Assembly: GCA_964449155.1 (NCBI GenBank)
Contig: CAYVBP010000003.1
Span: 1 to 49,367, forward strand
DNA length: 49,367 nucleotides
Reading direction: 5' to 3'
Source of the DNA: an uncultured Rhodospirillaceae bacterium
GTDB lineage: Bacteria > Pseudomonadota > Alphaproteobacteria > UBA9219
The notes beneath the pieces are model-generated. The model worked only from the letters and a program-made list of their open reading frames with translations. It was not told where the DNA came from and made no database searches. Numbering within the stretch: position 1 is the first letter of the stretch; the number at the start of each line of letters is the position of its first letter. The translations under genes were made by a program, and so were the position numbers. Below, in pieces: positions 1 to 49,367 of the stretch.

Positions 1-2076
1 CCTTAATAAGGGGACGGCGGCGTCGCGGGCGAAAAGGTATAATAGGGTGCGAAGGCCTTTGCCGCGCTCGGTTTCAAGGCGCGGGTCTTTGGCGAGGATG
101 ACGGCCGCGTCGGCGTGCGCGATGTCCAGAAGATCGCGGTCCCGCGCAAGGTCGGCCAAGCGAAAGTCGCGAAGGCCGCTTTGCCTTGTTCCGAGAAGCT
201 CGCCCGCGCCGCGAAGACGCAAGTCTTCTTCCGCGATCGCAAAGCCGTCGTCCGTCGCGCGCAGCGTTTTCAGGCGCGCTTTGGCGATCTCGTTCAAGGG
301 GGGCTGGTATACCAAAAGGCAGTGCGATTTTTCGGTTCCTCGCCCGACGCGCCCGCGCAGCTGGTGCAGTTGCGCGAGGCCAAAACGCTCGGCGTGCTCG
401 ACGATCATGACGGTCGCTTGCGGCACGTCGACGCCGACCTCGATGACGGTCGTGGCGACAAGGACTTTGAGGCGGCCTTCCTTGAAATCTTGCATCGCGG
501 CGTCTTTTTCGGCTTCTTTCATGCGGCCGTGGACAAGGCCGATTGCGTTGTCGCCAAGGGCGCTTTTCAGGAAGGCTGCGCGGTCGACGGCGTTCGCGAG
601 GTCGAGGTCTTCGGACTCTTCGACCAGAGGACAGACCCAATATATTTGAGCGCCTTCGGAGATGCGACGTTTGACCCCGCTTAGCACGTCGTCAAGGCGC
701 GCCATGTCGATGAGGCTTGTGTCGACTTTTTGGCGGCCTGCGGGCTTTTCGGTCAGGCGCGAGACGTCCATATCGCCGTAAGCTGTCAGGGTCAGCGTCC
801 GCGGAATGGGCGTGGCCGTCATCGTCAGGATATCGACGCCGCGTCCTTTGTCGGACAGAGTCAGTCGTTGGTTGACGCCGAAGCGGTGCTGTTCGTCGAT
901 GACGGCAAGGCCGAGGTCTTGGAACGCGATGTCGTCTTGGATAAGGGCATGCGTGCCGACGATCAATTTGAGCTGTCCTTTTGCCAGTGCGTCGAGCGTT
1001 TGCGCGCGACTTGTTCCGCGCCCTCGGCCGACAAGCAGTCCAATCTCGACGCCGACGGGGGAAAGAAGACGAGACAGGGTCGCATGGTGTTGCTTGGCGA
1101 GGATTTCCGTCGGGGCCATCAGGGTTGCTTGGGCCCCGGTCTCGGCGGCGTGCAGCATCGCCATCAAGGCGACGACCGTTTTCCCCGCGCCGACATCGCC
1201 TTGCAAAAGGCGCAGCATGCGTTTCGGAGCCGCCATGTCTTCCGAGATCTCGCGGATCGCCTGTTTTTGGCTGGACGTTAACGCAAAGGGCAGGGATTCT
1301 TCGAGCTTCCGCGTCAGGGTTCCTGTCGGGCGAAACGCGCGGCCACTACTGCTTTTATGGTGCGCGCGGATGATCGCAAGGCCCAGCTGGTCCGCGAGCA
1401 ACTCGTCGTAGGCAAGCCGTCTGAGATGCGCAGGGGGCGGGGCATCGGCTTCGGCGGGAAGAGGGGTGTGCGCCAAGAGGATGGCGTTTTTCCATGCCGG
1501 CCATTTTTCGCGTTTGAGCAACGCGGGGTCGATCCATTCGGGAAGATCGGGAACTTTTTCCAGAATTTGCGCAACGGTTTTGCGCAGCATTTTCCCGCCG
1601 ATACCTGCTGTTAAGGGATAGACGGGTTCATAGGGAGGAATTTCGGATGCGCGGTTTTGGGGGACGGCGTAGTCGGGATGGTTCATCACCCATAACGCTC
1701 GGTAGCGTTCGAGCAGGCCGCTGACGACGACCGTGGCGTCGGCGGGATAGAGCTTGGTCAGATAGTCTCCTTTGACGTTGAAGTATGTAAGGACAATCTG
1801 GTCGGTGTCGTCGACGGCGACAATGCGGTAGGGATGGTTTGGGCGCGAGGGGGGATTGTGCTCGACGACCTTTAGCGCCAACGTCGCGACGCGGTCTCTG
1901 TCCGCATAGCGCAATTTTGGTTTGTAGGTACGGTCGATGACGCCTGTCGGCAAGTGCCATAGAAGATCGACGGCAAGTTCGCCGCACAATTTTTTGTATA
2001 GCGCGCTCATGCGGGGGCCGACGCCTTTCAATGACGTCAGGGAGGCAAACAGGGGATAGAGGATGGGCGGACGCAT
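1..2076 (-). CDS. recG: ATP-dependent DNA helicase RecG (C-terminal end runs off the window)
   Basis: Not in the supplied ORF track. I checked every triplet of the minus-strand frame ending at 2076 and found no stop down to nt 1. Translation starts MRPPILYPLFASLTSLKGVGPRM. Walker A LLQGDVGAGKT lies at ~1171-1209 and DEQHRFGV at 871-900. The plus-strand ORFs listed over 47-1614 are GC-rich shadow ORFs. Confidence 0.9.
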   Translation of the reverse strand, partial: MRPPILYPLFASLTSLKGVGPRMSALYKKLCGELAVDLLWHLPTGVIDRTYKPKLRYADRDRVATLALKVVEHNPPSRPNHPYRIVAVDDTDQIVLTYFNVKGDYLTKLYPADATVVVSGLLERYRALWVMNHPDYAVPQNRASEIPPYEPVYPLTAGIGGKMLRKTVAQILEKVPDLPEWIDPALLKREKWPAWKNAILLAHTPLPAEADAPPPAHLRRLAYDELLADQLGLAIIRAHHKSSSGRAFRPTGTLTRKLEESLPFALTSSQKQAIREISEDMAAPKRMLRLLQGDVGAGKTVVALMAMLHAAETGAQATLMAPTEILAKQHHATLSRLLSPVGVEIGLLVGRGRGTSRAQTLDALAKGQLKLIVGTHALIQDDIAFQDLGLAVIDEQHRFGVNQRLTLSDKGRGVDILTMTATPIPRTLTLTAYGDMDVSRLTEKPAGRQKVDTSLIDMARLDDVLSGVKRRISEGAQIYWVCPLVEESEDLDLANAVDRAAFLKSALGDNAIGLVHGRMKEAEKDAAMQDFKEGRLKVLVATTVIEVGVDVPQATVMIVEHAERFGLAQLHQLRGRVGRGTEKSHCLLVYQPPLNEIAKARLKTLRATDDGFAIAEEDLRLRGAGELLGTRQSGLRDFRLADLARDRDLLDIAHADAAVILAKDPRLETERGKGLRTLLYLFARDAAVPLLR

Positions 2077-2131
2077 CTAACGGCTCAGTTAGGAATAGAT
2101 AATACCGACGGCCTTATGAAATGACCATTCC

Positions 2132-2240
2132 TCGTCATTTCTGCGAAGGCGGGGATCCAGTTTGAGTATTCGAAGAAATGCCGGAAAGGCTTGTTCTCGC
2201 GGCGATTCCAACTGGATCCCCGCCTGCGCGGGGATGACGA
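2132..2240. repeat. Palindromic intergenic repeat with two 29-nt inverted arms and a 51-nt spacer
   Basis: Arms are TCGTCATTTCTGCGAAGGCGGGGATCCAG (2132-2160) and CTGGATCCCCGCCTGCGCGGGGATGACGA (2212-2240). It lies in the recG-recF intergenic gap. Shadow ORFs across it read IPAQAGIQ, WIPAFAEMT and WIPACAGMT. Confidence 0.7.
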
Positions 2241-2350
2241 GGGGTGAGAGAGGAGGGGGCATTGTTTGGGCTTCCGGCATAAGACCAATCTCCGATCATA
2301 GTGAAGCAAGGGGGGCAATTATTCTAGCTGTGAATCGTTTGTGAGCAAAA

Positions 2351-3565
2351 TTAGGCTATTAGGCCGTTCGAAACTTCGAATGTTTGGACGGGCGCGTCGA
2401 GGGAGGCGAAGGTTTGGCGGTCGGTGCCGGTGAACCAAGCTTGCGTGTTCAGGGACAATACTTCGTCAAATAGCGCTTCGCGGCGAAGATCGTCCAGATG
2501 CGCGGCGATATCGTCCAGTAAAAAAATCGGGGGCATCGATCTTTGCCCGGATAAAAGTCGGGCATAGGCCAGCATCAGCGCGATCATCAGGGCCTTTTGT
2601 TCGCCTGTCGAGCAGAGATCCGCGGGGCAGTTCTTGGACGCATGGAAGACGACAAGATCGCTGCGGTGCGCGCCAGTGGCGCAGGTTCCCGTTCGGGCGT
2701 CTTGGTCGCGCGCGCGGAGAAACGCAGCGCGCAGGGCATCTTCGACAGGTAAGGCGGGCGTCGTTTCCAGCATGTCTTCCGCTGCGCCGCGCACTGCGAT
2801 ATCGGGACGGGGAAAGGCGTTGCCGCCGCACGCGATGGCGAGGCGCAGTCGGGCGATCATGTGCTTGCGCGTCGCGGCGATGGCGACCGCCGATTGCGCC
2901 ATTTCGTTTTCTAGCGCCGATAGCCATGCGGCGTCGCGCGCGCCTTCGCGCAAAAGACGGAGGCGTTCGCGCATCGCTTTTTCGTATATCAGAACGCGGC
3001 CTGCATGCGCGGGGTCGAAGCTGCATGCAAGGCGGTCGAGGAATTTACGCCGCGACGCCGCGCCTTCGGCAAGCAGGCGATCCATGTCGGGCGTAATCCA
3101 TGCCATGGCGACATATTCCGCCAACGCGGCTTGGCCGCGCACGGGCTTGCCGTTGATATGAATAATGCGGCGTTCGCTCTCGGTGCCGCTTGCGGACGGG
3201 TCGCGGCCCGTGCCGATGCGCAAAGGTCCTGTGCTCGTTGCCAAGTCGATGGCGACGGCCCACGGATTTGCCGACGCTCGGTTTTGAAGATCCGATAAAG
3301 CGCATCGTCGAAATCCGCGGCCAGGAACCAAGAGGCTGATCGCTTCGAGAAGGTTGGTTTTGCCGCTTCCGTTCGCGCCGGTAAGAACGACAGGGGATGC
3401 TGTTGCCCCAAGGCGCAGGCCTTCGTAGTTCCGAAAAGACGAAAGCGTGATTTGGGAGACGAAGAAGGATTCGGGATTCTGGATATGGGATTTGGGAAGA
3501 GGACTGAAAGACTGTTCCCTGAATCCCGAATCCCTTATCCTGAAGCCTCCCTTAACCACCGGCAT
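2351..3565 (-). CDS. recF: DNA replication and repair protein RecF, with a ~36-aa N-terminal extension (start uncertain)
   Basis: Canonical N-terminal motif ITLSSFRNYEGLRL, P-loop LTGANGSGKTNLLEAI and signature STGEQKALMIALMLA. The only ATG/GTG/TTG starts upstream of the conserved N-terminus are ATG 3565 and GTG 3559. Confidence 0.85.
   Translation of the reverse strand: MPVVKGGFRIRDSGFREQSFSPLPKSHIQNPESFFVSQITLSSFRNYEGLRLGATASPVVLTGANGSGKTNLLEAISLLVPGRGFRRCALSDLQNRASANPWAVAIDLATSTGPLRIGTGRDPSASGTESERRIIHINGKPVRGQAALAEYVAMAWITPDMDRLLAEGAASRRKFLDRLACSFDPAHAGRVLIYEKAMRERLRLLREGARDAAWLSALENEMAQSAVAIAATRKHMIARLRLAIACGGNAFPRPDIAVRGAAEDMLETTPALPVEDALRAAFLRARDQDARTGTCATGAHRSDLVVFHASKNCPADLCSTGEQKALMIALMLAYARLLSGQRSMPPIFLLDDIAAHLDDLRREALFDEVLSLNTQAWFTGTDRQTFASLDAPVQTFEVSNGLIA
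3467..3533. repeat. Perfect 13-bp inverted repeat (41-nt spacer) inside the recF 5' extension
   Basis: GGATTCGGGATTC at 3467-3479 and GAATCCCGAATCC at 3521-3533 are exact reverse complements. Confidence 0.6.
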
Positions 3566-4019
3566 AGTTTATCATTCCGGTCCAGAAACGCTCGAGCTTG
3601 CGCAAAATTTCGCAGGCACTCGTTACTTCCTCTTGAGAGATTTTTGCGTTTGCCAAGGCGACGGATTGGCGGTCGAGGCTTTGGCTGATGTTTTTATGAA
3701 GCTCCAGCCCCTTGGGCGACAGCTTGATGCGGACCGACCGGCGATCGTGCGGCGAGCGCTCTTGGATAAGATACTGATTCTCGACCATCTTTTTGACGTT
3801 GTACGATACGTTCGAGCCTAAGTAATAGCCGCGGGCCGTTAGTTCGCCTATCGTCATTTCATCGACGCCGATGTTGTAGAGGATCAGCGCTTGGACGTTG
3901 TTGATGTCTTGGATTCCCGCACGGTCAAGATCCGTCTTGATGACTTCCAGAAAATGACGGTGAACGCGTTCGATTAAAAGAACGACTTCGTAGTAAGCCT
4001 GTCGCACGGCAATCTCCAT
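3552..4019 (-). CDS. MarR-family winged-helix transcriptional regulator
   Basis: 155 aa of MarR-like size and pattern (MTIGELTARGYYLGSNVSYNVKKMVENQYLIQERSPHDRRSVRIKLSPKG). Divergent from hppA. Its 3' end overlaps the recF start by 14 nt. Paralog of 39816-40304. Confidence 0.75.
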   Translation of the reverse strand: MEIAVRQAYYEVVLLIERVHRHFLEVIKTDLDRAGIQDINNVQALILYNIGVDEMTIGELTARGYYLGSNVSYNVKKMVENQYLIQERSPHDRRSVRIKLSPKGLELHKNISQSLDRQSVALANAKISQEEVTSACEILRKLERFWTGMINYAGG

Positions 4020-4236
4020 GTTGGATAAAAACCAACCGCTTCTATTGATTAGATCGGGCCGGACCGCGTAGCATATCGTTATTAGTATTGAGTTTATGTT
4101 AAAAAATCAACCTCGGGCCTTCTTTATTGCGGAAAAAGGCCCCCTCTTGCATTCCGAGGCGCGTTCGGGCATCCTGCCCGACGATCTTAGGCCGAAACAA
4201 TCCGGCTAATCTTAACCAAACGACGAGGTCTGACCG

Positions 4237-6336
4237 ATGAATAGCGCGTTCTTAATTATCTTTGGCTGTGGCTTTTTAGCCTTACTTTACGGATTGTTAA
4301 CAGCGCGTTCGGTTTTGTCGGCCCCTGCGGGGTCGGCCCGGATGCAGGAAATTGCGTCTGCCATTCAGGAAGGCGCTAAGGCATACCTGAACCGTCAATA
4401 TTTGACCGTTGCCGTTGTCGGTCTTGTTATTTGCGCCATTTTGGGCGCTTTTTTAGGCGCTCCCGTCGCGATCGGTTTTATCATCGGCGCGGTTCTATCG
4501 GGTATCGCGGGCTATGTCGGTATGAACGTCTCGGTTCGCGCCAACGTTCGCACGACCGCTGCGGCAAGCAAGGGGTTGGAACCTGCGCTTGGCATCGCGT
4601 TCAAGGCGGGGGCGGTGACGGGGTTGCTCGTTGTCGGTCTAGGCCTTCTGGGCGTCGGCGGATATTATTATGAACTGCTGCAATGGAAGGGCATCGAGGA
4701 CGAGGCGTCCCTGCGGACCGTTATCGAAGCCTTGGTTGCCTTGAGCTTTGGCGCGTCGCTGATTTCGATTTTCGCGCGCTTGGGCGGCGGCATCTTTACG
4801 AAGGGCGCCGATGTCGGTGCCGATCTGGTCGGTAAGGTCGAAGCCGGCATTCCAGAAGACGATCCGCGTAACCCCGCCGTGATTGCCGACAACGTCGGCG
4901 ACAACGTCGGCGACTGCGCGGGCATGGCGGCGGATCTTTTTGAAACCTATGCTGTGACTAACGTTGCGACGATGCTTCTTGCCGCGACATTCTTTACCGG
5001 CGAGGCGCGAGCCACCATGATGCTTCTGCCGCTTTTGATTTGCGGCGCATGCATTCTGGCTTCGATTGTCGGCGCGTTCTTTGTCCGTTTGGGCAAGAGC
5101 AAGAACATTATGGGCGCTTTGTACAAGGGGTTGATCGCGACGGGCGTTATCTCGGCGTGCTTGATCGCTTCGCTCGTTAAGAACGTTCTGGGCTTCGATA
5201 CTTCGTTCGTCATGCAAGACGGCGGCGCGATCACGGGCATGAGCGTCTTCTATTGCGCGATGATCGGCCTTGCCGTCACGGCGTTGATGGTGTGGATTAC
5301 CGAATACTACACCTCGACGGCGTACCGTCCCGTTAAGAGCATCGCGGCGGCTTCCGCGAACGGCCACGGCACGAACGTCATTCAGGGCCTTGCCATTTCG
5401 ATGGAATCGACAGCTCTTCCGGTCATTGTCATTTGTGTTGGCATCGTTGCCTCTTATACTTGCGCGGGCCTGTTCGGCATTGCGCTGGCGGCTACGACGA
5501 TGTTGGCTTTGGCGGGCATGGTCGTTGCCATCGACGCGTTCGGTCCTGTGACCGATAACGCTGGCGGCATTGCCGAAATGGCTGAGCTTCCGAAGGGCGT
5601 GCGTACGATTACCGATGCGCTCGATGCGGTTGGCAACACGACGAAGGCCGTCACAAAGGGCTACGCGATTGCGTCGGCCGGGTTGGCGTCCTTGGTTCTG
5701 TTTGCGGCCTACATTCAGGACTTGCATCACTACTTCCCGTCTGTCGACGTCAAGTTCGATTTGCAAAGCCCGTATGTGGTGGTCGGTCTGTTCATTGGCG
5801 GCCTTTTGCCCTATCTGTTTGGCGCGTTGGCCATGACGGCCGTCGGTCGCGCGGCTGGCGCTGTTGTGCAGGAAGTGCGTCGCCAGTTCCGCGAAATCAA
5901 GGGCATCATGCAAGGAAAGGCCAAGCCGGAATACGGCCGCGCCGTCGACATGCTGACCAAGGCCGCGATTCGCGAAATGATCGTTCCGTCGTTGCTGCCG
6001 GTTGCGGCACCTGTCGTGCTGTACTTTGCCGTTAGGTTCTTTGCGGGACAGGCTCAGGCTTTTTCGGCTTTGGGCGCGATGCTTTTGGGAACCATTGTTA
6101 CGGGGCTGTTCGTTGCCATCTCGATGACATCGGGCGGCGGCGCGTGGGACAATGCGAAGAAGTATATCGAAGTGGGCAACCACGGCGGCAAAGGTTCCGA
6201 AGCGCATAAGGCTGCCGTTACGGGCGATACCGTCGGCGATCCGTACAAAGATACGGCCGGTCCCGCGATAAACCCGATGATTAAGATCATCAATATCGTG
6301 GCGATTTTGCTTTTGGCGGTCTTGGCTTCGGCTTAA
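4237..6336 (+). CDS. hppA: Membrane-bound proton-translocating pyrophosphatase (H+-PPase)
   Basis: 699-aa polytopic protein with [39 protein letters not shown] and [13 protein letters not shown]. The [13 protein letters not shown] Lys/Thr variant is the form associated with K+-independent enzymes. Confidence 0.95.
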
Positions 6337-6360
6337 AAGGCAGAGGTTGGATGAGAAAGG

Positions 6361-6389
6361 AAGCCCCGCCTTATGGCGGGGCTTTTTTT
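6361..6389 (+). terminator. Rho-independent terminator of hppA
   Basis: 10-bp GC-rich stem AAGCCCCGCC / GGCGGGGCTT with loop TTAT, followed by a T-run. It lies 25 nt after the hppA stop. Confidence 0.75.
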
Positions 6390-6423
6390 GAGGATTGATA
6401 GGTAGATCCAAAATAAAACGATT

Positions 6424-6596
6424 GTGATACCGATTCTGGACCAAAGTGAATTGATACCAATCCCGGATCAGAGTGAATCGAAAGGGCACGGGGGACACAA
6501 TAAAAATGCCGGAAAAGGCGGTATGGAACGGGTAACGGCGGTTCGGGCATTTTTATTGTGTCCCCATCGATTCACTCTGATCCGGGATTGGTATCA
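6424..6596. repeat. MITE-like nested-palindrome element, copy 1 (145-bp element at 6452-6596 plus a degenerate extra half-arm at 6424-6450)
   Basis: Outer 30-bp inverted arms TGATACCAATCCCGGATCAGAGTGAATCGA lie at 6452-6481 / 6567-6596. An inner perfect 20-bp inverted repeat GGGGACACAATAAAAATGCC lies at 6491-6510 / 6546-6565, with a 35-nt core. Homologous copies occur at 17101, 21148 and 49337. Confidence 0.85.
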
Positions 6597-6630
6597 ATTT
6601 TGCGCTTTTCGCTATGAGGAATTGAAGGTT

Positions 6631-7329
6631 ATGACGACGATGAACGATTTTGGGAGATCTCCTCGCCGTTTGTTTGGGCGCCGGAAGGGACGACCTTTGC
6701 ATCGGCGCAAGCAAGCGCTCGTTCAGGACTTGTTGCCTAAAGTGCGGATAACCATGCCGGGAGGTTCTTGCGTCGCGCCGCACGCGTTTTTCGAGGGCGG
6801 CAGGGCGCAGGATTTTATCGCGATTGAAATCGGGTTCGGCGGCGGCGAACATCTTGCCGCGCAGGCCTTTCGGCGGCCGGAGGCGCGGTTTATCGGGTGC
6901 GAGCCTTTTTTGAACGGCATTGCAAGCCTTCTTGAGCATATCGACGACAAAAAGATCGAGAATGTCCGCATCCATGATGACGATGCGCGGATTTTACTAG
7001 ATGCGTTGGCGGACGCGTCGGTTGACGAATGCTTTGTTTTGTTTCCCGATCCTTGGCCGAAAAAACGCCATATCGAACGGCGCTTTATCGGACCGGAAAA
7101 TCTTGAGCGTCTTGCGCGCGTTTTGAAGCCTGGGGGGCTGTTGCGCGTTGCCTCGGACCATGCGCAGCTGGTGGCGTGGATGCGCGAATGCCTCGACGCT
7201 TCTCCGGCGTTCGTTTGCGGATATGCGAGCGGCGAGCCTCCGCCGGATTGGGTGCCGACGCGGTATCAGGAAAAAGCAGTCGCAGCCGGTCGGCCGCCGT
7301 TCTTTATGGACTATCGGAGGAAAAAATAG
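6631..7329 (+). CDS. trmB: tRNA (guanine-N7)-methyltransferase
   Basis: FPDPWPKKRH motif and EIGFGGGEHL SAM-binding motif. The track ORF starts at 6424, but those codons translate the repeat element. ATG 6631 is preceded by GAGGA...AAGG. Confidence 0.85.
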   Translation: MTTMNDFGRSPRRLFGRRKGRPLHRRKQALVQDLLPKVRITMPGGSCVAPHAFFEGGRAQDFIAIEIGFGGGEHLAAQAFRRPEARFIGCEPFLNGIASLLEHIDDKKIENVRIHDDDARILLDALADASVDECFVLFPDPWPKKRHIERRFIGPENLERLARVLKPGGLLRVASDHAQLVAWMRECLDASPAFVCGYASGEPPPDWVPTRYQEKAVAAGRPPFFMDYRRKK

Positions 7330-8041
7330 ACCAGCCTTGGGGGGTGAGGCGCTCCAAGGGCTTGAAGCGCGATTTGTAGGACATTTTTCGCGAGTTCTCG
7401 ATCCAGTAGCCGAGATAAACGTATGGGAGATTTTGGCTTCGCGCAGCATCGATTAGCGACAGGACCAAGGCCATGCCGAGGCTGCGCTTCGGCTCGGATG
7501 GGTCGAAGAAGCTGTAAACCGCCGAAAATCCGTCGCCGACAAAATCGGCGATCAGGCAGCCCTTGAGAGTGTTTTGAGTGTCGCGTAGGCAATAGAGCCT
7601 TGTGTCGGCATCGTCGTTCGATACCATCGCGGAAAACTCGGCTTCGGTCATCGCGGCCATGTCGCTGTTCTTGTGGCGGGCGTTGAGATAGGCGTTAAAT
7701 AACGCAAAGCCGTCGGCCGTCGCTTGGGGCGGGAGGCTGTCTAAATGCAGATCGCGATTCGTTGCGGTTACGCGTTTCAGCGACCGCGACGGGGAAAAAA
7801 AACGAACGGGGATGCGCACGGGGACGCAGGCCGCGCATGCCTCGCACGCCGGGCGGTAGAGGATGTCATGGCTGCGGCGAAAGCCTGCGCGACAAAGAAG
7901 ATGGCATGTGTCTGCGCGCATTTCCTGCGGGGCGTCATTGAGGCTTGTGAACAGCTTTCGTTCCATTTGCCCCTCAAGATAGGGGCAGGGCATGGGCGGC
8001 GACAGGAAGTAGCGAAGATCGAAGAGAAATTCGGGCGGCAT
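7304..8041 (-). CDS. bpt: Arginyl/leucyl-tRNA--protein transferase family (Bpt-like aspartate/glutamate leucyltransferase)
   Basis: 245 aa with N-terminal CPYLEG motif, FRRS and YVYLGYWI motifs typical of the ATE/Bpt family. Its 3' end overlaps the trmB 3' end convergently by 26 nt. Confidence 0.8.
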   Translation of the reverse strand: MPPEFLFDLRYFLSPPMPCPYLEGQMERKLFTSLNDAPQEMRADTCHLLCRAGFRRSHDILYRPACEACAACVPVRIPVRFFSPSRSLKRVTATNRDLHLDSLPPQATADGFALFNAYLNARHKNSDMAAMTEAEFSAMVSNDDADTRLYCLRDTQNTLKGCLIADFVGDGFSAVYSFFDPSEPKRSLGMALVLSLIDAARSQNLPYVYLGYWIENSRKMSYKSRFKPLERLTPQGWSIFSSDSP

Positions 8042-8047
8042 GCAGGG

Positions 8048-8809
8048 TTATCGCGACAGGAACATAAGGATGGCGCGCGATACTTCCGTTGGTTTTGTAT
8101 AGTCAACGCGCGGGTGGCGGAACGGGACCCACTGGAAACGCGTATACCATAACGTTCCTTGATGCGGGGGACGCGCGTAGTCATAGGTGGCGACGGGGCG
8201 GTAGCTTTCCTGTTCGACGCCTATCGAGGAAAGATTGGACTGTTCCGACGCATAGAGGCGCAAGGCGGCGTGCTTGGCTCGTTGTTCGTCCGGCGATAAG
8301 GGGACGATGCGCGTCGTTTCGTCGGGCGCGATAAATTTTTGCGATTGAACCCGGCCGCCGAAAAAATTGTATTCGGCGAATTCAAGGACGCTGACCCTTG
8401 TTTTAAATTTAAAGCCGATGGCGTTCAGGGCGTCGTGGTCGGGGTTTCCGCCTTCATAGGCCGGGACCCAAATTTGATCCGGGCGGTAGGCGCGGAACGC
8501 CGTTTCGACTTCTTCGCATACGGCCGGGAGTTCTTGCCACAGGGCGCGCGCTGGGCGCGTGCCCCAGCCTACCGGGAGAATACCGAGCGCGGTCGCGGCG
8601 TTTTCGGCTTCTGTCCGGCGGCGCGTGACGTTTTTGCCGTATCGGCTTCGCTGCCACGGCCACAGGGTTTCCCGGGCTATACATCCGTTCGTTAAATATA
8701 AAGCGGAGACGGCGGCTCCGTCGTCGCGCGCGCGTTTGATCGATGCCGCGCAGGCGACGACTTCGTCGTCTGGGTGAGCGACCAAAATAAGGATGCGTTT
8801 GCCGAACAT
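8048..8809 (-). CDS. PIG-L/LmbE-family N-acetylglucosaminyl deacetylase
   Basis: ILILVAHPDDEVV and GGNPDHD metal-site motifs. I prefer ATG 8809 (MFGKRILILV), which has AAGGAG 8 nt upstream, over the longer track ORF. Confidence 0.8.
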   Translation of the reverse strand: MFGKRILILVAHPDDEVVACAASIKRARDDGAAVSALYLTNGCIARETLWPWQRSRYGKNVTRRRTEAENAATALGILPVGWGTRPARALWQELPAVCEEVETAFRAYRPDQIWVPAYEGGNPDHDALNAIGFKFKTRVSVLEFAEYNFFGGRVQSQKFIAPDETTRIVPLSPDEQRAKHAALRLYASEQSNLSSIGVEQESYRPVATYDYARPPHQGTLWYTRFQWVPFRHPRVDYTKPTEVSRAILMFLSR

Positions 8810-8822
8810 GATTATTTCTCCT

Positions 8823-10073
8823 TCAGGATGCTCGCAGCGCGTTTTGCCATACGGGCAGGAAGTCCTCTTGTAAAACGTCGTCCCAGCTTGCGACGCTTTG
8901 GGTTGCAAAACGCGCGGCAGCCTCGCGCATCGTCGCTTGCCGGGGTTTGTCTTGGGCCAGCGCCGTCAGGGCTTGCGTCCATGACGGGACGAGGCTGTCA
9001 ATTTCTTCTACCGCAGGCGATCTTCCGTATAAAGAGGCGACTCCGCTCGCTTTCGACGCTAGGACGGGACAGCTGCAAGAGAGAGCTTCGACACCGACAA
9101 GTCCGCCGATTTCGATATCCGAGGCCATACACAAGCAATCGGCGGCTGCGTAAAAGTGCGCCAACTTTTCGGCGGGGACTTGCCCGGCCAGCGTCGCGTT
9201 GTCGCCTAAGGCGGCTTTGATTTGCCCGGACAGAGGGCCGAGGCCCGTTACGGCAAGGTGTATGGTCGCGCCGCGACGGATGGCCTCGACACAAGCGTTT
9301 AGCAAAAGAGGCATGTTTTTTCCGGCGTCGACGCGGCCTACAAATAGGGCGAGAAATTTCTCGGGCGCGATAGCATAGGCGCGTTCGATTTCAGCGCGGG
9401 CTTCTGGGCGCGGTTTGAACAGGGTTTTATCGACGCCCAAGCGCATGCGCGAGACTTTGCCGGAGGGGATATGGGCTTTGGCCAGAGACATATCTTCGGC
9501 TCGAAGGGCAAGGGCCGCCGCGCAGGCGTTTAAGTGCTTTTTCAGGCGGGCTTCCTTGGCAAGGCGTTGCGCGGCGGAAAATTTAAGCGTTCTATCGACG
9601 CGGTCGCCTAGTTTTGTTCCTAAAAGAGAGCGCAAGGTTTCATGCGTAAACACTTCGGCATAGGCAGGCGTGTCGGTGTGGAAGGATGTCGTTAGCGGTA
9701 TGTTTTTTTGTTTCGCGATTCGCTCCGCCGTTTGCGCGAAGGCGAAAAAGCCGTCGGTCGAATGAATGACGTTATAGGACCCGAGTTCTTGCGCCAATTT
9801 GGGATGATGCGTCGCAAGATCGGTGTGCGCTGGCACATAAGGCAAGAATTTCAGCCGCGCGGAGCTGAAAACGGGCGGAAGCTCGCGCAGGCGGACACGC
9901 GGCGATAAAATTTCTTCCGCACTCGTTCCGGAAAAATATACCGTAAGATCGATGGGCGCTCCGGTTGAGGCGCAGGCGCGGGCCATGCGTTCCCAGTATT
10001 TGACGTGGCCTCCTGCCGCTTCGCCGCGCGGAAGATCGACAAGGACGGCGACGCGGGGAAAGGTGGCCATCAT
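8823..10073 (-). CDS. Glycosyltransferase family 4 (GT-B, group 1)
   Basis: The C-terminal half has the GT4 pattern (FVGRVDAGKN ... GGLVGVEALSCSCPVLASKASG). I chose the start MMATFPRVAVLV at 10073, which forms an ATGA overlap with the pmbA stop. The longer track ORF would overlap pmbA by 165 nt. Confidence 0.8.
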   Translation of the reverse strand: MMATFPRVAVLVDLPRGEAAGGHVKYWERMARACASTGAPIDLTVYFSGTSAEEILSPRVRLRELPPVFSSARLKFLPYVPAHTDLATHHPKLAQELGSYNVIHSTDGFFAFAQTAERIAKQKNIPLTTSFHTDTPAYAEVFTHETLRSLLGTKLGDRVDRTLKFSAAQRLAKEARLKKHLNACAAALALRAEDMSLAKAHIPSGKVSRMRLGVDKTLFKPRPEARAEIERAYAIAPEKFLALFVGRVDAGKNMPLLLNACVEAIRRGATIHLAVTGLGPLSGQIKAALGDNATLAGQVPAEKLAHFYAAADCLCMASDIEIGGLVGVEALSCSCPVLASKASGVASLYGRSPAVEEIDSLVPSWTQALTALAQDKPRQATMREAAARFATQSVASWDDVLQEDFLPVWQNALRAS

Positions 10074-11407
10074 ATCCCCGCGACTGTCATGCCGTCGACG
10101 CGAAGCGTCGGCGCGTCGATGCCGTGCCTGAACTCTAAATCGTTGGCCGCCGCGAGGTTCAGGAACATGTCTTTCAAATTTCCGGCAATCGTCATTTCGC
10201 TGACAGGAAAGGCTTTTTGACCTTGTTCGATCCAAAATCCGGCTGCCGCTTGGCTGTAATCTCCCGTCACGCCGTTGATGCCCATGCCCATGGTTTCGGT
10301 GACGTAAAAGCCTCGGGCGACATCGCGCATCAGCGCTTCGGGCGAGAGATCTCCGGGTTCCATATAGACGTTGGAGGGCGACGGAGACGGAGGGCCTCCC
10401 GCGCCGCGCGCGGCGTGGCCGGTGCTGCGCAGGCCCAGTTGCCTTGCCGAGCGAAGATCAAGCAGCCAAGTCGTCAGGATGCCCTGATCGATGAGATTGC
10501 GCCGTTGAGTCGGAATGCCTTCGGCGTCGAAGGCGCGGGAGCGCAGGCCGCGAGGGCGGTGCGGATCGTCAACGATCGTGACGGTGGCCGGAAAAACGGG
10601 TTCTTCGAGCAAGTCTTTTAGAAAACTGGTGCCGCGCGCGACAGAAGTTCCGGAAATTGCGCTTAGCATTGCTCCGATCAGGCTGCTTGCAATGCGCGAA
10701 TCAAAAAATACGGGAACGCGCGAACTCGGCATTTTGCGCGGATTCAGTTTTTCCGCCGCGCGTTCGCCTGCGCGCTTTCCAATCCAATCCGGCGACGGCA
10801 GGTCTGCGGCAAATACGCGCGACGCGGCTTCGTAGTCGCGCTGCATGCCTGTCCCTTCTCCGGCGAGAACCGTGGCGCTGAGGCTGTATCCTGTGCGACG
10901 TTTCAGGCCGAAAAAGCCATTGCTGGCAGCGATGGCGGCGCGGCTTTTTCCCCATCCTGCCGCCGCGCCGTCGGAGTTTGTGACGCCTTTAACGGCGCGG
11001 GCGGCGTCTTCGGCTTCGCGGGCAAGCGCGATCAGGCGCTCGGCGGAGAATTCGGTTTCGTCGAAGGTTTCAAGAGTTGGATAAGTTCGGGCGATATCGG
11101 TCGGGTCAGCAATGCCGCAAAAAGGGTCTTCGGGCGCAAGCTTTGCCATGGCGACGGCGCGTTCGGCAAGCTCGCGTAGCGTTTTTGGACTGCGATCAGA
11201 TGAAGAAACGATGGCTTGCTTTTTTCCGACGAAGACGCGCAGGCCGATATCGGCGGATTCCGCGCGTTCGAGATTTTCCACGGCGCCGAGCCTGAGCGAG
11301 ACGGAAAGGTCGGTCGCTTCGGCCATGATCGCGTCGGCAGAGTCCGCTCCTGCTTTGCAGGCGAGCGAGAGGAGATCGTTAAGGAGTTCTTGCACTTGAA
11401 CCGTCAT
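10070..11407 (-). CDS. pmbA: PmbA/TldE-family metalloprotease component
   Basis: 445 aa with C-terminal GFYVTETMGMGINGVTGDYSQAAAGFWIEQGQ typical of the PmbA/TldD fold. No HExxxH motif, so PmbA rather than TldD. The start MTVQVQELL forms an ATGA overlap with the upstream gene's stop. Confidence 0.85.
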   Translation of the reverse strand: MTVQVQELLNDLLSLACKAGADSADAIMAEATDLSVSLRLGAVENLERAESADIGLRVFVGKKQAIVSSSDRSPKTLRELAERAVAMAKLAPEDPFCGIADPTDIARTYPTLETFDETEFSAERLIALAREAEDAARAVKGVTNSDGAAAGWGKSRAAIAASNGFFGLKRRTGYSLSATVLAGEGTGMQRDYEAASRVFAADLPSPDWIGKRAGERAAEKLNPRKMPSSRVPVFFDSRIASSLIGAMLSAISGTSVARGTSFLKDLLEEPVFPATVTIVDDPHRPRGLRSRAFDAEGIPTQRRNLIDQGILTTWLLDLRSARQLGLRSTGHAARGAGGPPSPSPSNVYMEPGDLSPEALMRDVARGFYVTETMGMGINGVTGDYSQAAAGFWIEQGQKAFPVSEMTIAGNLKDMFLNLAAANDLEFRHGIDAPTLRVDGMTVAGI

Positions 11408-11979
11408 TTTTCTCTTTCTTGCCATGTCCGGATGTTTCCCAGATCGACGTGGAGGTGATTGTCTCCGGGGTAATAAGCAACGCCGCCGCGCTGCATGGTT
11501 TTCGCAATTTCGCATATGGCCCTTCCATCGACCCCCGCGATGCGGAAATCGACCGCCCAGCCGTGCATGTGAAGGCTTTCCTTAGCCACGTTTCCGTTGG
11601 TGATGGCAAGACGTTTGTTTGTTTGGCGCGAACGGTAGCCGGAAAGGATTTGGATGGGAACGGTTTCCGGAAGGCCGAGCCGTTTGCGCATATCGACAAG
11701 GTAATCAATAAGTTCAGGGTCGATCTCGCCTATGGCGTCAATGTGGCGGTCGCGCATGATGCGGTTGATTTTCTTAAGCGCACGCGCGTCGTATTTGCCG
11801 TCGTGGAAAAAGACAACGTCGATCTTTTCCTTTGAGCGCGGGTGCACGAGGACGATGCGGCGGATCGGGTCCCTGTCCGGCTGCGTCTTGGACAGGCCTC
11901 GGCCCGAGACGTTGTGCGTTGAGATGCCGCCGCACGCGCTAAGGACGCAGAGAAGGATTACGGCAAGAAATTTCTTCAT
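11404..11979 (-). CDS. DUF882 / peptidase M15A-like lipoprotein (YcbK-like)
   Basis: Lipoprotein signal MKKFLAVILLCVLSAC. SGYRS ... HMHGWAVDF ... HLHVD zinc-site pattern of M15-type D-Ala-D-Ala carboxypeptidase-like proteins. ATGA overlap with the regulator's stop. Confidence 0.8.
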   Translation of the reverse strand: MKKFLAVILLCVLSACGGISTHNVSGRGLSKTQPDRDPIRRIVLVHPRSKEKIDVVFFHDGKYDARALKKINRIMRDRHIDAIGEIDPELIDYLVDMRKRLGLPETVPIQILSGYRSRQTNKRLAITNGNVAKESLHMHGWAVDFRIAGVDGRAICEIAKTMQRGGVAYYPGDNHLHVDLGNIRTWQEREK

Positions 11980-12629
11980 TCCGCGCCCATCAGGCGATAG
12001 GAACCTTGGTCGCTGATAAGCCAATTCTCGCCCTCCTTGTCGAGTTTTTTGCGTAGCTGGTAAATGTGCGTTTCGAGCGTGTGCGTGTCAATGCGTTCGC
12101 CGTATCCCCAGACCGAGGCAAGGATATCCTGCCGCGTCGCAGGGCCTTTGTTTTGCGCAAGGAAGGCCAGAAGCGCCGTTTCTTTTTCTGTCAGGCGCAT
12201 CGGCGCGTCGTCGTCGCGCGAGATGCGGCGATTGAGCGGCTCAAGACGAAACGGACCGAACGTCAGAACGTTGTCCCGGATAAGCGATGCGGTTTCGAGG
12301 TAATGCTTGAGGCGGCTCACGAGGTGGCCGAGCCTGAACGGCTTGGGAAAGCTTTCGGTCACATTGTCGGCGTCGGCGTCGTATCCGAGCCCAAGCAGGA
12401 TGGGCCGTTCGGCTTTTTCGCATAGCGCACGCGCGAGGGTTGCCGCTTTTTCCTGCGATTGCGGCTTGTCGACGACGATGATGTGTGGTGGCTCTTTATC
12501 CTTAATGCGCTCGGAGAGGTCTTCCGGTTGGGCGAGCAGGCATGCATCGCCCAGCTTGGCAGCCTTGATCTGTTCGATGACGGCCTCGCGTAGGACAGGA
12601 TCTGGAATGAGCAGGAACAAAGCGGACAT
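11976..12629 (-). CDS. OmpR/PhoB-type winged-helix regulator with an atypical receiver domain
   Basis: The C-terminal trans_reg_C pattern is LTFGPFRLEP...LTEKETALLAFLAQNKG...ILASVWGYG...THTLETHIYQLRKKL. The N-terminal receiver-like domain lacks the acidic pair (LLIPDPV). No kinase gene is nearby. Confidence 0.75.
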   Translation of the reverse strand: MSALFLLIPDPVLREAVIEQIKAAKLGDACLLAQPEDLSERIKDKEPPHIIVVDKPQSQEKAATLARALCEKAERPILLGLGYDADADNVTESFPKPFRLGHLVSRLKHYLETASLIRDNVLTFGPFRLEPLNRRISRDDDAPMRLTEKETALLAFLAQNKGPATRQDILASVWGYGERIDTHTLETHIYQLRKKLDKEGENWLISDQGSYRLMGAE

Positions 12630-12716
12630 CAAAGAGCTGAGGATTGATGAAAACTTTGTAACAATAAAGCGGAAAAGCCGATTTTGTCCAATGCGTTTTC
12701 CTGCTAGAGTATTGGG

Positions 12717-13565
12717 ATGTTATTGTCTCGTTCTTTTTTAAAGGCTGGGGTTATGGGGTGGCCGGTGGGTCACTCGCTGTCGCCGCGTCTGCACGGGTTT
12801 TGGCTCCGCGAGTATGGAATTGCGGGGGCTTACGAGGCTTTTGCCGTTAAGCCCGAGGATCTGGCCTTGTCTTTGCGCGGGTTGCAGGAAAAGGGAATCG
12901 TCGGTGTCAATTTAACTATTCCCCATAAGGTCGCGGCCTGCGTGATTGTCGACGAGCTCGATCCCGTTGCCAAGCGTATTGGCGCTGTTAATCTCGTTAC
13001 GGTCGGCGCGGACGGGCGTTTGTTGGGGCGCAATACAGACGCTTACGGATTCGCGCAGAATTTGCTGGCTTCGGGATATAAGCCCACGGGCGGGGGCGCT
13101 TTCGTTCTGGGGGCGGGCGGCGCTTGCCGCGCGGTTCTTGTGGCGCTTGAAAATATGGGGTTTTCGGATATTCGCCTTGCCAACAGGACGAAGGAAAAGG
13201 CCGAAATTTTGGCGCGGGAGCTGCAAACATCTCGGACGCGGATTTCTGTCATCGATTGGGACGGCGCGTCGGCCGCGACGGAGGGCGTCGATCTTTTAGT
13301 CAATACGACATCGTTGGGCATGGCGGGGCAGCCGCCACTGGATTTTTCGCTTGAGGGTCTGCCTCGCGACGCCGTCGTGACCGATATCGTTTATTCGCCG
13401 CTTGAGACGGATCTTTTGAGGCGGGCGAGGCAGCGCGGAAATCGCGTCGTTGACGGGTTGGGGATGCTGTTGCATCAAGCGCGGCCTGCGTTTGAGGCGT
13501 TTTTCGGGAAGGATCCCGAGGTGACGGAGCGCTTGCGCCGACACGTTTTGTCAGGGAGGGAATGA
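12717..13565 (+). CDS. aroE: Shikimate dehydrogenase
   Basis: GVMGWPVGHSLSPRLHG, NLTIPHK and VLGAGGACRAV motifs. Confidence 0.85.
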   Translation: MLLSRSFLKAGVMGWPVGHSLSPRLHGFWLREYGIAGAYEAFAVKPEDLALSLRGLQEKGIVGVNLTIPHKVAACVIVDELDPVAKRIGAVNLVTVGADGRLLGRNTDAYGFAQNLLASGYKPTGGGAFVLGAGGACRAVLVALENMGFSDIRLANRTKEKAEILARELQTSRTRISVIDWDGASAATEGVDLLVNTTSLGMAGQPPLDFSLEGLPRDAVVTDIVYSPLETDLLRRARQRGNRVVDGLGMLLHQARPAFEAFFGKDPEVTERLRRHVLSGRE

Positions 13566-14236
13566 CGATGAAGGTGATCGGCCTGACGGGCGGCATCGGC
13601 ATGGGAAAGTCGACGGTCGCGAAGATTCTTTGCGGGTTTGGGTTCCCTATATATAGCGCCGATGAAGCCGTTCGCGATGTTTTGAAAAAGGGGGGCGCAG
13701 CTGTCGAGCCTGTGGCAAAGCTGTTTCCTCAGACAAAAAAGCGCGGCGGCATCGATCGCGGTCTTTTAGCGGAAGCGGTTTTTGGAAAGCCGGAAGAACT
13801 CGAAAAACTTGAGAAAATCGTTCATCCTCTTATCGCCAAAGCTGAACGCGCTTTTTTGAAAAAGGCGCGCAAGGATAAGGCTCTCGCGGCGATTTTAGAA
13901 ATCCCGTTGCTATTTGAGACGGGAGCCGAGGCCCAATGCGACATCGTTTTGTGCGTTTCCGCGCCGCCGGGGGTCAGGAAAAGCCGCGTGATGGCGCGGT
14001 CCGGCATGACGGAGGCGCGGTTTAGGGCTATCGTCAAAAGGCAGATGCCCCATGCCGAAGCGTGCAACCGGGCTGATTATGTGATTCCGACGGGGGAAAG
14101 CGTCGCTGAGACAAAGAAATATTTGCGCGGCGCGTTCGAAAAACTCGGGCTTTTGACACTGACGCGCGATGCGCAAGCTTCCCGTCGCCGGGCGCGTGTG
14201 TGCCGAAGGGCCGGATGTCCGTGCTGTTCTTTATGA
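13562..14236 (+). CDS. coaE: Dephospho-CoA kinase
   Basis: IGLTGGIGMGKST P-loop at the N-terminus. ATGA overlap with the aroE stop. The C-terminal tail is somewhat long and overlaps the rseP 3' end by 6 nt. Confidence 0.85.
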   Translation: MTMKVIGLTGGIGMGKSTVAKILCGFGFPIYSADEAVRDVLKKGGAAVEPVAKLFPQTKKRGGIDRGLLAEAVFGKPEELEKLEKIVHPLIAKAERAFLKKARKDKALAAILEIPLLFETGAEAQCDIVLCVSAPPGVRKSRVMARSGMTEARFRAIVKRQMPHAEACNRADYVIPTGESVAETKKYLRGAFEKLGLLTLTRDAQASRRRARVCRRAGCPCCSL

Positions 14237-15367
14237 GAGCAAGGTCTTGATTTTTTCGATGACGTCGAGGTGGACAAGGTCGTTCCATGTCGCAAGCACC
14301 ATCAGCGTGACAACGAAGGTCAGGCCGAGCCGCATGCCGACTTCCTGCGTTTTGTCGCTTAGCGGACGCCCCAGAAATTTTTCGAACGCGAAAAACAGAA
14401 TATGCCCGCCATCCAAAAGGGGAATTGGGAACAGGTTAATCAGGCCAAGATTCAGCGAAATGATCGCCACAAACCAAATCAGCGATACAGCGCCGTCTTT
14501 GGCGATGTTTCCCGACATTTCCGCAATGCGCAGGGGGCCGCCGATTTCCTCGGATCCGCGTACGCCCATGACGATTTGCCCGACGGCCTTGAGGGTGTCG
14601 ACGGACATCGTCCATGCTTCGACCGTCGCTTTTTCAAGCGCTTGGAGGGGCGGCCATTTCTTGTAATCGACTTTGTCCGAGACGATGCCGATCCGGCCCA
14701 GCTTGTGCTCGCCGCCGAAACGGTCTTTTTGAACCGTTATTTCGGGTGTTACGGTTAGCGTCAGGGACGTTTCGGCGCGTGCGACGACAATAGGCACGGG
14801 GACGCCGGAGTTCATGCCGATCATCCGCTTGATGTCTTCGAATCGCGCCACGTTATGACCGTCGATGGACAGGATTTTGTCGCCTGTTTGAAAACCTGCG
14901 CGAGCGGCGACGCCGTTTTCGACAAGCGCGCCGACAACAGGCGGCGAAAACGGTTGGCCTTGGGCCATGAACAGGGCGGCAAGGACAACGATTGCAAATA
15001 TGTAATTGGCAATAGGGCCTGCGGAAACGACGGCAAGGCGTTTGTTGACGTTTTGATGATGGAAAGAAACCTTTTTTTCTTCGTCGGTCATCGTTTTGAC
15101 TTCTTCGCCCGGGCGGCTTGAGGCGTCGGCGTCGCCGTACATTTTGACGTAGCCGCCCAAGGGCAAGCAGGCGACTTGCCAGACCGTGCCGTGTTTGTCT
15201 GTCCAACCGAAAAGCTTGGGGCCGAAGCCAATGGAAAACGATTCGATTCGGATGCCGCACAGACGCGCGACCCAGTAATGGCCATATTCATGCACGAAGA
15301 CGACGGCGCTGATGACAACGACGAAGGGCAGGGCGTAGTGCTGGATAAGCGAAAACAAAGAGTCCAT
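14231..15367 (-). CDS. rseP: RIP zinc metalloprotease RseP (site-2 protease, M50)
   Basis: HEYGHYWVA HExxH motif in the first TM segment, a central PDZ region, and C-terminal NLFPIPLLDGGH. Confidence 0.9.
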   Translation of the reverse strand: MDSLFSLIQHYALPFVVVISAVVFVHEYGHYWVARLCGIRIESFSIGFGPKLFGWTDKHGTVWQVACLPLGGYVKMYGDADASSRPGEEVKTMTDEEKKVSFHHQNVNKRLAVVSAGPIANYIFAIVVLAALFMAQGQPFSPPVVGALVENGVAARAGFQTGDKILSIDGHNVARFEDIKRMIGMNSGVPVPIVVARAETSLTLTVTPEITVQKDRFGGEHKLGRIGIVSDKVDYKKWPPLQALEKATVEAWTMSVDTLKAVGQIVMGVRGSEEIGGPLRIAEMSGNIAKDGAVSLIWFVAIISLNLGLINLFPIPLLDGGHILFFAFEKFLGRPLSDKTQEVGMRLGLTFVVTLMVLATWNDLVHLDVIEKIKTLLS

Positions 15368-15574
15368 GGATATTCATCCGCATGTGAAAACGAGGCGCAT
15401 CATAATCTTTTTCGGGCGGACGAAGCAAGAAAACCCGTCAGAGGACACAGCTTTGCCATAATTAGCGAGGCTTTAACGCTGCGCACACGCAGCGTATATC
15501 TTTCTCTTGTGATTCTTTGTGCCAGTCCTTAAATTGACCAAACCTTTTGGCTCCTTTTTTCTCGTGGATTCGCT

Positions 15575-17002
15575 ATGCCCATGAATACGTTCCGGCTTCT
15601 TGCATCTTCCGCTCTTCTGGCTTTTCTTGTTGCGCCTCCGCTTTTTGCCAAGAATTCTTCGCCGGAGGCTAAGGAAGAGACGAAATCCTCAGCTGAAGAG
15701 GCCGCAGATACCTTTAAGCAATTGACTTTGTTCTCGGATGTGCTTGAACGCGTGCGCGCCGATTACGTCGATCAGGTTTCGGATGGCAAGCTGATTGAGA
15801 ACGCTTTAAACGGCATGTTGTCGGCACTCGATCCTCATTCGAGCTATATGGACAAAAAGGCCTTTCAAGAGATGCAGACCCAAACGCATGGCGAGTTTGG
15901 GGGGCTTGGCATTGAGGTCACGATGGAAAACAGCATCGTCAAGGTCGTTTCTCCTATCGACGATACGCCCGCAGCCAAGGCCGGTATCCAGCCCAACGAT
16001 CTTATCACGCATATCAACGGGAAGCCTGTAACCGACTTTACGTTAAGCGAAGCCGTCGATCGCATGCGTGGCTCGCCGGGGACCAAGATAACCCTGACCG
16101 TTCGTCGCGGCGGGCTTTCCGGCGCGCCTTTCGATGTATCGCTAACCCGTGCGGTCATCAAGGTGCGGTCGGTGAAGTGGGAACCGAAGGGCGACATTGC
16201 TTATATCCGCATCAGCGCGTTTAACGAGCAAACGCAAATCGGGCTGGATAAGGCCTTGGACGAAGCCGACAAGAAAATCGGGACGAAACTGGTCGGCTAT
16301 GTCCTTGATTTGCGCAACAATCCCGGAGGGTTGCTTGACGAAGCGATTACGGTGGCCAGCACCTTTTTAGAGGCGGGTAAGGAAGTCGTCTCGACGCGCA
16401 GCCGTCATAAGGAAGACGATCAGGCAATGAATGCAAAAGGCGGCGATCAGGCAAAAGGAAAGCCGATTGCCGTATTAATCAACAGCGGATCCGCGTCGGC
16501 GTCGGAGATTGTTGCGGGCGCTTTGCAGGATCATAAGCGCGCTATCTTGATTGGCACAAAGAGTTTCGGCAAAGGCTCCGTTCAGACCATCATCCCGCTT
16601 TCGGGCGGCGGCGCAATGCGCTTGACGACGGCGCGATATTACACGCCGTCGGGCCGGTCGATACAGGCGCTGGGCATCGAGCCGGATATTGTCGTGCAGC
16701 AGGCCAAGCTTGAGAAGGTCGCTGCAGGGCCGGGTATTCACGAATCCGATCTTAAAGGCGCGTTGCAGAACGATACGCTGAAAGACGACAAGGATAAGTC
16801 CCTCGATGCGGAGGAAGAGATTCCGCCGATGGATTCCGAAAAGTCCAAGGACAAGGACGGTAAGGAGTCCAAGAAAGACCAGCCCTTCGACTATCAGCTT
16901 GCGCGGGCGCTGGACCTTATTCGCGGCGTGCACCTGTATCAGGCGCGGGCGGCGACGCCGACGACAACAACGACATCGGCGGCTGAGGGGACGGCGAAGT
17001 GA
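15575..17002 (+). CDS. ctpA: Carboxy-terminal processing protease (S41)
   Basis: Signal peptide, PDZ region (GGLGIEV...SPIDDTPAAKAGI), GYVLDLRNNPGG, and the catalytic-region motifs NSGSASASEIVAGALQD and GTKSFGKGSVQ. Confidence 0.9.
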   Translation: MPMNTFRLLASSALLAFLVAPPLFAKNSSPEAKEETKSSAEEAADTFKQLTLFSDVLERVRADYVDQVSDGKLIENALNGMLSALDPHSSYMDKKAFQEMQTQTHGEFGGLGIEVTMENSIVKVVSPIDDTPAAKAGIQPNDLITHINGKPVTDFTLSEAVDRMRGSPGTKITLTVRRGGLSGAPFDVSLTRAVIKVRSVKWEPKGDIAYIRISAFNEQTQIGLDKALDEADKKIGTKLVGYVLDLRNNPGGLLDEAITVASTFLEAGKEVVSTRSRHKEDDQAMNAKGGDQAKGKPIAVLINSGSASASEIVAGALQDHKRAILIGTKSFGKGSVQTIIPLSGGGAMRLTTARYYTPSGRSIQALGIEPDIVVQQAKLEKVAAGPGIHESDLKGALQNDTLKDDKDKSLDAEEEIPPMDSEKSKDKDGKESKKDQPFDYQLARALDLIRGVHLYQARAATPTTTTTSAAEGTAK

Positions 17003-17100
17003 TGCCAACCGCCTTATAAAATGGCCTTCAACCCAAAAAACGGCTTTTGGTATAACTGTCATTTGGAATGACCATAGTTTAGGCCGCTCCGCTTTGCGTC

Positions 17101-17244
17101 TTATACCAATCCCGGATCAAAATGAAGCAAAGGGGACACAATAAAAATGCCCAACTGCGGTTCTCCGTTCCGCGCTGCCTTTTCCTGCATTTTTATTGTG
17201 TCCCCCGCGTCCCTTCGATTCAATCTGATCCGGGATCGGTATTA
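17101..17244. repeat. MITE-like nested-palindrome element, copy 2 (full length, 144 bp)
   Basis: Sequence runs TTATACCAATCCCGGATC...GGGGACACAATAAAAATGCC...GCATTTTTATTGTGTCCCC...GATCCGGGATCGGTATTA. It aligns end to end with the reverse complement of copy 1. Its last 3 nt are the complement of the purH stop codon. Confidence 0.85.
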
Positions 17245-18825
17245 GTGCCGGAAGTGGCGAATTCCCGTGAAGACCATTGCCAGTCCGGCTTTGTCCGCAG
17301 CGTCGATGACTTCGTTGTCGCGAATTGAACCGCCGGGTTGAATGACTGCTGTGGCGCCTGCCGCTACCAGCATTTCTAGGCCGTCCGCAAACGGGAAAAA
17401 GGCGTCTGAGGCGGCGACGCTGCCTTTCGTTGAGGGTTCGGCGAGACCCGCTTGTTTTGACATCTCGGCTGCTTTTTGCATGCCGATGCGCGCGCTGTCG
17501 ACGCGGCTCATTTGGCCCGCGCCGATGCCGACTGTCGCGCCGTCCTTGGCGTAGACGATGGTGTTCGACTTGACGTGTTTGGCCACAGTAAAGGCGAAAA
17601 GCATGTCTTTCATTTGTTGATCGGTCGGCGCTTTCTTGGTCGCGACCTTGAGCGCCGATTTGTCGAGGACGACATTGTCGCGCGTTTGCACAAGGTAGCC
17701 GCCGGCGACGGATTTCATAAAACGCCGCGTTTGATGGGGATCCGACATTGATCGGGTCAAAAGGACGCGCAGGTTTTTCTTTCCGGCGAGGATGGCCCGG
17801 GCGTCGTCGTCCATGTCGGGCGCGATGATGACTTCGGAGAATATTTCCGAGATCGCTTTGGCAACCGCGCCGTCCAGAGGGCGGTTGCAGGCGACGATAC
17901 CGCCGAACGGACTAACGGTGTCGCAGGCAAAAGCGCGCTTGTAGGCCGTTAAAAGATCTGGGCCGACCGCGACGCCGCAGGGATTGGCGTGCTTGATGAT
18001 TGCGATGGCGGGGGTGTCTGTGAATTCCGAAACCAGCTCGAACGCCGCATCTGTGTCGTTAATATTATTATAGCTTAGCTCTTTGCCTTGGACCTGAATG
18101 GCGTTGGCGACGCCGGGGATTGTCAGGTCCTCGACATAGAATGACGCCGTCTGGTGCGGGTTTTCGCCGTAGCGCAGCGCTTGCTGTTTGCGCGCGGAAA
18201 ACGTAACGATATCGGGATAGCTTTCGTCGAGCTGTCCCGCAAACCACGTCGAGATGGCGCTATCGTAGCTTGCCGTGTGCGCAAAAGCTGCGGCTGCAAG
18301 CTTTTTGCGGAACTCGGGTGTCGTGCTGCCGTTTTGTGCCGTCATTTCAGCGATCACTCCGTCGTAATCGGAGGGATCCGTTACGACGGTGACCGAGTCG
18401 TGGTTTTTCGCGGCCGAACGCACCATCGCGGGGCCACCGATGTCGATGTTTTCGATGCAGGCTTCGAATTCCGCGCCTTTTGCGACGGTTTCGCGGAAAG
18501 GATATAGATTGACCGCGACGAGGTCGATGGGGGGGAGGTTGTGTTTAAGTGCTTGATCCTGATGCGTTTTAAGGTCGCGGCGCTGGAGGATTCCGCCGTG
18601 AACGCGCGGATGAAGCGTTTTGACCCTGCCGTCCAGTATTTCGGGAAAACCCGTGTAATCGCCGACTTCCGTAACCTTGATCCCTGCTTGCCGAAGCGTT
18701 GCGGCCGAACCGCCCGTCGACAGGATTTCGACATCGAAAGAAGCCAGTTTTCGCGCAAATTCGACCAAGCCTGTTTTGTTCGAGACAGAGATTAATGCGC
18801 GGGTAATTTTATGTGTCTGGGGCAT
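17242..18825 (-). CDS. purH: Bifunctional AICAR transformylase / IMP cyclohydrolase
   Basis: 527 aa with [28 protein letters not shown] and the family-typical C-terminus GIRHFRH. Confidence 0.95.
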
Positions 18826-18983
18826 GGGATCCGTTCGCCTAAATGTCAGGGGGCAGGGCCTCTAGTTACCAAATATTACCATTTTCGTACAGACGATTCT
18901 TTTTAATTTTATGCGCGCGCTTTACAGGCTCATTCGACGCTGATATACCCTCGCGGTCGGTATTTAAGACGGGGACTTTAAAG

Positions 18984-19931
18984 ATGAAGCTTATTGCAGG
19001 CAACAGCAACAGGCCGCTAGCGGAAGCTATTGCTCAAAATCTTGGCATGCCCTTGGTTAAGGCGTCCATTAAACATTTTGCCGATCAGGAAATTTTCTTT
19101 GAAGTTTCGGAAAATGTGCGCGGCGAAGACGCTTTTATCATTCAGCCAACGTCTTTCCCCGCGAACGACACGCTGATGGAGTTGCTGGTCATGATCGACA
19201 CGCTTCGCCGGGCCTCGGCGCGGCGCATCACGACCGTCATTCCCTATTTCGGCTATGCGCGGCAGGACCGCAAGACAACTTCGCGGTCTCCGATTACGGC
19301 CAAGCTTGTTGCGAATATCATTACCACGGCTGGCGCTCATCGCGTGCTGACGCTCGATTTGCATGCCGGGCAGATTCAGGGTTTTTTCGATATTCCTGTC
19401 GATAATCTTTTCGTTGGCCCGGTTTTCGTGCGCCATGTGCGCGACTCTCTGTCGGTTCAAGGCAAGATGCCGGACAACCTTATGATCGTGTCGCCGGACG
19501 TTGGCGGCGTTGTTCGCGCTCGCGCGATGGCAAAGAAACTTGAGTGCGGTCTTGCGATCATCGACAAGCGCCGCGAAAAGGCGAACGAGTCCGAAGTGAT
19601 GAACATCATCGGCGATGTCAAGGGCCGGGATTGCATTATGGTCGACGATATTGTCGACAGTGCCGGAACCCTTTGCAATGCGGCTGAGGCTTTGATTAAA
19701 GCGGGCGCGAAATCCGCATCGGCCTATTGTTCGCATGGCGTTTTGTCGGGCAATGCCGTTGAGCGCGTGAACGCTTCCGCGCTTGATAAGCTTGTCGTAA
19801 CCGATTCGATCATGGCCAAGCCCGAGGCGACCGCATCGTCGAAAATCAAGCAGATCACCATCGCGCCGTTGATGGCGGAGGCGATTATTCGCATCAATCA
19901 GGAACGCTCCGTTTCGAGCCTGTTCAACTAG
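18984..19931 (+). CDS. prs: Ribose-phosphate pyrophosphokinase
   Basis: MKLIAGNSN start, [30 protein letters not shown] and [14 protein letters not shown]-binding loop. 315 aa from ATG 18984. Confidence 0.95.
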
Positions 19932-19940
19932 AGTGGTCTG

Positions 19941-21149
19941 ATGACTTTTCGCGTCAGTGCGATGAAAAAAAATTTGCCGGGCATGCTGCTGAGCGTTCTT
20001 GGCGTTTCCTATGCCGTTGTGTTTCTGGCGTCGCTTTATGCCCAGACGCCGATATTTCTTATCAAGTTTTTTTCGTTAGGGTACGACTACCGTGAATTTA
20101 TTTACGCGGCAAAGTCCATTGCGAGAGGCGTCGATCCCTATGTGTCCGAGAGGATCGTTTCTCCGCCGCTTTCGCTTTTCGTTAATTTTCCCTTGGCTTC
20201 TTTTGACGAGACGACAGCCGTAAGGATTTTTTTTGCCGCGAATGCAGCGGCCGTTTTTGGTTCGATCTATGCCGCGTTAAGGGCGACGGGGTTTTCTTGC
20301 TTCGACAGAATTGCGTTTTTGCTCATAACTTTGTTTTGCGCCCCGACTTTGATGCTGCTTGAACGCGGAAATCTGGATGGCATTGTTCTGCTATTGCTGA
20401 CCGTTTTTTTCTTGCAGGGCAAGCGCGAAGGCGTGGCGGGCGTCGCGTTGGGCCTTGCCGCGTCGATTAAGATCTATCCGATCGTTTTATTTGGGCCTCT
20501 TCTTTGGGCCAGAAAATGGCGTACGGCTGCGGCGGCATTTTTTGTCATGGCGGTTCCTCTTGTTGTTCTGTGGGCTGTTTGGCCGGAGGTTTGCTTGTCC
20601 TTTGTCGAAAGGACGTTGGCGCGCGCGAATTTCGTTCGCTTCGACGAAAACCTTTCTGCCGCTAACTTTTTTTTCGAAGCCGGGAAACATCTTCCGGAAC
20701 AAGCGCAGCTTTGGATTGCGCCGATATATAAGGCCGCTTTGGGGGGCTTGGCCGTCGTTGGCGTGTGGGCTGATTTTAAGAGAAATCGAAAGAATCGGCT
20801 GGATGAGTCAACGCAAACCGTTTTAGCTGCCAGTTATCTTGTTTTTGCCGTCAATGCGCCTTTGACCGTATACCTCTATTCGGGCGTTGTCGTTCTTTTG
20901 CTCTTAATTTTGACGCTAAGGGGAAAGGTTCCTACAGGGCCTTTGGCGCTATCGCTGCTTGCCGCTGGAAGCGCGCTTGTTTTTTTCCCGGCCCGCGCGT
21001 TTGATTTGACGCTTCAAAACGTTCCTGTTCTATATAAACTTAACTTTTTTCCTCAGGTTGGCGGCTTGCTTTTGCTGTTGTATTTTGTGGCGCTTCGCGT
21101 TGAAAAACCTGGCGTTGTTAAGCCTTGTGAAGCGAAGGGGGCGCAATAA
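19941..21149 (+). CDS. Polytopic membrane protein, GT-C fold DUF2029/GT87-like glycosyltransferase (paralog 1)
   Basis: About 10 hydrophobic segments. First-loop motif GYDYREFIYAAKSIARGVDPYV, then LERGNLDGIVLLLLT and AASIKIYPIV. The family call is from memory of the DUF2029 pattern. Confidence 0.65.
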   Translation: MTFRVSAMKKNLPGMLLSVLGVSYAVVFLASLYAQTPIFLIKFFSLGYDYREFIYAAKSIARGVDPYVSERIVSPPLSLFVNFPLASFDETTAVRIFFAANAAAVFGSIYAALRATGFSCFDRIAFLLITLFCAPTLMLLERGNLDGIVLLLLTVFFLQGKREGVAGVALGLAASIKIYPIVLFGPLLWARKWRTAAAAFFVMAVPLVVLWAVWPEVCLSFVERTLARANFVRFDENLSAANFFFEAGKHLPEQAQLWIAPIYKAALGGLAVVGVWADFKRNRKNRLDESTQTVLAASYLVFAVNAPLTVYLYSGVVVLLLLILTLRGKVPTGPLALSLLAAGSALVFFPARAFDLTLQNVPVLYKLNFFPQVGGLLLLLYFVALRVEKPGVVKPCEAKGAQ

Positions 21150-21253
21150 GCAAAGGGGACACAATAAAAATACCCAAACTGCGGTTCTCCGTTCCGCACT
21201 GCCTTTTCTTGCATTTTTATTGTGTCCCCCGTGTCCCGGATTCTGGGTATATA
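21148..21253. repeat. MITE-like element, copy 3 (truncated: left outer arm missing, right arm internally deleted)
   Basis: AAGCAAAGGGGACACAATAAAAATACCCAAACTGCGGTTCTCCGTTCCGCACTGCCTTTTCTTGCATTTTTATTGTGTCCCCCGTGTCCC matches the copy 2 core in the same orientation. It begins within the stop codon of the upstream gene. Confidence 0.8.
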
Positions 21254-21273
21254 AGGGGTAATCACGCTTTGGG

Positions 21274-22515
21274 GTGAAAAACTTGGATTGCCGCGTTCGA
21301 TTGCTCAAGAAACAAATTCCGTTCGTTCTGGCGACTGCTCTTGCTGTGTCGTACGGGATTTTGTTTTTGCTCGCTCTTTTTTGGCAGAAGCCTATTGTTT
21401 TGGTCGGGCAGATCGGCCTTGGGTTCGATTACAGCATTTTTCATCGCGCGTCCCGCGTCATGATGTCGGGATACGATCCTTATGTCATCGACGGGCTTTA
21501 TGTTGCGCCTCCGTTGGCGGCTTTTATCAATATGCCTCTGGCGATGCTTTCGCGCGCCGCAGCGACCGGAGTTTTTTTCGTCGTCAATGCCGTTATTGCG
21601 CTTTTTTGCACGTATGCGCTATCGGCTCGGGCGGGGATTTTGGGCGCGCGCAGGCTTGCGATGCTGTTTGTGGCTTTGTTCTGCGCGCCGACCATGATGC
21701 TTGTCGAACGAGGAAATATCGATGGCATTGTCCTGCTTTTTCTGACGCTTTGGTACTTGCTTTGGGATCGTCAAATTCTGTCTGGCATCGCTTTGGGCGT
21801 TGCGGCAGCGGTTAAGGTTTATCCTTTAGTTGTACTTCCGGGATTGTTGGGCGCAAAAAGATTTAGATCTTTTGCCGTGGCCTTAGGCGTCGCGGTTGTT
21901 TCGACAGGCGCGATGTATGTCGTTTGGCCGGAACTTGTGATTTCATTTTTTGAAAGGTCTTCGGATCGGACGGCGTGGACGCGCCTTAACGAGAATATTT
22001 CATCCGCAAACCTTTTTATTCAAGCGATGGATGAACCCTCCGATGGCTTGATCCGTTCGGGATTGGGCGGGATTAGGATTTATATGTATAAGGCCATGAT
22101 TGCGGCGTTCTTGGGACTGGGGGTGTTTTGGGACTTTAAAAAGGCGCGGGCCGGGGAAATCGCGAAAAACCGTGGCAAAGTTCTTGCCGTTAGCTACCTT
22201 GCTTTTGCGGTCAATGTGCCGTCCCTTGTGTTTCTTTATTGCGGGGTCGTCGTTTTGTTGATTCTGCTGTCGGCTTTGGACAGAAAGGCGTCGGTTGGTC
22301 CCGTTTCGTTGTCGCTGCTTATGGCTGCATCATTTCTTATCTTTTTTCCGGCCCGGTCCTTCGAAATTACGCTGAATCATATACCGTTTATTAAGCTCGT
22401 CGATTTTGTGCCTGAAATAGGGGGATTGGTTTTGTTATTATATTTCATGGCGTTGCGGCTTGAGGGGCGGGGGCAGGAGCTGAAAATTAAAAAAGACTCG
22501 CGTTGCTTCGAATAA
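21274..22515 (+). CDS. Polytopic membrane protein, GT-C fold DUF2029/GT87-like glycosyltransferase (paralog 2)
   Basis: GTG start. Collinear with 19941-21149: GFDYSIFHRASRVMMSGYDPYV, VERGNIDGIVLLFLT, AAAVKVYPLV. Confidence 0.65.
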   Translation: MKNLDCRVRLLKKQIPFVLATALAVSYGILFLLALFWQKPIVLVGQIGLGFDYSIFHRASRVMMSGYDPYVIDGLYVAPPLAAFINMPLAMLSRAAATGVFFVVNAVIALFCTYALSARAGILGARRLAMLFVALFCAPTMMLVERGNIDGIVLLFLTLWYLLWDRQILSGIALGVAAAVKVYPLVVLPGLLGAKRFRSFAVALGVAVVSTGAMYVVWPELVISFFERSSDRTAWTRLNENISSANLFIQAMDEPSDGLIRSGLGGIRIYMYKAMIAAFLGLGVFWDFKKARAGEIAKNRGKVLAVSYLAFAVNVPSLVFLYCGVVVLLILLSALDRKASVGPVSLSLLMAASFLIFFPARSFEITLNHIPFIKLVDFVPEIGGLVLLLYFMALRLEGRGQELKIKKDSRCFE

Positions 22516-22536
22516 ATCTGCTAAAGAACGGGCCGC

Positions 22537-22572
22537 AAGACAGGCACCCCTGGAGGCCGTCTTTGCTTGTTT
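22537..22572 (+). terminator. Possible intrinsic terminator after the second GT-C gene
   Basis: Imperfect stem AAGAC(A)GGC / GCCGTCTT (22537-22545 / 22556-22563) followed by TGCTTGTTT. There is one bulge and the U-tract is weak. Confidence 0.3.
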
Positions 22573-22677
22573 AGAGCTGTTTTATCGCGTTGTCAGGGGG
22601 CAGCTAAAGAGTGTGCGGGAATCTTTGCTCGCGCGCGTCGATGCTTCTCTCCCGTCAGCGCCATCATGGAGAGAAAT

Positions 22678-23409
22678 ATGACCGACGTTACCCTTCTTCC
22701 CGTTTCCGCCCGCACCAAGTCCACAAAAGGCGCGTTGAGCGGTCTTCGCGCCAAGGGATTCATTCCCGCCGTTATTTACGGCGATAAGAAAGAGCCGGAT
22801 GCCATCGCCATCGAAGCTAAGCTTTTGGCTCGCCAGCTTGAAAGGGCGGGGTTTTTGACCCGCTTGTTCGATCTTGATCTGGGCGGTAAGAAAATCCGCG
22901 TTCTTCCCCGCGACGTTCAGACGGATCCCGTTTCGGATTGTCCTGTGCATGTCGATTTCTTGCGCGTTTCTGCCGATACGCGCGTTCGCGTTTCGGTTCC
23001 TGTTTCGTTTATCAATGCGGAAAAATCTCCGGGCATCAAGCGCGGCGGCACGCTTAACATCGTTCACCACGAGATCGAAGTTATGTGCGCGCCCGAAAAC
23101 ATCCCGACGTCCTTTGAGTTTAGTCTCGAAGGCTTGCAGATTAACGACGCAGTTCACTTGAGCGCGTTGAATCTTTCTTCGGACATCAAGCCTACGACGC
23201 GCGAAAAGGATTATACGATTGCGACGATCGCAGTTCCCAGCGCCATTCGTTCCGAGAACGAAGCGGCATCCGCTGCCGCTGCGGCTCCTGCTGTTGCCGC
23301 TGTGGAAGGCGCTGCTGCGGCCCCTGCCGCCGCCGCCGCTGCTCCGGCGGCGGGCGCTGCCGCTGCTGCGGCCCCTGCTGCGGCCAAGAAGCCCGAAGGA
23401 AAGAAATAA
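22678..23409 (+). CDS. rplY: 50S ribosomal protein L25 / general stress protein Ctc, with an Ala/Pro-rich C-terminal tail
   Basis: LRAKGFIPAVIYG, LPRDVQTDPVSDCPVHVDFLRV. ATG 22678 is preceded by GGAGAG. The last ~50 aa are low complexity (AAAAPAVAAVEGAAAAPAAAAAAP...). Confidence 0.9.
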   Translation: MTDVTLLPVSARTKSTKGALSGLRAKGFIPAVIYGDKKEPDAIAIEAKLLARQLERAGFLTRLFDLDLGGKKIRVLPRDVQTDPVSDCPVHVDFLRVSADTRVRVSVPVSFINAEKSPGIKRGGTLNIVHHEIEVMCAPENIPTSFEFSLEGLQINDAVHLSALNLSSDIKPTTREKDYTIATIAVPSAIRSENEAASAAAAAPAVAAVEGAAAAPAAAAAAPAAGAAAAAAPAAAKKPEGKK

Positions 23410-23463
23410 CGAAAAAAGGCCGGGGGCCAAGATGCTCCCGGCCTTTAGTCCTAAGGAGTCTTT

Positions 23464-24045
23464 ATGCCAACGCCGTCTCATCTTATCGTTGGTCTTGGCA
23501 ATCCGGGCGAAGAATACGCGCGTACGCGTCACAACGTCGGGTTTATGGTCGCGGACGAAATCGCGGCGCGTGCCGGGTGTCCTGCGTGGAAAAAGAAATT
23601 CCGCAGTCTTGTTACGGACGGTGACGATTTCCTTCTTATTAAACCTCAGACGTTTATGAATCTGTCTGGCGAAGCGGTTGTGGAGGCGTTGGCGTTCTAT
23701 AAACTTTCTTCGGATCGCGCGATCGTTTTTCACGACGATCTCGATCTTCAACCGGGACAGGTCAAGGTTAAGCAGGGCGGCGGGTCAGGCGGCCACAAGG
23801 GGCTTAAGTCGCTCGATGCGCATATCGGGCCTTGCTATTGGCGCGTTCGGATCGGCATCGGCAGGCCTTTGACCGAGCAGGGGCTTCCGGTAAAGGGCGA
23901 TGCGGTGACGGGGTACGTTCTTAACCCGTTTTCGAAGGCCGACAAGGCATGGCTCGATCCGCTCGTTCGGGCTCTTGCGGCAGAAATCTCACTGTTGCTT
24001 GCGGGCGACGTTGCGGCTTATGTGAAAAAAACGGCAAGCCTTTGA
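23464..24045 (+). CDS. pth: Peptidyl-tRNA hydrolase
   Basis: LIVGLGNPGEEYARTRHNVGF and LLIKPQTFMNLSGEAV motifs. Confidence 0.92.
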   Translation: MPTPSHLIVGLGNPGEEYARTRHNVGFMVADEIAARAGCPAWKKKFRSLVTDGDDFLLIKPQTFMNLSGEAVVEALAFYKLSSDRAIVFHDDLDLQPGQVKVKQGGGSGGHKGLKSLDAHIGPCYWRVRIGIGRPLTEQGLPVKGDAVTGYVLNPFSKADKAWLDPLVRALAAEISLLLAGDVAAYVKKTASL

Positions 24046-24128
24046 ACAAAAAGCCATACCGGTGGCCATTTATTCTCGTTTAACTTTTTTGGCGTACTTT
24101 CGGCACGATTCCCGCGCTTGGAGGTTCC

Positions 24129-25439
24129 ATGTCTTTTTTTTCTTTTAAAACGCTTGCGGTTGGATTGGCCGGGTTGGTTTTGGCCTGTCCTGCGTATGCG
24201 GCGTCGGGAGGCGGCGCGCAGGAATTTGACTGGCAATCCGTTTGGGGAAGGATGCCGGACGAAAAAATTCCCGCAGGCCAACATTCGATTAAGAGAAACA
24301 TTAGAACGTGGGTCGAGCTCTGCGGAAATCCTCAAGCGCAACCGGGTGAGATCAAATCATATTCCATTAACGTGACGGGGGGCCGCGCGCCAGATTACGT
24401 TATCGATACGACCGAATACTTCCGGCAGGGCGTTAACGAAAAAACATGTCCGATGCGCGCGTGCGAAGACGTTAATGGGGACGGAAGCCGCGCGTGCCTT
24501 CTGGCCATTTATGCGAACATAGAACCGAACCAGTTTGCCGGGAAACCCGGCGATGGGCCGTGTCCCGCGACGGCAAGGCAGAACACCGAGTGCCGCGCCG
24601 ATTGCTATGCTTTGCCGAGCCAGTGTCCGGCGCTTTTCGATTACGATATGGGGCCGCCGCTTCTTCTTAGGCATGCGTTCGAGTGGAATTTCATGCCCGT
24701 CGGCGCTTTTCAGGTTAAGATCGCAACCTTTATCAATATGTACGGCGGCAAGATGTACAGGACATTCAATGCAAATCCCGTTCTTTCCATCGATACGAAT
24801 AAAAGCGCATGCACAAAGGAAGAGTTGGAGGCGAATGCGAACAGATGCATTAAATACTATCAGTATATGAACGGACAATTTAACGATTTATACGACGCTC
24901 AACCGAATCCCGGAAAAGTCGAAAACGACGAACGCATTACTTTTGCGCCGTATGACAGAAAAAAGGCTTTAATCGGTCGCGCATGGGGCCGGACGGTCAA
25001 TCTTGATCCAGACTATCAGATGAGAGGCATGGTCGGAACCAAGAAGGGCTTCATGGCGTTGCAGTATGCGCCGACGTATTCGGGTGGCATGTCGTGTCGC
25101 CAATTCAGCAATACGGCGCCCACCAGCCAGATTGCGCCCGCCCATCTGTTGGGAGAGGTCATGGCTTATGTCGATTCCGTTCAAAACGGACGCGTGTACG
25201 GCGTATCGATCGCAAACTGCGACAAAAAATTTACGCCGTGGGTCGGCCAGACGAACTGCCCGCCGCTTGCATGCGGTGAGGCTGCTGTGGTCGGGGCCGA
25301 GCGGCGGTGCCAACGGGCGTCGTCGGCTTATGGGGAATGCAGCGAATGCGCAAGCGTTATTGATGACGATCCTATGATGCTTGCGCCGCATCAATGCACC
25401 TTTACATTGCGGTGCTATGGCCCGCCGTGTCCGCAATAA
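24129..25439 (+). CDS. Secreted cysteine-rich protein of unknown function (436 aa, 20 Cys after the signal peptide)
   Basis: Sec signal peptide MSFFSFKTLAVGLAGLVLACPAYA|AS. I recognise no family. The N-terminal ~250 aa are paralogous to the next gene. Confidence 0.65.
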   Translation: MSFFSFKTLAVGLAGLVLACPAYAASGGGAQEFDWQSVWGRMPDEKIPAGQHSIKRNIRTWVELCGNPQAQPGEIKSYSINVTGGRAPDYVIDTTEYFRQGVNEKTCPMRACEDVNGDGSRACLLAIYANIEPNQFAGKPGDGPCPATARQNTECRADCYALPSQCPALFDYDMGPPLLLRHAFEWNFMPVGAFQVKIATFINMYGGKMYRTFNANPVLSIDTNKSACTKEELEANANRCIKYYQYMNGQFNDLYDAQPNPGKVENDERITFAPYDRKKALIGRAWGRTVNLDPDYQMRGMVGTKKGFMALQYAPTYSGGMSCRQFSNTAPTSQIAPAHLLGEVMAYVDSVQNGRVYGVSIANCDKKFTPWVGQTNCPPLACGEAAVVGAERRCQRASSAYGECSECASVIDDDPMMLAPHQCTFTLRCYGPPCPQ

Positions 25440-25455
25440 GACAGCAGGAGAGGAT

Positions 25456-26082
25456 ATGAAAAACGTAACGTTTCTTTTTTTGCTTTTTGCGTTGGGGTTT
25501 TTCTCAAACGCCGCCTTGGCTGCCGATGGTCCTGTCGATCCTTTGCAGCGCTTGGCCATGCAGGGGGCTGACGACAGGGCGAGCGTCGAAAACGTTATCG
25601 TTGAGCCCGCGATGTTCTCGAGCCTTCCGGAATACATTCAAGGACAAGCCAGGGCCATTGCCGTTTGCGCCGGAGATCCGCGCTATGTTGGACTGATTAA
25701 ATATTTTTCTTATATGTCCGATTATAATCGGGCCGAGAAATTGCCCCCGAACTATATTCTTGATCCGTCAAATCTCGTCAATGCGTCGTTCAGGGAGTGC
25801 GCTGTCGGAGAAATATGCGCGGGCAAGCAATGCGCGTTGATCGGGTACAAGGCGGGCGCTAAGGGATGGACAAGAAATTTTTCTGTCATGATGTATAAGT
25901 GGTCCGTTAATGCGCCGCGTGGAAATCAGAAAAATTCACAAGCGGCGCGGTTCGATATCGTGTCGGTGAACAATCCGCTATGCAGCGCGCAAAACGGTCT
26001 TTCGAACAACATTGGATGCCTTAAACGTTACGAGTGGCGTCTGGGCGGATTGGCTCAGTCGTTGACGGGGGCAGCAAAGTAG
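25456..26082 (+). CDS. Secreted cysteine-containing protein of unknown function (208 aa), paralog of the N-terminal half of 24129-25439
   Basis: ATG 25456 has AGGAGAGG 3 nt upstream. Signal peptide MKNVTFLFLLFALGFFSNAALA|AD. Shared blocks with the upstream gene are PNYILDPSNLV / PDYVIDTTEYF and ECAVGEICAGKQCALIGYKA / CPMRACEDVNGDGSRACLLAIYAN. Confidence 0.65.
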   Translation: MKNVTFLFLLFALGFFSNAALAADGPVDPLQRLAMQGADDRASVENVIVEPAMFSSLPEYIQGQARAIAVCAGDPRYVGLIKYFSYMSDYNRAEKLPPNYILDPSNLVNASFRECAVGEICAGKQCALIGYKAGAKGWTRNFSVMMYKWSVNAPRGNQKNSQAARFDIVSVNNPLCSAQNGLSNNIGCLKRYEWRLGGLAQSLTGAAK

Positions 26083-26953
26083 TTTTGGCCTCTTGCCGCG
26101 CCCGCGCGCCGACAATAATTCCCGATCCGACGATGATCGCGGAACCTGCAATAAGGTTCCATGTCGGAATCTCGTGCCAGAAAAAGTAACCGAAAACAGC
26201 GCCGAAAACAATTTGGGTATAGTGATATTGCTCGACGGTCGTGGCCGATGTTCTCTGCACGGCTTTGTTGTAAAGAACGTTTCCCGCGATATTCGCGGCT
26301 GCGGCGGCGAGCAGAAAGGCAAGCATCGCCGTTTTCGGCAGTTCGGGCGTCTGAATAAGCGTTCCGGCAAGGCCGACAAGTCCCATAAACAGGGCTCTGA
26401 AAAACTGGATGCTTTCCGCCGTGTCGGTCGCAGCGGTTTTGCGCATAAGCACGGTCGAGGCCGAAAAGCATGCGACGCTGCTAAGGGCAGCCGTGTATCC
26501 GATCCAGTCTCCGCCCGTTTCGCGGACGCCAAGCGCCAACGCCGTTCCGAGGAAGCCTGCGATCAGGCAACCAATTTTCAGGGGCGTCGGTCTTTCGTGT
26601 TTAAGCGCCGATGAAAAGATGGCGATGACAAGGGGAGCCGTAAAAACGGCGACGTAGAATGTCGTTAAAGGCAGGTGCTTTAACGCGACGATATTGGCGT
26701 AGCCGATGCCGAGCGAGCAAAGGCACATCAAGGCGATCTCGCGTTTGCTTTTTGGGCGCAGGGGCGAGATTCCGCGGCTGATTGCGGTCGATACGCCGAG
26801 GCTAAATGCGCCGAAGAGGCCGAACGCCGCGAGAATAACAAACGGCGGTACGGCGTTGTTTCCTGTGCTGCAAACTTTGACAAAGGCGTCGCCGATGACC
26901 CAGACAAAAAATCCAGCCAAAGCAAGAAAAATCGCGCGAGTTGAATTGTTCAT
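26021..26953 (-). CDS. EamA/DMT-superfamily transporter (paralog 1)
   Basis: 310 aa, about 10 TM segments, with a duplicated EamA-like pattern. The start MNNSTRAIF forms an ATGA overlap with the upstream paralog's stop. Confidence 0.8.
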   Translation of the reverse strand: MNNSTRAIFLALAGFFVWVIGDAFVKVCSTGNNAVPPFVILAAFGLFGAFSLGVSTAISRGISPLRPKSKREIALMCLCSLGIGYANIVALKHLPLTTFYVAVFTAPLVIAIFSSALKHERPTPLKIGCLIAGFLGTALALGVRETGGDWIGYTAALSSVACFSASTVLMRKTAATDTAESIQFFRALFMGLVGLAGTLIQTPELPKTAMLAFLLAAAAANIAGNVLYNKAVQRTSATTVEQYHYTQIVFGAVFGYFFWHEIPTWNLIAGSAIIVGSGIIVGARARQEAKTTLLPPSTTEPIRPDATRNV

Positions 26954-27822
26954 AGCTGCGCGCCTTTTCTTTTGACCTGCGCTGCGACAACAAGGCCGGA
27001 GACGATGATAATCGCAGAGCTTGCGACAAGGTTCCATGTCGGGATCTCATGCCAAATAACGTATCCGAGAATTGCGCCGGAGACAATTTGCGTATAGTGA
27101 AGCTGCGCGACGTTCGTCGATGCCGTGTTTTGAATGGCTTTGTTGAAAAGAACGCATCCGAGGATGTTGACGGTCGCCGCAGCAAGCATGGTGGCGAGCA
27201 ACGGGGTTCCCGGAACGGGCGATTTTTCGAGAAGAACGCCAAAGGTCCCTGCGAGGCCAGTCATCAACGCGCTGACAAACTGGATGCTTTCAACAGTATC
27301 TGTGCCGGATATTTTGCGCATCGCAATCGTATAGATTGCAAAGAGAATAACGCTAACGAATCCGGCCGCAATACCCGTTGCGTCGCCACCGTCGCGGATG
27401 CCGAATGCAAGGAGCACGCCCAGAAATCCCACGACCAAGCAGGAGATTTTTACCGGCGTTAACGTTTCGTGTTTTAAAATGGCTGAGAGAATCGCAATTG
27501 CCAAAGGCGTCGTAAAAACGACAACGTAAAAAGTCGTAAGCGGAAGGTGCTTGAGCGCGATGACGTTCGCATAGCTAATTCCGATATGGCATGCCGCGAT
27601 AATGGCCTGTTCGCGCAGGCTTGTGGGGCGCAAAAGGGACGGTTTGCCTTCGGCAAGCGTCAGCGCGCTGAGGCCGGCGGCGCCGAAAAGGCCCAGCGTC
27701 GCCACGATCACAAATGGCGATAACGCATTTTCGCCTTGGGCGCACAGTTTAATGATTGTATCGACGACGACCCATAAAAAATACCCGGCAAAGGCGTAGA
27801 GCATCGCGCGGGTTTGGGTCAT
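26950..27822 (-). CDS. EamA/DMT-superfamily transporter (paralog 2)
   Basis: 290 aa and collinear with 26021-26953 (for example IALKHLPLTTFYVVVFTTPL vs VALKHLPLTTFYVAVFTAPL). The start codon directly abuts the dnaJ stop. Confidence 0.8.
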   Translation of the reverse strand: MTQTRAMLYAFAGYFLWVVVDTIIKLCAQGENALSPFVIVATLGLFGAAGLSALTLAEGKPSLLRPTSLREQAIIAACHIGISYANVIALKHLPLTTFYVVVFTTPLAIAILSAILKHETLTPVKISCLVVGFLGVLLAFGIRDGGDATGIAAGFVSVILFAIYTIAMRKISGTDTVESIQFVSALMTGLAGTFGVLLEKSPVPGTPLLATMLAAATVNILGCVLFNKAIQNTASTNVAQLHYTQIVSGAILGYVIWHEIPTWNLVASSAIIIVSGLVVAAQVKRKGAQL

Positions 27823-28953
27823 TTATTTTTTCCCCAAGGCTTCTTTGACCTTCGAGAGAAATCCTTCGCTTTCGGGGTGCGTGGCGTTGCCTTTGGATTC
27901 TTCGGCGAATTCGGTCAAAAGTTCTTTCTGGCGCTTGGTCAGCTTGACGGGGGTTTCGACGGCGACTTCGATGTAAAGATCGCCGCGGACGGAACTGTGC
28001 AGCACGCTCATTCCTTTGCGTCGCACACAGGCGCGATGGCCCGATTGCGTGCCCGGATCGATTTTGACGTTGGCTGTGCCGCCGTCGAGCGTGGGGACTT
28101 CGATTTCGCCGCCTAGCGCTGCCGTCGTCATGGCTATGGGCACGCGGCAGTATAGGTTTGCGCCGTCGCGCTGGAAGACATTATGTTGTTCGACGCCGAC
28201 GATGACGTAAAGATCGCCCGCGTGTCCGCCGCGGATTCCGGCCGTTCCTTCGCCCGAGAGGCGGATGCGCGTGCCGTCTTCGACGCCCGCGGGGATTTCG
28301 ACTTGCAGCGTCTTTTGTTCGTGTACGCGACCTTGGCCGCCGCATTTCTTGCAGGGGTTTTGGATGATATGTCCGTTGCCTTGGCATGTCGGGCAGGTGT
28401 GCTCGACCGTAAAGAAGCCCTGTTGCGCGCGGACGCGGCCGTGGCCTTTGCACATCGGGCATTCGACGGGGGATGTTCCCGCTGCGGCACCCGTTCCTTT
28501 GCACTCGGGACAGATGACCGCATTCGGAATCGTAATTCTTTTCGTTGTGCCCGAGAAAGCTTCTTCGAGCATGATTTCCATGTCGTAACGTAAATCCGCG
28601 CCGCGCTGCGCGGCGCTTTTCTGTCGACGGCTGCCGCCGCCGCCAAGGATTTCGCCGAACATTTCGTCGAAAATATCCGAAAAACCCGCGCCGAAGTCGA
28701 ACCCGCCCATGGATCCTGGACCGCCTTGCTCGAAAGCGGCGTGACCGAAACGGTCGTAGGCCGCGCGGCGCTGATCGTCGCGCAAAACGTCATAGGCCTC
28801 GTTAATTTCCTTGAATTTTTTCTCGGCCTCGGCATTGCCGTGGTTTCGGTCCGGATGGTGTTGCATGGCAAGCTTGCGATAAGCTTTTTTCAGCTCGTCG
28901 GCCGATGCCCCGCGATGAACGCCCAATACCTCGTAATAATCTTTCTTTGACAC
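27823..28953 (-). CDS. dnaJ: Molecular chaperone DnaJ
   Basis: GTG start. J-domain DYYEVLGV...HPDRN, a G/F region, and four CxxCxGxG zinc-finger repeats. Confidence 0.95.
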
Positions 28954-28980
28954 GCCGAATCCCCATTAACTTGTCCCCGT

Positions 28981-29012
28981 TATATAGGGGGTCGAGGGCG
29001 TAAAAACAACAG
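28981..29012 (-). promoter_or_regulatory. Candidate RpoH (sigma-32)-type promoter for dnaJ
   Basis: The minus strand reads cTGTTG-N18-CCTATATAA. This resembles the alphaproteobacterial RpoH consensus CTTG-N17/18-CYTATNT, but the -35 is imperfect. Confidence 0.3.
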
Positions 29013-29029
29013 GCGGATCGGATTGTCCT

Positions 29030-29770
29030 TTAGCTTGACTCAATTATTGTGGCCGCTGTGGCCGTTGGCCGGGTCGAGGATGTATAGACGCCCGTTATGT
29101 CTGTGGAAAGTAGGCTTAATTTCCCTGCGTCGAGCGTTAACGTTCCGTCGTTGTTCGATTGAATCGCAGTTATCTTGAACAAGGCCGTCGTGTTTTCGAC
29201 GTCAACCGAATCGCCAGCGCTGTCGATGGCGCTTATGCTAAACGTGTAGGCTCCGTCCTCGGCTTTAGTTCCGTCGTTTTTCGTGCCGTCCCACGTGACG
29301 TAATTATCTCCCGATGACGATGTTCCGGTGAGCGTCGCAACGGTTTCGCCGTCAGAATCCTTAACCGTAATAACAGCGGCAACTGCGGAATTGCCGAGCG
29401 TGTATCCGATCTCGGCGCTGCCGTCTTGAAGCGAAAAGTCTCCGTCTTCGGTTGCCGAGCGGACATAATTGCCGATATAGCTAACGCCGGAGGCAAGGCT
29501 GCTTGCCGTTATTGCCTTGGTTAGAGACTCGAGATTTTCGTTGTTATTGATTTGGGCCTGAACCTGCTGCATCTGAATCAGTTCCTGCGTGAACTGATTG
29601 GGGTCAGTCGCGTTCGTCGGGTCCTGGTTTTGAAGCTGCGTCGTCAGGATCTTGAGGTAAGTCGTAAAGTTGAGGTTGAGCGCCGACGTTGCGGTGGCCG
29701 CCGTTGAGGATGAGCTTGACGCTGCGGAAGATGCAATGCCGCTGAGGCTGCTGATGGCTCCGACTGACAT
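29030..29770 (-). CDS. flgD: Flagellar hook assembly/capping protein FlgD
   Basis: N-terminal FTTYLKILTTQLQNQDPTNATDPNQFTQELIQMQQV motif and a C-terminal beta-rich FlgD Ig-like region. Confidence 0.9.
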   Translation of the reverse strand: MSVGAISSLSGIASSAASSSSSTAATATSALNLNFTTYLKILTTQLQNQDPTNATDPNQFTQELIQMQQVQAQINNNENLESLTKAITASSLASGVSYIGNYVRSATEDGDFSLQDGSAEIGYTLGNSAVAAVITVKDSDGETVATLTGTSSSGDNYVTWDGTKNDGTKAEDGAYTFSISAIDSAGDSVDVENTTALFKITAIQSNNDGTLTLDAGKLSLLSTDITGVYTSSTRPTATAATIIESS

Positions 29771-29780
29771 GTTCTTTCTC

Positions 29781-31685
29781 CTATACCTGAATGTTTACGC
29801 CTGTCGAGGTGACGTAATATGCCTCGGAAAGCGCCGAAAGCCCGGTTGCGGATTCGTCCTCCGATCCTTCTTCGGAGTTGCTTGCACGCAATGTGCCATT
29901 TCTCGATCCGTCGCCCGCAGTCTGTCCGGCGGCGTTTTGATTTTTTTGCTCGCCGAGACTGAACTGTAAGCTGCCCGGGTCGGCGCGGAGGCCTGCATCC
30001 TGCAGGGCGCGCTCGAGGCTCCTTGAATCCTTCTGGAGCATTTCTAGCGTTTGGGGATTATCGGCCACGACGGAGCCTTGAACGCGACCGTCTTTGCCGA
30101 TGTCGAGTGTGACAGATATTTTTCCCAAATCGCTCGGCTGAAGTTGCAACGACATTTGGCTTTGGCCTTCCTTGGCGTTGCGATTGATGTGCAGCACAAC
30201 TTGGTCTACGGCGCTGGGAAGGCCCATTGCGCCGCCGTTTGCTGCGCGAAATGCCGACAACGTGCTGGCAAAAACGTAAGTGCCGGACGCTTGTGTGCTG
30301 CGCGCGTCGGACCCCCATGGCGACGATGTGTCCTGTAAAACGAAATCGGCAGGCGTATCGGCAGAAACAACGGGGTTGTTCAAAGAGGAAATATCTTCAG
30401 GCGCATGCGCTAAAGAGGCAGAGAAAGAGGCGGGCGTCGGAAGCGGATTTTGGTTTGCGGTATCCGATTTGTCGGAGCCTTTGGTTTTTTTCCAAAGACC
30501 AAGGTCGGTGACGGCACCTGTTGCCGTTTCATTTGTCGTTGTTTCTTCCGCTTCCGCCTCGGCCACTTCGGGGGTGTGGCTTGCTGCGGAAAGTATGCTT
30601 TTAAGCGTTGAGGGTATAGGCTTTTGTTCGGGCGAAGGCGGCAAAACTGCAAGCGATGCCTTTGCGGCAATGGCTGGGACAATCGGCGCTGCGGGCAAGG
30701 GAGCTTCCGTTTCGCTCGATAAGGCTGCTTGCGCTGTTTCCTGGGCTTTTTTCAGTAGCGTTTTTACGGAGGCAATTTCCTCTTTCACGGCCGCGCCGAG
30801 ATCGGCCAATGTGTCGGCGACAGTTGAATAAGAGTATTTTGCATCTTCTGCGGCGGCATCGCCGGTCGCGACCGTCTCGGTTTTGGCTGCGCGCGCGAAA
30901 TCATCGATCAGCTTTTCAATGCCTTTATCGGCAAGATTCATCAGGCCGATAAGGGCGTCGAAACCGGGATCGGAGCTGTTATTGCCGAGAACGGTCGAGG
31001 CATCGCCGGTCGCGACGGAAACGCGCGCGGCGTTCGCTTCGATTTGCGCCAGAAGAATGGCCAGCGGATTGCTTTTCTGCGTCTGCTCGGTCGCGTTCGT
31101 TTCTTCAATTTTTGGCCTGTCGCCGGTCGTTTGCGCCCGTTGCAGGACGATAAGCGTCATTTGCATCAACGCCACGATCTCGGCGACGATGTTGGATAGC
31201 GTGTCTTGATCCAAGGTTTCGTCGGTTTCGAGGGAGCCGGTCGTCTGTTCGGTCGACGCGAGAATGTCAATCAGGCTGTCGTCGGTTAAAGACGGAGGTT
31301 GTTGCGCGTCTGCGGTCGAAAGAGACTCTTCCGTCAGGCACACATCCGTTGCTGGTTCTGTGACCGTCAGAAATCCGTCGTTTTTCTCGAGCATGACCGC
31401 AATCGTGCGAAGGACATCCAGCAGGGATGTTGCGTCGCGCAACGTTTGAAGAAGATCGGACGAATCGTCGGGCGTTTCCTTAACGACAGCAGCGTCCGAT
31501 ATAAGCGACCGCGGAATCGTCGAAAGCGCGTCAAGGGAGCTTTGCCCGTCGCCAGTGTCTTCGGAAAGAAGATTGAGAAAGGCGTCGTCGGGCGTTTCTC
31601 CGGGCGCGTCCGCGCCGGGCGCTTTTATCGCGGCAAGAGGAGAGGCGCTGAACATGATATCGGCAAGCGAACGGGCTTGATCCAT
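29781..31685 (-). CDS. fliK: Flagellar hook-length control protein FliK-like
   Basis: 634 aa. Acidic, low-complexity N-terminal two-thirds. The C-terminal Flg_hook-type domain is MSLQLQPSDLGKISVTLDIGKDGRVQGSVVADNPQTLEMLQKDSRSLERALQDAGL. It lies directly upstream of flgD. Confidence 0.8.
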   Translation of the reverse strand: MDQARSLADIMFSASPLAAIKAPGADAPGETPDDAFLNLLSEDTGDGQSSLDALSTIPRSLISDAAVVKETPDDSSDLLQTLRDATSLLDVLRTIAVMLEKNDGFLTVTEPATDVCLTEESLSTADAQQPPSLTDDSLIDILASTEQTTGSLETDETLDQDTLSNIVAEIVALMQMTLIVLQRAQTTGDRPKIEETNATEQTQKSNPLAILLAQIEANAARVSVATGDASTVLGNNSSDPGFDALIGLMNLADKGIEKLIDDFARAAKTETVATGDAAAEDAKYSYSTVADTLADLGAAVKEEIASVKTLLKKAQETAQAALSSETEAPLPAAPIVPAIAAKASLAVLPPSPEQKPIPSTLKSILSAASHTPEVAEAEAEETTTNETATGAVTDLGLWKKTKGSDKSDTANQNPLPTPASFSASLAHAPEDISSLNNPVVSADTPADFVLQDTSSPWGSDARSTQASGTYVFASTLSAFRAANGGAMGLPSAVDQVVLHINRNAKEGQSQMSLQLQPSDLGKISVTLDIGKDGRVQGSVVADNPQTLEMLQKDSRSLERALQDAGLRADPGSLQFSLGEQKNQNAAGQTAGDGSRNGTLRASNSEEGSEDESATGLSALSEAYYVTSTGVNIQV

Positions 31686-31697
31686 GATGCGTTGCCT

Positions 31698-32156
31698 CTA
31701 AACGGTTCGGTTGAAGGCGATGGGTTTGCACGTCGGGCTATAGGAGCCAAGCTCTAAATGCGCCCGCGCATGATTTTTATAGGTTTGTTCCGGCAGGGCC
31801 TCGCTTTTGACGAGCGCCACGATGTTTTGAACCAGCGTGCGCGTCGCATCGACTGCCGCGCGAAGCATCCGCGCATTGGCATCCGTCGCTTTGGCAAGGC
31901 GCTTGGCGGCATCGCGGATGGCTTTCTTGGCTTCCGCTGGCATGTTTTTGAGAAGATCGGGCTGTGCGCCGATCGTTCTCATGTTCGCTCTGTAGTCGAT
32001 TGCAAGCCTTTGTTTGCGCTTTAAAAGATCGGCGTGCTCGCGCATTTTACGTTTTGTGACGATTTCAAACTCGGCGTCGAGAACGCTTGCGAGTTCGTCC
32101 ATCAGCGCCACGGTCGAGACGACAATCTTCGGCGCGTCTTGAAGGGCGCGGGGCAT
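31698..32156 (-). CDS. Small helical flagellar protein, FlbY/FlgN-like by position
   Basis: 152 aa from ATG 32156; the longer track ORF would overlap cheL. Predicted all-helical. It occupies the slot after flgI-cheL, where Caulobacter has flbY as I recall. No motif-level identification. Confidence 0.45.
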   Translation of the reverse strand: MPRALQDAPKIVVSTVALMDELASVLDAEFEIVTKRKMREHADLLKRKQRLAIDYRANMRTIGAQPDLLKNMPAEAKKAIRDAAKRLAKATDANARMLRAAVDATRTLVQNIVALVKSEALPEQTYKNHARAHLELGSYSPTCKPIAFNRTV

Positions 32157-32160
32157 TTTA

Positions 32161-32571
32161 TTATTGAGCTGCGACACGGTTCGATCCTTTTGACATGACT
32201 GAAGATTCGTATGGAGACAGTGATTTTTGTTTTGACGCGCGGCCTTTGCGGGCGTCGGCGTTTTCTTGCGCGCGGAGCATTTCCGCCTTGACCTGCGATG
32301 CGATGCCCAAGGCCCCGGACTTGGCGATGAATTTTCCATATTCCTGAATGAGGAAAGACCTCATGACTTCTTCGCCGTTGCCGCCGCCGAAGGATTTGTT
32401 GACGGGAACGGTATCGAACATCGGCTTTAAAAGCTGCGCGGCGAACATCGCCTCGAACTCTTTCGCTGCCGCGTCGACGTTGGCGTTTGGGTTGATCTTG
32501 GCCGACAGCGACGAAAGCATGTTGGGAAGGGGTGTTCCTGTTCCTACGGTTGGAAGCGCGTCGATCATCAC
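32161..32571 (-). CDS. cheL: Flagellar rod-binding protein (CheL / FlgJ N-terminal domain-like)
   Basis: AAKEFEAMFAAQLLKPMF...FGGGNGEEVMRSFLIQEYGKFIAKSGALGIA matches the Rod-binding domain pattern. ATGA overlap with the flgI stop. Confidence 0.8.
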   Translation of the reverse strand: MMIDALPTVGTGTPLPNMLSSLSAKINPNANVDAAAKEFEAMFAAQLLKPMFDTVPVNKSFGGGNGEEVMRSFLIQEYGKFIAKSGALGIASQVKAEMLRAQENADARKGRASKQKSLSPYESSVMSKGSNRVAAQ

Positions 32572-33725
32572 ATAACCTCCAGCTCCGCCTGCAAGGCTCC
32601 TGCGGCTTTGATTGATTGCAAAATTTGGATCATATCGCGCGGTCCTATGCCCAGCGCGTTGAGGTTTTGCACAAGGTCCTGAAGGCTGACGCCGCCTTTA
32701 AGCAAGGCAAGCTTTTTGCCCTCCCCCTCGTCTATATCGATGGTTGATTGCGTCACGACTTGCGTTGTTCCACCTCTTGACATCGGCGCAGGTTGCGAGA
32801 CTTGAGGCGTTTCGCTGATTTTTATTGTCAGGTTGCCTTGGGCGACGGCGACGGTGTTGATGTGGACGTTTTCACCCATGACGACGATGCCCGATTGTTC
32901 GTCGATAACGACCTTTGCGACATCGTCGGGGATGACTTTCAGCTGTTCGATCTCGGTTAAGAAGCTGACCATATCTGGGCGGCGGCCCTCGGGAATTTGC
33001 AGTCGAATCGTTGCGGAATCCATGGCTGCGGCAAGCGGCGCTTTCAAAGATGCGTTGACGACGTCAGCAACGCGCTTGGCCGTCGTGAAGTCCGGATTGC
33101 GCAGCGACAGGCGCACGGTATTGAGGTCGGCAAGGCGGAACCGCACTTCGCGTTCGACAATCGCGCCTGCCGAAATACGTCCCGATGTCGGGACGCCCTT
33201 GGTCACGCTCGATCCACTTTGTCCGGACGCGCTAAACCCGGAAGCGACCGAGCCTTGCGCGACGGCATAAACCTCGCCGTCCGCGCCTTGAAGCGGCGTG
33301 ACCAGTAGCGTTCCACCTTGAAGGCTTTTAGCGTCGCCCATTGTCGAGACAACCACGTCGACGCGGGATCCTTGCGTGGCGAACGGCGGCAGCGTTGCGG
33401 TGACCATGACAGCGGCGATGTTTTTTGTTTTTATCGTCGAAAAGTCGCCGCTGGAATTTATGCCCAAGCGCTGGAGCATGCCGATCAAGCTGCGCGCGGT
33501 GAACGGCGCGTTTGTCAGGGAATCGCCTGTGCCGTTAAGGCCGACGACAAGGCCATATCCGACAAGCATGTTGTCTCGGACGCCCTCGAAGTTGACAATG
33601 TCCTTGATGCGCGACGCGGCTGCATTTGCGCCAGTGGCCGGGAAGAAAACCGGCAGAGCGATCAACAATGCCGTCGCCGCCGTACGGGAAATGGAACGAA
33701 ATAAAGACGATTTTTTCAATAACAT
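32568..33725 (-). CDS. flgI: Flagellar P-ring protein FlgI
   Basis: Signal peptide followed by SRIKDIVNFEGVRDNMLVGYGLVVGLNGTGD. I prefer the start MLLKKSS (33725); an alternative ATG lies at 33761. Confidence 0.95.
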   Translation of the reverse strand: MLLKKSSLFRSISRTAATALLIALPVFFPATGANAAASRIKDIVNFEGVRDNMLVGYGLVVGLNGTGDSLTNAPFTARSLIGMLQRLGINSSGDFSTIKTKNIAAVMVTATLPPFATQGSRVDVVVSTMGDAKSLQGGTLLVTPLQGADGEVYAVAQGSVASGFSASGQSGSSVTKGVPTSGRISAGAIVEREVRFRLADLNTVRLSLRNPDFTTAKRVADVVNASLKAPLAAAMDSATIRLQIPEGRRPDMVSFLTEIEQLKVIPDDVAKVVIDEQSGIVVMGENVHINTVAVAQGNLTIKISETPQVSQPAPMSRGGTTQVVTQSTIDIDEGEGKKLALLKGGVSLQDLVQNLNALGIGPRDMIQILQSIKAAGALQAELEVM

Positions 33726-33743
33726 GTGACCCCCGCCCTTCTC

Positions 33744-33760
33744 TTGCCAGAGTCGTGCCA
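33744..33760 (-). promoter_or_regulatory. Candidate sigma-54 (-24/-12) promoter for the flgI operon
   Basis: The minus strand reads TGGCAC-GACTC-TGGCA, with the GG and GC dinucleotides at canonical spacing (consensus TGGCAC-N5-TTGCA). It lies only ~20-35 nt upstream of ATG 33725, so the leader would be short. Confidence 0.35.
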
Positions 33761-33903
33761 AAGGCGGGGTTTGGACTCGGTTGTTTTAATTCATTGTCAT
33801 AAATAGATTTTTTCCGATGTTCCTTGCGGCGCTTTTAGGGTAAACTCATCCATTCAAGAGGGCATAAATTGCCTATGGCACGGAAAATGAGGGATAAAAC
33901 GGC

Positions 33904-34323
33904 GTGATCGACAAGATAGATGGCTTGGGCAATGTGCGGACGGCGGCCCCGATTAAGCGTTCAGTTAAAACGAACGGTAGCGGCAGCGCGTCTTTTTCCA
34001 AGCAGCTTGGCGAAACCGAAGAGACGTCTGCGACAAACGCTTTGGCTGCACCTAGCGGTATTGCGGGCATTCTTGGCGTTCAGGAAGTCGACGACGCTTT
34101 GGCTCGTGCCTCGAAGGGGAAATTACGCGCTGAGGATATTCTTGACCGGCTTGACGATTTGCGGCTTGAGCTTTTGTCAGGCGCGCTCTCGCGGGATAAG
34201 CTGATGCAGCTTAGCCATGTCGTATCCATTCGTCGTGCCCAGATCAACGATCCGCGACTGGCCGAAATTCTTGACGCCATTGATTTGCGCGCTCAGGTCG
34301 AGTTGGCGAAGTATTCAAATTAG
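33904..34323 (+). CDS. fliX: Class II flagellar assembly regulator FliX-like
   Basis: 139 aa, GTG start with GAGGGA ~10 nt upstream. Divergent from flgI, as in Caulobacter. C-terminal helical region DILDRLDDLRLELLSGALSRDKLMQL...DPRLAEILDAIDLRAQVELAKY. The identification rests on synteny plus general resemblance from memory. Confidence 0.6.
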   Translation: MIDKIDGLGNVRTAAPIKRSVKTNGSGSASFSKQLGETEETSATNALAAPSGIAGILGVQEVDDALARASKGKLRAEDILDRLDDLRLELLSGALSRDKLMQLSHVVSIRRAQINDPRLAEILDAIDLRAQVELAKYSN

Positions 34324-34339
34324 AGCGCATGCCCTTGTA

Positions 34340-35266
34340 TCAGGAAATTATTTCCCGGGCTGCGGCAACGACGTCCCGGACATTCAGATCGGCGAGCGTT
34401 TTGCTTTGCTTTATGACGACTTTTGGTCCCGGGGGTCTTGACCAAACCGGGTTCGATTTTCCCGAAAAAAGGGCCACCGTCGGCGTTTGAAGCGCCGCTG
34501 CCATGTGTATGGGGCCTGTGTCGTTGCCGACGGCAAACTCGGCGCGGCGCAGGATGCCAGCCAATTCGTATAAATCCGTCTTGCCGCATAAATCGATTGT
34601 TCCGGGCGCTATTTCCGCAATTGCTGCTGCTGCATCGGCGTCCGCTTTTGTGCCGACGATGACGCAATCCATATCGTTTTTCAGGAAAAGATTCGCAACT
34701 TCCGCGTATTTGTCTGGCGGCCAGCGTTTGTGCGGCGCGTTCGGAGAGCAGCCGGGGACCAAAACGGCATAGCGATCAGGGAGGTCGAATTTAGCGAGCG
34801 TGGCATCGAACCACGATAAGTCGGGCTTGTCGGCGGCAGGGATTCCGGCGGCGCGCAGTTGTGCCGCAAGAAAGTCGATGAAATGCATCCACGGCGCGGG
34901 CGGCCAAGGGCGCGGATATTTGCACAGCGGCGCGGCCCCCGACCATGCCGGCCCCAAGGGGCCTCCGAGCAACGCGAACAGGACGCTTTGCCGGGTCTTG
35001 CCCTGCAAATCGAGGACGATATCGGGAGAAAAATCAAGAAGTTTCCTTCGCAGGCGGAACCAGTCGTGCGGCGTTTTCCATGTCGGGTGTGTGTCAATGA
35101 TTGTGCGATCGAACCACGGCAGCGATTGCGCAAAAGAGGCGAAAGGCGCGCGTGTCAAAAGCGCGATTTCGGCGTGTGGATAGGCTTGTCTGATCTCATG
35201 GAATGCTTGAAAGCAAAAAATCAAGTCCCCCAAAGCGCCGAGACGAATGACAAGAATACGTTCCAT
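34340..35266 (-). CDS. Glycosyltransferase family 9 (LPS heptosyltransferase-like)
   Basis: MERILVIRLGALGDLI N-terminus and C-terminal AVGNDTGPIHMAAAL motif. Confidence 0.8.
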   Translation of the reverse strand: MERILVIRLGALGDLIFCFQAFHEIRQAYPHAEIALLTRAPFASFAQSLPWFDRTIIDTHPTWKTPHDWFRLRRKLLDFSPDIVLDLQGKTRQSVLFALLGGPLGPAWSGAAPLCKYPRPWPPAPWMHFIDFLAAQLRAAGIPAADKPDLSWFDATLAKFDLPDRYAVLVPGCSPNAPHKRWPPDKYAEVANLFLKNDMDCVIVGTKADADAAAAIAEIAPGTIDLCGKTDLYELAGILRRAEFAVGNDTGPIHMAAALQTPTVALFSGKSNPVWSRPPGPKVVIKQSKTLADLNVRDVVAAAREIIS

Positions 35267-35350
35267 GAGGCAAGGAGACGAAAAAGGTTTGCAACGAAGA
35301 AGATAAACTAACAGCCTTATGAACCGATCCCCCATACCTCAACCATCGCC

Positions 35351-35374
35351 ATCCAGCGAAGGCGGGGATGACGA
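35351..35374. repeat. Solo arm of the 2132-2240 palindromic repeat family
   Basis: ATCCAGCGAAGGCGGGGATGACGA resembles the arms at 2132-2160 / 2212-2240. The shadow ORF reads VIPAFAG. Confidence 0.45.
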
Positions 35375-35490
35375 TGACCAAAGGAAGATGGAACCCGTTT
35401 ATGAGGTCATCAGTATAACATAATTTATTTGTTTGAATATAAGCTATTTGCGGTATTCTTTCCAGAGTTTACCCCTTGCTTTGAGATAAA

Positions 35491-36168
35491 ATGCGCGAAA
35501 TCGTTCTTGATACCGAAACCACGGGGTTGGATCCCCTAAAGGGCGACAGGATCGTCGAAATCGGTTGTGTCGAGCTTTACAACCATGTTTCGACGAACAA
35601 GACGTTCCATGTCTATTTGAATCCTGAACGCGACATGCCCTCCGAGGCGGCGATGGTTCACGGGCTGACGGACGAATTTTTGGCCGATAAGCCCCGTTTT
35701 GCCGAGAAGGTAGACGAATTTCTTACGTTTATCGGCGACTCGCCGCTTGTTATTCATAACGCGTCTTTCGATATGAACTTTATCAATGCCGAGCTGACGC
35801 GTTGCGGCTATAAAAGACTGCCGATGGAGCGTGCGACCGACACCATTGTAATCGCGCGGCGTATGTTTCCGGGGTCTCCGGCATCGCTCGATGCTTTGTG
35901 CAAGCGGTTCAACGTCGATGCGTCAAGCCGTTCCCTCCACGGCGCGCTTCTTGATGCTCAGCTGCTTGCGGAGGTTTATCTTGAATTGCGCGGGGGGCGT
36001 CAGCCCGGCCTTCAGATGCTTTCGCAAGAGACAGCCGTGGTCGATGAGTCCGTCGTTTGCGTTCGCGAACATCGCGTCGCCCGCGCGCACGCCGCCACGG
36101 ATGCCGAGATTGCTGCGCACGAGAAATTTTTGTCCCAGATTAAAGACCCGCTATGGAAACGCGTCTAG
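35491..36168 (+). CDS. dnaQ: DNA polymerase III epsilon subunit (3'-5' exonuclease)
   Basis: Exo I IVLDTETTGLDP, Exo II LVIHNASFDMNFI, Exo III HGALLDAQLLAEVYLEL. Confidence 0.9.
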   Translation: MREIVLDTETTGLDPLKGDRIVEIGCVELYNHVSTNKTFHVYLNPERDMPSEAAMVHGLTDEFLADKPRFAEKVDEFLTFIGDSPLVIHNASFDMNFINAELTRCGYKRLPMERATDTIVIARRMFPGSPASLDALCKRFNVDASSRSLHGALLDAQLLAEVYLELRGGRQPGLQMLSQETAVVDESVVCVREHRVARAHAATDAEIAAHEKFLSQIKDPLWKRV

Positions 36169-36599
36169 CCTCGAAAGCCGACGCCGGGCTTTTGGCTTCC
36201 TTGCATGCCGAAAGTTTCGGCGCTGCGCGGTGGGGCTTGGCTCAGATCGATTCCAGCCTTTCGCTCGATACGACTCTGGCCCCTGTCGCTTTGGGTGCCG
36301 GGAAGCCCTTAGGATTTGTTTTGCTTCAGATTGCGGGCGAGGATGCGGAAATTTTGACTTTTTGCGTCATTCCGGCTTCGCGCCGGAAGGGCGTCGGCTC
36401 TTTTTTGCTTAATGCCGTCGCGAAGCTTGCGGAAGCCAAAGGCGCGCGCTGTTTGTTCTTAGAGGTCGCAGCCGACAACGGCCCTGCAGTGGGGCTTTAT
36501 GAAAAGTTCGGGTTTAAGTCTATCGGCGTTCGCCCGGGATATTACGCCAGTGGGGCTGATGCCGTTTCGATGGCGTTTGACCTTCAAGCTAAAATTTAA
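36153..36599 (+). CDS. rimI: GNAT N-acetyltransferase, RimI-like
   Basis: ILTFCVIPASRRKGVGSFLL...LFLEVAADNGPAVGLYEKFGFKSIGVRPGYY. Overlaps the dnaQ 3' end by 16 nt. Confidence 0.7.
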   Translation: METRLASKADAGLLASLHAESFGAARWGLAQIDSSLSLDTTLAPVALGAGKPLGFVLLQIAGEDAEILTFCVIPASRRKGVGSFLLNAVAKLAEAKGARCLFLEVAADNGPAVGLYEKFGFKSIGVRPGYYASGADAVSMAFDLQAKI

Positions 36600-37431
36600 A
36601 CGCTTTGAGCGAAAGGTCGCAAGCGTTGCGGTTGAGAAATTTTTTCGCGGCCATGTCCGCAATATTTATAGCGCAGCAGATAAGCCAGTTTTTCAAGCCA
36701 AGGCTTCGAACGTTGTAGGCAAGTCTTTTAATCGCATAGAAATGGTCGCCACGGCGAATCCTTTCCATGCGCGAGCTCATGCCCTTGTCGAAACGACCCC
36801 CTTCGACGGAATCGATTGTGGAGGTTAAGACCCCTGCTTTTGCGGGCGGCGGAAGCACGCCGTACGTTTCCATCTCATGAAACCACGGACGCCGAAGGTC
36901 GTCGTCGAACGTCAGGCCCCGCACGCCGCGCGTAAGGAATTTTTTTGCGCCTGCAGGCGTTATAAGGTATGCGCCTGCGCTGTTTGGAATTCTAAAATAG
37001 CGCACAAGGACTCTGTCTGGGCTTAGTCGCGCAAGGGGCACAAAGGCTCGGCGCGAGGGGCTTGAAAGACGCAGGATGTCCCATCCTTTAGGCGCGACGC
37101 GGATCGCTTCGTTAATAACTTTCGCGCAGTCTTCAGCGATTTCAAGGTCGTCTTCCATAATCAAAACGGCGTAGCCCAAAGCGCTGCTTGCGACGCGTTG
37201 CAGGGCCAGTAAGTGACTCGCATAACAGCCAATTTCTCCTCGCTTCATTGTCGTTTTTGGCCTGTTTTCTTTGTCGAAGAAATAGCTTTTGACGGCGTCG
37301 GGGACGGCGTCGCCCAAGACTCCCGATTGACGGGTAAAGGCTATCTGGGCGCGAGCAAGCTGCTTTTCCATGTGCGCGCGCCGCTGCGTGTCTCGGTCGA
37401 GATTGAGCAAAAGGGCGGAAAATGTTTGCAT
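36589..37431 (-). CDS. Glycosyltransferase family 25 (LPS/LOS biosynthesis type)
   Basis: N-terminal LLLNLDRDTQRRAHMEKQL and GEIGCYASHLLAL motifs typical of GT25. Confidence 0.75.
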   Translation of the reverse strand: MQTFSALLLNLDRDTQRRAHMEKQLARAQIAFTRQSGVLGDAVPDAVKSYFFDKENRPKTTMKRGEIGCYASHLLALQRVASSALGYAVLIMEDDLEIAEDCAKVINEAIRVAPKGWDILRLSSPSRRAFVPLARLSPDRVLVRYFRIPNSAGAYLITPAGAKKFLTRGVRGLTFDDDLRRPWFHEMETYGVLPPPAKAGVLTSTIDSVEGGRFDKGMSSRMERIRRGDHFYAIKRLAYNVRSLGLKNWLICCAINIADMAAKKFLNRNACDLSLKAFKF

Positions 37432-37465
37432 CTAATCACCCGATTCTGGTCTTTTTCTTTCAGGC

Positions 37466-38170
37466 ATGGTAGCAATAGACTCTATGTCCGTCGCCGTCTA
37501 CCATCTTTACCATCATCCCCTTGATTCAGCCTCGCGATTCGTTCGCCTTGCTTTGGGGGAACGGAACGTCTCATGCGCGCTTGTGCATGAGAAGCCGTGG
37601 GATCCCAGCGCCGTTTTGCGTGCCCTTAATCCTGCTGCCGACGTGCCCGTTCTTGTCATCGAGCAGGACAGCGAAAAGCAGGTTCTTATCGAGGCGCAGG
37701 CCATTTGCGAATATATCGAGGAAACGCACACGGGAACGCTTCTTGGCAAAACGCCCATTGAGCGCGCTGAGGCTCGACGGCTTATCGGTTGGTTTAGCTG
37801 CAAAATGAACAAGGAAGTTACCGAGTGGATCGTTAACGAAAAGGTCATGAAGCGCCTGACGGGGGCTGGCGAACCCGACAGCACGATCATTCGTGCCGCT
37901 TGCGCAAATATTCGGGGCCATCTTGAATATATCGGCTGGCTGACCGAGAGAAGGAACTGGCTGGCGGGGGAGGCTTTGACATTGGCCGATCTTGCGGCCG
38001 GGGCTCAGTTGTCCATTGTCGATTATCTGGGGGACGTTCCGTGGAATGCGCATCCTTTTGCCAAGGAATGGTATGCCCGGCTGAAATCCAGACCGTCATT
38101 TCGCAGCATTTTAGGCGACCGGTTGCCCGGCTTCCCTCCGGCTTCTCATTACGCCAATTTGGATTTTTAA
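37466..38170 (+). CDS. Glutathione S-transferase family protein
   Basis: Thioredoxin-like N-domain (YHHPLDSASRFVRLALGE...VPVLV) and a helical C-domain (LTLADLAAGAQLS). The start may instead be ATG 37484. Confidence 0.75.
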   Translation: MVAIDSMSVAVYHLYHHPLDSASRFVRLALGERNVSCALVHEKPWDPSAVLRALNPAADVPVLVIEQDSEKQVLIEAQAICEYIEETHTGTLLGKTPIERAEARRLIGWFSCKMNKEVTEWIVNEKVMKRLTGAGEPDSTIIRAACANIRGHLEYIGWLTERRNWLAGEALTLADLAAGAQLSIVDYLGDVPWNAHPFAKEWYARLKSRPSFRSILGDRLPGFPPASHYANLDF

Positions 38171-38895
38171 CGAGATTCTGAAATGCGACCGGAAACCGGA
38201 AACGGTAAGGCTGAAACGGCTTCGGCGCGGCGGCCTCGGTCTGCGGACTCGGCCTTTGCTGCGCAGCAAACCCTTTTTTGCGCTTCAACGACCAAAACGC
38301 CGCCGAAAAAGAAAATTAGCCAAGGCGCAACAATTTCTATGCTGCGGGCAAGGGGATAATTTGTGCGCAATAATTTGGGCGGCGCATACAGGGCTTGGCC
38401 GATATTTTCTATGTAAAAATTGTTCTCAATCAATACCTTCCTGATTTGTTGCATCGTATAGGCCTTTTCGCTGCCAAAAGGCGAATCGGGCGCTTTGGCC
38501 CATGCGCTGCTTTGCCTTGGGACAATCATCAGCAGACGGCCTTCGCCTCTAAGGACCCTCCAAAATTCGCGGATCAGAGGGGCGAGATCGTCTATGCCCG
38601 GATGCAAGGAGATAAAGCTGTCAATGCTCGCATCGGAAAGGGGTTTGTTTGCGGAATCGACAAGGCAGGAAAAGTGTTTTTCCCCAAGGCCGGTCATTCG
38701 TGCGGAAATTCCGGGATCGTTCAGCAATATGTTGCCGCAGCCCAGTGTTGCCGTGCGCTCCGGCAGCGCATTTGTCCATGTGGGGCCAATGTTTGCGCGT
38801 AAAAGCTCTTGTATGGCGTGGCCTTGCGGCGTTCCATAAAATGCTGAGGCCGTAGGTTTTTGGCGCTCGCCATCCGACATCCGCGTTCTCTCCAT
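38167..38895 (-). CDS. Probable class I SAM-dependent methyltransferase
   Basis: ATLGCGN glycine-rich motif and EFWRVLRGEGRLLMIVP motif. Divergent from gloB. A weak call. Confidence 0.5.
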   Translation of the reverse strand: MERTRMSDGERQKPTASAFYGTPQGHAIQELLRANIGPTWTNALPERTATLGCGNILLNDPGISARMTGLGEKHFSCLVDSANKPLSDASIDSFISLHPGIDDLAPLIREFWRVLRGEGRLLMIVPRQSSAWAKAPDSPFGSEKAYTMQQIRKVLIENNFYIENIGQALYAPPKLLRTNYPLARSIEIVAPWLIFFFGGVLVVEAQKRVCCAAKAESADRGRRAEAVSALPFPVSGRISESR

Positions 38896-39000
38896 ATTTC
38901 GTTAACCCTCTTTTAGCATAAATAAGGGACAGTTAACAATCGTCGTTGGGAGCCGGGTTCGGCTGTGTCCGTCGGCGCGTTCTTTGTTGCGAGGTCAGGA

Positions 39001-39798
39001 ATGTCTTTTAAAATCGAAGTGTTGCCCGCCCTTAGCGACAACTATATTTCGATCATCAGCGATCGGGATCTAGGCTTGGCGATGGTTGTCGATCCGGGCG
39101 ACGGCGAACTTGTTTCAAAGGCCTTGAAAGAACGCGATTTATATTTGGCGCTTATCCTGAACACGCATCATCATCCCGACCATACGGGGGGCAATGAGCG
39201 CCTTCAGGAAGAATTTGGAGCGCCTGTCATCGGTCCAATTAAAGAGAAAGGCCTAATTCCGGGAATCTCTCGCGGCGTTGCGGATGGAGACCTTATTACT
39301 TTTTCGACCCTTCGGGGCAGGGTTCTTGCGACCTATGGGCATACCGATGGTCATATTTCCTATTATTTTCCTCAGATCAAGGCGTTGTTTTGCGGCGATG
39401 TTCTGTTTCCTCTTGGATGCGGTCGGGCCATTGAGGGCGATACGGCGCAGCTTTGGAATTCGCTGAGGATTCTGTCCGGCCTTCCCGATGAAACCCAGAT
39501 TTATTGCGGCCACGAGTACGGCGAGATCAACGCAAAGTTCGCGCTAATGGTCGATCCGGATAACGAGGCTCTAAAGGTGCGGGCGGCAGAGATAGCCGCT
39601 TTAAGAAAAGCCGGTAGGCCAACGGTTCCATCCGTTATGGAAATCGAGAAGCGTTGCAATCCCTTCTTGCGCACGGATCAGCCCGATTTACGCAAGGCGC
39701 TGGCAAAAGCCAAAATTGCGCCTGAAGACGCGGATCCTGCGGCGGTTTTTGGTCTTTTGCGTTCAACCAAGGATCATTTTGGGCAAAAACGCCTGTGA
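39001..39798 (+). CDS. gloB: Hydroxyacylglutathione hydrolase (glyoxalase II)
   Basis: LNTHHHPDHTGGN metallo-beta-lactamase motif, GHTDGHISYYF and CGHEY. Confidence 0.9.
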   Translation: MSFKIEVLPALSDNYISIISDRDLGLAMVVDPGDGELVSKALKERDLYLALILNTHHHPDHTGGNERLQEEFGAPVIGPIKEKGLIPGISRGVADGDLITFSTLRGRVLATYGHTDGHISYYFPQIKALFCGDVLFPLGCGRAIEGDTAQLWNSLRILSGLPDETQIYCGHEYGEINAKFALMVDPDNEALKVRAAEIAALRKAGRPTVPSVMEIEKRCNPFLRTDQPDLRKALAKAKIAPEDADPAAVFGLLRSTKDHFGQKRL

Positions 39799-39815
39799 TT
39801 TTTGGGGGGGGCGTT

Positions 39816-40304
39816 TTACACGGCGTTTTCGGCGTGGATTGCTTCTGTCCAGCGGCGCTCGAACTGGCGCAACGTTTGGAACGTCGTTTCAAGCGCGCAG
39901 GCATCGAACTCTTCGGCCATTGTGGCGTTGATTTTTGTCAGGATGCCAAGTATTTCGCGGCCTCTGTCTGAGAGCTTGATTCGCGCCAAGCGCCGGTCGC
40001 GCAAGGACGCTTGACGGTCGATGTATTTCCCGTCGATAAGGTCTTTAAGATTGTATGAGGCGTTCGAGCCTAGATAATATCCGCGTTCGATAAGGTCCCG
40101 GACGGATATTTCGTCGTTGCCGTTCGGGCCGCCGATTGTGCCAAGCATGACCGCTTGGACGGGACTAATGTCGAGGAAATTCTGTTTGGTAAGCTCGATC
40201 CGCACGAGGTCGAGATAGCGTCGGTGCATGCGCTCGATAAGCCGTGGCAGTTCCTGCGCCGCGTGGGTTTTAAAGGCGGCCAAAGAGGCGGATTTTTCTT
40301 CCAT
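39816..40304 (-). CDS. MarR-family transcriptional regulator (paralog of 3552-4019)
   Basis: ISVRDLIERGYYLGSNASYNLKDLIDGKYIDRQASLRDRRLARIKLSDRG parallels the first MarR gene. I prefer the start MEEKSASL (40304). Divergent from the TPR-SPOR lipoprotein gene. Confidence 0.75.
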   Translation of the reverse strand: MEEKSASLAAFKTHAAQELPRLIERMHRRYLDLVRIELTKQNFLDISPVQAVMLGTIGGPNGNDEISVRDLIERGYYLGSNASYNLKDLIDGKYIDRQASLRDRRLARIKLSDRGREILGILTKINATMAEEFDACALETTFQTLRQFERRWTEAIHAENAV

Positions 40305-40382
40305 AGACAAAGAGGATATCTTCAAGGAAAATAAGAATTGGTAAACAGAGTCTCCGCCTTCCATCGTTTTTCGAGGTTTCCC

Positions 40383-41144
40383 ATGCTTAATGCAAAACTT
40401 ACGCCTTTGTTCATTTGTCTAGGGCTTGCCGCATGTGCGTCTTCGCCGTCGCCTGAGGACGTATCCATGGCGCAAGCGCTTAGTGCGCAGGGTAAGACGC
40501 TTCTTGCCGAAGGCAAAAACGCTGAGGCCATGGATATTTATCTTAGCGCAACGTCGCGCGACGAAAACAATGCGCGAGCTTGGAACGGTCTTGGCGTTTC
40601 CTATGACTTGCTTGGAAAACGGGAGAAAGCCAGGCAGTCCTACGCCAAAGCACTTGAAATCGCGCCGCAAGATCCCGTTGCAAGCAATAACCTTGCGCAT
40701 TTATACGTAAGAATGGGAGATCCTGCCGCAGCCGTGCGGTTGCTCAAGCCGTTCGCCAACGACAAGACCGTGCCGCTTGCGCTCAAGCAAAATTTGCTAA
40801 AGGCGGAATTTGCTGAGAAAGAAAACCTGAACAAGGGCAAGGAGAAAATGGAAGAGGCTTTTAAAAAGACCGCTGCGGCACAGACGCAGGAAAACTCCGT
40901 GATTGAGTCTTATGCCGATCTCGGCGGCTTTCCGACGGAAGGCCTTGCGCAAAGCCATTTAGCCAGAGCCAAGAGCGTCATCAATGATGAGGATTATGCC
41001 TTTCACGTTATTCCCATAGTTAAAAAAGAAGGCGGAATCCCGACCTTTACGGTTCGCGCGACAGGAAATGATCTCGATGCCGTTTGCGATAGTCTTAAGG
41101 CCAAGAATCTGTCCTGCGTCATACGCGGAGACGAGAACAAGTAA
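40383..41144 (+). CDS. Lipoprotein with TPR repeats and a C-terminal SPOR-like domain
   Basis: Lipobox LGLAAC. TPR repeats (AWNGLGVSYDLLGKREKARQSYAKALEIAPQDP...). The C-terminal ~70 aa fit a SPOR pattern (YADLGGF...FTVRATGNDLDAVCDSLKAKNLSCVI). Confidence 0.7.
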   Translation: MLNAKLTPLFICLGLAACASSPSPEDVSMAQALSAQGKTLLAEGKNAEAMDIYLSATSRDENNARAWNGLGVSYDLLGKREKARQSYAKALEIAPQDPVASNNLAHLYVRMGDPAAAVRLLKPFANDKTVPLALKQNLLKAEFAEKENLNKGKEKMEEAFKKTAAAQTQENSVIESYADLGGFPTEGLAQSHLARAKSVINDEDYAFHVIPIVKKEGGIPTFTVRATGNDLDAVCDSLKAKNLSCVIRGDENK

Positions 41145-41166
41145 CGCATAACTGAAAGAACCCCTG

Positions 41167-42093
41167 ATGCTTAATTCTTCTGTGCCGCCCCATGCCGTTT
41201 CCCAAGACGATATTGTCAAGGACGTTACGGTGGCAACGTTTAAGGCCGATGTGGTCTCGGCGTCCGAAAAAGCCCTTGTGTTGGCCGTTTTTTGGACGTC
41301 GCGCGACAAGTCGGTCATGCAATTCGTGATGACGCTGGAAAAACTTGTGCGCGGCGCGAACGGCGCGATCCGGCTTGCAAAGATCGACGTGGATCGCAAC
41401 CCTGCCGTTGCCCAGCAGATGGGCGTTCAATCGGTTCCTTCCGTTTTTGCGTTTCACCAAAGCCGGCTTTTAGACGCTTTTGCGGGCGCGATGCCCGAGG
41501 CGCAGGTGAAAGCCTGGATCGACCAATATCTGAAAGCGCTCGGCGTTTCGGCGGTGTCGACGCAGGGCTTTGAGGATGTTTTTTCGCAGGCGGACGAGCT
41601 TCTTGCAAACGGGAACGCGTCTTCCGCACGCGCTCTTTTTGCCGATGTCCTTGCCGCAGAACCTGAGAACGCGAGGGCCTATGCCGGGTTCGTTCGCTGT
41701 ATTCTCGAAGAAGATGGGCCTTTGAAAGCGTGCGATGTCCTAGCCGCAGCTCCCATCGCGATTGTTAAGGATAAGGCGTTCGATTCCGTCCGCGCCGCTA
41801 TCGAGCTTGCGGAGTTGGCGGAAAAAAGCAAAGGAGATACGGGTGCGCTTGAGGGTGCTGTTGCGCAGAATCCCGGCGATCATAAATCCCGCTTCGACCT
41901 TGCGCTGGCGTACCATGCTATGGGCCGGGACGAGGATGCCGTTGAGAATCTTCTCGAAATCGTCCGCCGTGACAGGAAATGGAACGACGACGGTGCGCGC
42001 AAACAGCTGGTTAAGTTTTTCGACGCTTTTGGCGCGACAAATCCCATGACCGTTTCCGCGCGGCGACGGTTGTCTTCGATTCTGTTCTCATGA
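41167..42093 (+). CDS. YbbN/CnoX-like thioredoxin-fold + TPR co-chaperone lacking active-site cysteines
   Basis: Trx-fold N-domain (VLAVFWTSRDKSVMQFVMTLEKL ... VQSVPSVFAF) in which WCGPC is replaced by TSRDKSV. TPR-like C-terminal half. Confidence 0.75.
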   Translation: MLNSSVPPHAVSQDDIVKDVTVATFKADVVSASEKALVLAVFWTSRDKSVMQFVMTLEKLVRGANGAIRLAKIDVDRNPAVAQQMGVQSVPSVFAFHQSRLLDAFAGAMPEAQVKAWIDQYLKALGVSAVSTQGFEDVFSQADELLANGNASSARALFADVLAAEPENARAYAGFVRCILEEDGPLKACDVLAAAPIAIVKDKAFDSVRAAIELAELAEKSKGDTGALEGAVAQNPGDHKSRFDLALAYHAMGRDEDAVENLLEIVRRDRKWNDDGARKQLVKFFDAFGATNPMTVSARRRLSSILFS

Positions 42094-42761
42094 CCGCGCC
42101 GTCTCTTCTCTTTGCCCAGAATTTCCTTTCGGCGTTGCCCGAAGAGCTTCCTATTTTTCCTCTGTCCGGCGCTGTTTTGCTTCCTCGTTCGCGGCTGCCT
42201 TTGAACGTTTTCGAGGCGCGCTATCGGACGATGGTTGAGGATGCTTTGGGTCATGGGCGTTTGATTGGCATGATCCAGCCAAGCGTTGAGAACGAGGCCA
42301 AAGATCCGGCTCTTTATTCTGTGGGTTGCGCCGGGCGCATCACGTCGTTTACCGAGATCGATGACAGGCATTTCGTGATCGTTCTGTCGGGTTTTTGTCG
42401 TTTTAGGGTGATTGAGGAGTATCCTTTCGATCATCCCTACAGAAGGATCAGGCCTGAATGGACGCCCTTTTTGTCAGATCTGGGCGACGACGGCGCGGGC
42501 GCTTTCGATCGAGAGCGGTTGGTCGAGCTTATGCGCGTATATTTTAAGAAAAACGGCATTTCCGTCGATTGGAACGCCGTTCGCGCCGCGCCGGACGACG
42601 TTCTTTTGCCCACGGTCATCATGATCTGTCCTTTGCCGCCGAACGAAAAGCAGGCGCTGCTTGAGGCCGAGGGATATGCCGCACGCGCCTCAATGTTGAT
42701 GGCGCTTTTGGAAATGGCGACGATGCCTCAATCTGAAAACGAAACCGAGGTCAGGCATTGA
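42090..42761 (+). CDS. LON substrate-binding (N-terminal) domain protein
   Basis: LPIFPLSGAVLLPRSRLPLNVFEARYRTMV is the typical Lon N-domain start. ATGA overlap with the upstream gene. Confidence 0.8.
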   Translation: MTAPSLLFAQNFLSALPEELPIFPLSGAVLLPRSRLPLNVFEARYRTMVEDALGHGRLIGMIQPSVENEAKDPALYSVGCAGRITSFTEIDDRHFVIVLSGFCRFRVIEEYPFDHPYRRIRPEWTPFLSDLGDDGAGAFDRERLVELMRVYFKKNGISVDWNAVRAAPDDVLLPTVIMICPLPPNEKQALLEAEGYAARASMLMALLEMATMPQSENETEVRH

Positions 42762-42804
42762 CGCTTGAGCCGTATTTGTTCTGTTTTCATCGCGTCGCTT
42801 GTAA

Positions 42805-44046
42805 TCAGAGGGATTGGTAAAGGGCTGCGATTTCTTCGGCTAGTCTTAAGGCTGCGGCGCTTTTGCTTGTGGTTTTTGTTTGTTCGGGTGGGGCGTTTGG
42901 TTTGATGAATATAATTTGGTTCTCGGTCTTGTCGTAAGCGGCTTCGTGGCCGACAAGGTTGGCGCAGATTATGTCTGCGCCTTTGGCCGCGAGTTTTCCT
43001 TGCGCATAGGCGACGATTTTCTTTGGGTCTGTTTCGGCGGCGAAGCCGATGACGAGCGCGGGACGTCGTAATGAGCCTTTTCCGATTGTTTCGAGAATAT
43101 CCGGATTTTGGGTCAGTGCGAGCGCGTGCGTTTCGTTTTCTGCAATCCTTAGCTTCTCGGGGCTTGCGCATCCGAAGTCCGCGACTGCCGCAACGCCGAT
43201 AAAAACGTCGGCGGGCAGGGTGTTTTTGCAGGCCGCAAGCATCGATTTGGCCGTCGTTGTTTGTACAATTTCGATGTTTTCTTCCTTTGGCGGAAGAAGC
43301 GCCGATGGACCGGCGATATATGTAACTTTTGCGCCCATCGCGGCAAGGGCGCGCGCGATCTCGCGGCCTTGCAGGCCTGTCGAGAAGTTCGTAATGACGT
43401 CGCCTGATGGTGTAAGCGGTTCCTCGGTCGGGCCGCTTGTGACAACGATTTTTTTGCCCGCTAGTTTATGCGAGGAAGACATTGGCGGTTCGAAGATGGG
43501 GGCGGAAATTTCGGGGCGAAAAACGGGAGGATGCGCGAGGATATCGGCAATCGCGTTTGGCAGCGAGCCGATGGAGAACGTTTTTTGCCGGACGTCATAG
43601 CCCCATGCCGGGATTCCCCAGCTTTTCGCGCGCGCGGCGATATCGATGTTTCCGGTGACCTCCAGCGAGATGGCGCTTCCGGCTGCGGCTTTGATTTTCA
43701 GTTTGTGCGCCGTCCGCGCGGCGGGCCTTATCGAGGCGGGTGAGGCAAAGCATAAGACGACATCGCAGGCGTTCTTATGAATGTGGGCGGCGACGGCATC
43801 CATCAGATCTTGGGCGGAGACAAGGGGGCGTCCGTCTTCAAAGCGGGCGATGGCCGAGATTCCGGAAAAACCGGATGGCGCGAAAACTGTAACCTTAGCG
43901 CCTCTCGCTGCGAGAAGCGCTGCGGCAGCGCAGCCGTCGTTTTCGGGGCGTTTGCGGTTGGCATAGTGGCGGACGCCGTCGATATCTTCGCGCGGATGTC
44001 CGACGGTAAGGACAATGTGCGCGGTTTTCAGATCTTGCGCCGTCAT
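42805..44046 (-). CDS. Tandem CoaB-like protein: degenerate half-CoaB (aa ~8-140) + full phosphopantothenoylcysteine synthetase domain (aa ~196-413)
   Basis: The second domain aligns well to E. coli Dfp CoaB (KKIVVTSGPTEEPL...ITNFSTGLQG, GAKVTYIAGP, GVAAVADF, NPDIL, GFAAET, IICAN). The first domain reads VLTVGHPREDIDGVRHYANRKRPENDG...GAKVTVFAPS...AHKLKIK...GNIDI. Confidence 0.75.
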   Translation of the reverse strand: MTAQDLKTAHIVLTVGHPREDIDGVRHYANRKRPENDGCAAAALLAARGAKVTVFAPSGFSGISAIARFEDGRPLVSAQDLMDAVAAHIHKNACDVVLCFASPASIRPAARTAHKLKIKAAAGSAISLEVTGNIDIAARAKSWGIPAWGYDVRQKTFSIGSLPNAIADILAHPPVFRPEISAPIFEPPMSSSHKLAGKKIVVTSGPTEEPLTPSGDVITNFSTGLQGREIARALAAMGAKVTYIAGPSALLPPKEENIEIVQTTTAKSMLAACKNTLPADVFIGVAAVADFGCASPEKLRIAENETHALALTQNPDILETIGKGSLRRPALVIGFAAETDPKKIVAYAQGKLAAKGADIICANLVGHEAAYDKTENQIIFIKPNAPPEQTKTTSKSAAALRLAEEIAALYQSL

Positions 44047-45104
44047 CGGTCCTTAAGCCGAGCGAGATCGTCAACGGCTTCTATGCCGTCGCGCGTTAGT
44101 TTGTCGGCAATATCGGCGGGAAGGTTTTGCAGACATGCCGTTGTCGTCATGACGGGCGCTTTCGACGCCAGATAGCAACATAGGCTTAGCGTGTCCGCAT
44201 ATCCGCGCAAAAGGGACTGGGCAAAGTCGATGTCGATAAAAGGAAAAAACAAGCACCGCGCTTTTTCGGAAAGCTTGATGTGTTCAAGGCCTTGAAGTCC
44301 GGGCACCTGATAAAAATGCGTAACGATGTCAGCTTTTGACATGTTTGTCAGCGGTTCGGCAAGATTCTTCCAGTCGGGATCGAGAATGTAGGTTGCGGTT
44401 ATTCCTTTTTCTTTCAATTCTTCAGCAAAGCGTTTGACCTCCGGCCACGGAACGCACTTGCCCCCAAGCGCGACGAGAACCCCCGGCGCGTCGCCTTCGG
44501 GAGCGAAGGGAAGAGAGGCTGGCTTTTGCTTGGCTTCTTCAAAGGCAGCCAAGGCTGGATGCGTTTGGCCGTCTATGGCTGCGCGTAGGCCAGACGCCAT
44601 TTCCTTAACGTCGATCATGCGGCCAAAGCCCTTATCGCCGCAAGCCATAGGGCCTTTGGTGGGGCCGAGGAACGTTGCGCCCGTTGCCGCTAACGCTTCG
44701 CAGTTTCTGCGGATTGCAGGGCGTTCCCACATTTTGTAATTCATGGCGGGCGCAAGGAAAAGGCGGCTTCCTTTGCGCGCCGCATCAAGGACGGCATGCG
44801 CCAGATCCGAAGCGTCGAAGGCAAGGCGGCTTATAAACCCGGCGCTTGCGGGGGCGACAAGGATGGCCTTTGCGGCGCAAAGCGCCTTCGTTTTTGATTC
44901 AAGGTCGTCGGCGTCGACGAGGACCGGGTGGCCTGACGCTTGTTCCGCTTGGGCGGGAGAAACCCATTTCCATTGTTCGGGCGCGCGAGTCAGAAGAACT
45001 GAGACGTCAAAGCCTTCTTTGCGCAATGCGTCGATAAGATCAAGTGTTTTGGTGGCGGCGATGCTTCCGGTCACAAGCAACGCGACGTGCGTTTGATCTT
45101 TCAT
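44043..45104 (-). CDS. Tandem flavoprotein: CoaC-like phosphopantothenoylcysteine decarboxylase domain (aa 1-175) + second truncated CoaC-like repeat (aa ~205-353)
   Basis: Domain 1 has ALLVTGSIAATKT, APAMN (aa 118-122) and ACGDKGFGR (aa 154-162). Domain 2 has VLVALGGKCVPWPEVKRFAEELKEKGI and LEHIKLSEKARCLFFPF (His275). ATGA overlap with the downstream gene. It starts 8 nt after the rpiB stop. Confidence 0.75.
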   Translation of the reverse strand: MKDQTHVALLVTGSIAATKTLDLIDALRKEGFDVSVLLTRAPEQWKWVSPAQAEQASGHPVLVDADDLESKTKALCAAKAILVAPASAGFISRLAFDASDLAHAVLDAARKGSRLFLAPAMNYKMWERPAIRRNCEALAATGATFLGPTKGPMACGDKGFGRMIDVKEMASGLRAAIDGQTHPALAAFEEAKQKPASLPFAPEGDAPGVLVALGGKCVPWPEVKRFAEELKEKGITATYILDPDWKNLAEPLTNMSKADIVTHFYQVPGLQGLEHIKLSEKARCLFFPFIDIDFAQSLLRGYADTLSLCCYLASKAPVMTTTACLQNLPADIADKLTRDGIEAVDDLARLKDR

Positions 45105-45111
45105 CGAGGGA

Positions 45112-45561
45112 TTAAAGGCCTCCTAAAGCGGTCAATTTGTCGCAGCGATCTTTGTAGCGACCGCCCAGAAAATCCGTTGACAGAAACGTTTCGACGCAAT
45201 CAAGCGCGATTTCCTGTCCCACGATATGTGCGCCGAGCACGAGGACGTTCGCATCGTTATGTTGGCGGGCGAGGCGAACCATGGTTGAATTCAGGCACAA
45301 GGCCGCGCGAATATGGCTGTATCGGTTCGAGGTCATAGCCATAACCTGTCCCGTCCCGCAAATAAGGATCCCCATATGGGACGGATTTTCTTTAAGGTCG
45401 GCGGCGACTTTTGGGGCGAAATCGCCCGCGTCGCACCGGGTTTCATCGAAAGGGCCATAGTCCACAATGTCGATGCCGCGTTCCTTAAGGGCCGCGGAAA
45501 TCAATGATTTCAATGGGTAGCCGCGATGGTCCGAAGCTATGGCAATTTTTTTCTCAAGCAT
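45112..45561 (-). CDS. rpiB: Ribose-5-phosphate isomerase B
   Basis: KIAIASDHRGYPLK and ILICGTGQVMAMTSNRYSHIRAALC motifs. I prefer the start MLEKKIAI (45561). Confidence 0.85.
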   Translation of the reverse strand: MLEKKIAIASDHRGYPLKSLISAALKERGIDIVDYGPFDETRCDAGDFAPKVAADLKENPSHMGILICGTGQVMAMTSNRYSHIRAALCLNSTMVRLARQHNDANVLVLGAHIVGQEIALDCVETFLSTDFLGGRYKDRCDKLTALGGL

Positions 45562-45613
45562 GACTAACACCGAAAAAAGCAATAATACTGACAATACTCG
45601 ATAATTTTTATCT

Positions 45614-45628
45614 TTAAAAGCTCCTTAA
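45614..45628. promoter_or_regulatory. Perfect CtrA-type box TTAA-N7-TTAA in the rpiB/fliL divergent intergenic region
   Basis: TTAAAAGCTCCTTAA at 45614-45628, in a very AT-rich 107-bp gap. It ends 41 nt upstream of the fliL ATG. Confidence 0.45.
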
Positions 45629-45668
45629 ATAAAAAAAGGTAACCTAGAAAAATATATTAGAAAAAAAC

Positions 45669-46145
45669 ATGGCCCAGGATCGAGACATTCATAGTAAAGC
45701 CGAAGATCGCCGCCTGATATACTTTTATCTCGGCTGCGCGATCCTGTTTTTGATTCTGGCTTTTTCGAGCATCTATATCGCCAGCACGCGCACGGCCGAG
45801 CCACGGGATGTATTGCCATCTGTGCCGAAAGTTTCCGCAAGCACCAAGAACAAATCCTATGTGCGCATGCCCAGCATGAGCTTTTCAGTCGGCAATCAAT
45901 ATGCCACGCAAGTTGAAATGGACATTACGCTTGAGGTCGACAGTAAAGATGTCGACCTTATCAAAGGGCATATGCCCGAGATTATGGACAGGCTTAATTC
46001 TTTTTTCCCCAAAGTAAAATTCGATCAGCTTGATCGGCCTCGCGCAATGTTTTTGCTGCATAAGAACATGCTTTGGGAGATTAACAACGTCGTCAAGCCT
46101 GTCGAAGTTCGGGATCTTTTGCTGAAAAATCTTGTTATTATGTAG
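45669..46145 (+). CDS. fliL: Flagellar basal-body-associated protein FliL-like
   Basis: 158 aa with a single N-terminal TM (LIYFYLGCAILFLILAFSSIYIA). The periplasmic domain fits the FliL pattern (YVRMPSMSFSV...VEMDITLEV...MPEIMDRLNSFF...VRDLLLKNLVIM). Confidence 0.65.
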   Translation: MAQDRDIHSKAEDRRLIYFYLGCAILFLILAFSSIYIASTRTAEPRDVLPSVPKVSASTKNKSYVRMPSMSFSVGNQYATQVEMDITLEVDSKDVDLIKGHMPEIMDRLNSFFPKVKFDQLDRPRAMFLLHKNMLWEINNVVKPVEVRDLLLKNLVIM

Positions 46146-46174
46146 CTTGTTTTTTCTGTGGTTCCTCCCCATGT
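46146..46174 (+). promoter_or_regulatory. Candidate sigma-32 (RpoH) heat-shock promoter of clpB
   Basis: CTTGTTT-N14-CCCCATGT, against the consensus CTTGAAA-N13-15-CCCCATNT. It lies 24 nt upstream of the ATG, with GGAGGAAG as the RBS. Confidence 0.5.
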
Positions 46175-46197
46175 TACCCTAAGCGGCGGAGGAAGCT

Positions 46198-48774
46198 ATG
46201 GATTTCGAGAACTATACCGAACGATCCCAAGGCGTCATTCAAGCGGCGCAAATGGTTGCCCTAAACAGGCATCACCAGCTGTTGCAACTCGATCATTTGC
46301 TTAAGGCGCTGCTTGACGACAAGGAAGGCATGGCGGCGAATTTAATTCGCGCGGCGGGCGGAGAGCCTCAGCAGGCTTTGCGCGCGGTCGAGACTGCGCT
46401 CGATAAAATTCCCCAAGTTTATGCGCGCGGCAGCGCCGATCAGTTGCGGCTTTCGCCGGAGTTCGCGCGGTTTCTCGGTTCTGTCGGCGACATCGCCCAA
46501 AAAGCGGGCGACAAGTATGTGACTGTCGAAAGAATGCTTTTGGGTCTTGCGCTTGCCGCCGACACCTCGGCGCAAAGGGCGCTGGCCTCTGCGGGGGTGA
46601 CTGCGGAAGCTCTTAATCGCGTCATCAACGAAACGCGCAAGGGCCGCACTGCTGACAGCCCGCAGGCCGAGCAAGGATACGACGCGCTGAAAAAGTACGC
46701 GCGAGATCTGACGCAGGCCGCGCGCGATGGCAAGCTTGATCCCGTTATCGGACGTGACGAGGAAATCCGCCGCACGATCCAAGTCTTGGCGCGGCGGACG
46801 AAGAATAACCCGGTTTTGATCGGCGAGCCCGGCGTGGGGAAGACGGCTATTGTCGAAGGCCTCGCGCAGCGCATCGTGCGCGGCGACGTGCCCGAAAGCC
46901 TGAAGGACAAAAAGCTTCTAGCTGTCGATCTCGGCGCGCTTGTCGCGGGCGCGAAGTTCAGGGGCGAATTCGAAGAACGTCTGAAGGCCGTTTTGCAGGA
47001 GATTTCCGCTGCCGCGGGAGAGGTTATCGTTTTTATCGACGAGCTTCACACGCTTGTCGGCGCGGGCAAGGCCGACGGATCGATGGACGCGTCGAACATG
47101 CTCAAGCCCGCGCTCGCGCGCGGCGAGTTGCATTGCGTGGGCGCGACAACGCTTGACGAATATCGGCAGTATATCGAAAAAGATGCGGCGTTGGCGCGGC
47201 GGTTTCAGCCCGTTTTCGTGACTCAGCCGACAGTCGCCGATACGATCTCCATCTTGCGCGGATTGAAGGAAAAATACGAGATGCACCACGGCGTGCGCAT
47301 CGCCGACGGCGCGATCGTCGCGGCGGCTACGCTGTCGAACCGCTATATTACGGACCGCTTCCTGCCCGACAAGGCTATTGATTTGATGGACGAAGCGGCA
47401 GCGCGCTTGCGCATGGAAGTGGACAGCAAGCCCGAGGAAATTGACGAGATCGACCGTAAGATCGTTCAGCTTAAGATTGAACGCGAAGCCTTAAAGAAAG
47501 AACAGGATGCCGCGTCAAAGGATCGGTTGGGCAATCTGGAAGACGAATTGACAAGCCTTGAGAAAGCCTCGGCCGATCTGACCGCGCGCTGGCGCGCCGA
47601 AAAGCAGCAGCTTGGTAGCGCCCAGAAGCTGAAGGAGGAAATCGACCATGCGCGCGCGGAGCTCGATCAGGCCCAGCGCCGGGGCGATTTTACGCGCGCG
47701 GGAGAACTGACCTACAGCATTATTCCGGGCTTGGAAAAGAAGCTCGAAGAGGCTCAGAAGCAATCCGAAAACGCGATGCTAGACGAGGTCGTAAAAGAGA
47801 CGGATATCGCGGCGGTCGTTAGCCGGTGGACAGGCATTCCCGTTGACAAGATGCTGGAAGGCGAACGCGAGAAGCTTCTTCAAATGGAATCGCACTTGCG
47901 CGAGCGCGTCATCGGGCAGGACGAAGCCGTTGTAGCCGTTTCGAATGCCGTGCGCCGCGCGCGCGCGGGTTTGCAAGATCCCAACAGGCCGATGGGGTCG
48001 TTCCTTTTCCTCGGGCCCACGGGCGTGGGCAAGACCGAGCTTACGAAAGCTTTGGCTCAATTTTTGTTCGACGACGAACAGGCGATGCAGCGCATCGACA
48101 TGTCCGAATACATGGAAAAGCATTCCGTCGCGCGGTTGATCGGCGCGCCGCCGGGGTATGTTGGATACGAAGAAGGCGGCGCCTTGACCGAAGCCGTGCG
48201 CCGTCGTCCCTATCAGGTTATTTTGTTCGACGAGGTCGAGAAGGCTCATGCGGACGTTTTTAACGTTTTGTTGCAGGTGTTGGACGAAGGCCGGTTGACG
48301 GACGGGCAGGGACGTGTCGTCGATTTCAGAAATACGCTGATCGTTCTGACGTCGAACCTCGGGTCCGATGCGATTGCGCAGGACGAGGGCGAAGATTTGT
48401 CGCCGCATACCCGCGACAGGGTCATGGATGCGGTACGCGCGCACTTCAGGCCCGAATTCTTAAATAGGCTCGATGAAATCCTTCTTTTCCGGAGGCTGTC
48501 GCGTGGCAATATGGAAGCGATTGTTGCCGTTCAGCTAAAAAATTTGCGGCGATTGCTCGAGGACCGGAAAATCAAGCTCGATATTGCGCCTGCGGCGCTC
48601 GATTGGCTGGCCGAGACCGGGTACGATCCTGTTTACGGCGCAAGGCCTTTGAAGCGCGTCATTCAGCGCACGCTGCAAAATCCGCTCGCGCAGGATATTC
48701 TTGCAGGCAAGATCAAGGACGGCCAGATGGTCAAGGTCGATGCCGGGCGCGAGGGGTTGGTTATCGGGGGGTAA
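46198..48774 (+). CDS. clpB: Chaperone disaggregase ClpB
   Basis: 858 aa. Clp_N domain, NBD1 Walker A GEPGVGKT, a long coiled-coil M-domain, NBD2 GPTGVGKT, and a sensor region [10 protein letters not shown]. Confidence 0.97.
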
Positions 48775-48797
48775 AAGGGGTACTTGTACTGGTTAAG

Positions 48798-48828
48798 CTG
48801 AATCGAAAGACGTAAAGGGGACGCGGGG
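48798..48828. repeat. Possible degenerate remnant of the MITE-like element
   Basis: CTGAATCGAAAGACGTAAAGGGGACGCGGGG resembles the arm/core junction ATTGAATCGAAGGGACGCGGGGGACACA of copy 2 (reverse complement). The match is short and diverged. Confidence 0.3.
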
Positions 48829-48911
48829 TGCGTTAGGCTTTCTTCCCTTCTTGCGCCTTGCCTACAATCCCTCTATAACACCGCCATCGTAACTATTTGG
48901 AGTTTTTAACT

Positions 48912-49334
48912 ATGGCCATTGAACGGACGCTTTCCATTCTTAAGCCCGACGCAACACGTCGTAATCTGACCGGGAAAATTAACGCCATGTTCGAAGCGGC
49001 CGGTTTGCGCGTCGTCGCGCAGAAGCGGGTTCAGCTGACGCTCGAAGATGCGCAGCGCTTTTATGCTGTTCATGAGGCGCGACCTTTCTACAACGATCTT
49101 TGCGCATACATGTCGTCTGAACCTGTCGTTGTGCAGGTTTTGGAGGGCGAAAATGCAATCGCCAAAAACCGTGAAGTTATGGGCGCGACCAATCCCGCTA
49201 ACGCTGCTCCCGGAACGATCCGCAAGGAGTTCGCTCTGAGCGTTCAGGAAAACTCGGTCCACGGTTCGGACAGCAAGGAAAACGCAAAGATCGAAATTGC
49301 GTTCTTCTTTAAGCCCGAAGAGATCGTCGGATAA
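48912..49334 (+). CDS. ndk: Nucleoside diphosphate kinase
   Basis: [14 protein letters not shown] start and the NSVHGSDS active-site His motif. 140 aa from ATG 48912. Confidence 0.95.
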
Positions 49335-49336
49335 TC

Positions 49337-49367
49337 TTATACCAATCCCGGATCGCAGTGAATCGAA
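49337..49367. repeat. MITE-like element, copy 4 (left arm only; cut by the window end)
   Basis: TTATACCAATCCCGGATCGCAGTGAATCGAA begins 3 nt after the ndk stop and matches the outer arm of copies 1 and 2. Confidence 0.75.

What the first reader, a model, noticed from the sequence alone, without database searches (positions are those of the whole stretch)
42805..45104. CoaBC encoded as two genes, each an internal duplication (CoaC-CoaC' | CoaB'-CoaB), with different catalytic motifs lost in each CoaC repeat
**Arrangement.** Bacterial CoaBC (Dfp) is normally one ~400-aa CoaC-CoaB fusion. Here two ATGA-coupled genes follow rpiB and together encode 766 aa.

**Gene 1, repeat 1.** It aligns along its length to E. 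coli CoaC. It keeps PAMN (aa 119-122) and the substrate-clamp ACGDKGFGR (aa 154-162). Where E. coli has GHIELGKWADLVILAPAT with the catalytic His, it reads KTKALCAAKAILVAPAS, so the His is absent.

**Gene 1, repeat 2 (aa ~205-353).** It repeats the Rossmann-like start (VLVALGGKCVPWPEVKRFAEELKEKGITATYIL) and keeps the His block (LEHIKLSEKARCLFFPF). It has no PAMN (APVMTTTACL instead) and no Cys clamp.

**Gene 2.** It holds a truncated, degenerate CoaB repeat that retains an HKLKIK block, followed by a well-conserved full CoaB.

**Interpretation.** The order C-C'-B'-B looks like one coaBC copy nested at the C/B junction of another, followed by gene fission. CoaC/HFCD active sites are built at protomer interfaces. 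The complementary losses therefore suggest an obligate pseudo-heteromeric enzyme rather than decay. I do not recognise this architecture as described.
Basis: partly seen in the sequence, partly recalled or inferred. Interest (0 to 1): 0.75.

Follow-up and report, generated by a model that had tools for sequence, protein, structure and literature searches.

The report
Split, duplicated CoaBC with shared sites
Two adjacent genes encode the coenzyme A enzymes CoaC and CoaB, each as a tandem pair of domains in which one domain keeps the catalytic residues that normally act within a subunit and the other keeps only those that normally reach in from the neighbouring subunit, a rare and apparently undescribed bacterial form of an essential enzyme.

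Summary

- **Genes.** Gene 1 (44043-45104, minus strand, 353 aa) is CoaC-CoaC'. Gene 2 (42805-44046, minus strand, 413 aa) is CoaB'-CoaB. They overlap by ATGA and lie downstream of rpiB.
- **Homology of the odd halves.** C' has no Pfam hit. Its family profile matches the CoaC domain of M. smegmatis CoaBC (E 3e-8), and its AlphaFold model matches only HFCD flavoproteins. B' matches PF04127 (E 1.7e-13).
- **Complementary motifs.** The pattern holds in about 40 relatives.
  - C keeps the FMN motif, PxMNxxMW and the Cys clamp, but not the His.
  - C' keeps only the His.
  - B keeps the SSG, AAVADF and FAAET nucleotide site, but lost the DPVR arginine and KxKK.
  - B' keeps exactly those two elements, which in solved CoaB dimers act from the opposing protomer.
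- **Reading.** Each protein is probably a covalent pseudo-heteromer with composite active sites. The CoaC part parallels yeast Hal3/Cab3. I know of no precedent for the CoaB part.
- **Relatives.** Fused 696-766-aa C-C'-B'-B proteins and a reversed gene order also exist. The family is rare, found only in uncultured Alphaproteobacteria, and I found no description of it.
- **Untested.** Enzyme activity, oligomer geometry and the absence of a canonical coaBC elsewhere in the genome.

The parts
45112..45561 (-). rpiB (ribose-5-phosphate isomerase B), first gene of the apparent operon. The likely start is the ATG at 45561, not the TTG at 45594.
   Evidence: PF02502 at E 7.6e-45, with the match starting at aa 17 of the TTG ORF. 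Sequence read. The same rpiB-C-C'-B'-B synteny is seen in L085, L086 and L094.
44043..45104 (-). Gene 1: CoaC-CoaC' tandem HFCD protein, 353 aa.
   Evidence: ORF. 18 full-length homologues at 34-55% identity. Full-length AlphaFold2 model with pLDDT 91 and pTM 0.88.
44550..45104 (-). C domain (aa 1-185). It keeps the FMN-binding VTGSIAA..K motif, PAMN..MW and the ACGD.G.GR clamp, and lacks the catalytic His.
   Evidence: PF02441 at E 1.5e-15. Canonical CoaC HMM at E 2e-44. Invariant residues listed.
44739..44750 (-). PAMN (aa 119-122) of the PxMNxxMW motif in C.
   Evidence: Translation. Invariant in the family. Kept in all 43 C domains.
44619..44645 (-). Substrate clamp ACGDKGFGR (aa 154-162) with the catalytic Cys155, in C.
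   Evidence: Translation. A154, C155, G159, G161 and R162 are invariant. Cys is kept in 42/43 C domains.
44490..44549 (-). C-C' linker (aa 186-205).
   Evidence: Poorly conserved in A1. Lowest pLDDT blocks (71-75) of the full-length model.
44046..44489 (-). C' domain (aa 206-353). HFCD fold that keeps the His motif but lacks the FMN Ser/Lys, PxMN and the Cys clamp.
   Evidence: Profile vs PDB: 6TGV CoaC at E 3e-8. Foldseek hits are HFCD only. Motif table.
44271..44291 (-). GLEHIKL motif with the invariant His275 (codon 44280-44282), equivalent to the catalytic His of CoaC/HFCD enzymes.
   Evidence: G272, E274, H275 and I276 are invariant. Aligned to 'QHVRI' of 6TGV. His is present in 42/42 C' domains. 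Loop pLDDT is 47-68 in isolated C' and 86 in the full chain.
42805..44046 (-). Gene 2: CoaB'-CoaB tandem PPCS protein, 413 aa, start overlapping the gene 1 stop (ATGA).
   Evidence: ORF. Junction. 31 full-length homologues at 38-51% identity.
43621..44037 (-). B' domain (aa 4-142), the first ~130 of 218 canonical CoaB positions. It has no SSG, no AAVADF Asp and no FAAET/K..K/VAN, so its own nucleotide site is predicted dead.
   Evidence: PF04127 at E 1.7e-13, profile positions 2-128/186. PDB alignments. Motif table.
43957..43980 (-). DGVRHYAN (aa 23-30) in B'. D23, R26 and N30 correspond to D204, R207 and N211 of M. smegmatis CoaB.
   Evidence: Alignment to 6TGV. D23, G24, R26 and N30 are invariant. 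The paper places R207 and D204 on protomer B, opposite the D281/F282 site (PMC7794376).
43690..43704 (-). KLKIK (aa 115-119) in B', equivalent to the K-X-K-K loop.
   Evidence: K115, K117 and K119 are invariant. Aligned to KIKK of 6TGV and 1U7U. In solved CoaB the loop extends from the opposing protomer onto the CTP triphosphate (PMC7794376).
43468..43620 (-). B'-B connecting segment (aa 143-193), partly conserved (W..P..GY...Q..F).
   Evidence: Family alignment A4. No canonical HMM coverage.
42814..43467 (-). B domain (aa 194-411). Full-length CoaB with NFSTG (43375-43389), AAVADF (43174-43191), GFAAET (43030-43047) and ICAN (42958-42969). It has TPSGD in place of DPVR and KLRI (43144-43155) in place of KxKK.
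   Evidence: PF04127 at E 1.4e-46. 4QJI/6TGV at E 1e-25. Motif table: Arg never present, KxKK loop Lys-poor, cis motifs all present. Coordinates.

Best explanation
The two genes encode the organism's phosphopantothenoylcysteine decarboxylase (gene 1) and phosphopantothenoylcysteine synthetase (gene 2). Each is a covalently linked pseudo-heteromer that arose by duplication of the catalytic domain, followed by complementary loss of active-site elements.

In canonical enzymes both active sites are built across subunit interfaces. Here the two sides of each interface have been assigned to different domains.

**Gene 1.** Domain C binds FMN and supplies PxMNxxMW (Asn122) and the clamp Cys155. Domain C' supplies only the general-base His275. 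A C/C' interface therefore forms one complete decarboxylase site, and C/C and C'/C' interfaces are dead.

**Gene 2.** Domain B binds CTP and phosphopantothenate through SSG, AAVADF, FAAET and the C-terminal K..K and VAN motifs. Truncated B' folds against B like the second protomer of a CoaB dimer. It lends the K-x-K-x-K loop that closes over the triphosphate, and Arg26, which is needed for the cysteine-addition half-reaction. That gives one active site per chain.

**Shown:** the domain homologies, the motif distribution and its conservation across the family, and a confident fixed C/C' arrangement in the AlphaFold model.

**Inferred:** that the retained residues act in trans as in the canonical enzymes, the oligomeric state, and the enzyme activities.
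For: 1. Homology of all four domains.
2. Complementarity is family-wide, not a feature of one sequence. With HMMs built from 144 canonical CoaBC, the table covers 43 C-C' and 40 B'-B proteins, including the fused forms.
   - C: Ser (Thr in 2 of 43), PxMN, Trp and Arg in all, Lys in 41/43, Cys in 42/43; a non-His residue at the His position in 39/43.
   - C': His in 42/42. Asn and Cys never present.
   - B': G, E, D and R in all, N in 39 of 40, plus at least two Lys of the KxKK loop wherever that loop is aligned (38 of 40). SSG and the AAVADF Asp are lost.
   - B: N, the second Ser and Gly of SSG (first Ser to Phe in the fused forms), AAVADF, NPD (2 exceptions) and the first Lys and the Asn of K..K/VAN kept (FAAET Glu is Gln, and the second Lys mostly Leu, in the fused forms). 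Arg is never present. None has more than one Lys in the KxKK loop and 31 of 39 have none.
3. The split matches published structural biology.
   - His and Cys/PxMN are donated by adjacent PPCDC protomers, and yeast uses exactly this split between Hal3/Vhs3 and Cab3 (PMC9604783, PMC4626798).
   - In M. smegmatis CoaB the KxKK loop 'extends from the opposing protomer'. R207, D204 and I292 are assigned to protomer B, while D281 and F282 belong to protomer A (PMC7794376).
4. Purifying selection: invariant GxEHI and LASK blocks in C', and 12 invariant residues in B', at 34-55% overall identity.
5. The full-length gene 1 model has pTM 0.88. The His loop rises from pLDDT 47-68 in the isolated domain to 86 in the full chain.
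6. The two genes are adjacent in most loci where enough flanking DNA is held, in either order, or fused into one ORF. They sit in a housekeeping context after rpiB.
7. No other coaBC-like sequence exists in the 49-kb window.
Against: - No activity, cofactor or oligomer data exist.
- HFCD enzymes assemble from trimers, and a two-domain chain cannot fill a 3-fold trimer symmetrically. The real quaternary structure, and how many C domains get a His partner, are unknown.
- I could not read inter-residue distances from the models, so His275-to-Asn122/Cys155 proximity is not shown.
- A canonical coaBC elsewhere in the genome could not be excluded. Only 49 kb of the genome was available.
- Both proteins score below the NCBIfam CoaBC equivalog cut-off (119 and 180 bits against 219.7).
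- In the split clade a Lys (K71) often occupies the His-equivalent position of C. It is not conserved in the fused clade.
- Two loci (L091, L092) show C-C' with no B'-B in the DNA held.
Confidence: 0.7

Rival explanations
1. C' and B' are catalytically irrelevant scaffolds or regulatory pseudo-domains. C and B carry out catalysis by themselves, with other residues (for example Lys71 in C) replacing the missing His, Arg and KxKK.
For: A Lys sits at the His-equivalent spacing (13 residues before APAS) in most split-clade C domains. C' and B' evolve faster than C and B: mean column identity is 46% against 63% for C'/C. Pseudoenzyme domains that only stabilise a partner are common (general knowledge).
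Against: What C' and B' retain as invariant is not generic fold-stabilising residues. It is precisely the catalytic residues missing from C and B: His in C', and D..R..N plus KxKxK in B'. Lys71 is replaced by R, L, H, N, Q or I in other members, including the fused clade. No basic residue replaces R207 or KxKK in B.
Confidence: 0.12
2. The pair is a neofunctionalised paralogue acting on another thiol/carboxylate substrate, as HFCD peptide decarboxylases do, while a canonical coaBC elsewhere in the genome makes CoA.
For: Both proteins fall below the CoaBC, CoaB and CoaC equivalog cut-offs. The rest of the genome was not available. One relative fuses C-C' to an aldolase_II-like plus methyltransferase module. 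Two loci lack an adjacent B'-B.
Against: Best hits of every domain are CoaBC, not RiPP decarboxylases or UbiX: TIGR00521 is the top NCBIfam model and CypD scores E 0.21. The PPCS-specific and PPCDC-specific motif sets are each complete once the two halves are combined. A ligase and a decarboxylase stay linked or fused as in CoaBC. No RiPP or biosynthetic genes lie nearby; the neighbours are rpiB, FliL, ClpB, a LON-N domain protein and a Trx-TPR protein.
Confidence: 0.13
3. The arrangement is an artefact or decay product: a frameshifted or misassembled fused gene, or pseudogenised duplicate domains drifting neutrally.
For: A fused 766-aa homologue has exactly the summed length of the two genes.
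Against: The split is found in many independent assemblies, with a clean ATGA overlap here. It also occurs in reversed gene order. The fused form is itself seen on 7 contigs. Invariant motifs are maintained at 34-55% identity. The AlphaFold models are confident.
Confidence: 0.02

Closest known systems
Canonical bacterial bifunctional CoaBC (Dfp), e.g. E. coli, or M. smegmatis 6TGV
   Same: Same two chemistries and the same two folds (PF02441 HFCD flavoprotein, PF04127 PPCS). All canonical motifs are present somewhere in the pair. The decarboxylase and ligase stay genetically linked.
   Different: The canonical enzyme is one ~400-aa C-B chain forming a homododecamer in which every domain carries a full motif set. 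Here there are four domains (C-C' and B'-B) on two chains, or one ~700-766-aa chain in relatives. Each motif set is divided between a 'cis' domain and a 'trans-donor' domain. Both proteins score below the TIGR00521 cut-off.
Yeast heterotrimeric PPCDC (Hal3/Vhs3 + Cab3)
   Same: The division of labour in the HFCD active site is identical. One protomer type gives the Cys and PxMNxxMW (Cab3, like C), and the other gives the His (Hal3/Vhs3, like C') (PMC9604783, PMC4626798).
   Different: In yeast the partners are separate paralogous proteins with long extensions and a moonlighting phosphatase-inhibitor role, and Cab3 keeps a non-functional His. Here the partners are fused in one bacterial chain, C has lost the His, and C' has also lost the FMN-binding residues and the whole clamp segment.
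Plasmodium falciparum PPCS1/PPCS2 heteromeric PPCS (PMC12985681)
   Same: A PPCS that works as a heteromer of two diverged paralogous PPCS units.
   Different: In Plasmodium both subunits are predicted to bind CTP, and they are separate eukaryote-type proteins. Here one unit (B') is truncated, lacks the nucleotide site, and keeps only the trans-acting Arg and Lys loop.
Monofunctional CoaB and CoaC of streptococci/enterococci (TIGR02114, TIGR02113)
   Same: CoaB and CoaC are encoded by separate genes.
   Different: Those are single-domain, complete enzymes. The window proteins score far below their cut-offs (48.9 against 217.2, and 95.4 against 261.4), and each carries a second, complementary domain.
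Herpesvirus monomeric dUTPase (from my own knowledge, not tested here)
   Same: The evolutionary logic is the same. A homo-oligomeric enzyme with interface active sites undergoes tandem duplication, each half loses a complementary set of motifs, and a single composite site remains in one chain.
   Different: An unrelated fold and reaction. It is cited only as a precedent for the mechanism of evolution.

Membership tests
HFCD / PPCDC flavoprotein (CoaC, PF02441) | Rossmann-like HFCD fold and profile match | tested here: met
   C: PF02441 at E 1.5e-15. C': no Pfam hit, but the family profile hits 6TGV CoaC at E 3e-8 and Foldseek hits are HFCD only.
HFCD / PPCDC flavoprotein (CoaC, PF02441) | Catalytic His (E. 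coli His75 / AtHAL3a His90 equivalent) | tested here: met
   Met only by C' (His275; 42/42 family C' domains). Not met by C (39/43 lack it).
HFCD / PPCDC flavoprotein (CoaC, PF02441) | PxMNxxMW motif and clamp Cys (ACGxxGxGR) | tested here: met
   Met only by C (PAMN 119-122, Cys155; Asn in 43/43 and Cys in 42/43). Absent from every C'.
HFCD / PPCDC flavoprotein (CoaC, PF02441) | N-terminal FMN-binding motif (G-S-I-A-A-x-K) | tested here: met
   C: VTGSIAATK, invariant. C': LGGKCVPWP, with the Ser/Lys positions variable across the family. Actual FMN binding is not testable here.
PPCS (CoaB, PF04127) | DFP profile match | tested here: met
   B: E 1.4e-46, full length. B': E 1.7e-13, profile positions 2-128 of 186 only.
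PPCS (CoaB, PF04127) | Nucleotide-site motifs: N-x-S-S-G, AAVADF Asp, GFAAET, C-terminal K..K and VAN | tested here: met
   Essentially all present in B: 39/39 for N, the second Ser and Gly of SSG, and the AAVADF Asp. The first Ser is Phe, the FAAET Glu is Gln and the second Lys is mostly Leu in the fused forms. All are absent or changed in B' (SSG to KRP/RPE, Asp to Ser, C-terminal third missing).
PPCS (CoaB, PF04127) | D-P-V-R arginine (R207 in M. smegmatis) and K-X-K-K loop | tested here: met
   Present only in B' (D23, R26, K115/K117/K119; D and R in 40 of 40, the loop Lys in 38 of 40). In B the Arg is never present, and the loop is Lys-poor and not conserved.
Bifunctional CoaBC equivalog (NCBIfam TIGR00521) | Whole-protein score at or above the curated cut-off (219.7 bits) on one C-B polypeptide | tested here: not met
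   Gene 1 scores 119.3 bits and gene 2 scores 180.4 bits. Neither carries both activities.
Monofunctional CoaC / CoaB equivalogs (TIGR02113, TIGR02114, NF005231) | Score at or above the curated cut-off | tested here: not met
   95.4 against 261.4, 48.9 against 217.2, and 61.8 against 265.
Heteromeric PPCDC of the yeast Hal3/Cab3 type | His-donor and Cys/PxMN-donor roles carried by different HFCD units | tested here: met
   The sequence pattern is met.
Heteromeric PPCDC of the yeast Hal3/Cab3 type | Physical hetero-oligomer with a single composite active site, and activity only when both units are present | not testable with these tools
   The only indirect support is the full-chain pTM of 0.88 and the ordering of the His loop.
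PPCS/PPCDC enzymes in general | Catalysis of phosphopantothenate + Cys + CTP to PPC, then to 4'-phosphopantetheine | not testable with these tools
See the decisive next steps.

The most novel reading that the evidence does not exclude
A clade of uncultured Alphaproteobacteria has replaced the universal homo-oligomeric CoaBC with a four-domain enzyme (C-C'-B'-B, either fused or split into two genes). In it both the decarboxylase and the ligase active sites are obligately composite. One domain holds the cofactor or nucleotide pocket, and a stripped-down sister domain exists only to donate the trans-acting residues. That would make it a bacterial, covalently linked counterpart of yeast Hal3/Cab3, and the first example of the same principle in PPCS. 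It would also be the organism's only route to CoA.
Probability: 0.55. Interest if true: 0.7.

Novelty: new variant of a known kind. Interest (0 to 1): 0.62.

Why it matters
CoaBC is essential, nearly universal in bacteria and a drug target. Its textbook form is a homododecamer of identical C-B chains.

This family would show that both of its interface-built active sites can be subfunctionalised into 'pocket' and 'donor' domains after duplication.
- For the decarboxylase this would be independent of, and parallel to, the yeast Hal3/Cab3 case.
- For the synthetase it would be the first such case that I know of.

The family also gives a natural experiment that separates the cis-acting and trans-acting residues of CoaB: Arg207, the KxKK loop and the allosteric-site residues targeted in M. 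tuberculosis. It provides a clean example of duplication followed by complementary degeneration (constructive neutral evolution) in a core metabolic enzyme.

There is a practical annotation point as well. These genes are currently labelled 'flavoprotein', 'phosphopantothenoylcysteine decarboxylase' (for the ligase gene) or 'hypothetical protein'. Both window proteins score below the equivalog cut-offs. Pathway reconstructions for these MAGs would therefore probably miss CoA steps 2 and 3.

Tried and rejected
- **hhalign of the C' alignment against the family's own C alignment** gave only a weak partial match (probability 24%, 60 columns). C' is closer to canonical CoaC than to its partner C, so I used PDB and canonical profiles instead.
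- **The single genome-contig scan** used N-terminal motifs shared with all CoaBC and was swamped by canonical genes. Only L001 was a true family member, so I cannot give a count of species.
- **The metagenome scan** with the C' motif returned only 7 loci.
- **NJ trees of the C and B domains** are too crude to root fused against split forms, or to decide between one origin and several. A divergent subgroup clusters near a few canonical sequences, possibly through long-branch effects.
- **Rfam** found nothing in the window.
- **The promoter/terminator scan** around the operon was at or below shuffle expectation.
- **Long BLAST coverage of gene 2 by some 408-aa proteins** (P0142 and similar) suggested another architecture, but they are ordinary C-B CoaBC. 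The alignment simply ran on from B into the Rossmann-like C domain.
- **The 'nested copy' origin.** I found no test that separates it from two independent tandem domain duplications.
- **Whole-genome absence of a canonical coaBC** could not be checked with these tools.


Full report
**1. What is in the sequence**

On the minus strand, three genes run head to tail:
- rpiB (45112-45561/45594),
- a 353-aa ORF (44043-45104),
- a 413-aa ORF (42805-44046).

Gene 1 starts 7 nt after the rpiB stop, behind a GGAGG. Gene 2's ATG overlaps gene 1's TGA as ATGA. There is no other coaBC-like sequence in the 49-kb window (tblastn with six canonical CoaBC).

**2. Are the halves really duplicated domains?**

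- Gene 1 aa 6-170 matches PF02441 (E 1.5e-15). Gene 1 aa 195-353 has no Pfam hit.
- I collected 18 full-length homologues (34-55% identity) and built a profile of the C-terminal half alone. That profile hits the CoaC domain of M. smegmatis CoaBC (6TGV, residues 5-148) over its whole length at E 3e-8. Three other HFCD Cys-decarboxylases follow.
- An AlphaFold2 model of this half (pLDDT 85, pTM 0.82) retrieves only HFCD-fold proteins from the PDB: SpaF, CoaBC, CypD, EpiD, human PPCDC, AtHAL3a and UbiX. The best hit has E 2e-6 and TM 0.70.
- Gene 2 aa 7-140 matches PF04127 positions 2-128 of 186 (E 1.7e-13) and solved CoaB structures (E 2.7e-8). Gene 2 aa 194-411 is a full-length CoaB (E 1e-46 and 1e-25).

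The architecture C-C' | B'-B is therefore real.

**3. Which residues does each domain keep?**

I built HMMs of the canonical CoaC and CoaB domains from 144 ordinary CoaBC proteins. I then read off the residue at each diagnostic position in every family member found: 33 C-C' proteins, 31 B'-B proteins and 10 fused or variant proteins.

| Domain | Keeps | Lacks |
|---|---|---|
| C | FMN Ser (Thr in 2) and Lys (41/43), PxMN, Trp and Arg (43/43), clamp Cys (42/43) | His (non-His residue in 39/43) |
| C' | His (42/42) | Asn, the clamp and the FMN Ser/Lys |
| B' | Gly, Glu, Asp and Arg (40 of 40) and Asn (39 of 40) of GPTxExiDPVRxxxN, plus two or three Lys of the KxKK loop (38 of 40) | SSG, the AAVADF Asp, and the whole C-terminal third (FAAET, K..K, VAN) |
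| B | Asn and the second Ser and Gly of SSG (first Ser is Phe in the fused forms), AAVADF, NPD (2 exceptions), FAAE (Q in fused forms), K..K (second Lys mostly Leu in fused forms) and VAN | The DPVR Arg (never present); the KxKK loop is Lys-poor and non-conserved |

The residues kept by C' and B' are among the few invariant columns of the family alignments:
- G272, E274, H275 and I276;
- D23, G24, R26 and N30;
- K115, K117 and K119.

**4. Why this pattern is meaningful**

Published work shows that both canonical active sites are built across subunit interfaces.

[quoted passage not shown] Yeast uses exactly this split: Cab3 donates the Cys and PxMNxxMW, and Hal3/Vhs3 donates the His (PMC9604783).

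*CoaB.* In the M. smegmatis structure (PMC7794376):
- the K-X-K-K loop 'extends from the opposing protomer' onto the CTP triphosphate;
- R207, which is needed for the second half-reaction, together with D204 and I292, belongs to protomer B;
- D281 and F282 belong to protomer A.

Alignment to 6TGV shows that B' D23, R26 and N30 correspond to D204, R207 and N211, and that KLKIK corresponds to KIKK. B keeps D290/F291 (equivalent to D281/F282) but has Thr and Gly/Asp where D204 and R207 should be.

So C' and B' retain the trans-acting elements, and C and B retain the cis-acting pockets. This is the signature of duplication followed by complementary degeneration, not of decay.

**5. Structural hint**

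The full-length gene 1 model is confident (pLDDT 91, pTM 0.88). That implies a defined C/C' arrangement. The loop carrying His275 is disordered in the isolated C' model (blocks 68 and 47) and ordered in the full chain (86 and 86). I could not extract coordinates, so contact between His275 and the C pocket is inferred, not shown.

**6. Distribution and variants**

- **The family is rare.**
  - It forms about 18 (gene 1) and 31 (gene 2) clusters at 90% identity among 5.8 billion proteins.
  - About 35 clusters at 50% identity have a C' domain in second position among 1.84 billion representatives.
  - The JGI metagenome contigs hold 7 loci.
- **Sources.** All named sources are MAGs labelled Alphaproteobacteria, Pseudomonadota or 'Bdellovibrionales'.
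- **Gene order.**
  - C-C' then B'-B in the window, L001, L081 and L085-L090.
  - Reversed in L083 and L084.
  - A single fused ORF in L093.
- **Fused forms.** Eight representative clusters are fused C-C'-B'-B proteins of 696-766 aa with the same complementary motifs. One of them is seen on 7 contigs, including an NCBI MAG where it is annotated 'hypothetical protein'.
- **A divergent subgroup** (P0018, P0237, P0242, P0243) has a much less degenerate C' (E 1e-24 to 1e-32 against the canonical CoaC HMM). This shows a gradient of divergence.
- **Origin.** Crude NJ trees group the fused forms together but do not resolve the polarity of fusion and fission. Two independent tandem domain duplications would give the same order.

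**7. Comparison with what is known**

The chemistry and folds are those of CoaBC. The proteins are not members of the curated CoaBC, CoaB or CoaC equivalogs (all below cut-off).
- The nearest functional analogue for gene 1 is the yeast Hal3/Vhs3/Cab3 PPCDC.
- For gene 2 the only reported heteromeric PPCS I found (P. falciparum, PMC12985681) keeps predicted CTP sites in both subunits. A pocket-plus-donor PPCS therefore appears to be new.
- Full-text searches for a description of duplicated or split CoaBC of this kind found nothing.

**8. Open problems**

- HFCD enzymes are built from trimers. A two-domain chain cannot populate a 3-fold trimer symmetrically, so the assembly is unknown. Possibilities include mixed trimers with one site each, as in yeast, or a different oligomer.
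- The genome outside the window could not be searched for a canonical coaBC.
- L091 and L092 show C-C' with no B'-B in the DNA held.
- In the split clade a Lys often sits at the His-equivalent position of C. It is not conserved in the fused clade.

**9. Verdict**

This is a real, conserved and apparently undescribed variant of an essential enzyme. It is a new variant of a known kind, with interest of about 0.6.

Noticed in passing
L083 4781-7074 (GCA_964517415.1, CAZFCA010000002.1); same in L084: The gene order is reversed in this lineage. The B'-B gene (405 aa) comes first and the C-C' gene (357 aa) second, 2 nt apart.
   Followed up: partly
L093 3293-5437 (FRDC01003430.1); also P0232, P0241, P0246, P0248, P0250, P0252, P0258; L095/L096: All four domains are fused into single C-C'-B'-B polypeptides of 696-766 aa with the same complementary motif pattern. 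P0232 is exactly 766 aa and is annotated 'hypothetical protein' at NCBI (MBV8060568.1).
   Followed up: yes
L091 2793-3686 (Ga0123353_10000260); L092 30-1241: These C-C' genes have no B'-B gene detectable in the flanking DNA held. The L091 protein is only 297 aa: its C domain lacks canonical positions ~46-80 and its C' ends right after YLASK. Whether the ligase gene lies elsewhere is unknown.
   Followed up: partly
P0243 (919 aa, Logan contig); L081 9555-10736: One relative fuses an N-terminal class II aldolase-like segment plus a SAM methyltransferase domain to C-C'. In L081 a separate Aldolase_II gene lies two genes downstream of the pair. A functional link is possible but was not explored.
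   Followed up: partly
L001 9527-11074 (P0006); P0236: Some C-C' proteins carry a conserved ~140-150-aa N-terminal extension with no Pfam match.
   Followed up: partly
P0018, P0237, P0242, P0243 (C' domains); P0136-P0138 (B'-B): A divergent subgroup has a C' that is far closer to canonical CoaC: up to 38% identity, APAT-like and P-A-D remnants of the lost motifs, and coverage into the clamp region. It may be an early branch or an independent duplication.
   Followed up: partly
P0251, P0013, P0236, P0237 (C domains): There are exceptions to the pattern. Four C domains have a His at or next to the canonical His position, and P0251 has Ser instead of the clamp Cys.
   Followed up: no
window 44892-44894 (Lys71 of gene 1): In the split clade a Lys occupies the position with the exact spacing of the canonical His (13 residues before APAS) in about 14 of 18 sequences. 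It is not conserved in the fused proteins.
   Followed up: partly
window 19941-22512: Two adjacent paralogous GT87-family glycosyltransferase genes lie in the lowest-GC stretch of the window (GC 0.505, AT skew -0.35 at 20-22 kb).
   Followed up: partly
window 45562-45594: The mechanical rpiB ORF starts at a TTG, but the Pfam match begins at aa 17 and an ATG at 45561 gives the usual ~149-aa RpiB, as called in the homologous loci.
   Followed up: partly
(source annotations): Public annotations of this family are inconsistent. The ligase gene is often named 'phosphopantothenoylcysteine decarboxylase', the decarboxylase gene 'flavoprotein' or '3-polyprenyl-4-hydroxybenzoate decarboxylase', and the fused form 'hypothetical protein'.
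   Followed up: no
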